Positions 1 through 64,000 of a DNA stretch of 64,000 bases are shown here, one piece after another. The notes below the pieces were generated by a model. That model was given only the letters and a program-made list of their open reading frames with translations. It was not told where the DNA came from and did no database searches. Location: assembly GCA_025603075.1 (NCBI GenBank), contig MU626260.1, positions 275,380 through 339,379 of the forward strand, in the 5' to 3' direction. The stretch's first letter is position 1. Each line of letters begins with the position of its first letter. Position numbers and translations under genes: made by a program. This stretch comes from Neoconidiobolus thromboides FSU 785 (taxonomy: Eukaryota > Fungi > Entomophthoromycota).

Positions 1-1802
1 GACAAACTTTTGCCTTGAAATTCCCCAATCTTGACAGAATGTAATGCAACTATATCTCCAATAGTACCATTAAAGCTAGTTGCTAATTCATTCCATAATG
101 TGAATTTAATACTTGTTGCTGAAGAATCAACTAATGTCATTTCTCTTTTTTTAAACTAAACAAATTATAAGTAATAGATACTATTTTTAGTAATTATTGT
201 TAATAAATTTAACTTACTTCTTTATTTTGTTTAGCTGACGTAAATTCAATAATGTCACTAATATCCGTAATTACTCCAATAACATCTAAATATAAATTGA
301 TTTAATATACTGTATTATATTTTATTGTATTATTTATTATTATTATATTATGTATTATTACCAACAATGGAATTGACATCTTTTAATTCAATATCAGAAA
401 TAGGTATGAATTCATAATGAACTTTAACTTGATGTTCTTCGTCACACTAAAAAAATAAAAATAAATGAATGATTATGTATTAAATAAAATTTACCTTAAT
501 AGCTTCTGAAACCGAAGTAAAAGTTAATTCATAATCATTCTTTAATGTCGAATATTTTTTATTAGCTTGTCCAATTCTTAAATTACTAATATAATAGCTC
601 TAAATATATAAATATTATATTGATATAACACTAATGATAATCATTTACCTTATTAACTTCTAACAAAGAACCAAATTTATCACATTGTTCATTAAATGCA
701 GTAGCTCGAATTTCCCCACTATCATCCATAAAATGAATATTAATTAATCTACCTGGCCCTTTGGCATTATTGTATTGTCGTATATCCCCTTTGAAAGAAA
801 CTACTGCTTTAATTGTCCATCTTATTTTATAATAAATAAACAACAAAATGAATAAACAAAACAAAATAAATTACTTATTCTGAAATGGATTTAAATTTGA
901 AATTGGTATAATTCTCATACCCTCCGGAATAGAATCATTTATATTACTATAACGTTAATTTTAGTTAATTTAATTATATCTATTTACTTTCAATATTTAC
1001 CTGTTTTGATTCATATTTGGATTAGAATTATTGTTAAAACTTTGATTATTATTACTATTAAAACTTTGATTAAAGCTATTGTTATGATTATTTTCTTGTT
1101 TAGGCGTTGGATTATTAATATTGTTATTTAAATTCGGTTGAAAATTTTGAATAGGATTTTGCATCCCAGCTACCTGTGGATGGGCATTATTATTAGGATT
1201 ATTATTAATGGCTGGATCTTCTAAAATATGACCTGGATTATATAAAGCATTAACTTCACGAATAATGATATATCTATTCATTGAATATTATTAATATCAA
1301 CAATTAAAATTAAATAGTCATTATTTTATCTTCTAATTACCTTTTTCCATTAAAATCAGCAAATTGTCCATTAACTAAATGAATTAATAAATAATTTTGG
1401 ATGTAGCCGGAATGTAATTTTTCATTTAATTCGACTGAGAAGTAAACTAAATAAAATTAAAAAAAATATTAGTTTTAATCCATTTACTATCATTTAGCCA
1501 ATTTTCTTACCTTGAATTTTACTTTCGCCATCCCAACAAAGAGCTCTAATTGTTTTTTAAAAAAATAGTTAATTAATTGATATTCAATAAAAGGATATAT
1601 ATTATAATTTGGCTTAGTTTAGTTTAATTCAATCTAATAATACTCACTTATATCTTTTATTTGGATCATTATCATTAGCACCTTGATTATTTTTAATAGA
1701 AACTACTTGTAAAATAACTTGGCCTGGATAATCTTCAAAGATACCATTACCGCTAGCCGAAAATTTACCAAACCCTTTACTAAGTTGATATTGTTGATTC
1801 AT
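1..1802 (-). CDS. RPA1: Replication protein A 70 kDa subunit (multi-exon, 3' end runs off the window)
   Basis: ATG at 1802 (MNQQYQLSKG). Exon peptide KGPGRLINIHFMDDSGEIRATAFNEQCDKF is the RPA70 DBD-A signature. N-rich linker at 997-1281; DBD-B motifs (DVIGVITDI, KREMTLVDSS) toward the left edge. Confidence 0.95.
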
Positions 1803-2195
1803 TTTTTTAAAATTTAATAATATTATTAAAAGAAAGTTGAATTTTAAAGATGGTACTTTCTCAATTTTATTGATTTTGATTTTTTCATAGATTTGAAAGC
1901 TTTTTGAGTTGTGTTTCTGGATCTTGTTTGTTTGATTGGTGAATATATTCTAAACTAGAATCGGATTGATTCAAATTCAGTGCAACGTGTTAGATTTAAG
2001 CAATGTAATTTACTATATTAAAACACGTAATAAAGATATATGGAAAGTGTTAAAAGACTAAGCTAGGAAATCAATGTAATTTATTTAATATATATTACTA
2101 AAGATAAGTTGATTTATATAAAATAGAATTAACAGTATAAAACTCAACAAAATAAACTGTAAAAATGAATAAAAAAAGATTGATATTTATTTGAG

Positions 2196-5100
2196 TTATA
2201 AAAAGAGTACTTGATCAATCCCAAAACCTCTTCGTACTTGAATAGCAGCTAATATTTCTTTAATACATTCTTGTAAGATAAGTACATTATCTAAAAAGAT
2301 TGTATGATTTTTAAATTCAACATCCAATTCTTTATTTTGAAATAATTGAGTAAATGAATGATGCATTGAAGGAGAAGGTGGTGGATTGGGAGTTGAAATG
2401 GCTTCCAAAAAGGAGAATTTCCTTTGGGGTTTATTTTGTTGTTTTTGTTGAACTGAAGATAAATCTTTTGTGTTTTGATTATAAGATAATGATAATGTAC
2501 GCTGAATAAAAGAAGTAGTTGATTGAGATTGTTTATCAATATGTTCTTGTTGTTGTAATGGGGAATTATGTAAATTTAATGTATCATAGTTACCTCCCAT
2601 AATAGCTGAAGTTTGTTTATCAAAATTAAATAAGTTTAATTGCTTTCGACGTTCTTCTAACCAAAGATCAAATTTATTATTTTTAATTCGAAATTCATCG
2701 ACTTGTTGTGCTAATTGATTTAAGATATCAAATAAAGGTGGTGGTGGACATGGTATTTGTTGTATTTTTAATAAGTTATTTTCTTCTTCTTCTTCATCTT
2801 CAGAATCTGAAATAAAACCTTCTAATGGATTAACTTCATAAACTTCTTCTTCTTCTTCAGAATCTTCTTTAGTTATATTAGTATCAATAGTTATTGATAA
2901 TCCACTGCTCTTTTCTTTTTTAAATTTTGTTTGAGCAGGACTTAATTTTTGTTTAGATTGTTTATATTTAATCAAATTTAATTGAAAACAAACTAATTCG
3001 TCTAATTTAATATAAGGACAACAAGCCAAACCAAACAACACATTAGACAATACTAAATTCAATTCACATGGATTATTAAAAAAATTAGATAGTAACTCTA
3101 ATAAAATTTGTAATATTGGTTCATTTCTTTTTAAATGATGCTGCTGTAATGAATAATCATTTTCTTGTCTCCCATAATCTTTAACTAATTCAATTGTATT
3201 ATTATTATTATTATTATTATTATTTTTAATTAATATTGTATGTTGTCTTGTATGCCCTTTACTTTTAGCTTGTTCTTTTCGAATATGATTAGACAATTTA
3301 TAATTATTATACATTGATTCTACTTGTTTTATATAAGGTTCATAACCTGGTATAAAGCCGTCTTTATTAAATCTTGGATCCATATTATTAATTAATAAAA
3401 AATATGATTGAATTTCTTGATGATGATTGCTAATAGTTGTATATGGTTTTTGTTTAAAATGATGAATTTTTTCTTTTTCTGCTTCTTCAAAAGTTGGAAT
3501 TGTTGGTGATAATACTCTTGAAGTAGGTGGTAAGGTAACTGGTAAACAATTTTCTTGCCCTAATAATAATAATAAATACTGTGCATGTCCGTTAATTATT
3601 GTATTTAATAATTTTAAAGCAGAAATACTAGTTGGTATTGATTTGGATTGTAAATTATTAAATAATAAATCTTTTAAGTTAAAAGCTAAATGTGCTTTAT
3701 TTTTATTTGCTTTCATTTCTCGAATACTATTTTCTGATAATATACTATTAGTTTCTGTATTTCTTCTTGCTCTTTCTTCTTTATTACTATTAAATGATTT
3801 GATAGAACTAGTTTCACTATTAGTCATTTTATCTTTATGTAAAATATCTTCTTCTTCACTATTAATAAGAAATCGAATAAATAAATCTACTAATTCACCA
3901 TCCTTAAGTGTACTTAATATAATTTCAATATACGAAATAACAGCAACAGCAGATCCATCTAAATCACTTGATTCCATCATCGAGTGGTATAAAATAGATT
4001 CTAAAAACACACTTTTAATATCTGATAATAAAGCCATACAAATAGCTCTTGATGGACATCTTTGTAAAATATCTTGACAAAATTCTAATGTCTTTAAAAA
4101 AGAATCAATTAATATTTTAAATTGAGGGGATGAAGACACTTGAAAATCATCTAATCCATCTTCATCATTTAACTCTTTACTACGTGTTAATTTAAATTGA
4201 ATTCGATCCTCATCTACATATTTAACTAATAATTTACGTGGTAATTGAGAATATAAAGCTCCTAACCCAGCTGATAAAATAGGACAAAGGTCCGAATGAT
4301 ATAATATATAATCTCTAAAATTACCTCCTGCAACTTCAATTAGAAATAGCAATCCTGTTCTTGCATAATCTCCCGATTTCCCTTCTCTATGAACAAACCT
4401 TAACAAATAAGAAAATAATAAACATTCATATTGTGGGCTATCATTTTCATTTAATATAATCTTTGGTTTAATGTCTTCATCATTGGTATATTCCCCAGTT
4501 AAGTTAGCAATTTCTTCTTTATTTAATGGACTTCCTTGTTTTTGAGGGGTAGTTAACCATTTCTTATCGTAAAAAAAGATATTCAATAAAGGAGGAGAAG
4601 AGTGAATCTTTGAACAAAGAGTATATAATAAATCAATCAAATCATCCACATAAAAATTATTAAACTTATCCATTTGGTTATCAGTATCTTCCTTTATACA
4701 AAGTTTCAATAATTTTAACGTGGGTATATGAATTGGAGAATGAATTAAAAATTTAACGTCTAATAGGTTAACTAAAGTAGATACAAATCGAATAGTTTCA
4801 CCACGAATACCCAATGGAAAATCAGATTCTGATATATTGACTAAAATATTTAACACCCCATGTTTTAACATATATTCCATACAAGCTCCAGTTTGATCAT
4901 CTTCTAATTTAATTTCTTCTTGTACTAAAGTATCGACCATTAATTTTAAATAACTAGGAATTTCTGTTAATTGAACATGTACTTTTCGATTCGGTTTTTG
5001 ATCTTGAATAAAATAAGTACTCTATTGAAATTAGTTGTTAATGTTTAATAGGAATTTAAATAGCAGAATATTATAATAACTTACATGAATAAAAGTCCAG

Positions 5101-5198
5101 CAGGTATGAAATTTTTCTAATTGCGCGCTAGAGCTTAATCTTCCACTCCCCTTACCACTTAAGCTTAGTTGTTTTTTTAATCGGTTGAACAGTTCCAT
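2196..5198 (-). CDS. FHIP: FHIP/FAM160 (RAI16-like) Hook-FTS-interacting protein
   Basis: 914-aa ORF plus short upstream exons starting MELFNRLKKQ at 5198. Family-like motifs GACMEYMLKHGVLNILV, LLFSYLLRFVHREGKSGDYARTGLLFL, FFNNPCELNLVL and C-terminal NVLILQECIKEILAAIQVRR. Confidence 0.85.
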
Positions 5199-6306
5199 TA
5201 TTTTAATAAAACTATAGATTAGATTGAGTGTTGTTTTTTAAAAAAGTTAGAGCCACACGTTGAATTTTATTGGTTCAAAATCCAATTACTATTAATTTGG
5301 AATTCTTTTTGAAAGGGTATAAATTATCTAATTTAATTACTCAAATATTGTCCAATATGCTTAATTTCAATGTCTACAGGGCTGATATTTGTAAAATAGA
5401 TTTGGTAACAATGCTTTTTTTATAAAAACGGAGTTATTTAAAATGTTGCTTTTATAATAATTTTAGCAATTTTCATTAGTTTTTTAAAAATAAAGGACCA
5501 TTTTTACCCCTAATGACCGGTTGGTTTATTTAATGAAAAAAAATGGTATATGGCAATTCTTTTTTTAATTCAAGATAAAAGCGTCTTGTGTATTTTAGTT
5601 TAAAGAGAAGAGATTTATTAACAAGAGGTTTATGGAGAATACTATATTTTATTGAGATAAATTAGAGCTGAAATTGAAAATTTCCTCCAAAACATCTTAT
5701 CACACTTATTTTCAAATAATAGTAATAAAAAAGCGTTATCAAAACGATATAACGAGAACAGTCAAATAATATCGAACAAACGTAATTTAAAAAATACTTA
5801 ACTATTATTTAAATTTAAAAGAAACAATTATCACCTAAAGTTAGCAAAATAAGTAGTATACATCATTTATTAAATATTAATATCTAAAGCTTATTTAATA
5901 AAACTAAATGGTATCGTTGATAGAATATAAAATTAACAAATATTCCCATATGCTACATCTCGAGCCTTTAGTCAAACAAGTTTTAGTATTGCTGCTGTAT
6001 CTTTTAATGTTTTTTTCCTCTCAACTAATACATTTCTATTAATAAACATATCTAATGATTTGATCTTCGTAGTTGAATCTATTGTCCCTTGTGATGACCT
6101 TGATGTTGTAATAATTACTTAGCTTAACCTACATTCCTCCGAAAAAATAAAAATAAAAGGAACTTACTAATATACTACTATTGATACACTTAAATTAAAT
6201 ATCGCTTTTTTTAACTTATAGCCTTTGAAATACTTTAAATAAGATTTCCCTTTATTAGGTATTCGATAAGAAATACTAAAGATAAAGTACTCCAATCGAA
6301 GAATAT

Positions 6307-7029
<723 letters not shown>

Positions 7030-7575
7030 TTTGTACTAAATACTTGTTGAGATATCAAAAGGAGGATTTGTTCACTTCTTCCCAATAATTATATTTCGTC
7101 CCTTATTTACTAGAAATTTGATTCTAGTTAGCAGACAAATTGACTTTTTTGGTAACTCGCTTTTGATTCGTTCCCAATATTTAGCTAGTTTTATTTTTTT
7201 ACTAAAGCTTGAATATAAAATCAATATTATTAATTTTAAAAAATAGATTAGTACTAATAAAATACTATAATTTAAAATAAACGTTAACGTATATTTTGTT
7301 TACTGTATAAATTATTTAAAAAAATGAAAAAATGCCAATATATAAACTACTAAATAAGCTGTTAAAAAAAATTAATATATATTTCATAAAACAATAGTAA
7401 TTAACAGTTCAATGATAGCTTTTTTGTTATTGGAATTTCAATACATTTACTTGATACTTTTTTGATCATATCTATTACATAAAAATATTAAACAATGTAC
7501 CATAACTCTAACATAGAGCAACTAACGTAAAATGTATATAAAAAGTCACGTATAAAAGAGTTTGACAACAAAAAA

Positions 7576-7647
7576 GATCTTAATAGAGAATTGAACCCTA
7601 GACCTCTTACACCCAAAGTGAGAATCACACCAATAAGCTATTTAATA
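7576..7647 (-). pseudogene. Degenerate tRNA-Pro(UGG) copy
   Basis: Minus strand reads TGGTGTGATTCTCACTTTGGGTGTAAGAGGTCTAGGGTTCAATTCTCTA, collinear with eukaryotic tRNA-Pro(UGG). The T-arm pairs, but the anticodon stem has a mismatch and the acceptor stem is broken. Confidence 0.7.
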
Positions 7648-7766
7648 ACCTATTTCAGTTTATTAATAAATATATAAACATCTTTTATCCTAGTTTCCTA
7701 TGCTTTAGTAGCAACCTAATCCATTTAATTGATCTTTAGTTAATTTATAAAAATTAACTTTTTAAT

Positions 7767-7862
7767 GAGGATGTATTTTTTTGAGGAATTTTACTAATAA
7801 TCGTTCCGCTCAAGTAGCACTTAAAAAATGAAAAAAGTAATGAAACCAAAAAAAACATCACC
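7767..7862 (+). mobile_element. ~100-bp MITE family A copy
   Basis: GAGGATG...CATCACC ends; core TTTTACTAAT-TCCGCTCAAGTAGCACTTAAAAAATG. Confidence 0.8.
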
Positions 7863-8189
7863 AATATTAATTAGATTTCTTAATATATGTACTTTTCTTT
7901 CTTATTCTATAATGTTATGTGCGATTTCGTTTTTAGGGGTTATTGGTATATTTCAATACCTGTGCGCTGTTCGAATAATAAAAGTTAACATTTTGAATAT
8001 TTTTATTGAAAATAGTTTAATATGTTGAAATAGAATAAATTGTTAAATATATAATAGAGTGCTGAAAATAAAATAAAAACAATTGATTAGGTGAATAACA
8101 TAAAATTAATTGATATTGAATTATTAAATGCTATATTTACAATCGAAGTTAAATAAATTGATTTTAAGGCATGTAAGAATGTAAGATAT

Positions 8190-8287
8190 AGGGATGTATT
8201 TTTGTGTTCAAGAATTTTACTAACGAATTTTCCGCTCAAATAGCGCTTAAAAAATGGAAAAATAATGAAGTAAAAAAAAACACTCCC
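8190..8287 (+). mobile_element. MITE family A copy
   Basis: AGGGATG...CACTCCC flanked by ATAT/ATAT; near-consensus core. Confidence 0.85.
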
Positions 8288-8478
8288 ATATAAATCTCTA
8301 AATATAACAATTAAAAATTCTAAAATAAGCTTCTCATTTATCTCTTTTATCAGAGTTTCTATTGCCATATAATTGAAAAAATATAAAGTTGCTCATTTTA
8401 AATCCAATTAAGCGTGAAGTATGGAATTTAATAACATCTCATTTACAATGTTTAATAAGTTCATTGATGTTATTAAAT

Positions 8479-8573
8479 GAGGATATTTTTGGCTTCATTA
8501 TTTTTTCCATCTTTTAAGTACTGTTTAAGTGGAAAATTGTTGGTAAAATTCTTAAACACAAAAATCCATCCCC
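8479..8573 (-). mobile_element. MITE family A copy
   Basis: Reverse orientation; flanked by direct repeat AAAT/AAAT. Confidence 0.85.
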
Positions 8574-9450
8574 AAATGTTTACTAAACTTTTCGTTTAGT
8601 GTAGGGCATAAATTTCAGCCCATTGGGTTCCAAAAATTAATCCAGCTCTTAGATTAAAACTTATAAAAGATCTTAAGAGGCTAATTTAAGACACATCGCC
8701 ATGTGACTTTCAGGCTAATTCGCTTTTATGAAGCTATCAAACCACAAGAACTTGAACGTTGTCCTCATTAGTATTATCTCATGTCTTCTTTAGTCATACA
8801 AAGGATTGAGTTTGTTGTTTCCATAGTCATACCGTTAGACCATTAAACCTCACTAATAGTTATAATAAAACTATAAAAATCCTTTACATAAAAAATATTA
8901 TAAGTTATAATAGTTTATTTCAATTAAAATGAAACTAATGTTATTATAATGTCTGTCTATATTAAAGTTTTTAAATTATTCTTTAATCTAATATAGTACA
9001 TGTAATATTGCTAATGTTAACATTCGCTGCTTTTGATTGTTAAAATTAGCCCTCTTTCTTTTTAAAGCTATATAATAACATATAACGTTTTTATTAATAC
9101 CAGCTTTCAAAAAAAAACATTAAATCCTATTCTCATATTAATATTTAACTTTCACTTAGTTTCAATAATCGAATAAATTAGCAAATAATTTGGTCAATAA
9201 TTTTTATTTTTTTTAAAAATTTTAATTTCTATTAAATTTTTGACCTAAAATTTAATAAGGTAATTTATTTATACCTACCTTAATAAAACTATGTATAATT
9301 TCTATTATTATAATAATGGAGCTCATATCTTTCTGAAAGCTTCCAATAGTATTATAATAAATAAGATATTTTATAAAAATAGCCTAGTAAAAGTTTCATT
9401 ATTTATTTACTAAAATAATGTAATCAATGGCATTATAACAAAAAACACAT

Positions 9451-9547
9451 GAAGATGTATTTTTTTGTTTAAGGATTTTGCTAACAATTTTTGCACTCAA
9501 ATAGCGCTTAAAAGATGGGAAGTGATGAAGCCAAAAAAAACGAGCCC
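9451..9547 (+). mobile_element. MITE family A copy
   Basis: Core CTCAAATAGCGCTTAAAAGATGG; ACAT/ATAT flanks. Confidence 0.8.
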
Positions 9548-9751
9548 ATATTTTATAAACTACTTTAATCCATCAGTACTCGTTTATTTTAGATTATTCG
9601 TCATAATAACAGTATAGTTTAAGGCATTAAATTGTGAAACTTCAGAACAAGAAGATAGGCAGAAGAGTTGAATAGGAAGTAGATAATCAAGGTATAAATT
9701 TTGATGGACTAACAAAGACCATTGGATATTCCTAGTCTAACATAACAATAT

Positions 9752-9849
9752 GAGAGCATTTTTTTGACTTCATTACTTTTTCCATTTTTTAAGTGCTATT
9801 TAAGTAGAAAATTTGTTAGTGAAATTCTTAAATACAAAAATATATCCCT
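9752..9849 (-). mobile_element. MITE family A copy
   Basis: Reverse core TTCATTACTTTTTCCATTTTTTAAGTGCTATTTAAG. Confidence 0.8.
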
Positions 9850-10811
9850 ATACCCTATTTTTACTTAATTTTAATTAAAACGCTTTATACAAATCTAGGA
9901 TAGTTTGAAATAATATATTTATTATAATAATAAAATTATTATAAAATCAATTACGGATGTTATTATATTTATTATATTGTGGAGTTAGTTATAATCTTTG
10001 ATTCATTCAATTGAATCAACTCATGTGTCAAATATTTAAAACAATATTTATAACCAATATTTAGTATTATGTCCTATTTTAACTATAACTATTTAATTGT
10101 ACAAATTTAAACATTAATGAAATAATCAAGTGCTTTTGTAGAGTTAACCAAAATAATAGGATCAAATATATTAAGGTTTCAATTTAAAATACCTTTATTT
10201 CTATTGTAATTATTTAATTATATTGTTTATTAATACGATTATTATTATTCAAGCTATTTATTTATTTATACATTATTAAAAGTAAATAAGATATTTTCAT
10301 AAAGAGATAATAAAAGATGAACTGTATTAAATTATTATAGGATAATAAATTAAAAGTGGTTATTATATAATTAAATTGTTATTGTAAAATAGTTTTTATA
10401 ATGACATGGGGTCTAGTAATAAAATATATGATATAATGATTCTGACAACGTATTTTATCATATTAGTTATATTATTACTTTTACTAATAATTACTAGTCA
10501 ATCATTATTTCTGATTTTTTTAAAAATAGATTATTTCATAAATAATATCATATATTAATCTATTATAAAGTCCATAGTCAAAATAAACTATAAATTCTCT
10601 GGCATTTTTCTTGGTATTTGGGGCTTTTAAACTTTATTGGGAGATGTTCTTAAGGCTTTAGGTCACTAATAAATTATTATTAAAAAAGAGATAATAAAAA
10701 TGGAAATTATGAAATTAAAAAACAGAATTCAAATTCAAATATTGTTAACTTTGTTTTCTTTTTTAAATTTAAAAAGCTTCCTTTTTTCTTATCCTTTGTT
10801 TGTTTTAAATA

Positions 10812-12116
10812 ATGTCGATTATTCAATTTCAATTTTATATATTTTTATTTTTATGGCAGGCCATTATTAACACACAAATAGTCCCATTGTCTAGAGGTTA
10901 TTGTATATTAATGAAGAATCAAATTTATTATTTAGGTGGTAGTACAAGTAATAATAATAAAGAAATGGAATCAAATAAAAATGTATATGCTTTGGATTTA
11001 AGTCAGCCAATTCATTTAAACAATAATCAAGCGCCATGGAAGAAAATAAATAGCAAAATAAATCAAACAGTTGATTGGGATGGAAGTCGAATTCTAACTA
11101 AAGATGAAGACAAAATATTGAGTTTTGGTGGCTCCGTAAAAAACATTAGTTTCTTTAATGAATTAAATATAAAAAATATGAGTTTAACTATTTTAAATAA
11201 AGAGTCTTTGAAATTACCAGGTATTCAACAAGATATTCATACTATTATTCAGCCTAATTTAGTACAGCATAATAATTTTGCTTATTTATTTGGTGGTATA
11301 ATAATTAATAAACGATCGGAAAGGGAGACAATTAATGGCCTATATCAATATAATATTACAAAAAAAAGTTGGATGAAATTACAATTGAGCTTAAATAATA
11401 AATATGGAACCGATTCAGTTTATATTAATAATACCATCTACTCTGTTGGAGGGTATAAAGAGGGTAAACGCGTGAAATTAGATACAATTGATATCATAAA
11501 ATTTGATAAAACAATTAGTTTAAGTAACCATAATTTAACAGGAGATATACCAAAATCAACTGCTTACACTGCCGTTTTTGGCGACAATTTTATGTATTTG
11601 ATAGCATCCGATGATAGCTTTAAACAAGAGAATGAACTTTATATATTAAATCTGATAACATTAACATGGCAAAAAGTACAAATTGAAAACTTACAATTAA
11701 GACCCATGGCATGTACAATTGTTTATAAGAATTTCATCATACATTCTTTTGGTGGTGGTATGAATGATGGAATGGATCAAACTCAAATTATAGATATCAA
11801 TACATTAACTAAAGTATATTCAACAAACAATACACTTAATAATCCAACTAGAGATATAGCAAATAATACTAATAATAATGTAACAATAGTGGATTCAAAT
11901 TATCAAAAAGCATTGATTGGTGGAATTGTTGGAACTATTGTTTTCATTGGACTGGTTGGATTGGGTTTAGCTTTTTATTATAGGAAAGTTAATGAGAATA
12001 AACATTACAACAAGATAATTAAACTACCAACTAATGATGACTTTGAAACACCGCCTGATTATGCCCCTCTTTCTAACCTAGAAACCCCTTACTTTACTCC
12101 TAAACTTAAATTGTAA
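10812..12116 (+). CDS. Kelch/galactose-oxidase-like beta-propeller protein with signal peptide and C-terminal transmembrane helix
   Basis: 434-aa intronless ORF. Hydrophobic N-terminus; kelch repeats (IYYLGG, ILSFGG, AYLFGG, IYSVGG with downstream W); TM helix LIGGIVGTIVFIGLVGLGLAFYY; tail contains PPDY. Confidence 0.8.
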   Translation: MSIIQFQFYIFLFLWQAIINTQIVPLSRGYCILMKNQIYYLGGSTSNNNKEMESNKNVYALDLSQPIHLNNNQAPWKKINSKINQTVDWDGSRILTKDEDKILSFGGSVKNISFFNELNIKNMSLTILNKESLKLPGIQQDIHTIIQPNLVQHNNFAYLFGGIIINKRSERETINGLYQYNITKKSWMKLQLSLNNKYGTDSVYINNTIYSVGGYKEGKRVKLDTIDIIKFDKTISLSNHNLTGDIPKSTAYTAVFGDNFMYLIASDDSFKQENELYILNLITLTWQKVQIENLQLRPMACTIVYKNFIIHSFGGGMNDGMDQTQIIDINTLTKVYSTNNTLNNPTRDIANNTNNNVTIVDSNYQKALIGGIVGTIVFIGLVGLGLAFYYRKVNENKHYNKIIKLPTNDDFETPPDYAPLSNLETPYFTPKLKL

Positions 12117-12228
12117 TTTATCTTATAAAGTTTTATTATTATTAAAAAAAAATAATTAATATAAAATAAGTGTAACTTCAAATATAAGCTTTGATTAGAA
12201 TTAAAGTATTTTATTATTTTTGTTGAAT

Positions 12229-12921
12229 TTATTTGGAAGTAATGACTAATTCGAGGAACTAAATAATAATAATTAAAATTACTTTAAAATAAATAGTAAA
12301 ATTATTTACATCTTCATAACGAATTTGAATAACACCATCCGAATCTGTATCGAAACGACGGAAAGAGTCTGTTAACATTTTAATAGTAACACAAACCTAT
12401 AAAAAGCAATAAGCAACAATCCTATAAAAGCAATCAAATCAATAAAAACAATTTCTTACTTGAATAAAGTTATCAAAGGTGATGTCGCCTTTTGATTTAC
12501 GGTCAAATTTTTTAATTAGGAGACCAACAAAACGCTCCGATAAATTATAACCAAAGGTGCGTAAAGCCATTGATAACTCTTGTTTATCAATAGTACCTGA
12601 ACGATCCCTATCAAAAGATTGAAAGCATTGTTTCCATTGCTCAATATACTGCCAAAGCCCTTGAAACTCATTAAACCCAATGGTACCACTTTGATCTTGA
12701 TCAAACATATTCACCATTAATCGTACAGTTTCAATATTAAATGGGGACCAATCGCCTGATTAAAGAGGTTGATTTTAAAAACTCGATGTTCTTTAATTAA
12801 ACTATATAAAATTACCATTAATTAATGCTTTTTGTAATTCTTCAGCTGTAAGTTGACCAGATTTATCAGTATCAACTGCTTGAAACCATTGCCATAATTG
12901 TTGTGGATTATTTTGGCTCAT
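12229..12921 (-). CDS. PEF1: Penta-EF-hand calcium-binding protein (peflin/ALG-2/Pef1 family), 4 exons
   Basis: Starts MSQNNPQQLWQWFQAVDTDKSGQL at 12921. EF-hands DQDQSGTIGFNEF and DRDRSGTIDKQEL; last exons TDSFRRFDTDSDGVIQIRYED/FLELVITSK*. Confidence 0.9.
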
Positions 12922-13137
12922 TATTTTTATCTATTAATAATTAATAAAATTTGATCTAGCTTGTTCTTGTACTTATTTTACCTTCGATTTTTAAAAAAAA
13001 GCTAACCAGTAAATTTTGAATTCATACATATCTAAGAGTCAATCAATGAATGACACAATAATAGAGTAATCAGTTTATTTTCCTTGACAGTTTTCGTGTT
13101 ATATATTTTTTTACTGTTGATTCGAACAAATAGAAAG

Positions 13138-13209
13138 TCTCGGGTAGTATAGTGGTGAGTATCCCCGCCTGTCACGCGGGAGACCGGGGTTCAATTCCCC
13201 GCTCGAGAG
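13138..13209 (+). tRNA. tRNA-Asp(GUC)
   Basis: Full cloverleaf: acceptor TCTCGGG/CTCGAGA, anticodon arm CCCGC-CTGTCAC-GCGGG, T-loop TTCAATT. T-run terminator follows. Confidence 0.97.
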
Positions 13210-13586
13210 TCTTCTTTTTAAAACTTAAATTGTAAAAATAACATTCTTATAATATTTCAACAGATATCAACGTGTTTCATTTTCAGTCTACGATTCTTCA
13301 TCGCTTGTTTATTAGTTATACCATCAATAATCTAAAATTTCAAAGATGTCCTAGTATTGCTACAAATAATTTTACCATTTCGTTCATTTTCTATCCAACA
13401 TAAAATTTTAAAACATTATATACGAATGTCTATTTGTTTAATTTTGCTAATTTTCTAGTTAATAGCGCTTAATAAATGAAAGCAAATAAAACCAAAATAC
13501 TTTCATACAATAAACCATCTTGTAGTCATGAAATAATTTAAATACAATTTTTCTTATATAGCTTGAAGGCATCATAGACTAAATAT

Positions 13587-13685
13587 GGGGATGCATTTTT
13601 TTGTTTAGGAACTTATTAATAATCTTTCCACTCAAATAGCGTTTGAAAAATGGAAAAAGTAATGAAGTCAAAAAGAACATCCCCC
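13587..13685 (+). mobile_element. MITE family A copy
   Basis: ATAT|GGGGATG...CATCCCC; core CCACTCAAATAGCGTTTGAAAAATGG. Confidence 0.85.
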
Positions 13686-15435
13686 TATATTGAGTAATTA
13701 AAAAGTTAAATAGCTGACGCGTTTAGTTTCCAACGTCCTCAAGCTGTGTAAGAAAAAGTATGTTTAAATTATTTTAGTAACATTGGTATTAAAACTTGAC
13801 ACAATTTCTTTGGTACTTTCATCTTACTTTTTCTATAATTTTAACGAGTTCCACCCTATAGCCAATGACCAACCTCACTATAAACCTTCAGTTAGAATTT
13901 CGAAGCAAACTCAGATTTCCAATATTTAATTCTCAACGGGAAATTTACTAAACGGAAATATCTTACGATTACTTTAAAGCCTCAAATATCAACATTAAAT
14001 TATGTTAGATTATTTCTAAACAGGTTAACTCATATCAATTTGATTTTCTAAATTTAATATTAACACTTACCCGTTAAAGACTAAATGGTTCCAAACTATG
14101 TTATTATTTAACCGGTATCCTTTTAAATATCTACTATTTTGAGTTATGAAAATTAGGGGTATTGAGTAAATGTTAGAGCTGTTCTTTGACTTGTATTATA
14201 GTTTATATATTGATAAAAATATTAATAATAATGAAAAGCTAACTTTTAAAAAAGGATAAAAACTTCCCAATCCTACTTTTTTATTATTGACATTATCTTA
14301 CGATTTAGCTCGAGGTATCGATTATCAAATCTTTGCTTATTTTAGATAATAATTTTTTTACATTATTTACAAGTATTTTATCGAACTGTTCTATACAATA
14401 GATTAGATAAGGTAGGGATAGTATTTTATTAATATAATATAAAAATATAAAAATTAACTTATTTCATTTTAGATCTTAAATTAGTCATTTTTAATAAGCC
14501 AAGAGTTAGGTATTATTTTTTATCTACATTAAACAAACAAGATATTTTTCATATATAGTAAAACAGTTTATATGTAATATTAAATAGTCGTTTTTTATTA
14601 ATTTTTTAATTTCTGATACTAAATTACCATATTTTATGAAATAAGGGAGATTGTGACGCCATAGCTAATGGCCAATTAAAGACAAAAAGACTAAAAGGAA
14701 AGTTCAAATTAGAAACTGAGGGTGGAAGTAAAAAAGCGGAATAATTGAGTTCCTCAAAAGGACCAGATTCCCAAAAAATTGTCAAAAAGTTAAAACTACA
14801 ACTTAAAAATAATCAGTTGAAAAAATACATTAAAATATCTAATCAATTGATTAATTTAATATATTAAAATCTATTGAAATCAAAATTAAACTTTATAGTA
14901 TCTAAATAGTGGCTTTAAAATATTAAATGATGAGGTTAACTAAATATTAAGTATTTTATTATAATTAATAAGTTTTAGGCTAATTTTTTTACTTTTATTT
15001 ACTAACTTTAAATATTTTAAGTCAATAAAAAAATGCGAAGTTGATCCGAAGTGAAACTAAAAATTCTATTTTTTAGAACAATCCTTTAGTTATTGGAATT
15101 GTTACATGTTCTATTTATTAGGCAACTTTATTTTTATCACTTCAAATCAAAATAATTTAAAAATAACATTGGATATATTTATAAACTACTACCCAATCAA
15201 ATCAATTTGATTCGTAATGATTTCATAATTTATAAAACTGCTCAGCTTTGTCATTGAGAAATCATCCAACATCTTTTTACTAATTTACAAAATCTTATCG
15301 AATGATTTGTCGACTCAATGGATAAATTTTAGTATAAAAAGCTAAGCAAAGAAAGGGAATAATCATTTTTCTTTTTATATTTTTTTAAATCGAATCTACA
15401 TCGATTAGTAATCATTCTACATCAAGCAACTAATT

Positions 15436-16371
15436 ATGCCTGATAGCTTATTAACATACAGTCATAACATAAACAGATCATATTATACTCACAATCCTGA
15501 ATACAAATTGGACAACCATACAAGTCAAAGAGACAATAGCAATCCACAGGATTTAGAGTCAACATACAACAAAGACAATTATACAGTATATCCAACCCAA
15601 AATATACAAAATTTAGGTTACAATATATATGCTGATAATTTGAACCAAATGTATCCGCATTATTTGCCTGGTTATGTGAACAACAATGATAAGCAAATAT
15701 CCCATCAATATTCTAATAGTGTACAAAATGAAGTTAAAACGGAAGAGATATCCCCACCTATTCACTCAGACTATGATATTAATCATAATTTGAAATCAAC
15801 TCTATCAGTCCCTACCCCTGTCCTTGATAATCAGCATTCACCACAAAACATAAACCGAGGTTTCGAAATGAATAGTATGCCATCAAGATCGCTGAATTAT
15901 GATGTCAACGCTCCATATAATTTACCGCTTATCAATAGCTATAACGGAATGAGTCAATCATCTCAGTTCTATTCCCAAAGCATATTCATGAACCCATACC
16001 AAGTGATGCAGCCTGCTAGTTACCCTGGATTAACTAATACAATCCCTATGATAAAAGAGCCTATTCTACCTATCCCACAAAAGCTTCACAACGAACAGCC
16101 TCATAGTAGTGACTATAACAAAAAATTTAATCAAATTGCTTCCAGCCCTACTAGTACAACTCGTAAGAGAAGTGGACCATTACCTAAGATTATCCCATGT
16201 TCTCATCCCGGATGTGAGAAAAAGTTTAGTAGACTTTATAATATGAAGGCGCATTTGGAAATCCATAACCCAGTTCGTATCAAGCAATTTCAATGTCATA
16301 TATGTTCTCGTCGGTTTTCTAGAAAGCACGATCTCACGCGTCATATCAAAGTAATCCACAAGGCTCTTTAA
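15436..16371 (+). CDS. C2H2 zinc-finger transcription factor (two C-terminal fingers)
   Basis: 311-aa ORF. Low-complexity N/S/Q-rich N-terminus, then CSHPGCEKKFSRLYNMKAHLEIH and CHICSRRFSRKHDLTRHIKVIH. Confidence 0.9.
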   Translation: MPDSLLTYSHNINRSYYTHNPEYKLDNHTSQRDNSNPQDLESTYNKDNYTVYPTQNIQNLGYNIYADNLNQMYPHYLPGYVNNNDKQISHQYSNSVQNEVKTEEISPPIHSDYDINHNLKSTLSVPTPVLDNQHSPQNINRGFEMNSMPSRSLNYDVNAPYNLPLINSYNGMSQSSQFYSQSIFMNPYQVMQPASYPGLTNTIPMIKEPILPIPQKLHNEQPHSSDYNKKFNQIASSPTSTTRKRSGPLPKIIPCSHPGCEKKFSRLYNMKAHLEIHNPVRIKQFQCHICSRRFSRKHDLTRHIKVIHKAL

Positions 16372-17670
16372 TTGCTAATTGCTTTACTCTAGTGTAATTT
16401 TAATATTATTTAACTTGCTAATTAAATTTCTTCAATTGTACATATTTTAATTAAAGATAATTTATACAATATCATAGTTAATTTCTTTGTGGAGTATTTT
16501 TCTAGAGTGACTGTTTTTTTGATGTCTAAGGAATATTCATAAATTATACTGTAATTCTTTTAAAATACTTGGTTATTAATTGGTCAAGTTTTAAAGTTTA
16601 TCCTTGACTCATCTTGGAATAATTTAAAGTCAAAAAATATGAGATCCCAAAAAAAATCAACTAAACGGAAAATAGTTAAAAAAATTTGTTAATAAAGTGG
16701 CTAAATTATTCAAGTTCTAAAATTGATAAATCAAATTAAATAGAAATATATTTTATATAAAATCAAAAAATTTATTTCAATTATTTTAGCATAAATAGTG
16801 ATATAAAAAATATGTTTATTCTATAAATTATAGTTTAAGATCAAGATATTGATATTCTTTCTTTTTCTAATAGGCTAAATAGTAATAAATTTGATATAAA
16901 AGCTTTAGTTTATAAATTAATTTTTATAGTTTTTTATTCATTTAAATGATTTTTATTTAATTAAAGTAAAATGGTACAAACAGAACATTTACTTATTAAA
17001 TACAACAAATTACGCCTAAATTATATATTATATAGCAATAAAAGATATTTAAAGTAATTGTAGAATTTATCTAAAAAACTGTTAATATAATGACAATTTT
17101 TGATAGAGGCTTTTGATGAACACTGATTCTAACGTTAAGAATTATTTAATATTCTATTTAAAATAATTGAACAAAATTAATATATTCTATTTATAAAAAA
17201 TGTAAGATAAGGATAGTATAGTAATAAATCTATAGTTAATTTATACTAATTGAGCTGTGACAATAAATGGTGGAGTGAAGACACCTCCATTTATTATCTT
17301 GGATTTTAAAAACTAAGGCTTTTTGTGAAGTTGTGTAAGAATGTATAGGTAATTGGAAAGAATAAAACAAGTATAGGGATAATGTTAAAGTTACTATGGA
17401 GGCAAGATGGTGCAGAATGCGGCTAAACAATAAAAAGGGGCTTTTAATTATTTATTGGTGACTTTAAGGTAACCGTGATTAACATGATGGCTTAATTGTT
17501 GTAAAACAGTTCTTTTAATATGTTATTTTTAAATTTATCATTAAAATTATCATGTATCTTTTTTATATAACATTTGTTATTTTGTTTTTAAGTTTGACTA
17601 TTTTTTTATGATAAAGTAGATTTTTTGAATGCTTTTCAATGTCATTGTGCTTTTTTAGTATATTTAATAT

Positions 17671-17770
17671 GAGGATATGTTTTTGTGTTTAAGTATTTTA
17701 CTAACAATTTTCCGACTCAAATGACATTTAAAGAATGGAAAAATTGATAAAGCTAAAAAGAACACTCCCC
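17671..17770 (+). mobile_element. MITE family A copy (diverged)
   Basis: GAGGATATG...CACTCCCC; core TTTTACTAACAATTTTCCGACTCAAAT. Confidence 0.75.
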
Positions 17771-17958
17771 TATATTCTGTTTTTATATCAGGAAGGTGAT
17801 GACAATTCATTTATTTTTATAACTTTAGCAAATAAATACTTGCTTAAAAAGCCTTTGTTTTTTAAGAGATTAAAGAGCCAATAACAACATTTAAAAAACA
17901 ATCCCACTGTAATTTGAAAAAATAAAACAAAAGATTGATTTGGCTTTGAAAATATAAG

Positions 17959-20045
17959 ATGGGTAAAAGAAACAAAAAGAACTCAATAAAAGAAAAAGAA
18001 GTGGATAATGAAGTGGATAAAAAAGAACATAGCATAAAGAGTAGTCAGAGTTATCTTAAATTTATTAGCTTAATTCAATCAAATCGGAACATGATGCGTT
18101 TAAAAGATAGAAAGGATGTACCAGAGTTGTAAGTATACTATTACTATTTTAGTGTTATTTGTTCAACCCAATATTAGTTATGTAACACAAACTGTAGTTC
18201 CAGAAATTCATAGGTTAGCCGATGAATTTTTAAAAGCGGTTGACGCCAAGCTTCCAAAATTGGATGAGGAGCCAAAAGAGATCACTGAGTCAAAGGATAA
18301 TAATGATAAGAAAGTAAATAGTGATAAGAAAGGAAATGAAAAGAAAGCAAGTGATAAAAAAGCGAAAGATAAGAAAGCTAATGGTGACAAGAAGGCAAAT
18401 GATAATAAAAAAGGAAACGATGATAAAAAAATAAATGATGAATTTATAGATGAAGAAGAAATAATAACCGAAGTTAAGAAAGTAGTATCTATATATAATT
18501 AAAAAAATATAACTAATATTAAATAGGAAGAACTTACATTACAATTTGGACATATCAATATTGCAAGGAAAGCTACCTTGAAGCAGCTTTGTTGCGTTAT
18601 CCTTCCAGTTGATGTGAAAGCAATTTATCAAGATTGTGAGTTATTTTATTTTGTTTCAATACACTTTATTTATATTTTAATTATAAGATTTATTAGATTC
18701 ATTTCAAGAATTAATTTACAAATGCCACAGTTGTGGAGTTAAAATCATTTATGCTTTAAATACAAGATATTTGAATAAAAGGTATTCAAAAATATATAAA
18801 GATTGTTATTCCATACAAAGCATTGGGGTGCCACTCAAATTTCAAGACTTGAAAGAGTTTCAAGAGTTAGATAGGGTATGTAGTAGATTACGTTACCATT
18901 ATGTTATGGAATTTAGTAAAAAAAGTATATATCCAAATAAATATAAACAGAGTCCATTATGGGTTGCAGCATACTATGGGATAACATGTCCAAATATCAT
19001 TTATCAATGTTTAAGTCATGATCGTAAACAGTTGTTACATAGAGATTATCAATACAAATGTACACCATTAGAAATAGCATATAGACGAAATCAAACGTTT
19101 TTTATTAGAATGTTTGAAAAATTGATTGACAAAGAATTACCAATTGACGAAGAAGGGGAAAAAGAAAAACTTAATCAATTAGTAGCTTCTTATTTTTCAG
19201 TCAATAGCAATATATTATGTAACGAAAATGATAAGCCAAGGCCATTAAGTTTTGTTCCAGATCCAATGAATTTAAAATTTATCAATGACAATTATTCAAC
19301 TTCGAACATAATAACATTAACTGGAAGAATGGATAGTAGAGAAATCAGTGAAAGGTTTTTTAGATTATACTTTTATAATCAAAATTTATTCAATACTTTG
19401 ATTTCAAAAATATTACCACCCCACCATCGCAGGCTAGCTTGGATTGTCACAAGGTTTGCGTTAGTATCTAAAGATCCAGCTACTCTCGTTGCAGCATTAA
19501 ATTATTATAATTTAAGGTTTTCAAATGTATTATATAACCATTGTAATTTAATCACACGTAGTAAAACAAGTTCCTTATTTAAACCCATGAGTATAATTAA
19601 TAATAATGTCGTCAAAGAATATGATTTAAGCTCTGAAACACTGTTAGTGTTAGCAGCAAAAATGAATTTACAAGATCAGGTTTTAATTATACTAATACAT
19701 ATCTTAAAAATATATTCTAACAAAATAAATTACGCTTTTCCTTTTTCAAGTCATATGGTATTAACTAATAGAGCTGTTACCCCTTACGACGATGGTAGAG
19801 TCAACTATAAATATTTAAAAGATGTGTTACCTATGCATTATTTTAACAAAAGAGATTCAGATGGATTCAATGCAATTGACTATGCAGTTAAATTCAATAT
19901 GACCTATGTCATCCCCTGGTTTGTTTATTATTTAGGGTTCTCTTCAGGTTTTGGTAACCCACTTACTGTCTCTTTTGATAAACCTTTATTTGAAAGACCC
20001 CCTTTCGATAAATCTTCATTTGATAAACCCTTTTCTTTTTTATAA
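17959..20045 (+). CDS. SBP2 (SECISBP2)-like L7Ae-domain protein fused to ankyrin-like repeats; 4-exon model, ~647 aa
   Basis: Exons 17959-18128, 18178-18484, 18527-18635 and 18688-20045 total 1944 nt, in frame, with GT-AG introns. YVTQTVVPEIHRLADEFLKAV, FGHINIARKATLKQLCCVILPVDV, LIYKCHSCGVKIIYALNTRYL and IQSIGVP...F...R..Y align by eye with the SBP2 RNA-binding domain. Ankyrin-like motifs SPLWVAAYYG, TPLEIAYRRN, LLVLAAKMN and DGFNAIDYAVKFN follow. Confidence 0.7.
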
Positions 20046-20353
20046 AGTTTTGTTTGGTAGATTTGGTACTTTCTATTTATATTAATTTCAATTGTACCTT
20101 TATTTCGATTTTACTACTGTTGATAAAATAAAAATAAGCTCATTTGCTCATTTCGGTCTCATCCTTATTTAATCGAATTGGAGAGGAATCCCGATTTGAT
20201 AATACTTTACAAACTTAGAATGATAAAGTGGAATTATCTGAAAACTTGAACAATTAATTAAGCACAAATAAAACAAACTGTTACTGTTATTAAATTCATG
20301 TAGTATATGTAATTAAATATTTAGTTTAGTGTGAACTATCATGAGATCACGAA

Positions 20354-20427
20354 GTTTCCGTGGTGTAGTTGGTTATCACATCTGTCTAACACACAGAAGG
20401 TCTCCAGTTCGAATCTGGACGGAAACA
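20354..20427 (+). tRNA. tRNA-Val(AAC)
   Basis: Acceptor GTTTCCG/CGGAAAC, anticodon arm TCTGT-CTAACAC-ACAGA, T-loop TTCGAAT; TTTTT terminator. Confidence 0.97.
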
Positions 20428-20806
20428 TTTTTGACATTTGTCCATATTTAAAAATGGTGATAAATTAATATGGAGATCAAGCTGCTTTATTTTTGTTGAA
20501 TGTGTTTCTGTGGAAGCTTTATTTGATATGAATGTCAAGAGAAAAATGATATAATAATATCAAAGGATAATGCCATCGTCTAGTTTTTTTTAGTAAATTT
20601 AGTCCAATCGAATAGTTTAATAGGTTTTATTAATGTAAATAAGTAACATTTGGTCCATCATATGTGAAGTTCAGAGCTATATTAAGCAATTACTAGAGCA
20701 TCATTTGACACTAGTTAGCTAAATGATTTTAAGAAACTATTATAAAAAAACGATGGCAAAAGAATAATATAAAAAGGATAAAGATTAAGTGATAAATAAT
20801 TTTAAA

Positions 20807-21973
20807 ATGAGATCTACTATTTTTATAACAAGTATTTTACTTCTAAAGTCCATTGTTTTGGCTAATCTTGCTCCCCTTCATTCCCCTACTAATGGTAATA
20901 TAGTTGATCAAAGTTACATTATCAATCTTAAGCCAAATACAAAATCCAGTTTAGATGCTCATGTTAATTATGTCAAGTCCTTATTTATTGAGCGTAATGG
21001 TATAAATAAGATCCAAGATGTTTATAATCATATTGGAAAATCGTACAGTGCTTATTTGACTGAAGATGTGTTGCAAAAGGTTCGTAGCCTGAGTGATGTT
21101 GCTTTTATCGAAAAAAATGTCAAAGTTAAATTAGATTCCGTCCAAACAAATGCCCCATGGGGTATATCTCGCATTTCCCAACGTAATTTTACTAATACAT
21201 TTACTTACACTTATGACGGAAATGGTGAAGGTGTAACTGTCTATGTCATTGATAGTGGTATTTTGATAACTCATCCAGAGTTTGAAGGAAGAGCTAAATT
21301 TGGTGCAAGGTTTACTACAGACACTGATGATGATGGAGATGGTCTTGGTCATGGTACCCACTGTGCTGGTACTGTAGGCTCAAAAACTTATGGAGTAGCA
21401 AAAAAAGTAAATTTAGTAGCCGTTAAAGTCTTTGATAATGATGGCAATGGTAATTTTGCTAATATTATTTCTGCTATAAACTGGGTTGTTGGTGATAAAA
21501 GGGGTGCAAAAGGTAATGTTATTAGTATGTCCCTTGGTGGTCCTGTTTCAGAATCTGTTAATTCAGCTATTGAAACTGCTTATCAAAAAGGGTTTGTGAT
21601 TGTTGTTTCTGCTGGTAATGATAGTAGAGACGCATGTACTAAGTCACCCGCTTCTTCTCCTAGTGCTATAACTGTAGCTGCATCGACTGCTAATGATGAT
21701 GTATGGAGCCTCTCAAATACTGGCAAATGTGTCGATATATTTGCCCCTGGCTCACTTATAGTTTCTACTTACAATGATGGTAAAACAGATACCCTTTCTG
21801 GCACCTCTATGTCTACGCCACATGTTGCTGGGCTTGCTGCTTATTATCTTTCGAAAGAAGTTTTAACTAATTCCCAAATAACTCAAAAGATTTTAAAGAC
21901 CGCAACAAAAGATGCTATCAAGAAAAACAAACCAGATACAGTTAATCTTTTAGCTTACAACAATATTGTTTAA
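20807..21973 (+). CDS. Secreted subtilisin-like serine protease (S8, proteinase K type) with I9 propeptide
   Basis: Signal peptide from ATG 20807; propeptide; mature APWGISRI. Catalytic motifs VIDSG, GHGTHCAG and SGTSMSTPHVAG; oxyanion SAGN. Confidence 0.97.
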   Translation: MRSTIFITSILLLKSIVLANLAPLHSPTNGNIVDQSYIINLKPNTKSSLDAHVNYVKSLFIERNGINKIQDVYNHIGKSYSAYLTEDVLQKVRSLSDVAFIEKNVKVKLDSVQTNAPWGISRISQRNFTNTFTYTYDGNGEGVTVYVIDSGILITHPEFEGRAKFGARFTTDTDDDGDGLGHGTHCAGTVGSKTYGVAKKVNLVAVKVFDNDGNGNFANIISAINWVVGDKRGAKGNVISMSLGGPVSESVNSAIETAYQKGFVIVVSAGNDSRDACTKSPASSPSAITVAASTANDDVWSLSNTGKCVDIFAPGSLIVSTYNDGKTDTLSGTSMSTPHVAGLAAYYLSKEVLTNSQITQKILKTATKDAIKKNKPDTVNLLAYNNIV

Positions 21974-22188
21974 ATAAAGTTTATAATCTTATTCTTATGT
22001 CTTCATAAAGTTTGACTATTTAAAAAGCCTTGAAAAGTTATTCTTATTGTTCCTGTGAATGTCAATGGCAGTACCGACAAGGATATATATCGCATAGCTA
22101 TAGTAGTAGCATTTTAAGATTAATATTCCAAGGATGTAAAAAAGCTTGAGTTTAATAGAATAATGCTATAAATCGAAAGTATAGTAAT

Positions 22189-22287
22189 GGGGATGATTTT
22201 TTTGACTTCATTACTTTTTCCACCTTTTAAGCGCTATTCGAGCGGAAAATTTGTTAGTAAAATTCTTAAACGCAAAAATACGTCCCC
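22189..22287 (-). mobile_element. MITE family A copy
   Basis: Reverse orientation; flanked by direct repeat TAAT/TAAT. Confidence 0.87.
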
Positions 22288-22597
22288 TAATTGTATATAA
22301 ATTAATGATACAATGATCGATTAAAGAATTAATTGTACTATATATACTATAGGTATGACGATTTAATTGTATAAAGCTAAAATAAAACCAAAGCTTTGAT
22401 AAATAAAACGGACCCAAGATAGTATGCTTTGTATCATTTTTATAAATATTTTTTAAATAGTCTTTTTCTATATTTCACTGATGTTCAAATCCCTATTTTT
22501 TGCAAACTCAACTCAAATTTAGGAGCGTCTGCATAAATAATTAATAGCTATTAAAACTTCGAAATAAAATATCCTTTTTTCATTTAAGTAATTTTTA

Positions 22598-24742
22598 ATG
22601 GGTTCAAATCAACAACCACAAGGAAATAATAGCCAAGATAAGCCGAACAAAAAGAGTAGTAAAAACAAGAAAAATGACTTACCAGGTGTACAAAATTTAG
22701 GCCAATTTAGTACTTTCAATACACAGTCAACAGGCCAACAGTTACCACAAAATCCTCCCAATCCACAAAATAATGTTCGCCCTGTTAACAATATATTGCC
22801 GAGAACGGCACTTGGTAGTGGTAATATGCCACCCGGAAGTTTGAAAAATATATACCAAAATATCCCTCAATATAATAATAATTACAACAAATACCCTTTG
22901 ATTAATCAGCATATAACCTCAAGCTATGATTTAAATAATTTAAATATTCTTTCTGCAGTCGCGAAAATTTTACCTCAATATAATTCTGGCAATAGACCTC
23001 TTTCAATAAGAGGTGGTAGTTATACAAATGTCCCAATAATGCCTAATCCAAATTCTTATGTCCCCATTCAGCCCAGTAGATCCAACTCTGCTATCGCTTC
23101 CCCGTCACCAAAGCCTACCAAAGCTAAATCTAAAGTAAACAATAGACAGGCCAATAGCCCAAGTAATGAGACTAGGATTAATTAATTGATTAATTTATTA
23201 ATACATTATTAGGTCAAAAAAATATACCCAAAGCTCAAGCTAAAGCAGCTAATGAAAATTTAACATTTAAGAAATTTTTAGATGATTTACATATAGATGT
23301 CAGTCACAAACTTAAAGACTTGATAAATCGTTTATTAAAAAAAGAGATTGAAACAGATGAATATAGTAGAGAAGCTAGGGATCTTCTTGGTGACAAGTAT
23401 CCTATTTTGACTCAATTGATGAAAAATACTTCGGCTCAGTCTAATTCAGCAAAATCTGAGCCTGTACAATGTTCTAGTACTTCTTTAAATAACCAAGAAC
23501 AACAGGGAAATAATCCGAACTTCAGGCAACATTTTTATTATTATGTAATTTTTCTTAAACTAACGCGTTTAATCTTATAGGCCATTAACTACTACCCAAA
23601 TTAGTAAACCAAGCAGTGCTTACAAACCTCAACCACAGACTCAACAGACCCCATCATCAAATAATCTCAATTCAGTTAACAAAAGGTAATTGCACGATTT
23701 TTATAAAACAACTTTTAAGTTTTAAATTTTATCATATAAACAATAGTACAGGCATTGATTATAAATCATTAACAGACGTTATGGGATCTACTGGAGTGAA
23801 TGTAAAAGAAGAAGCAAATATTATAAAAAAGTCTGCATTAAGTGCTACACCCTATGGGGATACTAGGGTTGATCCTAAAGCACAACAGCATACTGCTACG
23901 CCTCCCTTGCTTCCGTTTATTGATAAAGATATACTTGCTCAAAAAATGAATAGGATTGGTAATTATTTTGCACTAAAATTGGTGATTTATTAAAATTATT
24001 TATAGCAAATCAAAATGGGCTAAATCAAATTGACAGAAAAGTATATGATTTAATTTCATTAGCTGCAGAAGAAAGAGTTAGGTCAGTAATTGAGAGAATG
24101 ATAAGTGCTAGTAAGCATCGAGTTAAAAATCATCAAAATTTCCCTCAACCTGAGGTGAACCCAAATGGAAGGCCAGAATACAAAATACAAGTTAATTTGG
24201 ATAGTAAAAGACATATAACCGTTTTAGAGCGTATTGATAGAGAAGAAGAAAGATTGATGAGACAAAGAATTGAACAAGGGATTGAGTTAGAAGATGATCC
24301 AAAAAGTAAAAGAAGTAAAACAAAGAAAGATAATTCAGCTACCAATCCAAAAAATTTATCAGAAGATAATCGAAAGTTACTAGCTAATCAAACAGCAGCT
24401 TTTGTTACAGGTTCTGTACCTAAATCTTGGATGACGTCAACCCCTATCTCTTCATCACCAAGGTTAAATTCTCCTTTAGTTAAAAATAATTATAAACCTA
24501 CAGTTTCATCGAACCTTGTGCCAAAGCAAACAGCGACCCATGGTTCTAGTCCTTTAGGTAACAAACCTTATTCAACTCTATCTACTCCCTCTACGCCTCG
24601 CTATAACTCTTCTTTTGGAAAAAATGCTCCCCGTGTCCTTACTATTCAAGATGCTTTATTTGTCTTAGAATCTGATCAATTGACTGCACCAGCTTCCAAT
24701 TCTAAAAAGCTTATTATCAGCAAATACTCAAACTTGAATTAA
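22598..24742 (+). CDS. TAF4: TFIID subunit TAF4 paralog 1 (multi-exon)
   Basis: DYKSLTDVMGSTGVNVKEE; histone fold YDLISLAAEERVRSVIERMISASKHR; ANQTA; conserved C-terminal LTIQDALFVLE. Confidence 0.9.
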
Positions 24743-24888
24743 ATTAAAATTTCAAACTGTAATAAAATATTCAATATATAATATTAATTCTTTAATATAA
24801 GTTTTATTAATAAATAGAAACATTAAGCTAAAGGCCACAATAATTAAAAGCTAATTATCATATTAAAGTTAACCTGTAATTTCTGGGA

Positions 24889-27075
24889 TTAATCCAAGTT
24901 AGCTCGGAACCTTTCTACAACTTTTGATTTAATGGCTCCTTTTTTTGAAAAATCGGTTTCAAGCACAGTAATGGCGTCAATAATAGAAATTACATTTTGC
25001 TTAGAATTTTCAATAGATTCTGTTGCGCCTGTTATATCTCCATTTTGAGGAGTAATACTTAAATCCTCATTTTTTAAAAAAGTAGTACTTGTTAATGCAG
25101 GCTTTCTTCCACACATCCATACTTTCTCAGTCTTATCGAAAGAGTAAGTAGTAACTTTATTGACAATCTTTCTCTCACAACTGTCTTCGTTATTTAATTT
25201 AATTCCTTTCAAATTATGATCTTCACTATTTTCCAAGCTTTCAAAATGTCTCTTTAGCCTTTTTTCATCTCTTATCTCTTCATTTTGTAATATAATTAAA
25301 TCCTCCTTTGGATTGTTGGTTACCTTTATTCTAAACATTGGTCTACCGTCTTTATAAGGAGGTGGAGGTAAGTTTTGAGTTTGACTACGATGTTGAGATA
25401 CTGAAATCATTTTTCTTACTAAATCTTCCAACCTTTGCTGTGTAGCTAATGATATTAATTCATAAATTTGAGGATCAATTTTAGTTAGACCATATTGCTT
25501 CACTAAAATATAAAATAAATTTTAAATAAAGGTGAGTATAAAAATAATTACTGATTGGAAGTATTTTTGCTTTTAAAGCATTATTATCTACTAATAATTT
25601 CGGAGCTGTATAGCTACTTTTAGTCCCATAACTCGTTTGTGTTTGATATAAATAGGAACTTGTTAAATGTGAATTTGTTGATTTTAGTATGTTTTCACTT
25701 TCTTCACGAAGATCAACACCAGCAGATCCCATGACGTCAGTCAAAGAATCATAATCAAATCTACGATCGTTGCTAATTTAAAGCGTTAGTGATATTAGTT
25801 TTACTTCAAAAACTGGCTTACTTTGCACTTTGATTGATAGCAGGTTTTGGGTGAACAGGCTGAATAGTTTGAACAGGTTTATTTGGGTTTGAAGAAGGTG
25901 CAATTTTAGGCGGTATATTTGAGGAATAAACAGCTAAAGGACTTGGTTTTGCTGGTGTATAAGAATGTTTAACGCGACTATTAAAATTAATATTAGTTGG
26001 ATAAGGGATCTTATTTGGAGCAATCTGTGTATTTTCGGGTTTGTAAGGTCTAAAATAAACAATAAATACAAAGTTAAAGAATTGGTTTCTTCTTACTTCT
26101 TATTAGAATTGTTTACAGCCTGACTTTTATTATTAGAAGGTTTACTAGTGCTTTGAATCGGATGGTTGTTGGAAGGTTGTGGTTCACTTTGTGCTTGATT
26201 TGGCCTTTTTAGTTGTCCAGGTATGAGTCTTGCAAATAATGGAAATTTGTCTTTTAATACCTCTCGTGCTTTATCAACAAAAGTTTCAAAAACGATTATC
26301 TGCTTGCTGAATTTAGCTATTAAGTCATTAATAGCTATCATCGTCTCAAAAGGCAAAGCCGACATAAAATTTTGAATTTCACTTGGTTTGGCTTAAAATA
26401 TTTTAGATAAATTTCTTGATTTAAATAAAGTTTACCTGTAGTACTTGTAGTACTTTGTGGAGCTGGCTTGTTGTTCTTCTTTTCGCTTTGTATGTTATTA
26501 GTTTGAGCATTGGGCCTGGGTTGAGGCTTAAAATCGTTGTTTGGCCTAGAATTGTAATTTACAAAATTATTCGCCCTTGGCAGTATATTTTGAATTGGGG
26601 GCGTAAATTGATTCATTTGCTGATTAGCTAATGGATTTATGCCATATCCTGAGTTCATAATTTGGTTTGCATAATATGGATTTATGTTATTGTAGCTATG
26701 TAAATTATTCATGTTTTGCATCATCAGGTTTTGGTTCATATTTTGGTTCATACTTTGATAAGGATTAAAAATTATGTGTGATTGTTGCTGTTCTTGATTT
26801 GGAGCTTGGGACTTATCGCTCACATTATTATGGGTGCTAGGTGGATTGTTATCCAAATTGTTACCTACATTGGACTCTGGATTCGCTGAATTATAAGCAT
26901 TTTGATTTCCTGCTTTTACTACTGGATTATTAGTTTCCCCACTCATAAATAATTCCAACTCTTCAGGTATATTATTTAAGTCAAACATATTTTTGTCGAA
27001 GTCATTTTCTATTTGGTCAGCTGAAGGATTATTGCTTTGCTTTTCTTGTGACCTTTGTTTGTTAGTATTGTCCAT
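24889..27075 (-). CDS. TAF4: TFIID subunit TAF4 paralog 2 (multi-exon)
   Basis: DYDSLTDVMGSAGVDLREE; histone fold IYELISLATQQRLEDLVRKMISVSQHR; C-terminal ISIIDAITVLE. Similar exon layout to paralog 1. Confidence 0.88.
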
Positions 27076-28369
27076 TTTATTGAATTTTATAGAAGACTGA
27101 AGAGTAATTTTACTTTTTACTTATTCTATCTCACTAGCCAATTTAAAATGACAAGCTATTGACCAATAGGAAACGAATGATGAAAATCAAATTACAAGTA
27201 CATGTATGACAATAATAGCAATTTTATTAAAAGTAGAAGTATTCTAGTTTAAGTAGAATAATATCGTGAAAATGTATCAGGCATTATTAGAATGAGTCCA
27301 ATAGCATAATTTGTGCGTGTTTTATATTTGATATATATTAGTATTTTGAGGGCTAACCAAGTTAAAACAAATATTAATATACATATGTAGTTTTATACAG
27401 TACAGATAGTTTAAGTGACATCAGTGATTATATTGGGCCTTATATCGATACAGTAATAATTATATTTAACCTTATAAAAAGGATGGAAGTAGCTAAGTTG
27501 GTTAGGACCGAGCCAATATGTGTAGATAAAATAACGTTTGTAGTTACAGTTGGTCTAATATAGACGATAACTCAAACTATAGTACTAAGTTAAATTAAAT
27601 TATAGGAAATCAAGCTAAACATCTAAAAGCAGCAAACTTTATTAATAAAAGATAATTATCATTAAATAAAACTATAAATGATAAAAAACAGTTAGATTAA
27701 GAAAACTAGTTAAAAAGCCTGCAGGTACTTCATTATCGAAGCCACATCCTAATAGAGTTTATATTAGAAGGCAAACTTCTACCATTCGTGGTGCTTATAT
27801 TTGGAAGGTTGAAAGAATAATTCAAATACAAATTGAATCATATAATTTAGCTAATAATCAGGCTTAAAGCACCAACGAAGCCGCTTGTGTCAAAAAAATC
27901 TATGAATAATTCTGATAAGTAGTGTAAAGTAAAGTATATTTTAAATTTACATTAGTATTTGTTTATGTACATTAAGTCGTAAAAGGGAATTAAATACTTA
28001 ACCGTGTTTGTTATTATGAACCATTTAGACATGTTTGTACTACAGGAAATTCACATTCTTTGATTCTTTATTCCTTAATAATTGCTTAAAGGTGTGCCTT
28101 CAAAATTGAAAGCTAATCGGAATAGGAGCAAAGTAACTTTGAAGTAAGGTTCAAGTGTTGGCTAAACCAAAAAATAGTAGTTACAAAGTATAGAATACTT
28201 TATTAACTCATTTTATGGAATCTGTTTGAGTCGATTTTCGAAAAAATAATAAAAAGAAAGCAAAATCAAATAAGCTAATAATTATTAAACACTTGTATCA
28301 AAACAAAAGCAAATTATGGAATCAGAAGTAGTTACGTACTACCAATCAATTATGAAAATCATATTGTAT

Positions 28370-29125
28370 ATATTGTGGCAATCAATTGGGGTGCAAGTAT
28401 ATATACCATCAGGAATTTGTGGGGCTTATAGCAACAATATAGTATTAGTAAATTATTTAGCTTATAGTTGGTATTTAGTATTGTTAAGTTGCGGGGAGAA
28501 TATTTGCTTTCCAGCACCAAAGTTATTGACAGATAGGAATGCTTCAGAAGCAAAGATGCTTGCAATCTTCATGTGATTATTTAACTGCTATTGCTTGAAC
28601 TGAAAATCACTCTTTAAATGAACAAAATGATTTAATAAGCTTGATCCTCAGTTCATGGTTTACTATCGCTAATTACACAGTGAAAGTTGTAATCCTTGGT
28701 TGGAAATATAGTGTCACTGCCTTAGTATCATAGTTAAACCGGAAATTTATCTCATCCTGCTTATGAAAAAGAAAAAAGTAAAGAGGCGTGTTGAATATAT
28801 AAAAAGTAACATCGATCTTAACTCTAAGAAAATTAAGTTAAAAGGTGATGGCAACGATGAATGGATCACTTTTAATGAATTGGCTGCTTTTTATAAAAAC
28901 AAAATGTTTGAATATTTGAAAGAAGGGTTATGTAATTAACTGACCCTTTTTTAAAAGGAGGATCTAGGATAAAAACGATACTACTCAAAATGAAGCTGGA
29001 TCAACTATAGCAGAAGTTAGTACCTGTTGGATCCAATATGGTTTCAATCAATGTTGCATTAACTGTCTTTGAATCAGATTATTTAAAAAACTTACCAAAT
29101 ACAATATAGTGCTAAGAGCTAAAAC
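28370..29125 (+). pseudogene. TAF4 pseudogene (derived from paralog 2 lineage)
   Basis: Fragments FPAPKLLTDRNASEAKMLAI (paralog 2: YTAPKLLVDNNALKAKILPI), KLDPQ/VHGLLSLITQ*KL*SLV, DLNSKKIKL and VSINVALTVFESDY, with frameshifts, stops and an internal deletion. Confidence 0.8.
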
Positions 29126-29328
29126 CACTTTTAATTAAGGTTTCTAAGCCATGATCTTATCATTTTTTATTGGATGTTTACTAAACGCCATGTTAATTAT
29201 ATTTCATTTAGCCTTGTTAATTGATTTGCTTTTATTATGATTTAGTACCAAATATCAAAATATCAAAATTAAAAAATGCTTTTCAAAATTACTATTCTAA
29301 ATATTATCCTATAATTTGTCTCAAATGT

Positions 29329-30013
29329 TTATTGATACCACCTTTTCTGGAGTTGACTTACATAAGCGTTAATATATCTGTCTTTTTCAAACTGCAGTTC
29401 TTCTAAATATTTTAATTTCTCAATTTCTAATTCATTCTTGAAGTTATCTTTAATTCGTTGTTCGTGGTCTTCATTGACCTTTTCTTTCCTAGGTAAAAAA
29501 CTAGTTATCGTTTTGAACATGGAGTAATTTTCACTTTTATTGTTAGGGGTTATATTCTACATCATTAATTTTAATTTGATAATCTCACATTATAGTACAA
29601 TTACCTTTAATAACGATATCTTTAGTTCAAGTTCTTTGAATTTTGAAGTACTTGTTTCAACTATTTATAATGATTATTTTATAATTAAGCAAAACATTCA
29701 TATTTACTTGTTTCTGATAATTCATTTAACTGCTCTTTCCAGTTTTCATTAACGTTGAGATTACTAACTCTATTTATATCTTCAATTTGTAAACTGGGTA
29801 TTGAGTTTAGAATGTCGGTCAAATTTTCACTCTAATATATTTAGTCAATTTATGAATAACGAATAATTTTACCTGCAATATATCCGTACTGTTCTCAATG
29901 TACATATTTTTTTGTTTATCAGTATCACCACTTAAGTTTGTTACTATTTCGTTGATATCATCTATTATGTCACGCGTTTCTCTTTCTTTTTTTAAAAATG
30001 TAAAGTTATTCAT
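29329..30013 (-). CDS. Hypothetical coiled-coil protein, 4-exon model (~185 aa)
   Basis: ORF pieces 30013-29873 and 29520-29329 can be joined in frame through three short GT-AG introns and two internal exons. Heptad-like E/K/L-rich content; no family recognised. Confidence 0.55.
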
Positions 30014-30282
30014 TTTAAAAAAGATATTAAAGGTTCATTATCTGTAAGTTCTAAAGTGATATTTTATTTTTAACCAATAGAAATTATACCAAATTGCCAA
30101 AATATCTGATATAAAATTGTATACATGAGATGGTTTTCTCAAGAATGAATGATGGTTTCTTGAAAAGATCACTAAAAATCACTTTAACAATTATGATTTA
30201 TCAGCTTCATATATGTTTTATTAAAAATATAAAATTAATGTAGCTAGTTTTAAAATGCTATTTTATTATTTTAAATATCGCT

Positions 30283-31077
30283 TCAACTTTGATAGTCAGG
30301 AAAGAAACAATGTAACGTTCTTATCCTTCTAGCAGCATAAGGATGGAAAACTTTAGAATTTTTGATACTGGGAATAATCCTTGCTTCTTCTCTTTTAAGA
30401 TCCCTTTCTTTTCTTGCAAGTTCTTCTTTTCTAATATTATTATTTCTAATCCTTTCAAAGTCTTTTTTTGCTGCTTCTTTTGCTGCTTTATCTGGATACT
30501 CTTTCTTATCTTCTGGCTCTTCTACCCTTTTATAGGTGGCGTCTCCATCTTCAACAACAGGTACTTTTAGCTGATAACTATGCTTTAGTAGTAAACCTCT
30601 TTTCATTTTATAAGTTAATGTCAGTAGTCTTTCTACGTTTCTATTCTGAAATAAAAAATGAGATGAAAAACCAGATTTTAATCATAGCTTACCAAGCTCA
30701 CAGCTCGACTATTTATTTGAAATTTTTCTTTTTGAATTATATACCGGTTTTTGTTTTCGATCTAAAATGTTAATTAAATATCTAATCAAAACAATAATTC
30801 AAACCTCTGAGCAATTGATGACATCTTCAATACAATTGGTGATACCTCTAAGGATTTCGTTTAGCTCCCAATTTAGTTCCTTCTTAATAGTAACTTTAAA
30901 GATGTCGGAAATATCCTTTTCTTTTTGAGTCAATATTTTTTTCCCACCACCATATTTTTTTGGGTTTATAACATAGTCTGTGGATATTCTTGAAAATTTT
31001 AGAGTCTCTAACACCTCTTGTAAGTGCTTCAAACTCTTTATTGGCTCTGGTTCAGCTTCATGTTTATTTGGGTCCAT
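30283..31077 (-). CDS. Hypothetical protein, 3-exon model (~235 aa) with charged helical C-terminal half
   Basis: ORFs 31077-30799 and 30606-30283 join in frame via two GT-AG introns and a short exon (IENKNRYIIQKEKFQINSRAVSL). No family recognised. Confidence 0.6.
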
Positions 31078-31250
31078 CTAAATTTGATAAAATGATTTTA
31101 ATTAAAATTCAAGCTTTATTTTATGCAATTAATTTTGCAATGTTTAATTTGTTCGGTATCAGTAACCAGTCTATAACTTATCATGGCATTAAATTGTGAA
31201 ATCTATATAATTTAGAAATAAAAATAAACATTTAGCTTTTATATTTAATA

Positions 31251-32204
31251 ATGGAGATCAATGATTTAGTACAGGAATATGACATTTTAAGTGAATTATT
31301 TTTATTAAAGGAATATGATTTGGTATGGCAAGGAAGTATATCGATGATAATGAAAATACTAGCTCTAAAATCTCCAATTGATGAACAGCAATGGCTACTA
31401 CAAGAGTTCTATTCTCAACCTATTCAGCAAGAGGTTAAAAACCATTTCCTACTATTCGGAAATTTATGGTCCTTATTGTTAAATATTATTACTAAGGTAG
31501 ACTCTGAAGCTAAAGAGAAGGAATACGACTTAAAGATGGACTTATCAGACGACGCTATGTTCAAATTGAAGATATTAATATTAAACATGGACAAGACTAT
31601 TTTGGATTTTATTAAACTATTTAATCTTACTTTTTATCCATCCCCATATTCTAAGCCTATGGATATCATGTTAGGAGTATCACTCGTTGCTATTCATAAG
31701 CACCAATATAAAGTGTTGTATGACTTTATAATGGAATATAAACAAAACATACCCAAAGACTTGTTAATGGATGAAGAATATATAAAAAATTACACTTCAA
31801 TTATGGATTTATTTTATTGTCATTGTTTAATAGGATTAGGAAAACAAAAGCAGATCCCAGAGTTATTAGGTAAAGATGATATATTGACAATTAGCACAAA
31901 ACAAGACATAATGCAGTGCATTGAAGCAGCAAATCATCATTACGAAAATCAGAGTGTAGCTAGTTCAACTACCTTCGTTAATGAAGAAATAAAGCCCATT
32001 CCATCAGAAAAAGGCGAAGTCAAAGTAGTAAGAAATTGGCTGCATTATATTAAAAATATAAATAAAGCACATTATTCCTTGATAGCCTTTGTGATGTTTA
32101 TAATTTTAGCGAAGAAATATGCATGGAACAATCCAGCGTTTAAAAGGGTCAAGGTTTGGATCATTAACCTCTTCCTATCCATTAAACCAGCGTTTTCAAA
32201 TTAA
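31251..32204 (+). CDS. Tail-anchored helical membrane protein, PEX26/Pex15-like
   Basis: 317-aa intronless ORF. N-terminal EYDILSELFLLKEY and NLWSLLLNII resemble fungal Pex26 helices; single C-terminal TM helix (SLIAFVMFIILA) followed by a basic tail. Confidence 0.5.
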   Translation: MEINDLVQEYDILSELFLLKEYDLVWQGSISMIMKILALKSPIDEQQWLLQEFYSQPIQQEVKNHFLLFGNLWSLLLNIITKVDSEAKEKEYDLKMDLSDDAMFKLKILILNMDKTILDFIKLFNLTFYPSPYSKPMDIMLGVSLVAIHKHQYKVLYDFIMEYKQNIPKDLLMDEEYIKNYTSIMDLFYCHCLIGLGKQKQIPELLGKDDILTISTKQDIMQCIEAANHHYENQSVASSTTFVNEEIKPIPSEKGEVKVVRNWLHYIKNINKAHYSLIAFVMFIILAKKYAWNNPAFKRVKVWIINLFLSIKPAFSN

Positions 32205-34722
32205 ATAAAAAAGTATGTCATATTTAGATTGTTATAAATCGACTTAAAAAAGTAATATATAAAACTAGTTTATTAGTTTGTAGTAGAATTCTTTATTATT
32301 TCTTCCATATTTAATTGTTCATTCAAATAATTCAACGTTTTTAATCTATTTTTAAAAATTAAAAGGTTTATAGTGTATTAATGTAATTAATTTACGATTT
32401 TAAGATATCATCATTACTAAAATAAATTAATAATATAAAACCAATGAAATATGTATTTACTTTGTATGAACATCGGCATTGGTAGCTTTAATTCTTAACA
32501 ATAAAGTTTTTGTTCTATTTAAATTACTTTCCAACTGAGCATGGTTTTTACACACTTTTAGAATTTCTTCTGATATATCCATATTATCTTTGATGAACTA
32601 AATTATTAGTAGCTATTTTCATTTCTTATTACTCCTTTTACCTCTTTTTCTCTCTCCATTTGATTAAACTTTAAAAATTTATGATTGTAGTTTTTATGAT
32701 TTTTATATAGCACGTGTTATCAAGTTTTATAATTCCTCTTTTGGGCAAATCCATAACAACAAGGGTGTAAAATAATACCAATAACCACTCCATTTTCTGC
32801 CTTTAATAAAACAAACTTTATCATGCAAACAATAACTTAATTTTCTACTAAAGATGAAAGGAGCTTTGTAATTGTCTAATAGGTTCATTTAAATTTGACA
32901 ACCCATCTGAAAAAATCAAAATCAGTGTGTGCTGAAGTGTGGCTGATAAATCCTCAACTGCTGGCTAGCTTTTACTCGAGTATGAAAGGGGGCGCTACTG
33001 ACTTTAATGTCGGTAATAACGAAGGTAGGATTAATGCACATAAATAGCAGTAAAAAGGTTAATGAAAAGATTATCAGGAAGCTTGGAGAACTTCACAAAT
33101 AATTTCAAAGTAATAAAAGTTTGATTGTTTAATGACATGTACGTCAATACAAATTTACTAAAAGTTATTTTTATCTTTTGAGTAAACTTTGATAACATAG
33201 AAAACAAAAAGGAAAGAGTGATATTAGTTATTTTTTGAATGTCAGTGTAGCGGAAGTGCGCCTATTTGTCACCTGTGTGCTTAGGCGACGTGCAAAATTT
33301 TCAAAGTTAAATTCAGAGAATTATTATGCTTTGTTGGTAGAAAAAGATGAATTTATTTTCAAATATTTTATTTATACAACAGTATCATATTTGGATTAAT
33401 GGTATGATCGGGTAAGCCATAAATGAACTAATTAGAATAAACTGATTAACAAACATTTATTTATTAATTTATAGGGTGATATTAAACCAACACAACTTAC
33501 AAAGAGACTAAGTGAAAATTTAGGTACTAAATATTCTTGCCATAAGTAAAATATGATGCTTATCAACCTTTTGCTTCAGATAAGGTAGCTATTATTATTA
33601 CCGTTCTCCTAATCATTTAAGTTTAATCGTTTCATCTGATAAGTTACCCAGAGCGCCTCCTTGATGCCCAAACCCACAAAAAAGTAGTAAAATAAATCCC
33701 ACTTATGAGGCAAACCAGATAAATAAATATTGCAATTGTATTCGTTATTAACTACGACTCAACTTCTTTATCGATAGCTCAGCCTTGCTTCAATTAATAG
33801 CAATAGTTATTTGCAAACCCAGTATTTAGATTGTGCTAACAACCAAGAAAAAGGATTGCAAAAAAAGCTCAAAATTTAATCAACCTTATTTTTCCTAAGA
33901 GTGGTGGGCCAAAGTAAAACGAATTCGATGAATAAGAGTAAGGGCTTCATTAAAGATTGTAAGCAGTTAAAGTTAGATGATAAAAAACGGATAGGAGTAA
34001 TAAAAAAAATCAATAGTCCAAAAAAAGGTTGAGGAACACAAAGAGAAAAAGAAGAGTTTGTAAAGGAAAGATCTTATATTCAGGCAAAAGATGAAGGTAG
34101 ATGAATGCTAACAAAGACAAAAAATAACAAAAGGAAAAGTTCCATAGAAAGAGTTAAAGTTGAAAAGTTATAAAGTGTTAAGGAAGAAAAAAAGTTGAAA
34201 AATACCAAAAATATTGAAAAAAGCAAACACAGTACCATTGATTATTTTAAAAATAAATAATAGCTTGATTATAATCATTTTTAATTTTGATTTTACCTAC
34301 TAATGTATTTGAAATAAGAAACAGCATGTTTTTTTTGTTAAATTATATCTATTTTTTTAAATAATTCATTTTTAGGAAAACAAAGCTATTATCCATATTA
34401 ATGATATTTTATCAAAGCAATAATTATTTTTTATAATTGATATTTGTATAACTATAAAGTGGAATATAAAAGTGAGATAAATGTTTAAAAAGGTAAAACA
34501 GTTATTTGAGTTTACATAATTGGTAGGGTTTAATAATAAAATAAAATTCAACTAATAAGGTTTTTTTGCTGATTGTACAAAAATAATAAGGAAGCTTGAT
34601 AGTATAAAAGCTCAAATGAGAACTAAAAGCCAGCAAGTCGAAAAGCTATATCAATAAACAAAAAAGTTAAAAAAAAACGGATATATTTATTTTTTTATGA
34701 AATAAGGTAAAATTAATGATAT

Positions 34723-34821
34723 GGGGATGTTTTTCTTGATTTCATTACTTTTTCCATTTTTTAAGCGCTGCTTGAGCGGAAAGATTGTTACTAAAATTCT
34801 TAAGCAAAAAAATACATCCCC
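34723..34821 (-). mobile_element. MITE family A copy
   Basis: ATAT|GGGGATG...CATCCCC|ATAT, near consensus. Confidence 0.9.
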
Positions 34822-35181
34822 ATATATACTAAGTAATTTAAAAATATGGTAAAAAAAGATTTACATGATATATATACCTAGTACACAGTTAGAAAAAAGT
34901 TGTTTAAAAATAAAACAAATACACTAATAGAAACTAAAACAAAGATAGAAAATCCTTTAATAAAAAAAGTAATATAAGTGTGAAGTCTGGTTACTCAATG
35001 GTTGAAGTTAAAAGGTCTTAGTTTATGTAACTAAGATAGACTTGAATTGTGAAGAATAGCACATAATAGGCTATGAACTATGTAATACAAACATAATAGA
35101 CAATACTACTGTAAAATCTACGTAAAATCTACATAAAACACTTATCAGGAAAATTTAGTGGCTTTATTGAAGGTACGATAT

Positions 35182-35280
35182 GGGGATGTGTTTTTCTGTT
35201 TAAGAATTTTACTAAAAAAATTTCCGCTCAAATAGGGCTTAAAAAATGGAAAAAGTAGTGAAACCAAAAAAAACATCCCC
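35182..35280 (+). mobile_element. MITE family A copy
   Basis: ATAT|GGGGATG...CATCCCC|ATAT, near consensus. Confidence 0.9.
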
Positions 35281-35340
35281 ATATTATGGAATAATTCAAT
35301 TAAAAAAGCCCCAAGTTATTATGTTGATAAGTTTTTTAAT

Positions 35341-35408
35341 TTATTACTTTTTTCACTTTTTAAGTGTAATTTTAAAAAATCAGTAAAACTTTTAAAAGAT
35401 ATACCCTA
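35341..35408 (-). mobile_element. MITE family A degenerate remnant
   Basis: TTATTACTTTTTCACTTTTTAAGTG...GATATACCCTAT resembles the reverse-orientation core and end. Confidence 0.45.
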
Positions 35409-35922
35409 TTTAAAAAAATTCATAACTTTTTTAAATTTAACCAAATAAAAATTAAAAAACATTATAATTTTAATTACAACTAATAAATTCTTTTGTATAA
35501 TATTAATTTTTTTACGTTTTTTAAATAGGTTAATAGATTCATAAAATGTAATGATTTTATTTTTACTTATCCAGCTATTAAGTTTAATTTTATAATAGAT
35601 TTCAAAAATTTAAATATTTTTCAGCAAATTTGGAACTTTTTTATAAATTATATCTTTAGGTAATGAAATTACAAGATGAATTATACTTCTTTATGGAAGA
35701 AATTTCAAGTTGACTGAAGTATTTACAAGCTAAAAACTGTTTAATATTAGACTGAAAAATGATTTGAATTCAGACCTTAAGGGATTCAAATTTGTTAGCT
35801 TTTTATTTGCTTAATTTTTATCCCATAAAGAATTGAATTTTTTTTTACAAAACACTAAATTAAAAAAATTAAAAAACAACTTCCTTCTTTAAGCTTCAAG
35901 TTAACAAAGACCCTATAACAAA

Positions 35923-37242
35923 ATGAGCGAAGTACAAGATAAATCTACTGTTGAACTCAAAGTTCAGGAATTGAGAGAACAAGAAACGCCCATTATTGAA
36001 AGCAAAGCCAAAGAGTTAAGCGAGCAAGAGTTAGCTAATTTGAAAGTTGATGTAGTTAAACAATTCGAGTTCTACTTTTCAAAGTATAACTTACCCAGAG
36101 ACAAATACTTAAAGAACGCTATTACTAATGACCCAGATTTTAAAGTTGATGTTGACAAAATCTTAAGCTTTAAAAAAGTAAAGAAATACCAGCCATATAA
36201 GGACTTAGTATTGGAAGCATTGAAGGAATCTAAGACACTAGAAGTAAAAGACGAGAAAATAGGCCCTGTCACAAAGTTTGATTTGGAGGTTGATTTAGAT
36301 GAAATTATTGATCGTAGTATTTATTTAAGAGGTTTTGATAAATCAGAGTATTCTCAATTAGCAGAAGAGCTTCATGAATTCATGGCTGAAAAGATTAAAG
36401 AAGTTGGTTCAGATAATGAAGATGCTCTCCCAGAGGAGCAAATTGCAAGAGTTGATTTGCGTACGTATTTTAATAAAAAAACTAATACCAGAGGGTTTAA
36501 GGTAGTTTGCTTTTTATTCATTTTTTCGGTTTATTAACTTTAGGTTTAGGGTTCTGTCTATATTGAATTTATTGGAAAAAAGTATGCTGATAAGTTTTAT
36601 GAATATTATAAACAAAGGGATCTCAAATTCAAAAATATAAAGTTACAAATATTGACACGGTAATATTTTTTGATTTATATGTAATAAAAAATTAATATAG
36701 CTTTTAGTAAGCAACACGAAACAAAAAGTAAAGTAGCAGACACCTATTCAGGTTTTGAATCATGGACAATAGACGGGTTGAACAGAAAAAACATGTTTCA
36801 AATCACTGGAGTCACTGGACATCTCGATTTTGATCCAGCTATTAAGCTTTTTTATGAAACTATATCTGGAATTAACTATATTGTATTTGGAAAAAATATT
36901 TCTGATGACAATAGCCCAAAAAAGATTTATATCATATTACATGAAGATCGTGATACTGAGGTAGCTATGCAAAACTTCAATTCTGTCAAAAGAAAATTAG
37001 GCTATAAATTAAAATCTACAGATGAAGAAGATGTTGAAGCAACTTTAAAAGCTGAGCCATTAAGCGAAGTTGAATTGAGTTCTACTTATGCACTCCAAGA
37101 TGATTTATTAAAAATGAAAATAGTATGCAATGGTAAAGAATTGCACTCCCCAAATAAGGATTTTAATGGAAAAGGACCTAAAGGTTTAAAGCGTGGAAAC
37201 GGTATTAAATTCTCAAAATCCAAGGCTTTTAGAAAAGCTTAG
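35923..37242 (+). CDS. LHP1: La autoantigen homolog (La motif + RRM1 + probable RRM2), 3 exons
   Basis: La motif KQFEFYFSKYNLPRDKYL...ILSFKKVK; RRM1 RSIYLRGF and FKGSVYIEF across an intron; a second RRM-like block and a basic C-terminal tail. Confidence 0.88.
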
Positions 37243-37407
37243 ATGAAATAGTTCCAGAATGAATTATTAATTATAAAATTTTCAAATATCTTTATTGAAT
37301 ATTGTGCTGATGTTTATAGTAATAAAGTATTAAAATAAGATGTGATTCATGTATATGGTTTTTTATTTTAAATTAGTTATTTAATTTGATAAAACGTTTG
37401 AAGATAT

Positions 37408-37507
37408 ATGGATGTTTTTTTTTGGTTTCATTACTTTTTCCATTTTTTAAGCCCTATCTGAGCGGAAAAATTGTTAGTAAAATTCTTAAACCTAAAAATA
37501 CATCCCC
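37408..37507 (-). mobile_element. MITE family A copy
   Basis: Near-consensus reverse core; CATCCCC|ATAT end. Confidence 0.88.
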
Positions 37508-37602
37508 ATATTATAAGTAAATAAAAACAAATATTGTGCTTTTTAAATGCAAAAAGTTAAATAAAATCTTGCATGGAGGCTATTTAATTAAAAAAATCAT
37601 AT

Positions 37603-37702
37603 GGGAATGTATTTTTTTATTTAATAATTTTATTAGCAATCTTTCCACTCAAATAGCGCTCAAAAAAATAGAAAAGTAATGAAATCAAAAAGAAACATCC
37701 CC
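37603..37702 (+). mobile_element. MITE family A copy
   Basis: ATAT|GGGAATG...CATCCCC|ATAT. Confidence 0.85.
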
Positions 37703-37951
37703 ATATATTAAAAAAAATGTTATTTAAAACTTTTTAAACATTGCAGTAATTTTTATTATAATAAATAAATAAGTGAATAATATTAGCTTTCTTATTAGAT
37801 AGTGGTAAATCTTTTAAATATTATAAATAAAAAAATTTAACATTTATTTATAAAAAACTAAAACTATTAAATCATTAAAATTTATTTTAATAGCATAAAA
37901 TAAAACTTATTACAATAGTTTTTAAAAGTTGTCAAATAAAAAGAATTAAAT

Positions 37952-38050
37952 GGGGATGTGGGGATGTTTGGCTCCATTACTTTTTCTATTTTTTAAACGC
38001 TATTTAAGCGGAAAAATAGAAAAAGTAATGAAGCCAAAAAAAACATCCCC
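37952..38050. mobile_element. MITE family A fold-back variant (same end on both sides)
   Basis: Left arm GGGGATGTTTGGCTCCATTACTTTTTCTATTTTT and right arm AAAAATAGAAAAAGTAATGAAGCCAAAAAAAACATCCCC are inverted copies; AAAT/AAAT flanks. Confidence 0.85.
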
Positions 38051-38348
38051 AAATTTTATTCATTTATTTTAAAATAAATTTTTAACTAGATATAAACTTT
38101 AATATAAGAAATCTAAAAGTAAATTATAAAATAAGTAATAAAACTAAAATTTAGAAACTAAAAAGGTTGAAATAAAATAACTTAAAGTTAAATCATTAGC
38201 TGAAAATTTTAAATATTAATAATATATGTATTAAAATAATACAAAAGTATTTTTTTAACTTAATTTCTTTATTTTTAATTTCAATTCCAAATAATTATTT
38301 ATAAAATGTTATCAACTTTATTTTTATCTTTATTAATTATAAAAATAT

Positions 38349-38441
38349 GAAAACGTATTTTTGCGTTTAAGAATTTTGCTGAGTTTTTTTTATTTAAGTG
38401 ATGCTTAAGAGCTAAAAAAATAAGGTTAAAAAAACACATTT
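38349..38441 (+). mobile_element. MITE family A copy (degenerate)
   Basis: CGTATTTTTGCGTTTAAGAATTTTGCT...ATGCTTAAGAG; ends eroded. Confidence 0.55.
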
Positions 38442-38487
38442 ATACTTTATTGTTTAGTAATTAAAAAAGTTAAATTTGATAAAATAT

Positions 38488-38586
38488 GGGGATGTTTTTT
38501 TTGGTTTCACTGTTTTTTACATTTTCTAAGCGCTATCTGATCAGAAAAATTGGTAGTAAAATTCTTAAACAAAAAAATACATCCTC
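38488..38586 (-). mobile_element. MITE family A copy
   Basis: ATAT|GGGGATG...CATCCTC|ATAT. Confidence 0.88.
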
Positions 38587-38637
38587 ATATTTTAAAATTT
38601 AAAATATTATATTTATATTGATTTATTATCATAAATT

Positions 38638-38838
38638 GTTAAGCTTATGCTGAAAGGTTTTACTTTTGATAAAGCAAATTGGTAAATATTTGGCTTCAAA
38701 TTACCACAAACTTGGTCACAATAAAGTTCCAAAGCTGTAATTAAGAATGATTCTTTGCTTGATATTTAGGTGCATATCTTTTTGTTTATTAAAGATGTAT
38801 TTTGTTTAACAAGTAAAACCTTTCAGCATAAATTTAAC
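38638..38838. repeat. ~200-bp element bounded by 28-bp inverted repeats (unrelated to family A)
   Basis: GTTAAGCTTATGCTGAAAGGTTTTACTT (38638-38665) versus AAGTAAAACCTTTCAGCATAAATTTAAC (38811-38838): 26/28 complementary. Confidence 0.75.
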
Positions 38839-39569
38839 GACCTATATCAATCTTTTGTTTCATATATTATGGTCAGGTATTTCCAACAGTGATATCTAAC
38901 AAGTGTATAGTTCCCGAATACAACCATTAGAATATTATGTCATTTTAGTGATTATAAGTTTATTTTTAATCAACACCATTACATGAAAATAAAATTGTTA
39001 TAATAATTTTAAACAAATGAACCTAATTATTCCAATGTATGTTGGCTATATTAAATTATTTTTAGTTAATCTCATGTTTAAATGAGCATTTTAGTAATTT
39101 TCTAATTCATTGAAATTTTGAACTATATGAATCCCATAATTTGCTACCAATTCATATCTACCCCTAGTTTATTGTTATTAGTTGTACGGCCTATTTAAAT
39201 TTATTAAATAATTTATTCCTACAATAATTCATTACAATTTGCTAGTTGTCATGCAGTGCATATGATTGGCTTTATTAAATAAGACCGTTGGTTTTATTTG
39301 CTAAAAAGCCAAGTTGAGAAACTATTGGCTCAGCCGAGGGGCTAGAAAGTATTAAATATGATTTAAAATAAGATAAGTTCTGGTTACCTTCTCCATAGAA
39401 ATTGTCAGCACATTGACCAAAGATTGATACTAGGCTAGAATTAGTAACCTTATTTTGGATAAGCTGCACAGTGCCATATATATTTTATAATTTATACTCG
39501 TTCAGTTATAGTTGTTTATAGATCCTTTTATATTATTCTTTTTATTATATATTATATTTCAACATAGAA

Positions 39570-40652
39570 ATGTCCCTCAACGATAGTGATTTTACTTCAG
39601 ATGCTTCAGACTTCCCTTTAACACCGGAATCCTCTTCCTCTGTAAGGGGGGCTCTAGAAAGCATAAACAGACATTGTAGTGAGAATTCAAATAAAATACA
39701 ACTAAATGCAGTAATAAGTCAAGGAACAACACATTTAGATCAAAATAAACTAAATGAAAGTGAGTTAAACTTTTTAAATCAGTCTGGCTTGAACGACGAC
39801 TTTTTTAATAATTTAATTTGCTGTGGCTTAACAATAACCAATTATAAAAATATGGTCGAACATTATGAGGAATACCATACACCAACAAGAGATAAGGATG
39901 GAAACTTGATTAATTATACATCACAAACTATGGATGAAGTGTTACCACAAACCAGAAGCTACTCCCAACTGTTAGCTAGTACTTCGATACCAATTGCTGA
40001 AATGCCATCCCTTGAGTTTTCTTTGGATGATTGCAATGAACAGATGATGGATAACTTTCGTCAAACTTATGGTGAGCACCACTTAAGCTTATGGAACCTT
40101 GCTGAGCAGGCGAGAAATAATCCAAATATATTTTACACAGCTTTAGAGCAATTGCAGCTTAAAGACAAGAATGTAGATTCTAATGATTGTATTATGTCAT
40201 CTACTTCTCCTAGTGAGCCACCAACGCAAATAGGGGATGATTTGGAAGAGTATGAGATGGAGTATCAAGCGGGATGCAATGAAGATGGTAAAGTTTATAA
40301 ATGTCCTACAGAAGGCTGCACCAAAATATATAAAAACCCCAATGGATTGAAGTATCATATCAATCGAGGACGCTGCAGTACCAAATCGAATCAAGACAGT
40401 GAAAAACCATACAAATGTCAAGTTAAAGGATGTTTTCACTCTTATAAAAATTCGAATGGACTGAAGTACCATATGCAACATTCTCATCAAGAATTAATTC
40501 CAAATGTTTCTAGCAATCATATGGAGGACTTGTCAGTTAATCCCTCTCTCCTAGCTTTACATTTCCGTAATATGGATCCTAATTTGTTAAACTTAATTTA
40601 TCAGTTTCAGAATGTACCTGAAGATAATACAATAAACGAAAAACAGCTTTAA
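39570..40652 (+). CDS. SFP1: Sfp1/JAZF1-like C2H2 zinc-finger transcription factor
   Basis: N-terminal finger LICCGLTITNYKNMVEHYEEYH plus YKCPTEGCTKIYKNPNGLKYH and KPYKCQVKGCFHSYKNSNGLKYH, with the Sfp1-type NxNGLKYH signature. Confidence 0.8.
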   Translation: MSLNDSDFTSDASDFPLTPESSSSVRGALESINRHCSENSNKIQLNAVISQGTTHLDQNKLNESELNFLNQSGLNDDFFNNLICCGLTITNYKNMVEHYEEYHTPTRDKDGNLINYTSQTMDEVLPQTRSYSQLLASTSIPIAEMPSLEFSLDDCNEQMMDNFRQTYGEHHLSLWNLAEQARNNPNIFYTALEQLQLKDKNVDSNDCIMSSTSPSEPPTQIGDDLEEYEMEYQAGCNEDGKVYKCPTEGCTKIYKNPNGLKYHINRGRCSTKSNQDSEKPYKCQVKGCFHSYKNSNGLKYHMQHSHQELIPNVSSNHMEDLSVNPSLLALHFRNMDPNLLNLIYQFQNVPEDNTINEKQL

Positions 40653-40942
40653 AATAGTATTTTTATTTATTTATTAAGATAGAGTGTTTATTATTGAAAT
40701 AAAATTATTATTATTACTTTTTTAAAATTGTATGTAGTTACTTTTGAATTTTTTTATCAAAGTTGTGTTTTTGGATTTTGTCCAAACTAAATTTGTGTTT
40801 AATAAATTACCAAATATGAAACGTAATCAAAATTTATAAAACAAGAAATCAAAAACACAAGTGTGGGGTAACATTTATGTTAAAAAGTATAAAAGATGTA
40901 AACAAAGGCTAAAGTAAATCATTTTTTTACTAGAAGTACAGT

Positions 40943-42108
40943 ATGCTAAATTCGCTCAACTATTTATTTTTCCTATTTAATATAATTCCAAGTATTCAAT
41001 GTAAATTTAAAGAGTTTATAGTGATGGGAGATTCTTGGTCTGATGGTGGTAACTTTTATTATTTATTAAATAAAACTTTACCTCCACCATACAACTTTGA
41101 AAACCGATTTTCTAATGGACCATTATGGGTCGATGTCATTCATCAATATTTGGGGGATGTAAAACAAATCAACTTTGCTTATGCCAATGCTACCTCTAGT
41201 AGTCAATACCGGAATAGTAAGTTAACGGGTGGTTGTTTTGAAGCTATTTACTTAATTTTATAGATACTGTGCCAGGCGCTATTCAACAAGCCGATTCAGT
41301 TAAAAGATACTTAAATTTAGAGTGGCCAAAAAAAGAACAAAGAAAAGATATATTAGTTTCATTTTATTTTGGTGGCAGTGATTATTCCTTGGGTTTTGCG
41401 TCTCCAGATTTAGTTAATGAAAATTATAAAGTGGCAATCGAACTTTTAATAGAGAATGGTATACAACATTTCCTTTTACCAAAATCATTTAATGTGCCTA
41501 TGATTCCTCATACCAAGTATTTAGATCCTTATAGACTTAAACTTTATTTTTATATCTTTAGATTACATTTAATCTTTTTTGACTTTTTATTAAGGGATTT
41601 AAAAGCTAGTCATCCTAATGTGCATTTTTATACTGTAGATTTTGACGGTAACTTTTAATTTTAACTAATATTTAATAACTCATATCTCAAAACTTTTCAT
41701 ATAGAAATATTTAAAACAATAATTAAAACCCCACCAAAAGAAATCCAAAAAACTGGAGGTTATAATTTAACTCACCCATGTACTTTATACGAAGAAGAAT
41801 CTACAAACTGTTCAAATCCAACAAGTTATTTTTTTTGGGATTTGGGGCATGGAAGTAAGCGTATACAAAGAGTTATGGGTGAAGAAATGGTTAAAGTTAT
41901 GCAGTTAGCTCAACCCAGATACTTTAAAAAAGATTTTAAATTGAATTGGGGTTATCGATGGGAGCTTGATAGGTTTGGAATCTTCGAAAGTAGCTGTGAT
42001 AGTGAAGAAATGCCTAGTCATCATATTATGGATGATGATTACCTTGTTTCTTTAAAACATGTTAGAGATTTAGTAACTTTAAGTATTCTCCATAATGAAT
42101 ACAATTAA
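40943..42108 (+). CDS. Secreted GDSL/SGNH lipase-esterase, 3 exons
   Basis: Signal peptide; block I VMGDSWSDGGN; RFSNGPLWVD; NFAYANA; GGSDY; YFFWDLGH (DxxH). First intron 41217-41263 (GTAAGT...TAG). Confidence 0.88.
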
Positions 42109-42300
42109 ATATGTTATATTAAATAAAAAGAACATTCATTTTTATTTTGACTTTATTTATAAAATTTAATAAAGGTAATTTTCCAAAAATATTAAAATTA
42201 AAAATTTGGTATATTGCAAAGAAAGCTGATGAGTTAATAGATATAATTTAACATACTATAAATAGAATAGTTAAAGAGTTTAAGAAGTTCCGATACTGAT

Positions 42301-45300
42301 TTATAAGAACCCAGATTCATGAAGCAATCTTGCTATCTTTTCATCATCTCTTTCCCTTGGTTCTAGTTTTAATGAAATATCATATAATACGGTCATATCT
42401 GAAGTTTCTTCTATGCTCTTCAATATATATTCTTGAATCTCTGCAACTGAATCTAGCGAATAAGGGGAATTTTGGAATTGTTGAATTTCTCTTATAGTTT
42501 CAGCAGTTTTGGCTTGTTTAGAAAAGTTGATCAAATGAGGAGCTGATGGTAAGTAATCTGGATTACCATCATCATTGAATGTAAGATCAGTAAGATACAA
42601 TCCAAGGAAAGGCACACATGGTGGATCAACGGAGTGTAACAACTCTCTATACTTTGCAAAGTTACGAGATGTATCCATTAAAGCTTTATAATGTTCAAAC
42701 AGATGTACAGTTTTTACTGGTACTAAATCCCAAGTACGTTTCAATCGAAACACGGGTGCTACTGTAAATCCAGCTATAATGGCCATCATCGTATTGTAAT
42801 TGTTTAGTTGAAAAGCTTTATCCATAACATTGATGAAATGCTTGATTACCATTGTACGTTTCTTTACATCCTTTCTCATTAAAACAGCATCTGCTACCCA
42901 ACGTGTGACTTTATTAGACATGTCAGTCATTATCTTTACATAGCCATTAGCATCTTTACGACTCCAAGCTTTATTGAGGAATTCGGTAGGTTTAATTTTG
43001 TTATAATTGTTAGAATCAATAATTGTAAGTTGACGTGCAATTTCTAATGGATCAAGGTCCAAAAGTTTAAGTTTGTTCATATTTTTAGGAAGGATAGGAG
43101 GTGGAGCAGTACGTGCATTTAAGATCATTTTACGAAGAGCAACATCACTCGATTCTCTACGCTTAGAAATAAGTTGAACGATAAGAGAAGCTGGTTTAGG
43201 CATCACTTCATTCATAGTTGTACAGGCAAATTGTCTTAAATTTTCAAGGCCAACTTGATCTTCTCCTTCGTTGTAATATGTTTCCAACCATATTTTCATA
43301 ATGTTAAATACTCTTAATCGAACTGGTGTTAGTTTTTTTTCGGACCAAAGCTCTTGTTCATCTGGTTGAAGTCCATTTGGGCATTGTAAATTGAATCTTC
43401 TAAATAACAAATCAAAAAATTCGACAGTTGTTGTAAATGAGCGATAGGTTAGTAAAAAGGTAGCAATAAATGAAGTATCAAGGGTATCATGAGATGTAAG
43501 GCGCTCTACTAATGAAACTACAGTACCTCCTTTAACAACGTTATCTACAATTATAATACTATCATCTTGATAAGTATGCTCCAAGAACCATGGTTTCTCC
43601 ATATGGCGTATGGATCTAGCTCTTGTTGGAGACATAGCTCCCATATCAGAATACATAATGGATCCCTCAGCTCCATCATTAGAATTGTTTGATTTTACAG
43701 AGTGAGAAATAGAATGGCGAGTAGTATGATTTTGAGTTCTAGAATTAGGTGTTAAGTTTTCTACATTACCATTTGGATACATTAAACGTGGGAAAGTTTC
43801 CATGGATTGTGCAGAGCGTATATTAGGAGATGGTGAAGACATTGATCTTTGTCCTCTTTCAAGTGGTATCATAGGTTTATATTCACCCATTCCATTAAAT
43901 TGATCTGGCCTTATAATACCATTGGTTAAACCATTAATATTATAAAAGGACATGGAAATGGCTCTACGAGGACGGAATTTTAATAACATTTCAATGGATT
44001 TAGAACCAGAATCATTATTGAGACTAGTTTCTATACGGTCAACTTCTTTCTTTAATTGTAGGTATTCATATTGGTCCCTTTCTTCCTGAAGAAACTTAGC
44101 TCCAATAAGTATCTTATAAGTTAAACATTCAAGTTCAGCAGTGGCTTTACGAATCTTTTCTAATCTAGCTTCAATATTTTTTAGTCTAGATGCGCCTTGA
44201 GCAGTAACAGTGAGTAAACCGGTTTGTTCATATAATGACTGAAGGTATCCATTAAAATTGACAACCATTTTTTCTGGAGAATCAGAAAAATTTAAAGTGC
44301 TAACTGGAACTAAAAATTCACCAGTATGTAAAATAATTCTCTTTATACATTTAGCAAGCTTTAAGCTATCTTCTAGATCCTCATTCCTGGCATTGTTAAG
44401 ATAAAGGACATCAGTTGATATTTTTAACACAATTTCACCTAGCTTTTCAAAAAGATCAGTTACTTCTTCTGAAGTACTGTCTGGTGCTTCTGAGTCTTCT
44501 TGTGGTTTAACTCTTATCCCATTTTCTTGTGCTGTTGTTACAAAATGACGAACAGTGAGTAATATATCATTTGATAAACTTTGGAGGTTATTAAGGGCAT
44601 CAGGTGATGGCCAAATAGATGAAGCCATTCTAGAAGCTAAAACCAACTTTCCTAAAGTTTTTAAAAGATGGGAATGATGTGCTTTTAATAAAGCATGTGA
44701 GTTTAAAATGGAATAATCTTGTTCAGTGATTCCAGCAGAAGCTAAAAGTTTTTGAATGGATTTAACAATGCAATTGGTATGATAAACATAATCCCACTTT
44801 AACTTATTTTTTATCGAATGATTCAAACGATGAACAGACAACACTATTGATGAAGTTACTGAAGCCCATGATAATTCTGAAGAATCAGCATCTAATGAAG
44901 ATACAAATCCTGATGGTCGACGTGCTCGACGTGGTTGTGGATCAAATAATGGATCTGCAATTGTATCACTATCATCTGAAGCATCTGAGCTTTCAGAAAT
45001 TGAAGAATTCCTTGAAGAAGCTATTCGAGAAATTGGTTTTGGCTAATAATTATGATTAGCTATTTAAATGTATTTGTATTGGTTTAATTTACCAAAATTC
45101 TAGCATTACTATCTTGGCATGGAAACTCCCAGGAAATGATATCATTAATGAAATTAAAATAATATTGTTTACCACTCATATCGCTAGTGACACCCCAATA
45201 AGGGGGTAATAATTTTGTTGGATCAGGTAATTCTATATACTAAAATACTTAGATATTAACAATAAAAATAAATGAATATTTACTTGACGAGGTATTATTT

Positions 45301-45801
45301 CATTATACAAAGTTTGAAATATCTGTAAGCGCCAAGATTCTGTTGGATGAAGCGCAAGAAATTCTAAACCTTCATCAAGTTGAAATGACATATCTTCTTC
45401 TTCTTCCATATGGCTTGAAAGGAAACTTTTTGGTGGTAAGATGGACTCTTCATCATTGAAACTTACATTGCTGCTTTTCCTTTCGTTTAAAATGGAACCT
45501 GGGCCATTTCTTTTATTCATTGTTGTTTCGGAAAATTTTAACTCGTTTACCTTTAAAAAGTTAGAGTAATGAACTAGTTAGTACTATTTTTTCTTACTTT
45601 ATCATGATACTCTCTTTCTTCTTCAATAGTTAAACCCATAACATATTGTGGTGGAAATAAACCAGTGCGATCATCCATTTTACCTTCCCACCAACCAGAC
45701 TCTTCATGAGAAGTTACTTGAAATATATCACCTTGACGGAAAGTAAGTAAAGAAGTATCTTCAGATATATGATCACATAGAGCTTTTACAATTTGCGCCA
45801 T
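42301..45801 (-). CDS. CDC25: Ras guanine-nucleotide exchange factor, Cdc25/Ste6 type (SH3-WW-REM-RasGEF)
   Basis: SH3 exon at 45801-45574 (ALCDH...GWWEG...GLFP); WW exon (LPPYWGVTSDMSGKQYYFNFINDIISWEFP); REM VKGGTVVSLVERLT, FLLTYRSF; catalytic EIARQLT, NNYN, PCVPFLGLYLTDL, INFSK. Confidence 0.95.
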
Positions 45802-46770
45802 GTTTTTAATATTTAATTTTAATCAACTGTAAAATAAAAAATTAGAAGTTATAAAGAAACCAAAGATTAATAAAATTTTAAATAAATTAAAACATACATT
45901 GATGAGTTATTTAAAGGGATTTGAAGCTAAACGAAAGTTATAAATTAATAAGTTTGAGAAAATACAAAGTATTTACTTTAGTTTTCAAAAAAGATCAATT
46001 AGAATATATACATTTTTTTAATGTTAAATTTATTGGATTAAATTCTAAATTTCTTTATTTTGATTAGTATTGATTCTCTTAATTGTCTTATTATTAAATG
46101 CCAGCTAAATTTATCCGAGAGGTAAAAATTTATGCCACATACGATATACAAATTGGAACCCTATTAATGCTAATATAAAAATATTGGTTCTCTTGATGTT
46201 TTAATAAAATAGCCTGATAGAAAATTAAATGAGAATGATTGGTCAAATTAAGGTTGGAATTTTATTTAATTCTTCTCGAAATTGTATTTGTCTTTGGTAA
46301 ATATTTCCTATTCCATTCAAATGAGAGGTAAAAATATAGATATACTTTAATAAGATTTAGGCTAAGAGGACCATAAGTTGTTGAAAGGTTTGTGTGATAT
46401 ATTATTTATTATAAACATTGAAGGATTTTTTTGAAACAATCATATAATAAAGCCACAGATTGCGAACTTTGGTCATAATTATTAAACATTTGATAAATAC
46501 GGTATAGTTTTATAAAATATGGTTTAAATGAATTAAAATTAACTTTAAGATAAAGTTTTAAATCTATAACTTGATATATTAATATCTATATCAGATATCA
46601 TATTGAGAGTCTTCCATAAAGTTTACTTTAGTATTTAGTATATTGTATATCCTTAATAGCAAACTAATAAAAGCATGACAATGTTATGTAAATTGACATC
46701 TTTGAATGTTTGAGAATATTAAATTCGCTCAAAAATTGGTAGATTGGGTTATTATTTGGAATATTCATTT

Positions 46771-46869
46771 GGAGATGATTTTTTTGGTTTCATTACTTTT
46801 TCCATTTTCTAAGCGTTATTTTAGTGGAAAGATTGGTAGTGAAATTCTCAAACAAAAAAATACATCCCG
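46771..46869 (-). mobile_element. MITE family A copy
   Basis: GGAGATG...TACATCCCG; near-consensus reverse core. Confidence 0.85.
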
Positions 46870-47130
46870 TTTTTTACTTTAAACATTTTATGTAAAAATC
46901 ATAATTTATTTTACTTTTAAAAGATTCAACTCAATTAATCTTTAATATTTACTTTGAAAAATTATATTTATACAAAAAAAATCAAAAAATCAAAAAATCA
47001 AAAAGGATTAAATAATTTTAATCTAAAATTAGTATCTTATTTAGTAAATAAAATATGAGCTTAAATCATAGAATATAAAAAAAATTATATGTAAAAAACT
47101 AGGAGGAATCTCAATGACTGAAAATAAATA

Positions 47131-47203
47131 GCCTGGCTAGCTCAATCGGCAGAGCGTGAGACTCTTAATCTCAAGGTTGCGGGTTCGACCCCCGCGTTGG
47201 GCT
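47131..47203 (+). tRNA. tRNA-Lys(CUU)
   Basis: Anticodon arm TGAGA-CTCTTAA-TCTCA; T arm GCGGG-TTCGACC-CCCGC; acceptor GCCTGGC/GTTGGGC (three G-U pairs). Confidence 0.9.
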
Positions 47204-47262
47204 TTATACAATTTTTCATCTGTATTAGCTTTTTTGCCTAAAACATACATATAACCAAATAT

Positions 47263-47346
47263 GTAGCTTTTTTTTGATTTCACTATTTTCCATTTTAGAA
47301 ACATTACTAAGTGGAAAAATTATTAATAAAGTTTAAAAGACATCCT
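47263..47346 (-). mobile_element. MITE family A copy (degenerate)
   Basis: GATTTCACTATTTTCCATTTTAG...AAGTGGAAAAATT...GACATCCT. Confidence 0.55.
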
Positions 47347-48028
47347 TAATAATTATCTAAGCTACTTATTCAAATTACAGCGTTTTTTATAAAATTTCAA
47401 AAATACTAAAACTAGCAAATAAAATTAGAGCAAAATTTAACCTAAAGTAAACAACAATTTTAGCCAAAAGTTTGTACCATATTTTATAAAATATATCAAA
47501 CAAAAAAAGTTATTTACTTCACTTAACATGCTTTATGCTTTAATTGCAAGTTGATATTGTAAACTGTGATGTAAAGGCTGGTTTTGCTATCACTAAATTT
47601 CAGCTTAGTTTGTACATTAATTTTGACATCTTTAAAACTTTATAAAAGACATTGTAGCAACATAACATTTCTTAATAGTAATAATATAGATTTGAAGGGA
47701 TGTGTTACTGGACATACAAACCATTTGTCCATAGTGGCTAGTCCCTTCAAATCTATGTTATTTAGTATCAACTTTTGTTTCAACTTTTAGCTTAAAATAT
47801 TTCTATTTTTTATGTTGGTTAAAGAGTGATCTAAATATCCAATAAACTCAAGTTCCTAAAACCAGTAACTCATTCTAATTTTTCGAATAAAATGCAAATT
47901 TTCCCATAACATTGATCCCAGAATGAATTCCAAATAAACATTTTAAAATATCATTCTTCAAATTCAATTCCATTCAGGAAACTAGAATTATATAGAACAA
48001 ATAGAAATTATAGAATTGTTGAAGAAAC

Positions 48029-50694
48029 ATGGGTAAAGGGTTCCATCATCGAGCAACAACGAAACAAGTGAATAAAAAATTTAAAAGTAAACATAGTAGT
48101 AAAAATGCATTACGTGATTTAGCCAAAGGAAAAGTGAATGCTATAAAATTAGCTAAAGGCAAATTAGCTGGAGATTTGAATAAATCAGATCGAAAAAATC
48201 AAAGCAAAATGCAATTAAAAAATAAACAATTAAAATTGGATGAGTTAAATCAATTATTTAATGGGAAATTAGGAATAACTAAGTTAGTAGTAAGTTCGAG
48301 ATGAAAAGTTTTCTTTGAAAGATAGATATTGATTGGATTCACTTTTTAGGCAGTAGTCCCATTATGTGAAGATGTTAGTAGTCTTGATTTAATTGGTAAA
48401 TTATTTAATTCAAGTAAACAACAGTTACCAGAGTCATTTACATCCAGTGTTACTTTACAGTAAATATTAATTTATCATCTTGAAAATAGGAAATAAGAAT
48501 ATTTGAATTAATAATTTTTTTAAATAGATCCGATATTCTAAAACATAAATTACAATTTCAAATATTACCTCGAGATTTGTATACCATATTAGACGGTGTT
48601 AAAGTGGCTGATTTTGTTATCTTTGTTTTATCAGCTACTAAAGAGGTGGACCAATTTGGTGAACTTTGTATTTCTTCAATTCAAGCTCAGGGTATTCCTA
48701 ATTCATTTAATTTTGTAGAGGTAAAGAGAAATTTTTTACTAGAAATATTAAAAACTAAAAGATGCTAATACATTTTTTACATTAAAAAAATATAGGGCTT
48801 AAATCAAGTACCAGTCAAATCTCAACCAGATGTTAAAAAATCATTATCTAGCTTTGTTAATTATTTTTTTCCTGAAAATGATAAGGTATTTAATGCAGAG
48901 AATGAAATGGTAATATTTTCATTTAATAATTTATTAAAGTTAATTATTTTATTTTATAGGAATGTTTAAGTGTATTAAGATCCATTGCTACTCAAACCCC
49001 GAAATTAATTTCATTTAGAGAAAATCATCCTTATTTATTTGCAGATCATGTAGATTATCAAGTGGATAATAATAATCAAGTAAAAAATTAATAGAGTATA
49101 TAAATAATATAGCTAATAATATTAATAATTTTTGTAGGAATTTGGTACATTAGCAGTGACTGGTTTTGTACGTGGTAATAATTGGGATATTAATCGATTA
49201 GTTCATTTACAAGATCTAGGAGATTTTCAAATTAGAGCAGTAAGTTTTATAAAATAATACTTTTTATATTTATTTTATATTTACTTTATATTTATTTTAT
49301 TTTAGATTGAAACAGCTGTTAATCCATATCTTGGTGAACATACAGTAACTAATAATATTTAATAATAAGAAACTAATAATAAAAAATTAATAATATTAAT
49401 AGATTCAAACCCAAATAGCTAATAAAATGCAGTTATTACCAAACCCTGAATTACAAGTAATTTTTAAAAATTCTATAGAAAGCAATTAATTAATATCAAA
49501 ATATTTACAGGATTCTTTAATTAATTGTAATGAACCTGATTTAATGGAAGGTGAACAAACGTGGCCAACAGAACAAGAATTAAAAGAAGCAGATGAAAGA
49601 ATTGAACAACTTGGATTAGACACAGAAACCAAACCAAGAACTAAAAGAGTCATTAAAGGTACTTCTTCTTATCAAGCTGCTTGGATTGTAGAATCCGAAG
49701 GTGAAGAAGAAGACTTAGAAATGGATGAAGAAGAAAATGAAGAAGAAAATGAAGATTCAGAAGAAGAATATGAAGATATTATTGAAGAAGATGAACAAGT
49801 AGAGGATAATAATAATGCTGATTTATTAACTAAAGAAGAAGATATGGAGCAGTAAGTTATTAAATATTATAGTGATTTTAAAATTATTTTATTTTTATTA
49901 TTTTATTTTAGTTATAATGAATATCTTAAACAAAGAGAGAATGAATTTGAAGGTAATAAAGAATTCCCAGATGAAGTAGATACCCCATTAAATACTACGG
50001 CTCGTACAAGATTTCAAAAATATAGAGGAATGTTGTCTATCAGATCTTCTCCTTGGGATCCTTATGAAAATTTACCAATGGATTATTCTAGAATATTCAT
50101 GATTAAAGATTACCTTCAAACTAAAAGAAAAGTAATTAAATTAGCCAATACAATTGATGAGAGTAAAGTAAAAGCAGGATCTTATGTTACAATTTATATT
50201 GATAAAGTACCTAGAAGTATCGAAAGTAAGTAGTTATTTTTTAATATAAATTTTAATAAATTAAGTATTAATAAATATACCTTTATAGAAATGTATAATA
50301 GAAATTTACCTTTTATTCTATTTGGTTTATTACAACATAGTAATAAAATTACATTATTGAATTATAATGTCATTCGTACTACAGAATATAAAGAAGTTAT
50401 TAAATCAAAGGTAACATTTTTATAATAATAAATAATAGTATATATTAATTAATTTTCTAATATTAATTCAGGATCCAATATTAATTCAAAGTGGATTTCG
50501 TCGATATAAAATTCAACCTATATTTTCTCAAAATGCAAAAAAATCGAAACCGTTAAATAATGTTTATAAAATGGAGCGATTTTTACCATCAGGAGATTCA
50601 TATAATTTATCTTTTTATGGTCCTATTCAATTTTCTAATGATTCTTGTTTATTATTTAAAAAAGATATACAACAAAGTAAGTTTTTTAAAATAG

Positions 50695-50726
<32 letters not shown>

Positions 50727-51236
50727 TCTATTTTAGTTTTATATTTTATATTAATTTATTTATTAATTTGTTTATTCATTTATTTATTTATTTATTTAGA
50801 TGTTCAATTAGTAGCAACAGGAACGTTTAAAGATTGTGATTGTAATAGGATAATAGTCAAAAGGATTATATTAACTGGTCATCCATTTAAAGTGAATCGT
50901 AAATCAGCTGTAGTTAGATTCATGTTTTTTAATAAAGAAGATATTGCTTGGTTTAAACCAGTTCAATTAATTACCAAGTTTGGTCGACTTGGACATATTA
51001 AGGATTCCATTGGTAAGTTTTTAATTTATTATTTTAGACTATATCTAAATAATGTTCTTATATTTTATATTATATTAATATTAATATTAATAATTATTTT
51101 TATTTTAGGTACTCATGGACATATGAAATGTGTATTTAATAATCCAATCAAACAACATGATACTGTTTGTCTTTATCTTTATAAAAGAATTTTCCCTAAA
51201 TGGAATACTCAATTATTTAATCGTTTACAAGGTTAA
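48029..51236 (+). CDS. TSR1: Pre-40S ribosome biogenesis factor Tsr1 (intron-rich)
   Basis: MGKGFHHRATTKQVNKKFKSKH; ILDGVKVADFVIF; GEQTWPT; EFPDEVDTP...ARTRFQKYRG...SPWDPYENLP; KRIILTGHPFKV...AVVRFMFF; GTHGHMKCVF...DTVCLYLYKRIFPKW. Confidence 0.97.
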
Positions 51237-51475
51237 ATAATAATAATATTAAAGTTATAATTATATAGAAAATAGATTATTAGATTATTATGTTTTTTAT
51301 TTTTATTTTTATTTTTGTCTATTTTTGCTTATTTTATTATTGAATTTTTTAATATAAAAAATAGAAAAGTTATTAGATTCAAAAATTGTAAAAAATAAAC
51401 AAATCTAAAAAAAGTTCAAGAGTGGCTTATTTTTTTTTAATTCTTTTAGCACAAATCAACGATTATAAAGAAATA

Positions 51476-54400
51476 ATGGGTTGGATTAATAACAGTGCCA
51501 TTATCTATAATACATATCAAGATTTAATTTTATTAGAAAAAAAACATAATCAAGAACAACTTACTTCGTCTGATTTACAACCTAATACACCTATCAATAC
51601 TAAATCTAATGTTCCCGAGATTAACATAATTGATGAATCAGGGGTTTCAGTACCAATTTCTCATTCACATAGTAATAGTATTGGTACTTTTAATGTCAAA
51701 TCTACTGTTAGTTCCCCACTACAGCAGAATTTTCATTTAACACAGGATAATAAACCATATAATAAACTAAATCATTCAATACCTAAAGATAAAGGCATAT
51801 TAAGTTTACACTTGGCTCCAAATAAAGAATATTTTATATGTATTACTCATAGTTCAGTAGAATTATGGGTGAATAAAGTAAGTTTTTTAATTGACTGATT
51901 GATTTAATGTTTAAGATTTATGGCTTTAAATAGCCCACTATATTGGTAGCTCAAATTATACGCACCGAGGATTCTTTAGTTACTCAAGGAGGGAATGTAG
52001 ACATTAGTTGGAAAAAAGAAAGTAATGCATTTTGTGTATTTGTAAGCATTTATTATTTAATTATAACAATATTATATAATATTATAATATTATTTATTTA
52101 TTTATTTCAATTAATATTAATATTTCTTATTTTTTGTAGACAACTAAAGGATATATTTATTTTTATGATATTACTAATAAATTAATCAACAAATCCAATA
52201 ATCGACAAAATTATTACCCTTTAAATCAAGATATTTCCAATCAATTAAATAGTTTTGATATTAATAATAATAATAATTGTTGGTTAAGAAATCCAAATAA
52301 ATATTTTGATTTAAAAATTAATATAATTATATTCGTTGAGGCAGGGATTAGATGGTAAGTTAACGAGCAATAATAATTTGATTTAATAGCATAAATATAT
52401 TTATACTTATATTATTTAATATTACATGTTATTAATATTATTAATTATTTTAGTTTAATGTGTTTAAATGATGAAATATTAGTATCAACAGAAAGAAATC
52501 CATCCCTTAATTCTTATGGCTGGAAAGAGAAAGTATTATTATCTTCTTTACATTTGGCTTATGATGCTAAATTTTTAACTAATTCAAATGGTAATCAATG
52601 ATATAGTATATGATTTATAATTATAATATTATTATTTATTTAAATTTATTTTAGTAATGATTAATGAAATCAATTATGATAATTATCAAAATTTATTTTT
52701 ATTTTTAACTTCGGATGGCTCAGTTTATTTAACTAAAAGAAAAGTTGAATTAAGTATCGTATGTCAATTATCATTAATAATTAATAATTAATAATTAATA
52801 ATTAATAGTTTGCTGCTGGATCACCTTATGAATGGAATGGTGTACCATGTCATTTATGTGATGGTACTATTGATAGTTATGCTATTCATCTAGCAATTAA
52901 TATCAATTATTATTTGGTTGCTGTAGCTATGAAAAAGTAAGCATTGTAATACATAATATATATTATATATTAACATAGTATATTTAGTAATCAAATTTAT
53001 ATTTATAATTATACAAAAAATGGTAATTCTGTTAAATTAAGTTATAAGATTCAAGTAAATAGTAAAAGTAAGTAGTTAGTTTAATTATATATTCTTTACA
53101 TTAATTATTAATAATAATAATTAGTTAACTGTATTAATTGGTCTGAAAATGGGCAAATATTAGCAGTGGGTACATCGAATAAGGGATTAATAATTTATCA
53201 TTTATTTAATGATATACCCTCGTTTGTAGCTAATAGTGGAAAACATGGATTTGGGTTAAAGTAATATAAATTAAGGTGATGATGTAACAAATTACTCAAT
53301 GAGTTTTTTTAGTTCAATTACAGATGATGATCCATTTTCAGATGTCGTTCATTGGATGGTAAATTAACATCATTATAATATAACAACAATTTGATAAAAA
53401 ATTAATATATTATTATTATTAGAGATGGAATAGTAATGATAATGAATTGTTAATTATATCGAATAAAAATGAAGAGACAAGTAAACATATTTAATAATAA
53501 TAAGAAACTAATTTACTAAATAATTGACTTAATTTAATATTATTTAACTATTTTAATAGAAGGCAAAATTTATAGTTTAAATTTTGAACTATTAAATAGT
53601 ATGAATTATCATACAGATAATAATATTAAATTTCCAATATTATTTGACAATAATCAAATTAAAATGCAATTTTTTGAACAAACAGAACTAGGTTCTATTA
53701 ATCCCAATGCATTAGCACATGTTTCCCAAGTAAGATTGTTCCTTTTTATTAATGTTAATATTAATATTTTAATTTAGATACCTTTGATTTATGCTATGGA
53801 TAATTTTCCTATTAAAGTAATTCAATTTATTATGTTTAACTGGTTTTAATTTTTAATTTTTAATTTTAGTTTGTTAGTGCTAACAAAGATGGTACTCATA
53901 TTGCTATTGCTGGTCAACATGGACTAGCTCATTATTCTTTAATATCTAAAAAGTGGAAATGGTTTAATCAACATAATCAAGTAAAGTTAAATTAATAATA
54001 TAAGTATAATATACTAATGTTAATAAATAATTTTAGGAACAATCTATAATTTGTTTAGGGGGTATAATTTGGTTTAAACAATCAATTATAATTGGATGTA
54101 AAATTGACGATCATAAAAAATATATGGTAAATTAATAATAATATATTAATATTAATAAATAGATTAATATTTTAAATAGATTAAATCGTTTCCAAGAGAA
54201 AAAAATTTAGATATAACTAACGTTAGTTATTCAATTGAATTAAATGAAGAACCCATTTATTTAAATTTAGTTAACCAATTTTTATTGGTTTATACAAAAG
54301 ATAATATTTTAAATTTTTTTGAAGTATTTTCGGATTCAAATGGTAATTTATTGTTAATATTATAATATTATAATATCATAATATCATAATATTTATTTAT

Positions 54401-55831
54401 TATTATGTTTTAGGTAGAGTTAATAATATGATACCTGTACATAAAATATCATTGGAAGGGGTAGTTAAATCACCAGAAATAGTCAAAGGAGTATCTTGGT
54501 TTCCAGGGAATATTAGAGAAGCATTTCCAAAAATGTTAATATTAGTAGCGGGTACATTATTAATGTTTACACCTGAAGTAGTAATTTCAATTAGTTTATT
54601 TTTTTTATCTAATATTTATTTAATATAATAATAGCAAGATAATTCTAATCAAACAAGATATAAAATAACAATGATATGTGAAAAAGTCAATTATTTTCAG
54701 CTATTAGATTTACCGTTAGCAGGAGTTCATTTTACTTTATGGGCTTATAGTGAAGGAGAAATTAAATTATGGTATTATTTACCTGAGGTACCTTATTATT
54801 ATGACAATATAATGGAAGATGAAGATTTTGAAGAAACAAAGACATTAAAACCAGAAATTGTTAATGAGTTCCGATATTGTTTAAGTTATAAAGTACCATT
54901 TTATGTAGTTCAATTAGATATTAAACAAGGATTGATATTTGGTATTGAACAAAATATGAATCAAAGTAATAATATACCAGGGCTTCAATTCATAGTTAAT
55001 TATAAATCACAAATATTATTCTATAAATTAATAGATGAATTAATAATGAATAATTTAGATCAAGAAGCTTATTTGTATTGTTTAAGTTATGAAACATTAC
55101 CTTATTTTAGTTTTGGTTTAGAAATATTTTTACATGATGTATTAGTTAGAGAAGCTGAACAATCAACAAACAATAAAACTAAAATTCAATTAGATGATGA
55201 AAATGAAACATTAGCTTCAGATACAGCTATGTTACCTAAAGTAGTCAATTTGATTAAACAATTTGTTCATTATCCACAAATTATAGTATCTTGTGCTAGA
55301 AAAATAGAAATTGCTTTATGGGATCATTTATTTCAAATTGTGGGCTCACCTATTTTATTATTTAATCATTGTATTAATACAAATCAATTAAAAGTTGCTG
55401 CTTCTTATTTAATAATTTTACATACCATGGAAAAAGAGGAGGTATCTTTTAATGCTACAAGCAAATTAATTCATTTATTAATTCGATATCAAGAAATGAA
55501 TTTATTTCATCAAGTGTTAAAATTTGTACTGAAAATTCATGGGACTAAAGATATCAAGTTTTTAAATAAATATCTGGCTTTTGATTTAGATGTATTAATA
55601 GAAAATAAAGATGATAAAGATAATATGTTTCATGAATCTCCCACTGATTTGTCCCCACAATTGGAAGCTATTAAGGTGGAGGAAGATGCAAATGATTTGG
55701 AAGTAATTAAAACAGAAGATGGAGCAGTTGAACTAAGTGAAAATCAAAAATTAGAGTTGATTGAAAAAAAGGAACTAGATTTATTTTATGGAGAAGAAGA
55801 AAAAGAAAAAGAGAATCAAGAGAATAAATAA
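51476..55831 (+). CDS. RIC1: RIC1 (Ric1-Rgp1 Rab6/Ypt6 GEF subunit), many exons
   Basis: Start MGW at 51476; WD40-like exons. C-terminal RIC1 domain YFSFGLEIFLHDVL, IIVSCARKIEIALWDHLF, LKVAASYLIIL. Confidence 0.88.
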
Positions 55832-56119
55832 AGAAGTTATGGAAACAAAAGCGAATGATAGTAAAAGATAAGAGGTAGAGGGAGATGATAATAAATATGG
55901 ATTTTAATATTGTATAGTTTAATTTGATTGATTGAAATAAAAAACATATATGTTTATTTATCAGAATATTAACACATTTTAGTTTTTTTAATTATTTAAA
56001 TAATTGAATTAATTTATATAATGTAAATAAAGAAATAGTGACTTTTATAATCTCATTATTTCACATTAAGGGTTATCAATGGAATTTTTATTTAACAGAA
56101 AATCAAAAATGAAATATAT

Positions 56120-56195
56120 GGGGATGTTTGATTGGTTTCTTTTTTTTTCAATTTTTAAATACTTTATGTCTTAAAAACTTTGCTTAAATTCTGTA
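56120..56195 (-). mobile_element. MITE family A-related copy, subfamily B (partial)
   Basis: ATAT|GGGGATGTTTGATTGGTTTC followed by TTAAAAACTTTGCTTAAATTCTGTAAAA, shared with the 62981 copy. Confidence 0.55.
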
Positions 56196-56387
56196 AAAAT
56201 TAATTGCTAATAAAAAAGCAAAAGTGGTTAAAGTAGTTTTAAGTTGTTTTATTATAATTTATAAATTAGCAGAGTTTTTAATAAATTTAATAAAAATTCT
56301 CGGATTAGTAAGACTTTTACTAATATAACCTACATACTAATATTAATCAAAGCTGTAATATGCAAATATATAAATATATAAATATAT

Positions 56388-56484
56388 GGGGATGTATTTT
56401 TGTGTTTGATAATTTTACTAACAATTATTCTACTCAAATAGCGCTTAAAAAATGAAAAAAGTAATGAAGACAAAAGATATCCTC
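56388..56484 (+). mobile_element. MITE family A copy (local ATTATTCTACT subfamily)
   Basis: Core ACAATTATTCTACTCAAATAGCGC. Confidence 0.87.
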
Positions 56485-56652
56485 GTATAATAGTTTTGAT
56501 TTACTTATTTTTGATCTTTTTGTATTTTTAATAGTAGGTTGTAATGTTGATATTTTATTGTTATTAGTTCTTTTTAAATATTCATGTTGGTTTCTATTTC
56601 CATCCCTATTTTTATTAAATCTAAAGCTTCCATATTAATCAAAAAAACATAT

Positions 56653-56749
56653 GGGGATGCTTTTTTTGGCTTCATTACTTTTCCCATTTTTTAAGCGCTA
56701 TTTGAGTAGAATAATTGTTAGTAGTTATTAAACATAAAAATACATCCTC
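56653..56749 (-). mobile_element. MITE family A copy (local subfamily)
   Basis: Reverse core GCGCTATTTGAGTAGAATAATTGT. Confidence 0.87.
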
Positions 56750-57152
56750 ATACTGAAACTATAGCCAATAATAATTATTATTATTTTCTATTTTCTGCTT
56801 CTTTTAAAGTACTAATTTTATACATCACTTGATTAAGTTTATTGTTATTAATAGTAAACTAGTGGTTTTCTTGTTTTATCATAAATTTCATGAACTTTAA
56901 ATTACTATAAACAGTTATTAAAATTAATATAAATGAGTTATAACATTTATATAATGTGTTTTACTTTATTATATTAAGTTTTTAAAAATTTCATTAAAGT
57001 TTAGTTATAAAAGCCTGTATTTTGTTTTTATTTTGATAAGTAAAATTAAACAACTATAATTTATATGTTATACATCTGTTAGACAATCGATAAAAATAAT
57101 ACAAAACATGGTAATTAAAGAAACTAGTTATTTAAAAAAAATAATGCAAAAT

Positions 57153-57253
57153 AAGGGACTGTTTTTTTTAGTTTGATTATTTTTCCATTTTTTTAAGCGC
57201 TATTTGAGTAGAATAATTGTTATTAAAATTCTTGAGCAAAAAAACACATCCAC
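57153..57253 (-). mobile_element. MITE family A copy (local subfamily)
   Basis: Reverse core GCGCTATTTGAGTAGAATAATTGT. Confidence 0.82.
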
Positions 57254-57293
57254 ATAACTTAGTTTTAAGCTTGTCAAATTTAATCAATCATAT

Positions 57294-57390
57294 AAGGATG
57301 CATTTTTTTGTTTAAGAATTTTAATAACAATTATTCTACTCAAATAGCGCTTAAAAATGGAAAAAGTAGTGAAACCAAAAAAATACTCCC
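57294..57390 (+). mobile_element. MITE family A copy (local subfamily)
   Basis: Core ACAATTATTCTACTCAAATAGCGC. Confidence 0.85.
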
Positions 57391-57744
57391 GTATGTTAAG
57401 GACTTAAATTTAAAATTTGGGTTAATTTCTAAACTCTGAAAACAATTCAGATATCCTCATATTGGAGTTTTTAAAAATTTATCAAAATTTAGTATAAAAC
57501 TTTGTTTTATTTTTATTGTAGTTTATCAATATAAATATCAAGATCTTCATTTCTATTTTTTTAATATGTTTTCAAACCTTACTTCTGTTTTTCGTTTTAT
57601 TAACCCTTAGCTTATCGTATCTCCTTACTTATTATCTAGCTTACTTTCTACAGTGTCTTTTGTTTAATACCCAATCAACTTTTTAATTAAAATCCCGCGT
57701 TTTTACCATTATAATCTTAAGTTTAAATAATAACTTTAGTATAT

Positions 57745-57840
57745 AGGGATGTATTTTCTTATTTAAGGACTTTAACAATTATTCTACTTAGATAGCGCTT
57801 GAAAAATGGAAAAAGGAATAAAATAAAAAAAATACTGTTA
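57745..57840 (+). mobile_element. MITE family A copy (local subfamily, right end eroded)
   Basis: ATAT|AGGGATG; core ACAATTATTCTACTTAGATAGCGC. Confidence 0.75.
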
Positions 57841-59589
57841 TACTTTAATTTATTTTTACATTTATTTATTTTATCACTACTTAATGTAATATTTTATATT
57901 CTCCTTTTTGGATTCGATGAAAAGTAGGAAAATAATAAATCTGTATTATAAGATTTATAGTTACACTTTCTGAAGTAATACAGTATTTTAATATTAATTA
58001 ATGTGGTGTTTTAATGTTCTATTTTAGTAATAATATATATAAAATTACACCAATGATTTTATTATTACTATAAAATAAATACAAATTTTAAGAATTATTT
58101 GATTAAAAATTAAAAATCAACTAAAAACTCAATACTCATTTTAAATATATACTCCCACTCACAATATTATAAAAAAACATTTAAACACCACTTTTTTATA
58201 TTATTAAAACAAAACTTGAAATTTCACTCACAACCTTGATTTTATTAAACTTAGACATCTTATTTTTTTGCATCTGTAAACCATAGGATATCTTAATTTT
58301 AACTATTACTATTATCTAAAGTCTAAATTTTTTACTATTATAGTATTTCATATCGAATAAATATTTTACTAATGAGCCTTTTTACCTATATTATCTTCAG
58401 TTTCACTGTTATGTTTTTATTTATTAATGAAACAGCTAATTTTTCCTTTTTGTAAAAATCTTGATAGGCTAATGAAATCTAAATGTCTTCGTTTCTGAGA
58501 GTTAAAAAATCGAATAAAAGAGGAGAAAGTAAAAAAGAAATGAAGAGGTAATATAACTATGTTATATTTCAAATAAGGGCTCAAAATAGAGCAGTTGGTT
58601 TCTGATGTAAAAAGAATGTGATATATCAAGGTAAATTTAAATTAGTATAGAGCTTTTTATGTATTAAGAGGAAAATCCGCAAAAGGATGAGCTGAGATAT
58701 CCTTAGGAAAAAACTTAGTGTATCAAGGGTGAATGGTCTACAAAATTGTAGTCACAACAAATACTTGGTAGAATGGAGCTAATATATACATGAATAGGAC
58801 AATTGAGGATATAAGGGTTAATTTACTCTTATTTTATTTTTAAAGTTAACTACAAATTATTAAAATTATACAATACAGTTTGTATTATCAAAATTGGTTG
58901 TCCATTCTCCTTTACGCCCATAAGCTCAGGTTAAAACAACCGTCCTTATCTGAATTCTCTCGTGGCTATTATTGATGGACTTTTTACTAAATAAAAAACA
59001 ATGTCTTTGATATCAAATTGGAAAAAAAATATAATTAGAAAAGTCAATATAACGATAAAATAAAATTGACATAACGAAATAAAGTTAAAATAGGAAAACA
59101 AAAACATTTAAATACAAACTGAAATATTAAAATTGAACAATATTAAATTTAATAAAATTTTATTCATAATCTAATTTACAAAACTTTAATTAAATGTCAC
59201 TTATTTTAATATTAATAGATATCTAATGAATTGATGAATTATTTGTTTAATAGCATTTTTTAAATAAATTTAAATTAGCTACCAATGTAATTAAACACTA
59301 AAAGTGCTGACATTACATATTAGTACAGCTATTTGTTTTTGTTTTTATTTGATTAAGTTATAAAATTATAAAAATCAAACATTGTCTGATTGAGTATATC
59401 ACTCAAGAGTTTAAAAATAATTACTCAATTTCCCTGCTTAATTCTTTTTTGAATTATACATCTATTCGGAAGGTTTAGTTTATTTAAGGTTTTGAAGAAT
59501 ATCAATATATAAAATATTTGAGAAAAATTCAAAGATTTTGAAATTTTTAACAGGCAAGACAGAACGCAACATTTTGTAAGCTATCATAT

Positions 59590-59660
59590 GGCCTATCCAA
59601 GATTCGAAATTTGAGCTTTGACTAATGAGAGCCACTGTCTTATCATTCGGCCACCCCTCT
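59590..59660 (-). pseudogene. tRNA-like relic, identity unclear
   Basis: Minus strand AGAGGGGTGGCCGAATGATAAGAC (Leu/Ser-type D-arm), stem TGGCT/AGTCA with 6-nt loop CTCATT, and TTCGAATCTTGG T-arm half. The acceptor does not pair. Confidence 0.4.
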
Positions 59661-60939
59661 TTACTTGCTTAAATATTAATTTTTAATTTTTCACTTGTGT
59701 AATTTTAAAAAAATGCTACTAAAAATAGCATCTTTAGTAATAAACTTTAAGATAGTTTTTCAAAGCAGCTTTGTATTGTATTGCATTTCTGAGTGTCTTA
59801 GATGTCATAGACATACGTAAGTAATTTAAAGGAATTATTTTAGGTTTAATCTCTAATGATCTTTTGTTTAAAATAATAGAAGCAAAGATTAACAGATTTA
59901 TTTAACTTGATACAACCAACCCTTTTGGGCTAATTTAACCAGATGAATTGTTTTGAAAAGTATTTGTCAATAAGCATTTTTATATAAAGCTAGAAGATCT
60001 TCTAGCATTTTATCATAAAAGAAGTGTGATGTTTTTAAAGTAGGACATGAGAAAAAGAGCAACTGTCTTTAAGTTTTCAAAAAATAGGTGAGGTAGTGTC
60101 TGGAGTTATTTAGGTAAGGAACAAGTTATTAGAATTGAGAATAGAATTTGCTAGAGTGAATAACGGTAGATTTTAAATTCCTGACTCTTAGATAGAAAAT
60201 TAATGTTCTCAGTTTTTATTTAAATTAATAAAATTTATCAAAATTTAGTTACACCGCATCTAGTTTTTAATGTAATATGTGGCTTTAAACGATACATTGT
60301 ATATATACTACACCTTTAATAAAATATTTTACAAAATTGAAGTCAATAATGTAAATTAAAGTTTTATGTTATAAACTAATTCGATGTAAATAATAACTAT
60401 ATTACATTAAGGCATTTTTTATAAAAATAGATTATTTTAATAATAAGCATCAGGTGTGAAAATCTGATAAGTAATATCAACTTTATATAACAAACAGAAT
60501 ATTTCAAATATTAATAAATTTTGAATGATTTGGTAATTGAAGAAGTTTAAGTACCGTGGGTAATTTAACATGATCTTAAAGAACCAATCGATTGAATAAA
60601 AAAATTACTAATGAATAGAATAAATAAATATTTTAATTAAGTAAAAAAAATTATAAAAAAATTAAATAGCAAATGTATTATTGATTATATATATGGATTT
60701 TTTAAAAATTCTAGTATTTATACTAGTTTAATATCTTGATAAGTAAACTACAACATTAATTAATTCAAGATATCATCTTTATTTATTCTTAATTAATTCA
60801 TATTCATTAGTAGCTCGAAAGGCCAAATAACGAATCCTGTTTTCTACTTAATATTTAGCTTATATTTAGTATACAGAGTTTTTTTTAAAACTATATATAA
60901 AAAAACCAAAAGGTACAACGATACGCAATAAAAATTCAA

Positions 60940-62058
60940 ATGCTCCTAGCTTTATCTCTCTTCTTCTTTATCGCTTCTACTTTATGTCAAAATCCCCTTG
61001 GGCTAACATATCTGGATAAAAAATGTTACAAGCTTAACTACGATATGGCTTGGTTTGAAGTTGATATATCATCAAAATATCAACGTAATTGTCAGCCGCT
61101 ACATCATTGGGTGATTTTGGTAGGAAAAGATAGAAACTCCAAAGATTGGTATGAAGGAAAGAGTTGTCTTCGTAATTCAAAGTCTTGTTGCTTAACTTGT
61201 CGTCAATATTGTACTGATAATTTCCGAGTCAAGACTACTGATTCCATTACTGATATGAAAAATTTAGATGTCATGGAGATTACATCGACTCATAAAAGCA
61301 GGGATTATTTGTATTTAGCTCCTAACATTGGGAGCTTAAATTATCTTTCGGTTGATTTGAGACAAGGCTTAAGATCCATTATTGTACCAATGAATAATCT
61401 ACATCCGGATGATCATAACTATCGTCAAGTATTTCAAATTAAAATGACTGAAAGTATTGTTACTAAGATTTTGAATAATACTAATTTATATAATAAAGAT
61501 GCACAAACAATTCAATCCAATGACCATGTATTAGGTATTGATAAGATTTGCTTATTAGCTAATGATATGTTGAGGACCGCTGCTATGCCATATGAGTTTA
61601 GTAACTGCTTTAAATTAATTCCAAATAAAGAAATCCGAACTTCTTGTGGTTATTGGGGTACAAAGTATGATAAAGATCGTGGTTATTTTTGTGGATCAAG
61701 TAAATGGTCAAATGAAGCAGCCACTTTGGCTTCATGTCTTCAAAACCTACCATTAATCAATGCATCTAAAATGGCTTATAACAACAAAGCTTTAGAATAT
61801 ATGAGAACAGCAGTAACAGCTGGTATTTCAGCTATCCCATATGCTGGTTTAGTTTTAGCTGCTACCACTAATGCTATTTTAGGCCCAACTGCTGATGAAT
61901 TAATTCTTAGTGAATATAAAGGGGCTGAATATGATGAAAAATTAGTTATCCTTAGTGGAGTTCGTAAACAAGTTTTAAAGGAAAGTGCCAAACTTGCAAA
62001 AGGATATTTTAAGGAGCATTTTGGTGACATTATCAAATCTATCAAAAACGTATTATAG
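60940..62058 (+). CDS. Secreted cysteine-rich protein of unknown family
   Basis: 372-aa intronless ORF. Signal peptide MLLALSLFFFIASTLC; Cys cluster CLRNSKSCCLTCRQYC; late hydrophobic segment AVTAGISAIPYAGLVLAATTNAIL. Confidence 0.8.
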   Translation: MLLALSLFFFIASTLCQNPLGLTYLDKKCYKLNYDMAWFEVDISSKYQRNCQPLHHWVILVGKDRNSKDWYEGKSCLRNSKSCCLTCRQYCTDNFRVKTTDSITDMKNLDVMEITSTHKSRDYLYLAPNIGSLNYLSVDLRQGLRSIIVPMNNLHPDDHNYRQVFQIKMTESIVTKILNNTNLYNKDAQTIQSNDHVLGIDKICLLANDMLRTAAMPYEFSNCFKLIPNKEIRTSCGYWGTKYDKDRGYFCGSSKWSNEAATLASCLQNLPLINASKMAYNNKALEYMRTAVTAGISAIPYAGLVLAATTNAILGPTADELILSEYKGAEYDEKLVILSGVRKQVLKESAKLAKGYFKEHFGDIIKSIKNVL

Positions 62059-62165
62059 TTTTGTACTATCTCTAATAAACCTTTATCTTTAAATTTGTTT
62101 TATATTTGATAGTTATTTAAGAGCTTAAGTATTGTAGTTATAAGTTTTAACTCTTGAAAGCATAT

Positions 62166-62263
62166 GGGGATGTATTTTTGTATTTAAGAATTTTACTAAC
62201 AAACTTTCGCTTAAATAGCACTTAAAAAATGGAAAAAACAATGAAGTTGAAAAAAACATTCCC
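62166..62263 (+). mobile_element. MITE family A copy (first of tandem pair)
   Basis: ATAT|GGGGATG...CATTCCC|ACAT. Confidence 0.85.
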
Positions 62264-62267
62264 ACAT

Positions 62268-62362
62268 GGGAATGTTTTTTTGTTTAAGAATTTTACTAGC
62301 AATTTTTCCGTTCAAGTGGTGCTTAAAAGTGGAAAAAGTAATGAAGCCAAAAAAACACCCAC
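62268..62362 (+). mobile_element. MITE family A copy (second of tandem pair)
   Basis: ACAT|GGGAATG...CACCCAC|ATAT; shares the 4-bp spacer with the previous copy. Confidence 0.83.
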
Positions 62363-62980
62363 ATATATACGATTACATAACTTCAAACGTGATAGAAATA
62401 CAATACCTTGAAAAAGCATCCCAAAGTTTATTTCTTAGAAGCTAATAAATAAAGCAGTATTACTTTTTTTCTCATTTATATTTACTACATATCTATTATT
62501 ATTTGTGTTTAATATTGACATTACTGATAAGAAGTTTAATGTGCTATAGTATTATATTTGAATATAAAAAGGGAACAATTATTGAGATACAATTTTGAAA
62601 ACCTTAATTCAAATTTTATCTTTTTAGTATTTTATAATGTTGAATATGAAATTATTTGAAAGATTTTTACTAACAACCAATTTGTAATACAAAATAATAT
62701 ATCAAATGAAATAGCTCAATTCCTTCACACGAAGTTTCCTATTAGAAGGAATAAAAGTAATACTTATGTACTTATTATCTACTGTATATAATAAAAGCTG
62801 TATTTTTATTTTTTGAAACGCTCTTTTTTTGGTTATAGTCTTTTAACTATTAATATATAGGATTACAATTACACTTTTAGATTGATAAAGTATTTCGGAT
62901 CTTTTAAGTGTCTAAGATATCTACCATTTAAATCTGGACAGGATAGAAAATTTATTAAGATTTTGTAAAATATAGCCTAT

Positions 62981-63073
62981 GGGGTTGTCTGGATTAGTTT
63001 CATTATTTTATCCAATTTTTGAAAAATTTTGTATTTTAAAAACTTCGCTTAAAATTCTATAAAATCACATCTT
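62981..63073 (-). mobile_element. MITE family A-related copy, subfamily B
   Basis: GGGGTTGTCTGGATTAGTTTCATTATTTT...TTAAAAACTTCGCTTAAAATTCTATAAAATCACATC, similar to the 56120 copy. Confidence 0.5.
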
Positions 63074-63431
63074 TTATTAAAACAAAAGTACCCAAACACA
63101 GTTCTAAATCATTCTATTATAGCTCATACTGTAAGTTAGTTGAATTTCTACTAGATCTTAAATACATGTTCTTATAAAGCTTAATTGAGAAATGTTTATT
63201 ATTGACTGCTTTATAACCAATATTGCAGATTTGTTATCAAACAAATAGACTATTTTAATGTTATAATTACATTATTAATATATTTCTAAGTTAATAAATA
63301 GCTGCATGGGAGGGAGTGGTTAGCTCCAAAACTATGATTAACCATCCCTATATAGTACAAGTAATAATAGTTTTTACATATTATTACAGTTACTTGTTCT
63401 TTGACTATTTATTAACTTAGCTATTAATAAC

Positions 63432-64000
63432 TTAAGTAATCTTAACATTTAACAATCTATTTCTATCATTCAACAAACTAATTACTTGCTTAGTAAATAT
63501 CGAAATTTTGAAATTCTCTGTTATCTTCGTAAGGTAAGCTGGGATCGATCTTTTAATTTTTCTATTTTCCATAGACTCTATAACTTTAATTGGGACTATA
63601 TCGCTTTTTTTTGATGTATCAGATACTGGATAGCAATATAGTTTATTATTATGTTTAATAAAGTGTAAATACTTCTTAATGCCCTGCATCTCTATTGTTC
63701 TTTTTGTATTTTTGTTTCTTTTATACTTTTTAAAAATTATATCTGTTTTCCCATTATTAACAGTCGAATTATTAATTTTATTATGCTCGCAAATAAAAGC
63801 CTCAAATCTTGAAATTAATTGATCGATATCTTCTATTTTACCTAACGCTTCAAAACTACTTTTCCATTTTGAAAGGTTTCCAAAATGTCCGCCAACTATA
63901 CTTTTTCCATGATGCTCAGCAAAAAAATTAAGATTAACATTCAAACTACTATTTATTTTATCAATTTCTTTAAACATATAGTGTAGAAACTCTTGGGATC
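63432..64000 (-). mobile_element. DNA transposase C-terminal part (DDE/DDD type, Sola-like), truncated by the window edge
   Basis: Frame is open to the window edge (SQEFLHYMFKE...). Motif NFFAEHHGKSIVGGHFG matches the F-x3-H-G-K-x3-D-G-x2-G block of eukaryotic DDD transposases, with the Asp replaced by Gly (GGC). Confidence 0.6.

What the first reader, a model, noticed from the sequence alone, without database searches (positions are those of the whole stretch)
17959..20045. Hidden SBP2 (selenocysteine SECIS-binding protein)-like L7Ae domain fused to ankyrin repeats in a fungus
The ORF track splits this locus, but three GT-AG introns give one in-frame ~647-aa protein. Its blocks align almost without gaps to the mammalian SBP2 RNA-binding domain as I recall it. 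YVTQTVVPEIHRLADEFLKAV matches YCSQMLSKEVDACVTDLLKEL. GHINIARKATLKQLCCVILPVDVKAI matches GLREVLKHLKLKKLKCVIISPNCEKI. LIYKCHSCGVKIIYALNTRYL matches IIDYACEQNIPFVFALNRKAL. IQSIGV...F...R..Y matches VSVVGI...F...R..Y. Selenocysteine use is known in only a few early-diverging fungi, and canonical SBP2 has no ankyrin repeats. Either this lineage has unrecognised Sec machinery, or an SBP2 relic has been repurposed as a new RNA-binding/ankyrin adaptor.
Basis: partly seen in the sequence, partly recalled or inferred. Interest (0 to 1): 0.85.

Follow-up and report, generated by a model that had tools for sequence, protein, structure and literature searches.

The report
Fungal L7Ae-fold protein fused to ankyrins
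This is a real, expressed, three-intron gene of the fungus Neoconidiobolus thromboides that joins a very diverged L7Ae-type (RNA kink-turn-binding) fold to degenerate ankyrin repeats; it belongs to a small unnamed family of early-diverging fungi, and nothing tested here shows that it is the selenocysteine factor SBP2.

Summary
The gene model is confirmed. RNA contigs from four runs carry all three GT-AG junctions and a poly(A) tail. GenBank already annotates the same splicing as hypothetical protein KAI9298981.1 (601 aa; 646 aa from the first ATG).

The L7Ae reading holds, but only indirectly. The protein alone hits neither Pfam L7Ae nor any solved L7Ae or SBP2 chain. It is, however, clearly homologous (44 bits; best of 2000 shuffles 5.6) to seven unnamed 280-320-aa proteins from uncultured chytrid-like fungi. 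All seven carry Pfam L7Ae followed by true ankyrin repeats. The stored ESM Atlas model of residues 109-253 also matches L7Ae-fold clusters, with SBP2 best at TM 0.65.

The SBP2 assignment is unresolved:
- Without the window protein, the family profile prefers archaeal L7Ae (25.1 bits) over SBP2 (22.8).
- With it, SBP2 becomes the top solved match (31.3 against 28.1 bits).
- No SID similarity and no RFQDR motif were found.
- The N-E-x-x-K RNA-contact motif reads I-N-I-A-R.
- A 68-residue Lys/Asp/Asn-rich insert separates helix 1 from the core.
- No Entomophthorales are among the nine known Sec-using fungi.

Verdict: a new L7Ae-ankyrin architecture, probably an RNP adaptor. Descent from SBP2 is possible but unproven.

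The parts
17959..18128 (+). Exon 1 (codons 1-56 plus 2 nt). Basic N-terminus MGKRNKK...; the GenBank model starts at the Met at 18094.
   Evidence: Splice model. Junction 18128|18178 seen in the RNA contigs of 4 runs. In-frame stop at 17947 and no other ATG between 17900 and 17959. The contig of run X6 starts near 17917.
18129..18177 (+). Intron 1, 49 nt, GTAAGT...TATTAG
18178..18241 (+). Helix 1 of the L7Ae-like domain (residues 57-78 of the 646-aa form, FYVTQTVVPEIHRLADEFLKAV)
   Evidence: Matches the YV..VP.E.. helix 1 of the family and of archaeal L7Ae. Removing the insert lets the family HMM extend to it, for only +2.5 bits, which is weak.
18242..18445 (+). 68-residue Lys/Asp/Asn-rich low-complexity insert (21 K, 12 D, 9 N; DKK-type repeats) between helix 1 and strand 1
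   Evidence: Composition. Absent from all seven relatives. Carries in-frame 3-nt indels and non-synonymous changes in related strains.
18482..18526 (+). Intron 2, 45 nt, GTAGTA...AAATAG
18533..18902 (+). L7Ae-like core (residues about 161-266; interrupted by intron 3). Conserved Gly166, then the V-I-L cluster at +16..+18, then CHS..., YALN and SIGV.
   Evidence: Atlas structure match to L7Ae-fold clusters, TM 0.50-0.65. Homology to the PF01248-positive family. Profile match to SBP2 668-771 and to archaeal L7Ae.
18636..18687 (+). Intron 3, 52 nt, GTGAGT...AG; acceptor at 18688
   Evidence: same acceptor in the GenBank protein
18951..19898 (+). Degenerate ankyrin-repeat region. It starts at the family-wide junction motif SPLWVAAYYG (residues 283-292) and runs to GFNAIDYAVKFN (587-598).
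   Evidence: All 15 listed substitutions in folded parts in related strains are synonymous, and 12 of them lie in this region.
19971..20045 (+). C-terminal FDKP-type short repeats and the stop codon (TAA 20043-20045). Poly(A) is added near 20059.

Best explanation
The locus encodes a 646-aa (annotated 601-aa) protein of Neoconidiobolus thromboides. It is the most diverged known member of an undescribed family of early-diverging fungi in which an L7Ae-type alpha/beta/alpha domain is followed directly by ankyrin repeats, through a conserved SP[IL]W[IV]AA junction. In this copy a 68-residue KKD-like low-complexity insert has been placed between helix 1 and the core, and the ankyrin part has grown to about 330 degenerate residues. 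Shown here: the gene is spliced, polyadenylated and expressed; the substitutions that could be read in related strains are all synonymous in the folded parts; and the protein is homologous to the L7Ae-ankyrin family. Inferred: it acts as an adaptor. The L7Ae-like face would dock on a kink-turn-like RNA or RNP, most likely nuclear or nucleolar given the basic N-terminus and the KKD-like tract. The ankyrin solenoid would recruit a protein partner. It is not an orthologue of SBP2 working in selenocysteine insertion. Which eukaryotic L7Ae paralogue the domain descends from (SBP2, Snu13/Nhp2 type, or another) is not resolved.
Against: RNA binding is untested, and the canonical contact motif N-E-x-x-K reads I-N-I-A-R here, so kink-turn binding may be altered or lost. 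The L7Ae-only family HMM scores the window protein at just 7.7-10 bits, so the domain assignment leans on the collinear homology and on a low-confidence Atlas model (mean pLDDT 0.50). My own single-sequence AF2 run failed (pLDDT 33). The nucleolar and adaptor role is inference from composition and domain logic only. SBP2 is the top solved match when the window protein is in the profile, so descent from SBP2 is not excluded. The substitution list was partial: 40 rows were shown and 85 hidden.
Confidence: 0.6

Rival explanations
1. The domain descends from SBP2. Either it is a relic kept and repurposed (with ankyrins added) after this fungal lineage lost selenocysteine, or it is a working, highly diverged SBP2 in a lineage with unrecognised Sec machinery.
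For: With the window protein in the profile, human SBP2 (7zjw_B, residues 668-771) is the best solved match, at E 1.8e-6 and 31.3 bits. Adding the window protein raises SBP2 by 8.5 bits but archaeal L7Ae by only 3.0 and Snu13 by 1.8. The SBP2 cluster is the best structural neighbour of the Atlas model, with TM 0.65 over 134 residues. Shared details include C-[VI]-I-[LI], [YF]ALN and a longer b2-a3 loop. SBP2 is the best eukaryotic paralogue in every PDB profile search. SBP2 is known to be fast-evolving and highly diverged in fungi (bioRxiv 10.1101/314781), and a functional SBP2 without SID exists in C. elegans (PMC4114682).
Against: No SID similarity and no RFQDR. The family without the window protein prefers archaeal L7Ae and has L7Ae-like spacing from helix 1 to Gly. 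The window protein alone has no detectable similarity to SBP2. The Glu of the RNA-contact motif is replaced. No Sec-using Entomophthorales are known (PMC10386755). There is no tRNA-Sec or SECIS in the window, and none of the other notes of this scan on this genome that I could search mentions selenoproteins. A 3-bit lead is within the noise of such searches.
Confidence: 0.2
2. The L7Ae-like domain no longer binds RNA and serves, like Gadd45, as a protein-protein module. The whole protein would then be a purely protein scaffold.
For: The N-E-x-x-K contact motif is I-N-I-A-R in the window protein (read from the sequence; alignments). Its L7Ae region is very diverged (7.7-10 bits to the family L7Ae HMM; no Pfam hit). 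The best-conserved block in the family is the domain junction and the first ankyrin repeat, not the RNA face.
Against: The relatives keep G-x-[NK]-[QE]-V-x-[RK], close to the L7Ae and SBP2 motif. The invariant Gly and the core spacing are kept. A Lys-rich tract beside the domain would favour nucleic-acid contact.
Confidence: 0.15
3. There is no L7Ae domain in the window protein. The resemblance would be chance in an AT-rich, low-complexity orphan, with only the ankyrin part real.
For: No Pfam or PDB hit for the protein alone. AF2 single-sequence pLDDT is 33. The Atlas model has mean pLDDT 0.50.
Against: The BLAST and HMM homology to the family begins inside the stretch that Pfam calls L7Ae in P0002 (P0002 residues 85-138 of the Pfam match 66-138) and is far above shuffles. 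Adding the window protein strengthens the profile's L7Ae and SBP2 hits instead of diluting them. Eight different L7Ae/eRF1-type clusters are its structural neighbours.
Confidence: 0.05

Closest known systems
SECIS-binding protein 2 (SBP2/SECISBP2), RNA-binding domain (human, PDB 7ZJW chain B)
   Same: L7Ae-type core with the invariant Gly and the same Gly-to-hydrophobic-cluster spacing. Best solved match of the family profile that includes the window protein (31.3 bits, E 1.8e-6, residues 668-771). Best structural neighbour of the Atlas model (TM 0.65). A Lys-rich stretch lies just N-terminal of the core.
   Different: No SID and no RFQDR motif. Ankyrin repeats are attached, which SBP2 lacks. 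The Glu of R-E-V-x-K is replaced (I-N-I-A-R). No significant pairwise similarity. The host lineage is not known to use selenocysteine.
Archaeal ribosomal protein L7Ae and eukaryotic Snu13/15.5K (kink-turn binders)
   Same: Best match of the family without the window protein (M. jannaschii L7Ae 25.1 bits, Snu13 21.6). TIGR03677 matches from model position 1, including helix 1 (YV..VP.E..). Same distance from helix 1 to Gly in the relatives. The relatives carry an N/K-Q/E-x-x-R/K motif.
   Different: Those are single-domain proteins of about 120-130 aa in ribosomes and sno/snRNPs. Here the domain is fused to ankyrin repeats, carries a 68-residue insert, and in the window protein has lost N-E.
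C. elegans SBP2 (scbp-2), an SBP2 made of the RNA-binding domain only (PMC4114682)
   Same: Shows that an L7Ae-type SBP2 can work without SID, so lack of SID alone does not exclude an SBP2-type role.
   Different: It occurs with a complete Sec pathway and a selenoprotein (TRXR-1). It has no ankyrin repeats. No sequence comparison could be made here.
Unnamed L7Ae-ankyrin proteins P0002-P0008 (280-320 aa) from environmental assemblies of chytrid-like fungi
   Same: Same collinear architecture and the same junction motif SP[IL]W[IV]AA.[NY]G. Significant homology to the window protein.
   Different: Half the length, with no K-rich insert. Clear Pfam L7Ae and Ank hits. Intronless genes in compact genomes, always downstream of a barwin-like gene. 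Only 22-28% identical to the window protein.

Membership tests
L7Ae/L30e/S12e/Gadd45 superfamily (Pfam PF01248) | Profile match at or above the Pfam gathering score | tested here: not met
   No PF01248 hit for P0001 or its N-terminal 260 residues even at E <= 10. All seven homologues do match, best E 4.9e-8, and the one member whose score was listed (P0002, 28.1 bits) passes the 22.1-bit cut-off.
L7Ae/L30e/S12e/Gadd45 superfamily (Pfam PF01248) | Invariant glycine about 15 residues upstream of a three-residue hydrophobic cluster (L7Ae core motif as described in PMC2746813) | tested here: met
   FG(166)HINIARKATLKQLCC-VIL: the cluster lies at +16..+18, the same spacing as in SBP2 and M. jannaschii L7Ae in the alignments.
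L7Ae/L30e/S12e/Gadd45 superfamily (Pfam PF01248) | Alpha/beta/alpha sandwich fold | tested here: inconclusive
   The Atlas model of residues 109-253 matches L7Ae-fold clusters at TM 0.50-0.65, but the model has mean pLDDT 0.50. My AF2 single-sequence model failed. The homologue P0002 shows the full topology at pLDDT 60-80.
L7Ae/L30e/S12e/Gadd45 superfamily (Pfam PF01248) | Kink-turn contact motif N-E-x-x-K at the start of helix 2 (own knowledge of L7Ae/15.5K complexes) | tested here: not met
   The window protein has I-N-I-A-R. Relatives have N-Q-V-x-[RK] or K-E-V-x-R, and SBP2 has R-E-V-L-K.
SBP2 / SECISBP2 | Sec incorporation domain (SID, human 408-545) N-terminal of the RNA-binding domain (PMC2746813) | tested here: not met
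   Only 56 residues precede helix 1. phmmer of the whole protein against the PDB, which holds full-length SBP2 (7zjw_B, 854 aa), gives no hit. Caveat: C. elegans SBP2 also lacks SID (PMC4114682).
SBP2 / SECISBP2 | RFQDR motif (654-658) between the FRDY motif and the core Gly676 (PMC2746813) | tested here: not met
   No R[FYW]Q[DE]R anywhere in the protein. That position is taken by the K/D/N-rich insert. The relatives have 31 residues from Tyr to Gly, against 44 in SBP2.
SBP2 / SECISBP2 | L7Ae domain closer to SBP2 than to any other L7Ae subfamily | tested here: inconclusive
   Profile with the window protein: SBP2 31.3 bits, archaeal L7Ae 28.1. Profile without it: L7Ae 25.1, SBP2 22.8. No tree could be built because no SBP2 or Snu13 sequences were retrievable.
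SBP2 / SECISBP2 | Co-occurrence with tRNA-Sec, eEFSec, PSTK, SecS, SPS2 and selenoprotein genes with SECIS | not testable with these tools
   Only the 64-kb window is available. It holds three ordinary tRNAs and no SECIS or tRNA-Sec. The literature lists nine Sec-using fungi, none of them Entomophthorales (PMC10386755; bioRxiv 10.1101/314781).
Ankyrin repeat proteins (Pfam clan Ank) | Repeat profile match and helical-solenoid fold | tested here: inconclusive
   Ank_2 scores 18.5 bits, below the 27.3 cut-off. ESM features score 0.97 and all structural neighbours are ankyrin proteins, but TM is only 0.31-0.41. The first repeat is homologous to the true Ank repeats of P0002.
Unnamed L7Ae-ankyrin family (P0002-P0008) | Collinear L7Ae domain, SP[IL]W[IV]AA junction and ankyrin repeats, with significant full-length profile score | tested here: met
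   44.2 bits over residues 131-291 against a maximum of 5.6 in 2000 shuffles. BLAST 5e-12. phmmer E 5.5e-4 in 1.84e9 proteins.

The most novel reading that the evidence does not exclude
The L7Ae-ankyrin family is what became of SBP2 in fungal lineages that gave up (or nearly gave up) selenocysteine. On this reading the SECIS-binding module was kept, lost its SID and RFQDR elements, gained ankyrin repeats, and now tethers some other kink-turn RNA to a protein partner. In the bolder form, N. thromboides or the chytrid-like carriers still run a cryptic, highly diverged Sec system with this protein as its SECIS binder.
Probability: 0.17. Interest if true: 0.75.

Novelty: new variant of a known kind. 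Interest (0 to 1): 0.4.

Why it matters
L7Ae-type domains are the universal readers of RNA kink-turns in ribosomes, snoRNPs, the spliceosome, RNase P and the selenocysteine machinery. In the well-studied members known to me (own knowledge, not tested here) they occur almost always as single-domain proteins or, in SBP2, with a dedicated SID. A conserved fusion to an ankyrin solenoid, found so far only in early-diverging fungi, would be a new way of coupling a kink-turn RNA to a protein partner. It gives a concrete protein to test by CLIP, localisation and pull-down. If the domain proves to descend from SBP2, it would also be a rare molecular trace of how Sec machinery is recycled after the repeated losses of selenocysteine in fungi. 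If not, the finding is a modest addition to the catalogue of L7Ae architectures.

Tried and rejected
- Pfam on single exons and on the whole protein gave no L7Ae hit.
- phmmer of the whole protein and of residues 98-260 against the PDB gave nothing relevant.
- AF2 without an alignment was unusable, at pLDDT 33.
- AF2 of the homologue P0002 worked (pLDDT 64). However, Foldseek against Swiss-Prot AFDB, the Atlas shape search and VIA-wide against the PDB were all swamped by ankyrin hits, so they gave no ranking of L7Ae subfamilies.
- A word-based search with the C-terminal 451 residues found only the protein itself.
- Scans for relatives in viral contigs, JGI metagenomes and prokaryotic genomes found none. 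This argues against a viral or bacterial origin of the compact P0002 contigs.
- There is no synteny between those contigs and the window.
- A second read laying on a shorter stretch, meant to give the full substitution list, failed to lay the contig. The dN/dS statement therefore rests on the partial list.
- Vms1/ANKZF1 (an eRF1-like domain plus ankyrins) was considered and rejected: it carries the eRF1 domain-2-like VLRF1 fold, not L7Ae (own knowledge), and no such Pfam hit appeared.
- eRF1/Pelota domain 3 gave weaker structural matches (TM 0.35-0.40) than L7Ae.
- The published Mariotti et al. 2019 paper (PMC6551623) is not held, so I used the preprint.
- The literature search for L7Ae-ankyrin fusions found nothing pertinent.
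Full report
**Source and gene model.** The window is AT-rich (26% G+C). Its protein at this locus is identical over the 451 residues queried (the exon 4 part) to GenBank KAI9298981.1, 'hypothetical protein K502DRAFT_322583' of Neoconidiobolus thromboides FSU 785, an entomophthoralean fungus. Joining four exons (17959-18128, 18178-18481, 18527-18635, 18688-20045) across three GT..AG introns of 49, 45 and 52 nt gives one open frame of 646 aa. The GenBank protein uses the same three junctions but starts at the Met at 18094, giving 601 aa. Assembled RNA contigs of four public runs carry the three joints, and one ends in a poly(A) run after 20059. One of these runs is 100% identical to the window; the others come from two related organisms about 1-5% diverged. 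An in-frame stop lies at 17947, and 17959 is the only ATG between 17900 and 17959. One contig starts near 17917, so the 646-aa form is the likelier product.

**The protein alone.** Pfam gives no L7Ae hit for the whole protein or its first 260 residues, even at E <= 10. It gives only a sub-threshold Ank_2 hit, at E 0.003. phmmer against all PDB sequences, which include full-length human SBP2 (7zjw_B), finds nothing relevant for the whole protein or for residues 98-260.

**The bridge family.** An exhaustive phmmer search of residues 100-260 against 1.84 billion representative proteins finds one relative, P0002, at E 5.5e-4.
- P0002 and six further proteins (P0003-P0008; 280-320 aa; 57-73% identical to P0002) are unnamed products of SRA and ENA assemblies.
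- Their N-terminal parts all hit Pfam Ribosomal_L7Ae, best E 4.9e-8. Seven of the eight rows scanned (these seven plus the window protein) hit the archaeal L7Ae model TIGR03677, best E 4.2e-7, with L30e weaker at 0.0024.
- An AF2 model of P0002 (pLDDT 64 overall, 60-80 in the L7Ae part) has the a1-b1-a2-b2-a3-b3-a4-b4-a5 order of the L7Ae sandwich.
- The window protein aligns collinearly with them, from strand 2 of the L7Ae domain through a strongly conserved junction (SPLWVAAYYG against SPIWIAAYYG) into the first ankyrin repeats. Pairwise BLAST gives E 5e-12. The full-length family HMM scores 44.2 bits, while 2000 shuffles of the same stretch never exceed 5.6.
- The L7Ae part alone is very diverged, at 7.7-10 bits.

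The stored ESM Atlas model of the window protein gives separate support. Residues 109-253 match clusters that are 100% PF01248: a vertebrate SBP2 cluster (TM 0.65, 134 aligned), an algal L7Ae+zinc-finger cluster (0.61) and Nhp2 (0.50). eRF1/Pelota domain 3 scores lower. Residues 225-601 look like ankyrin repeats by features (0.97) and by every structural neighbour.

**Who carries the family.** In the five relatives' contigs examined (four looked up from the listed relatives, plus a further 320-aa copy beside P0009), the L7Ae-ankyrin gene is intronless and lies closely downstream (spacers of roughly 10-160 nt) of a conserved barwin-like gene product of about 203 aa; one contig holds only its C-terminal end. 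The named homologues of that neighbour are all Chytridiomycota, such as Polychytrium, Entophlyctis, Spizellomyces and Batrachochytrium, at no more than about 53% identity. No relatives turned up in viral contigs, JGI metagenomes or 185,579 prokaryotic genomes. The carriers are therefore most likely uncultured chytrid-like fungi with compact genomes. As far as these searches reach, the family is confined to early-diverging fungi and has no name or literature.

**SBP2 or not.** Profile searches against the PDB give the following scores.

| Profile | Archaeal L7Ae | SBP2 | Snu13 | Call |
|---|---|---|---|---|
| Seven relatives only | 25.1 bits | 22.8 bits | 21.6 bits | 88 (also 35) |
| Relatives plus window protein | 28.1 bits | 31.3 bits (E 1.8e-6, residues 668-771) | 23.4 bits | 56 |

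The window protein thus adds 8.5 bits to SBP2 but only 3.0 to L7Ae. This is a real if small SBP2-like flavour (C-[VI]-I, [YF]ALN, a longer b2-a3 loop), and SBP2 is the best eukaryotic paralogue in all three searches.

Several points argue against membership.
- SBP2 is defined by the SID (408-545), the FRDY and RFQDR motifs ahead of the core, and Gly676 (PMC2746813).
- No SID similarity is detectable, and there is no RFQDR.
- In the relatives, helix 1 lies 31 residues before the Gly, as in archaeal L7Ae, not 44 as in SBP2.
- In the window protein the space between helix 1 and the core is filled by a 68-residue Lys/Asp/Asn-rich insert (21 K) that no relative has.
- The kink-turn contact motif (N-E-x-x-K in L7Ae, R-E-V-L-K in SBP2, N-Q/K-E in the relatives) reads I-N-I-A-R.

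Lack of SID is not decisive by itself, because C. elegans SBP2 is a 153-aa RNA-binding domain only (PMC4114682). The test that would decide, whether Sec machinery is present in this genome, cannot be run here. The window has only three ordinary tRNAs and no SECIS or tRNA-Sec. None of the other notes of this scan on this genome that I could search mentions selenoproteins. The nine fungi known to use Sec are seven Harpellales plus two others, with no Entomophthorales (PMC10386755; bioRxiv 10.1101/314781).

**Constraint.** Twenty differences are listed between the window and the roughly 5% diverged relative.
- All 15 that fall in folded parts (helix 1 and the ankyrin region) are synonymous third-position changes.
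- The five non-synonymous ones fall in the basic N-terminus and the K-rich insert.
- The indels listed inside the insert are multiples of three.

The list was partial (85 rows were hidden), and a second attempt to get it in full failed. Still, the pattern is that of a protein under purifying selection with a free-evolving low-complexity tract.

**Most likely function.** What is shown is an expressed, constrained protein with an L7Ae-type domain joined to an ankyrin solenoid. What is inferred is the following. The L7Ae-like face docks on a kink-turn-like RNA or RNP, and the ankyrin repeats hold a protein partner. The basic N-terminus and the KKD-like tract resemble the tails of nucleolar snoRNP proteins (own knowledge) and point to the nucleus or nucleolus. 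Because the window copy has lost the N-E pair, its RNA binding may be altered or lost, which makes a Gadd45-like protein-only role the main functional rival.

**Verdict.** The SBP2 and selenocysteine interpretation is not supported as membership and stays open only as a question of descent. The thing itself is a new domain architecture within a well-known superfamily: moderately interesting, testable, and not evidence for hidden Sec use.

Noticed in passing
L001-L004 (for example L003:1681-3303, L002:2103-3666): In environmental contigs of uncultured chytrid-like fungi, the L7Ae-ankyrin gene always sits closely downstream (spacers of roughly 10-160 nt) of a conserved barwin-like gene product of about 203 aa that has a hydrophobic C-terminal tail. 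The genes are intronless and tightly packed, which suggests a clade with unusually compact genomes. Named homologues of the neighbour are all Chytridiomycota.
   Followed up: partly
window 18242-18445: The Lys/Asp/Asn-rich insert is polymorphic among related strains and species. It shows in-frame 3-nt insertions (after 18434 and 18437) and non-synonymous changes, while the folded parts show only synonymous differences in the rows listed.
   Followed up: partly
window 20354-20427: A tRNA-Val(AAC) gene lies about 300 nt downstream of the poly(A) site of the gene, on the same strand (ARAGORN, and Rfam at 64.5 bits).
   Followed up: no
window 20789-21973: A 394-aa intronless ORF with a signal-peptide-like start and subtilisin catalytic motifs (DSG..., HGTHCAG, SGTSMSTPHVAG). 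It is probably a secreted S8 protease, as expected for an insect-pathogenic or saprobic entomophthoralean fungus.
   Followed up: no
window 17614-17958: The RNA contig of the run identical to the genome extends at least 340 nt upstream of the ATG at 17959, across several short upstream ORFs. The contig of a related organism starts near 17917. This is either a long 5' leader with uORFs or read-through from upstream.
   Followed up: no
window 19971-20042: The C-terminal tail is made of short FDKP-type repeats (SFDKPLFERPPFDKSSFDKPFSFL). They have no counterpart in the relatives and their role is unknown.
   Followed up: no
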